The position numbers and the translations under genes were made by a program. A stretch of DNA of 6,039 bases from positions 1 to 6,039 of the IMG/VR virus record IMGVR_UViG_3300029123_000061; one strand, 5' to 3'. The DNA is from a virus. Positions 1-6,039 of this stretch are shown piece by piece (positions within the stretch are counted from its first letter, which is position 1; the number at the start of each line of letters is the position of its first letter). The notes below the pieces were generated by a model that was not told where the DNA came from, ran no database searches, and saw only the letters and a program-made list of their open reading frames with translations.

Positions 1-99
1 AAGAACATCGACGGACCCGGAACCATCAAGAACGGAAAGAATACGCTGACCGCGAGAAACGTAGGCAGGGGCGTCCTGCAATAACCAATCAAGAGGCAT
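1..99. repeat. 99-bp exact direct terminal repeat (1-99 is identical to 5941-6039). It is the assembly overlap of a circular genome, giving a true unit length of 5,940 bp.
   Basis: I compared the first 99 nt (aagaacatcgacggacccgg...aagaggcat) with 5941-6039 base by base and they are identical. The repeat contains the 5' end (first 33 codons) of the minus-strand 98-aa ORF. Confidence 0.95.
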
Positions 100-110
100 A
101 AATATAAATA

Positions 111-1901
111 TTAACGATTAGACAAACGAGTCGCAAATGTTTTGTTGACTAAATTCTTCTTTTGAACAGAATACGAAAGATTGATAAAGAAATTATCCTC
201 CGAATTAGACACAAACGGAGAATTTACCTGTCCAATATCAGTAAACAAAAGAGAATAGTATGAATTATAACTTGCAGACAAAACACGCTGCTGAACCCAA
301 TAAGAATAAAGGGGAACGTCAGACTTAGAGGCCTGAAAACGGGACAACTGACCAAGAACTTCGTCGTAAGAAGACCGAAACTCATTAAAGCAAGGTTCAT
401 ATGCCACGGCTTCCGAGGCAGAGGTAGTTCCAAAGCCAAACTGGAATCCCGGAATATCCTGGTATCCGATATCATTATAAATAGGATTAAAATAGTCGGC
501 ACCAGTATAGTGAAGGTAATCGGGATAAATACCAGCCCAGTAGTATACAGGTCGAATACTCAACATATCAATCAAGTAACCGGGCTCACGAAAATAGTAG
601 GACTGTCGACGACCAAGGCGGTCATTAAAAGCGATAGCGCCACCCTGCTGTCCAAGGGGACCAATCGACGAATCGCCACCGAAATTACTAAATCCAGCCT
701 GATTCATAATCACCTGAACATTAATGGTTTGCGAAGCGCTAAACAAAAGCTTAGGTCGATCGACGTGTTCAATCTTAGACGCAAAGAACGTCTCCAACCA
801 ATCGCTATAACGACTTCCTCCAGCACCAAGCAAATCCTTATATTCTTGAAGACGCGAAGCGATAGCAAGCTGGGGGATAGTTGCCACTCCAGTCATCGAA
901 ACTCCCTCAGAAGAGCCAACAGGGAGCAGTCTACTGTAACGATCGGGGTTCGAGGGCACAACAGCCATCGGATGAGCAACAAGAAAGGCTCCGAGAGTGG
1001 TGACAGTCGTAGCAGCAGGAATAGTAGAAAACTGACTATCGGGACCCGAGCTCGACAATACCGTGCTTCCAGGATAAATAGTAGAAACAGGATAACCGTC
1101 GCGAGAAGCCGTAATTATCGCACCAAGGTCAGACAAAGCTATCTGGGAAAAAAGATTTCCGCGATTATACGTATTATTCGAAGAGGTTACAGACGAAGGA
1201 TAAAACTGACTCTCAAAATATGCATCCAGGAATTCAAGATTACCAAACCTCTGACTAAAGAATGACGAATTCGACCCAAACTGAAGAACAGAATAAAGAG
1301 TACCAGTAGAATTGGGTATGAAGTACCAACTACCGGGCCAGGCGAAAGAGTAGAGACCCCACTGGGAATAACTGTAATAATTACGAACGATGTCCCAGTA
1401 AGCAAGATAAGAATCAGCATTACACCAACCTAAAGGATAGGCCAACTGAGCCGCCGTAAGATTACCCGACATCGGAACATTACTCGAAGTCGGGGTCGGT
1501 ATAGAAGCGGGAACAGCGCGTAACCAACGAAGCAAGGAGTTGGAATAAGGATAGTTATTTGTCGTGAATTCGTATGAACCAGTAGTTGAAGCGGCAATAA
1601 AATTCAAGCTCAAATCATTCATATCAAACTTACTGCTATTCGTCCTCATCTCGGGGTGGTATAACTGGAGCGGCACCCAAAAGCGGTGAAGTCGAATAGT
1701 GTAAGGATTGAACGTCGGAACAGCAAGAGGATTACTGCGAACGTCAATACCCTGCTCGATAGAAACACGATCTCGAGCATTAATGAAATCAATTCGCACC
1801 GGATACAAAATACCCGGTGTGCATGTAAAAGCCTTACTCTCAGGAACATCGTAGCGAGAGTAACCATTTACAACGTGTGAAATGAAAGGTTGTTTTCCCA
1901 T
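111..1901 (-). CDS. Microviridae major capsid protein (VP1 / F-protein family), 596 aa.
   Basis: ATG at 1901-1899 and TAA at 113-111. The N-terminal region (…AVPTFNPYTIRLHRFWVPLQLYHPE…) matches the conserved FFVPLRL-type block of gokushovirus-like VP1 as I recall it. Its size and its position directly downstream of Rep (3-nt gap) are typical of Microviridae. Third codon positions are strongly T-ending. Confidence 0.9.
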   Translation of the reverse strand: MGKQPFISHVVNGYSRYDVPESKAFTCTPGILYPVRIDFINARDRVSIEQGIDVRSNPLAVPTFNPYTIRLHRFWVPLQLYHPEMRTNSSKFDMNDLSLNFIAASTTGSYEFTTNNYPYSNSLLRWLRAVPASIPTPTSSNVPMSGNLTAAQLAYPLGWCNADSYLAYWDIVRNYYSYSQWGLYSFAWPGSWYFIPNSTGTLYSVLQFGSNSSFFSQRFGNLEFLDAYFESQFYPSSVTSSNNTYNRGNLFSQIALSDLGAIITASRDGYPVSTIYPGSTVLSSSGPDSQFSTIPAATTVTTLGAFLVAHPMAVVPSNPDRYSRLLPVGSSEGVSMTGVATIPQLAIASRLQEYKDLLGAGGSRYSDWLETFFASKIEHVDRPKLLFSASQTINVQVIMNQAGFSNFGGDSSIGPLGQQGGAIAFNDRLGRRQSYYFREPGYLIDMLSIRPVYYWAGIYPDYLHYTGADYFNPIYNDIGYQDIPGFQFGFGTTSASEAVAYEPCFNEFRSSYDEVLGQLSRFQASKSDVPLYSYWVQQRVLSASYNSYYSLLFTDIGQVNSPFVSNSEDNFFINLSYSVQKKNLVNKTFATRLSNR

Positions 1902-1904
1902 AAA

Positions 1905-2975
1905 TTAAGTAATTAGTTGAAGTTTATAATGATCTCTCCAGAACTGAAGAATGTCCAAATCGAGCCAAGTAGGGGGGGCGAAATCAGGCATCTTCCGAGA
2001 AGACGCAGAGAAACGCATTATTTGCTTTTGCTCCCACGTATACGATGCTCTACGGGATACGGAGGAATTGAGGCCGAACCGCTCAACACACAGAGAGACA
2101 ATACGCTTAACCAAAGAAGACTTGCTAAAACGTGCATAAGCATCAGCAGCGGTAATTGAGCGAACAACTTCGTCTTCCGGTTCGATATATTTAAGATAGT
2201 ATCGAGGAATCGAATAATTATAATTGATACGCTTCTCAAAATCGAAATAAGACCACGACGAAACGCGAGTAGAAGGACGAGGCATATAGCCAAGAAAATC
2301 ACCGACGCCAGCAGATACGAATTTTCGCGTATAACGGCGATGTTGGAGGAGGCAAGATAAAGGTGTAAGTTTTCCATCTACGGTAACATATTTATCCGAA
2401 ATTTCTTCGGGATTAAACTGAATTTGTTTAGTAACATACTTAACACAATAGCGAGCACGCTTGTGGGTAGCCTTTGCCAACCACACAAAACCAAGATCTC
2501 GAACGGCAGAACGAATAGTATTGTAAAGAACATTTGTGCCGAAGAGAAAACCATGAAAATGTAGTCGAGGTTCATTTCCTGTTTCAGGGTGAGTGCCAAA
2601 CTCTTGAAAAAAGGCATGTTTGAACGAATGACCGAGTTTATGTCGCAAGCGCTCATTGAAACGGCGGATAAAACAGGACGGGTCAAGCAAGGCTTCGTTG
2701 TAATACTTCGGATCAATCGTTATTGTAATAAAAATAGCCTGCTGGCCATCAGCCTTACAGCGAGCAAGTTCGCGCTCGAGCCGAACGAACCAATCATTAC
2801 GCTGGCGACGCAAGCAATCTTCGCACTTTCCGCACGGAACCATCAGCCACTGTCGAGCGATGTCCCAAGGTCGAAGAGCTAAGGCCGATTTGGCAACATC
2901 AGAACCATTTCGACAAGGATTCTTCTTGTCAAAATAACGACGATTCCGGATCCATATGGGAGATGAACAAGGCAT
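1905..2975 (-). CDS. Rolling-circle replication initiator (Microviridae VP4 / gene A-like HUH endonuclease), about 356 aa from ATG at 2975. The ORF track starts 7 codons earlier at TTG 2996.
   Basis: The translation contains RCR motif I (IFITITID), motif II HUH (HFHGFLFG) and motif III with catalytic Tyr (YCVKYVTK). The N-terminal PCGKCEDC zinc-ribbon-like block is typical of Microviridae Rep. The ATG at 2975 overlaps the stop of the upstream 66-aa ORF as TAATG. The track's first codon at 2996-2994 is TTG, with a TGA stop directly upstream at 2999-2997. Confidence 0.9.
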   Translation of the reverse strand: MPCSSPIWIRNRRYFDKKNPCRNGSDVAKSALALRPWDIARQWLMVPCGKCEDCLRRQRNDWFVRLERELARCKADGQQAIFITITIDPKYYNEALLDPSCFIRRFNERLRHKLGHSFKHAFFQEFGTHPETGNEPRLHFHGFLFGTNVLYNTIRSAVRDLGFVWLAKATHKRARYCVKYVTKQIQFNPEEISDKYVTVDGKLTPLSCLLQHRRYTRKFVSAGVGDFLGYMPRPSTRVSSWSYFDFEKRINYNYSIPRYYLKYIEPEDEVVRSITAADAYARFSKSSLVKRIVSLCVERFGLNSSVSRRASYTWEQKQIMRFSASSRKMPDFAPPTWLDLDILQFWRDHYKLQLIT

Positions 2976-3175
2976 TAGAAAATACTTCGAAGACAATCAA
3001 ATTTAATACCAGGATGATCAAGATGACAACGAACGAGATAATCATTCGCAGAAACTTCATCAGCGAACCAAGCAATAACGACTCGCTTTTTACCCCTGTA
3101 TGCGCCAATAGAATAGCGACAAGCGGCACCATTAACAATAGGGGAAAATCTCGGTCGAAAGTCAAAATAATCCAT
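2975..3175 (-). CDS. Hypothetical 66-aa protein with 3 Cys and 3 His, translationally coupled to Rep.
   Basis: ATG at 3175-3173. The TAA at 2977-2975 shares its last A with the Rep ATG (TAATG). T-ending codon bias matches the confirmed genes (GAT TAT TTT GAC TTT CGA CCG AGA TTT…). A GC-rich hairpin plus T-run lies immediately upstream. I cannot name a homologue from memory. Confidence 0.45.
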   Translation of the reverse strand: MDYFDFRPRFSPIVNGAACRYSIGAYRGKKRVVIAWFADEVSANDYLVRCHLDHPGIKFDCLRSIF

Positions 3176-3413
3176 AATTCAAAAAGATTGCATTGCGCTT
3201 CGAAAGACGGTACTTTCGAGCGCGAGAACTACTACGTTTCGCCGGCCGACAGCCTTAACGGCTGGGACGCTGCGCGTCTTCGGCCTCCATGGCTTCACTC
3301 CGTTTGGGATATACCGGCAAAGCCGGTGAATACAAAAGCCCACAGGAGAGGGGAGTATCTCCTGGGGCATAGTAAGTCAAAGAACTCTTCCACCGAGCGG
3401 GCGGGTCACTACT
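3176..3413. promoter_or_regulatory. GC-rich structured non-coding island. GC is about 68% at 3241-3300 against about 43% in the genes. It contains at least four stable hairpins, including a nested three-stem element, and is a candidate replication origin or complementary-strand primosome site and promoter region upstream of the ORF66-Rep-VP1 gene block.
   Basis: The first hairpin is 3195-3223: GCGC-t-TCGAAAG [acggta] CTTTCGA-GCGC. The second is 3244-3285: an outer stem GGCCGA/TCGGCC enclosing CAGCC[ttaac]GGCTG (3250-3264) and GACGC[tgc]GCGTC (3266-3278). The third is 3313-3327: ACCGGC[aaa]GCCGGT. The only ORF fully inside it (3179-3370, 63 aa) lacks the T-ending codon bias of real genes. Confidence 0.5.
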
Positions 3414-3737
3414 TTAGTTCCCTTTCCCTTCTTCTTCCGACGCGCTTTCATTGAGAGACAAATCAAAGTCAAACATAAGAACAAGTGTATTATCGAAAAA
3501 CTCGACCGCAAAATTCGGATACGCACTCAGGGCGCTTATAAGACTATGGACAGAACGATGTTCGATATAGGGAGAATCGGCAATACTGGAATGTTCTACG
3601 TAGGTAGAAACGGGAGTATGCTCAAGGGCATCAATAGAAAATGACGAAAACTGTCCATTTTCAATGTAACCTACCTGAACAAGGTCAATCTTAAAGGCAG
3701 GATTAATACGACGGATAACAACGTGAATCTGTGTCAT
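3414..3737 (-). CDS. Hypothetical 107-aa protein with an acidic C-terminus (…FDFDLSLNESASEEEGKGN). It sits between VP2 and Rep, where gokushoviruses carry VP3, so it may be an internal scaffolding protein analogue.
   Basis: ATG at 3737-3735. Strong T-ending codon bias. It is tightly packed 15 nt after the stop of the upstream ORF. No recognisable motif. Confidence 0.6.
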   Translation of the reverse strand: MTQIHVVIRRINPAFKIDLVQVGYIENGQFSSFSIDALEHTPVSTYVEHSSIADSPYIEHRSVHSLISALSAYPNFAVEFFDNTLVLMFDFDLSLNESASEEEGKGN

Positions 3738-3752
3738 AATTAAAAGAATTAA

Positions 3753-4070
3753 CTAAAAAAGCGAAAAAAAGGATTTACAAAAATCTTCCCAACGATTAGA
3801 AGCGTCGACCCAGAATTCACGGCCTTCGGGGGTTCTATCGAAAGCAAATGAGCCGGCAAGAAAAAAAGAATAATTCATAAAGCCATACTTTGCATAACGG
3901 CGCAGACGGTCTCGAATGTCGTCGCGAACAGATGTGGTAACTCGTCCAGATTCTTCGAGATTCTTCGCGTATTTACGATAAAGGCGATTTCGAACAAGCC
4001 ACTCAACGAAAAGATACTCTAAAGCATCAACTCGTAAATCTAACTGATTAAAAGATTTCTGCGTTTTCAT
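3753..4070 (-). CDS. Hypothetical 105-aa protein of unknown function, mildly basic and rich in aromatic residues.
   Basis: ATG at 4070-4068 and TAG at 3755-3753. T-ending codon bias. It is preceded by an 80-nt AT-rich intergenic spacer (4071-4150) after the VP2 stop. I recall no family match. Confidence 0.6.
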   Translation of the reverse strand: MKTQKSFNQLDLRVDALEYLFVEWLVRNRLYRKYAKNLEESGRVTTSVRDDIRDRLRRYAKYGFMNYSFFLAGSFAFDRTPEGREFWVDASNRWEDFCKSFFSLF

Positions 4071-4150
4071 GATAATGTGGTTATTGGTTTACGATGCAAA
4101 TATCCGAAAAAAATAGTAAATGACAAAATTCAAAAGGTCGAAAAAAGTAT

Positions 4151-5416
4151 TCAATTTCTCCCAAACATACTACGACGTGTGTATGTGCCACCAATCCGGT
4201 CACCGGAAGAGCCATAAAATTCCTTCATCTCCTCATAACCTTCAGGACCAGCAGGACCTGCAGCCTTGCGGCCAACGTATGAGGCGCCAGCGATGCCTGC
4301 GGCAGTGGCAAAGGAGCGAATGACATCATGTGCGAGACGAAGTCGAGAATTGCGCAAATCCCAACGGATGTTTCCTGTTTCGAGTTGAGCAGTTTCAGCA
4401 GCAGCGGACTTCAAAATAGCCGTAGTTTCAGCCACTTTCATCATCTTCGTCTCAACAACTTCACCTTTATCGTTACGAATCTGAACAGGAACTTCTTTCT
4501 CCCAATTCAGCTCGTACCATTTCTGCAAATCCTTAAGTTCCTGGGCATTAAGCTTTATACGAGATTCAGATTCAGCAGCGGCAGAAACGTTTGCAATAGC
4601 GGAAGACCAGGCAACAGCAAGGGCTGCTCCAGCTTGAGGTTCAAACCAATCATTCGTCATACGAATATTTTGGTATTTCTCCTCCAAAATGCCAGCCATA
4701 GCCATAATAGAAGACATTTTATAACCTTGCGTAATATTAGCCAAATAAGCGTCAATTGCAACAATTTGAGCCTGCGCTTCACGAAGGTTGGCGAGCTCAC
4801 GAGCATCTTTAACATTATGCTGCGCAATCTGCAATTCAAGATTATCCATCTGTTCTCGCCACTCTTGCGTATGAGTATTACCACGAAGGTTATCAGCTTC
4901 CGCCTCATCTCGGTTAGCAGCAGCAGTATTGCGGTCAACCGTAGACTGCGCAACCATATTTTGTGCAATAGCAGTAGGATCACCAGGAGCGAAAGCAGCA
5001 GGAGAAACGGGAGCGCCGCCTGAAGGACCTGAAGCAGAAGGCATACCTGCAGAACCACCGGACATAGTAGCATTCACGCCAACACCAGAAGAGCCTAAAA
5101 CAGCAGCAGGTGTTACACCAGCCTTCAAATACCGGCTAAAAACTTTTGAGGGGTCATTATACGAATTTTCATAATCAAACTGCCTTTGCCAATTAGTATA
5201 AGAAAGTTCAGACTGTCTTTGCATCTGCTCTAAAGCGTATTTCTGCTGAAGAGCCATTTGTTTTTGCTGATATCTCCACTGCCGGCGGGCGTTCATGCCA
5301 CCAAAAAGTTGGCCGAGGGCGCCGGAAATCAAACCGGTAGCACCGGTAGAGGCGGCCGACTGGCCAAGAGCCTGGCCGAAAGACGTAGCAGCGGCAGCAG
5401 CAACGGGAGCGGGCAT
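4151..5416 (-). CDS. Microviridae minor capsid / DNA pilot protein (VP2, H-protein-like), 421 aa.
   Basis: ATG at 5416-5414 and TGA at 4153-4151. The N-terminus is Gly/Ala-rich (AAAAATSFGQALGQSAASTGATGLISGALGQLFGG). It is followed by Gln/Met-rich and long coiled-coil-like A/Q/E/L-rich segments and a G/S/A low-complexity linker. Its size and its position between VP1 and Rep are typical of VP2. Confidence 0.75.
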   Translation of the reverse strand: MPAPVAAAAATSFGQALGQSAASTGATGLISGALGQLFGGMNARRQWRYQQKQMALQQKYALEQMQRQSELSYTNWQRQFDYENSYNDPSKVFSRYLKAGVTPAAVLGSSGVGVNATMSGGSAGMPSASGPSGGAPVSPAAFAPGDPTAIAQNMVAQSTVDRNTAAANRDEAEADNLRGNTHTQEWREQMDNLELQIAQHNVKDARELANLREAQAQIVAIDAYLANITQGYKMSSIMAMAGILEEKYQNIRMTNDWFEPQAGAALAVAWSSAIANVSAAAESESRIKLNAQELKDLQKWYELNWEKEVPVQIRNDKGEVVETKMMKVAETTAILKSAAAETAQLETGNIRWDLRNSRLRLAHDVIRSFATAAGIAGASYVGRKAAGPAGPEGYEEMKEFYGSSGDRIGGTYTRRSMFGRN

Positions 5417-5417
5417 A

Positions 5418-5720
5418 CTACAGGTGTGTTAAATTGTTAGAACGAATGATATAATCAACACGAACAGTGTCAATGTGAACGCCACTACGCTGCATCCTGG
5501 CTTGAGCCGAACAAGAAGCAAGAAAAAAGGCGGCCAATGCGGCAATAATAGACGAAATGAGTGTCCAAAAGGCTTTAGACCTGTAAAAGGGTTGCTTGAT
5601 CTCAGACATAAGAATAAAATTTAAAGAACGATAGAAAAATGCGCGGCCTCTCCTGCAGTCGTTACCAATAACCTTCAGCAATTCACGAACTCTTGCAAAA
5701 GGGGTCCGCGCACGTAACAT
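5418..5720 (-). CDS. Small basic membrane or lipoprotein-like protein. The full ORF is 100 aa. An internal ATG at 5609 would give a 63-aa prolipoprotein with a signal peptide and LASC lipobox. It is a candidate lysis or superinfection-exclusion protein.
   Basis: Residues 38-100 are MSEIKQPFYRSKAF-WTLISSIIAALAAFFLA-S-C-SAQ…: a positively charged n-region, a 17-residue hydrophobic core, and L-A-S-C matching the lipobox [LVI][ASTVI][GAS]C. The mature part would be about 30 aa. The N-terminal 37 aa are very Arg-rich (net about +7). The TAG stop at 5420-5418 is followed 1 nt later by the VP2 ATG. It does not overlap a larger gene, so its hydrophobicity is not a frame artefact. Confidence 0.5.
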   Translation of the reverse strand: MLRARTPFARVRELLKVIGNDCRRGRAFFYRSLNFILMSEIKQPFYRSKAFWTLISSIIAALAAFFLASCSAQARMQRSGVHIDTVRVDYIIRSNNLTHL

Positions 5721-5742
5721 ATATCTTCAAGTAAAGGATATA

Positions 5743-6039
5743 CTATTTTTCTTCAGAATTAGTAGACTTCGAAGCAGACTTCGACCTATCTATTTCAGAA
5801 TCAATAAGTTCCTGTCCAACCTCGAGTCCATCAAACTTATCCATACGAGAGAACGAGTTAGGGTCGAAATCGATTTCAGGATTAAACTTTTCGCCCTTAT
5901 CAAAATCAGAGGGTTCGGCAATCACGTCCGGACGACCAGGAAGAACATCGACGGACCCGGAACCATCAAGAACGGAAAGAATACGCTGACCGCGAGAAAC
6001 GTAGGCAGGGGCGTCCTGCAATAACCAATCAAGAGGCAT
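5743..6039 (-). CDS. Hypothetical acidic 98-aa protein (13 Asp and 8 Glu against 11 Lys/Arg). It spans the linearisation point and could be a scaffolding-like or accessory protein.
   Basis: The ATG at 6039-6037 corresponds to 99-97 and lies 11 nt downstream of the capsid TAA in circular context. TAG at 5745-5743. Strong T-ending codon bias. Confidence 0.55.
   Translation of the reverse strand: MPLDWLLQDAPAYVSRGQRILSVLDGSGSVDVLPGRPDVIAEPSDFDKGEKFNPEIDFDPNSFSRMDKFDGLEVGQELIDSEIDRSKSASKSTNSEEK
5941..6039. repeat. Second copy of the 99-bp terminal redundancy (circularisation overlap).
   Basis: Identical to 1-99. The ORF at 5743-6039 starts with ATG at 6039-6037, which is the same ATG as 99-97. 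In circular context the in-frame upstream stop is at 118-120. Confidence 0.95.

Follow-up and report, generated by a model that had tools for sequence, protein, structure and literature searches.

Microviruses are abundant in animal guts, and to our knowledge neither lysis nor superinfection exclusion is understood in those outside the phiX group. The gene for the phiX174 lysis protein E is overprinted in gene D, and the protein lacks a lipobox, stays uncleaved and carries an essential Pro in its helix. Bacteriocin release proteins leave a stable signal peptide that adds to their lethality, and Ltp of Streptococcus phage TP-J34 is a lipoprotein that binds the tape-measure protein and blocks DNA injection. 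Colicin lysis proteins are made as a 47-aa precursor, yield a 28-aa mature lipopeptide and activate outer-membrane phospholipase A (PMC2896534), and the small exclusion lipoproteins of tailed phages adjoin receptor-recognition genes and work from the periplasmic side (PMC9586334). In the Bacteroides microvirus phiHBP1, host-range mutations fall in the capsid protein and in the pilot protein (PMC13064476). Here we examine a small gene located directly ahead of the pilot gene in a gut microvirus window (the whole 6,039-nt stretch of DNA analysed), which very probably encodes a prolipoprotein and which we compare with these systems. A search for literature on microvirus lipoproteins found no paper.

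Results

Layout of the window and affiliation of the virus

The first 99 nt of the window recur at its end as a terminal duplicate (1..99 = 5941..6039), so that the circle is 5940 nt and ORF98 therefore starts 11 nt past the VP1 stop. Its gene order is Rep-VP1-acidic ORF-VP2, none of its genes has a Shine-Dalgarno sequence, and a relative is integrated as a prophage in Alistipes montrealensis. Taken together, these observations point to an Alpavirinae-like Bacteroidota microvirus, contradicting the premise of a canonical gokushovirus in the preliminary description; on the last two, the host is probably a member of the Bacteroidota. Two small genes had been described between VP1 and VP2, and both ORFs were located there on the minus strand, ORF98 at 6039..5743 and ORF100 at 5720..5418. 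The features discussed below are as follows.

1901..111, minus strand: VP1
2377..2018: ORF119, a membrane ORF that is overprinted within Rep and has a wider conservation than the lipoprotein gene
5416..4151, minus strand: VP2 (pilot protein, DNA-injection gene)
5414..5420, minus strand: junction TAG-T-ATG, with the lipoprotein stop 1 nt ahead of the VP2 start
5418..5609, minus strand: lipoprotein gene, 63 aa plus the TAG stop (5418-5420), with the invariant ATG 5609 and wobble variation; MSEIKQPFYRSKAFWTLISSIIAALAAFFLAS followed by CSAQARMQRSGVHIDTVRVDYIIRSNNLTHL
5514..5609, minus strand: signal peptide, residues 1-32 (n-region K5, R10, K12; h-region A13-F29; lipobox L30-A31-S32 before Cys33)
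5421..5513, minus strand: predicted mature lipopeptide, Cys33-Leu63, 31 aa, "type A" (R-x-G-V-H-I-D-T-V-R-V-D-Y-I-I-R-S)
5610..5720, minus strand: "N-terminal extension" of the 100-aa ORF; this stretch does not code for protein and belongs to the structured element
5621..5757, minus strand: conserved structured nucleic-acid element of ~135 nt (conservation 97-100%, covariation)
5743..6039, minus strand: ORF98, acidic 98-aa protein with clear codon periodicity, directly past VP1

Extent of the lipoprotein gene

The preliminary description placed the lipoprotein gene at 5418-5720. Comparison among relatives moves its 5' boundary to ATG 5609, which is invariant and at which wobble-position variation starts. 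In 74 genomes the 63-codon part varies at third positions while its amino acids are strongly constrained, with four to six synonymous codons used for one amino acid at many positions, and the 63-aa core is intact at 84/84 loci. The gene does not overlap any other gene, and the nr entry DAU60727.1 already carries the label "MAG TPA: lipoprotein [Microviridae sp.]". As judged from these comparisons, conservation is far beyond chance and the gene is real and under strong purifying selection. We hold with good confidence that 5609..5418 on the minus strand is a 63-aa prolipoprotein gene, located between the conserved structured element and VP2. The AGTATG at its junction with VP2 is ~100% conserved, which suggests that the two genes are translationally coupled.

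An alternative product had also been proposed, a 100-aa form that starts at ATG 5720 and has a single transmembrane helix behind an Arg-rich N-terminus. Its frame is open in the window and gene callers mostly report 100 aa, but the frame is open up to the upstream ATG in only 33/83 relatives. Among the 83, that ATG is missing in 8, a stop lies six codons or fewer upstream of the conserved ATG in 35, and ~96 nt are inserted at 5621/5622 in 18; altogether, a stop, a frameshift or the ~96-nt insertion separates the extension from the 63-aa part in 50/83 relatives. In Dulem virus 225 the extension is a separate ORF, out of register with the lipoprotein. Nucleotides 5610-5720 are 97-100% conserved with no codon periodicity, and the seeming amino-acid changes within them are compensatory base-pair changes in covarying helices, so that the extension reads as a translated structured nucleic-acid element. 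The 100-aa form would also place the Cys at residue 70, where it fails the PS51257 lipobox rule. We rejected this start variant on the comparative evidence and regard it as very improbable.

About half of the representatives have a long form, an ORF of ~190 aa that begins with the lipoprotein N-terminus and ends in a basic J-like tail, in which the conserved unit is the first ~60 aa only. In long-form genomes the lipoprotein gene does not adjoin VP2. When the overlapping ORF was permuted synonymously, the ~190-aa frame was open in 0.08-0.69 of trials (most 0.3-0.6); since permutations often keep it open and about half of the representatives have it, its openness looks passive, and we did not retain these ORFs as real fusions.

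The structured element

In the structured element, an outer helix, P1, pairs AGAAAAAT (5752-5745, at the end of ORF98) with ATTTTTCT (5640-5633) and is followed by an invariant single-stranded stretch, CTTTACTTGAnGATATATGnTACGT. A second helix, P2, pairs GCGCGG (5711-5706) with CCGCGC (5646-5641), and inner helices are present. Columns of the element are 97-100% conserved and lack 3-nt periodicity. Pairing holds in 95.4% of pair cells across 35 diverse copies, and 20 pairs have changed on both sides, compared with 36-52% and 3-8 pairs in slid controls, and the observed pairing and covariation values were reached by 0/500 shuffles. We found the element in 61 phage records, some of them from genomes that lack the lipoprotein. 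The lipoprotein gene lies after a terminator-like hairpin with a U-tract. Neither Rfam (E up to 1) nor ARAGORN gave a match in the window or in the relatives with the extra insertion, and promoter and terminator consensus scans returned counts no higher than in shuffled sequence and missed the long hairpin. We also considered the stretch CTTTACTTGACGATATATGCTACGT, in the context of the element, as a candidate Rep nicking site. Likeness of the element to the phiX174 origin (CAACTTG^ATATTAAT) comes down to a 6-mer and an AT-rich run, with one of these positions variable, and is kept as no more than a lead.

Signal peptide, lipobox and mature peptide

The lipoprotein signal noted previously (n-region, 17-residue core and lipobox LASC) is present in full. 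The hydrophobic core, AFWTLISSIIAALAAFF, spans A13-F29 without a charged residue and comes after K5, R10 and K12, as in lipoprotein precursors, and the lipobox L-A-S-C of the 63-aa form agrees with a PROSITE PS51257-type rule ([LVI][ASTVI][GAS]-C, with the Cys 15-35 residues from the start). From Cys33 the mature peptide would be 31 aa, close to the ~30 aa first estimated. Conservation of the Cys in relatives had been named as a check, and both it and the hydrophobic core are kept throughout the family: 84/84 close loci and all distant representatives (29/29) have the Cys, at positions 24-36 from the Met family-wide, and the -1 residue in the distant set is S in 21, G in 5 and A in 3.

No other part of the protein is as well conserved as the signal helix, with its mean pairwise identity of 0.70, compared with 0.39 for the mature part (remainder 0.39 and 0.38); K12, F14, W15 and F29 are invariant, and Pro is absent from the helix. 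AlphaFold2 predicts this helix at residues 12-33 with pLDDT above 90. In the mature part C33, G43 and D47 never vary and H45 almost never does. Residues 35-42 and 50-57 are predicted to form a beta-hairpin, though only at a pLDDT of about 62. The mature peptide has no Pro, and its sole Cys is the predicted lipidation site. In Bacteroidota, (D/E)2 at +2..+6 past the Cys is a signal for lipoprotein surface export (PMC5080379). This signal was found in 0/29 members, and a periplasm-facing position is therefore predicted.

Distribution of the lipoprotein

All members sampled from the window's capsid subclade encode a small lipoprotein at this locus, and the 25/25 records sampled at a VP1 identity of at least 59% each carry one of two mature peptides of ~30 aa that are unrelated to one another, type A (GVHIDTVRVDYIIRS) or type B (RHYVVQSASSIKSGDTTRTTITYEQ), usually behind the same signal peptide. 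The sister clade (L108 and L109; VP1 about 42% identical) has no lipoprotein gene. Type A peptides are similar across viruses of very different capsids and gene order, and conservation of the signal helix extends over viruses that also have a conserved N-terminal VP2 block in common. In several relatives the lipoprotein gene lies directly 3' of an Xre-type HTH gene, a position that may be likened to an immunity region. A search of 185,579 species genomes for a lipoprotein homologue in host genomes gave as its sole match a microvirus prophage in Alistipes.

Homology and domain searches

As far as sequence comparison goes, no named family matches the lipoprotein, colicin lysis proteins, Rz1 and Llp/Cor included. 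Pfam, PHROGs, NCBIfam and PDB sequence profiles gave no informative match, the only weak matches being generic lipoprotein-signal ones, and a BFVD fold search returned its own family alone. Neither Pfam Lysis_col (PF02402) nor Rz1 was matched by the window protein (E up to 0.1) or by 30 family members (E up to 10), and the suggested kinship with Rz1-like spanins thus found no family match. In agreement with the preliminary description, none of the ORFs scanned in the window matched an endolysin, amidase or M15 domain, and no holin family was hit either; phiHBP1, in contrast, encodes an M15A peptidase (PMC13064476). Mid-sized ORFs of lipoprotein-bearing relatives that we considered as possible M15 peptidases were HTH regulators or host genes.

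ORF98 and ORF119

ORF98 is present in all relatives, including those without the lipoprotein, with a shared motif D(K/R)FDGLE(V/L)G, and has 1509 homologous 90%-identity clusters versus 414 for the lipoprotein. By this measure ORF98 is a core gene. It had been grouped with the lipoprotein gene as a two-gene accessory cassette, which does not hold given this distribution and the structured element between the genes. It has no transmembrane segment and gave no Pfam or PHROG match, scaffold families and the Chlamydia-phage scaffold profile included. The ORF past VP1 in an Alpavirinae-like group has been proposed as a VP3-like scaffold (PMC3394797), and we propose by position that ORF98 may be one as well; its agreement with the gokushovirus VP3 scaffold is limited to the post-VP1 position and acidic composition. 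ORF119, the second membrane protein of the window, is a rival lysis candidate that could cover lysis, and its wider conservation weakens the earlier view of the lipoprotein as the best candidate for that role.

Discussion

We tentatively favour a role for the lipoprotein as a superinfection-exclusion or anti-readsorption factor, at a confidence that falls short of likely. After export by Sec and lipidation of Cys33 by Lgt, the prolipoprotein would be cut by signal peptidase II to give a 31-aa lipopeptide folded as a small beta-hairpin. From the periplasm this lipopeptide might bind an outer-membrane receptor or the incoming pilot-protein conduit, so that sister virions would be blocked from entering infected or lysogenic cells and progeny loss on cell debris would be lowered. 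Export, lipidation, location, target and phenotype are all predictions from sequence. Consistent with exclusion are the predicted periplasm-facing position, the place of the gene immediately upstream of VP2 with its conserved junction, the two unrelated mature-peptide alleles at one locus, and the temperate relatives, with an Alistipes montrealensis prophage and an Xre-type HTH neighbour. We favour exclusion over lysis partly because the conserved ORF119, overprinted in Rep, is available as a rival lysis candidate. Against exclusion, the protein has no sequence or fold likeness to Llp, Cor or any named family, the similarity of type A across different capsids is more easily reconciled with a conserved target than with a variable receptor, and the exceptional conservation of the signal helix is unexplained by exclusion. 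Moreover, the gene stands apart from VP2 in long-form genomes, and both VP2 linkage and allele swapping could stem from recombination hot spots.

A lysis or release effector is a possible but less likely reading, in which the lipopeptide, perhaps with the released signal peptide, would damage the envelope late in infection, in a way akin to colicin lysis proteins. The lack of an endolysin, amidase or M15 domain in the scanned ORFs, a size close to that of colicin lysis proteins (PMC2896534), retention in 25/25 sampled subclade members despite a 6-kb genome and the unusually conserved signal helix all argue for it, and the hairpin with a U-tract ahead of the gene would mean low expression, as for a toxic protein. 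However, no Lysis_col or Rz1 match was found, ORF119 offers a more broadly conserved lysis gene, the sister clade does without the lipoprotein, the gene is carried in a stable prophage, and a locus with two unrelated mature peptides implies two targets. One variant of the lysis reading is a new single-gene lysis protein that blocks a step of envelope biogenesis. We think it unlikely that the lipoprotein is such a "protein antibiotic" of non-phiX microviruses with the invariant signal helix (K-x-F-W-T-L...A-L...F...C) as its active part; the helix might then, for instance, obstruct the processing or sorting of lipoproteins, or some other membrane step in Bacteroidota envelope biogenesis, and the exchangeable 30-aa beta-hairpin would tune or target the lipoprotein. 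Another envelope or morphogenesis role (a VP2-handling partner, membrane tethering of replication or assembly, or host envelope modulation) would account for the tight conserved coupling to VP2 and for a helix conserved where the N-terminal VP2 block is shared, but is similarly doubtful, as an exported 31-aa lipopeptide would be separated by the membrane from assembly in the cytoplasm and is encoded away from VP2 in long-form genomes. Less probable still is that the protein stays uncleaved, spans the membrane once and acts through its helix, as the phiX174 E transmembrane domain does in binding MraY. The high identity of the helix and its invariant K12, F14, W15 and F29, unusual for a signal peptide, would fit; the invariant Cys at the helix end, 24-36 residues from the Met, with S, G or A at -1 in 29/29, follows the signal peptidase II rule instead, the helix lacks Pro, and the gene is not embedded in another.

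Whatever its function, a clean 63-codon gene universal in one Bacteroidota-associated subclade is a candidate for work on lysis and exclusion. About 400 public protein clusters are listed as 100 aa, with a 5' end that is too long, and the gene call is missing from several GenBank genomes. The structured element at the scaffold-pilot junction and ORF119, both unannotated, may matter as much as the lipoprotein.

Among known systems, phiX174 E is likewise a small membrane-targeted microvirus protein with a conserved helix and no endolysin beside it, but the present protein has a lipobox, lacks the helix Pro and is encoded without overlap; the E-like layout fits ORF119 in the Rep gene better. Rz1-type o-spanins and the T1 gp11 u-spanin are also small phage lipoproteins from a late or structural transcription unit. 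Here, however, the neighbours are ORF98 and VP2, with no partner i-spanin and no holin-endolysin cassette, the mature part has neither Pro nor an extra Cys, and no C-terminal transmembrane domain is present. Colicin lysis proteins (BRP; Pfam Lysis_col) are very small lipoproteins of small replicons with similar length and architecture, but there is no Pfam match at E=10 and no SOS-controlled colicin operon here. Ltp is much larger, unrelated in sequence and part of a Gram-positive system, and resembles the proposed factor as an exclusion lipoprotein aimed at an incoming DNA-conduit protein, for which we propose VP2. Llp of T5 and Cor (T5, T1 and phi80-like phages) differ in that they have no sequence, fold, PHROG, Pfam, NCBIfam or PDB match to the present protein, which has a conserved signal helix and belongs to an ssDNA microvirus of Bacteroidota; mature Llp is 61 aa with an internal disulfide, twice the size of the 31-aa peptide with its single Cys. 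In common with it, they are small phage lipoproteins with a predicted periplasm-facing position, encoded beside a host-recognition or entry gene (here VP2, 1 nt away), and near-universal in their phage group with alternative versions at one locus (PMC9586334).

Genome organization

The window spans an entire microvirus genome, and every gene in it is on the minus strand. Positions 1-99 exactly repeat 5941-6039, so this 99-nt terminal duplication is the assembly overlap of a circular genome of 5940 nt, and ORF98, an acidic 98-aa ORF, starts 11 nt past the VP1 stop.

Features of the window (all minus strand)
6039..5743: ORF98, first in gene order
5621-5757: structured element of ~135 nt with strong covariation, between ORF98 and the lipoprotein gene
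5720..5418: ORF100, the 100-aa ORF as first drawn, second in gene order, after ORF98
5416..4151: VP2 (PHROG pilot protein match)
after VP2 in gene order: ORF105, then ORF107
3377-3451: 24-aa basic peptide MKARRKKKGKGTKVVTRPLGGRVL, between ORF107 and ORF66
2975-3175: ORF66, before Rep; conserved in relatives (L105, L106)
start to 1905: Rep/VP4 (Pfam REP_ORF2-G2P)
2018-2377 (2377..2018): ORF119, overprinted on Rep, in its +1 frame
1901..111: VP1 capsid (Pfam Phage_F)

Upstream of the genes in the window we found no Shine-Dalgarno sequence, all upstream regions being AT-rich. Since TAATG holds both the ORF66 stop and the overlapping ATG of Rep (2973-2996 region, minus strand), Rep most likely starts at ATG 2975 (MPCSSPIWIRNRRY) and not at the TTG at 2996 chosen by the ORF finder. 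By its size and charge, the 24-aa basic peptide is reminiscent of the J proteins, small DNA-binding proteins of phiX-group phages. Inside the GC-richer gap 3176-3376, a 37-nt stretch (3194-3230, minus strand) is 100% identical to positions 2831-2867 of L087, an otherwise distant genome; it forms the hairpin GCGCTCGAAAG-TACCGT-CTTTCGAAGCGC and may be an attachment site or complementary-strand origin.

A 63-residue lipoprotein gene starts at an internal ATG

Both small ORFs and the lipobox lie where the preliminary description had placed them. Within ORF100 there is an internal ATG at 5609, from which translation gives MSEIKQPFYRSKAFWTLISSIIAALAAFFLAS-C-SAQARMQRSGVHIDTVRVDYIIRSNNLTHL, with the Cys at residue 33 and a 31-aa peptide starting from it. 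In a 74-genome alignment, 5609-5421 and ORF98 (6039-5746) show two conserved positions and one variable; 5757-5621 is 93-100% conserved without periodicity, and positions 5620-5610 are variable. Many lipoprotein residues keep one amino acid while using all synonymous codons (six for L25; four each for A13, T16, S20 and A24). We compared 83 related loci drawn from viral contigs and GenBank: in these evaluable relatives the upstream ATG frame is open in 33, a stop lies six codons or fewer from the conserved ATG in 35, the upstream ATG is absent in 8, and 7 have other arrangements, among them a ~96-nt insertion at window 5621/5622. The lipobox Cys and the 63-aa core are intact in 84/84 loci. Together, the codon pattern, broken upstream frame and intact core argue that the real lipoprotein gene is 5609 to 5418 on the minus strand. 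The alternative 100-aa form with an Arg-rich N-terminus, proposed earlier, was rejected: with its frame so often closed and without periodicity, the extension is not protein, and its apparent amino-acid substitutions are compensatory base changes.

The ~96-nt insertion, which is GC-rich and located between the element and the lipoprotein ATG, occurs in 18 relatives (L004, about 2828-2920; L005-L007, L011-L015, L017, L019, L022, L025, L027, L032, L037, L081, L082). It contains the hairpin GCGGTTCGGAGAACCGC, with compensatory variants GCGCTTCGGAGAAGCGC and GCGCTCCGGAGGAGCGC, and has no match in Rfam. Lipoprotein genes of type A or B, two kinds with unrelated mature peptides, are present but unannotated in GenBank MG945170 (L105 4511-4708), MG945509 (L106 3402-3599) and MK765557 (L100 1053-1244); in other public records the VP2 or lipoprotein call is stretched 5' into the structured element.

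The signal helix is the most conserved part of the protein

In a word-indexed search, 414 clusters (90% identity) were recovered; the annotated length is 100 aa in most, and one carries the name "MAG TPA: lipoprotein [Microviridae sp.]" (DAU60727.1). Representatives at 50% identity, searched exhaustively with HMMER, yielded 52 proteins, nearly all aligning only to query residues 38-100. Across 29 representatives, K12, F14, W15, F29, C33, G43 and D47 (numbered from the Met of the 63-aa form) are invariant, and the -1 residue before Cys is always S, G or A. Pairwise identity averages 0.70 over K12 to C33, compared with 0.38 for the n-region and 0.39 for the mature peptide. In Bacteroidota, a pair of acidic residues at +2..+6 serves as the surface-export signal (PMC5080379); it was found in 0/29. 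In the AlphaFold2 model, residues 12-33 form a helix predicted with confidence, and 35-42 and 50-57 form a beta-hairpin predicted at low confidence. Searches against Pfam, PHROG, NCBIfam, PDB and BFVD returned only generic lipoprotein-signal noise and the protein's own family.

Roughly one representative in two is an ORF of ~190 aa whose frame runs on over another gene and terminates in the basic motif RRGGRRGKGRPKGTKxIPLGGSHL. Because this frame stays open in 0.08-0.69 of trials under synonymous permutation of the overlapping gene, we rejected the tail as a conserved domain and treated it as passive read-on. The motif of the 24-aa basic peptide also terminates these long ORFs, and in them it lacks a separate ATG.

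The upstream stretch is a structured element

The element is present with or without a lipoprotein gene after it; BLAST matched it to 61 phage records, with identities as low as 70%, and it has no match in Rfam. For 35 diverse aligned copies RNAalifold predicts 27 pairs. Paired pair-cells reach 95.4%, versus 36-52% for slid controls, a figure inflated because this alignment also served to derive the structure; stronger evidence comes from pairs changed on both sides (20 versus 3-8). The covariation score is 0.29 versus 0.075 or less, and 0/500 shuffles attained any observed value. At one pair, for example, C-G changes to G-C, G-U, A-U, U-A or U-G, the two bases being the second of "codon 9" and the third of "codon 14" of the extension.

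In the outer helix, an A-run at the ORF98 end pairs with the T-run ATTTTTCT, and L093-L095 carry two compensatory changes in this helix. Next comes the invariant stretch CTTTACTTGAnGATATATGnTACGT, apparently unpaired, and then a long GC-closed hairpin (GCGCGG/CCGCGC). With the U-tract behind it and the matching A-tract upstream, this GC stem resembles an intrinsic terminator; a further, sequence-specific role is suggested by the invariant single-stranded motif. The fold may act in mRNA or in packaged ssDNA. ACTTGA...ATAT is common to the motif and to the viral-strand origin of phiX174, CAACTTG^ATATTAAT. This likeness is only a weak lead, since one of the shared positions varies in 4/35 copies and the genome contains the motif twice.

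Alternative lipoproteins occupy one locus

ORF98 is a core gene. It is more widely spread than the lipoprotein (1509 clusters) and matches in position an Alpavirinae ORF proposed as a VP3-like scaffold (PMC3394797). It also occurs in relatives without the lipoprotein, so the "two-gene accessory cassette" of the preliminary description is not a unit.

Occupants of the slot between the element and VP2
1: type A lipoprotein, as in the window
2: type B lipoprotein, usually with the same signal peptide and the unrelated mature peptide RHYVVQSASSIKSGDTTRTTITYEQ
3: a type B peptide behind a different signal peptide, in Dulem virus 210
4: nothing, in a sister clade at ~42% VP1 identity

Type A or B was present in 25/25 sampled GenBank records with VP1 identity of 59% or more. 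The nearest capsid relative (76%) carries type B, which points to alleles that recombine freely.

Among 185,579 species genomes, the sole match was a microvirus prophage in Alistipes montrealensis (L097 5101-10793, NZ_JAGYXY010000001.1) that adjoins a HIT-family gene of the host. In this prophage and in several temperate-looking relatives (L084, L088, L089, L096), the gene immediately before the lipoprotein gene encodes an Xre-type HTH protein. The genome of L089, complete at 5868 nt with the HTH gene included, suggests that temperate relatives exist.

Exclusion or lysis

The ORF119 product combines two hydrophobic helices with a basic C-tail. All complete relatives (83/83), even at 37% identity, keep the frame open over 116-119 aa. 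Under synonymous permutation of Rep it stays open in only 0.02-0.1 of trials in 13/14 lineages, and chance openness is unlikely (P 0.02-0.1 per lineage). Almost absent from protein databases and essentially unannotated publicly, ORF119 is a candidate for a lysis gene of E-like or holin-like type.

For the lipoprotein, we tentatively favour superinfection exclusion, because one locus houses alternative mature peptides, the setting in a prophage and beside HTH genes agrees with a place in an immunity region, and a separate lysis candidate exists in ORF119. The mature protein is predicted to face the periplasm and its gene lies, in conserved position, directly upstream of VP2, matching exclusion lipoproteins known beside entry genes (PMC9586334); in phiHBP1, host range has been linked to the pilot protein (PMC13064476). 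A role in lysis is somewhat less probable. No endolysin was found in any scanned ORF; the protein matches colicin lysis proteins in size (PMC2896534), and its gene is universal in the subclade and sits after the terminator-like hairpin, but the same genome holds ORF119. The strikingly conserved signal helix also counts towards lysis, although neither role fully explains it. Another envelope or VP2-related role seems improbable, an uncleaved membrane effector slightly more so, and the 100-aa form is very improbable as the product.

Comparison with known lipoproteins

Small phage lipoproteins are already a known kind, and in the searchable literature we found no description of such a factor in ssDNA microviruses. 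The lipoprotein of the window stands apart in being encoded by an ssDNA microvirus, in its unusually short length and lack of homology to characterised families, and in combining a conserved signal helix with an exchangeable mature peptide.
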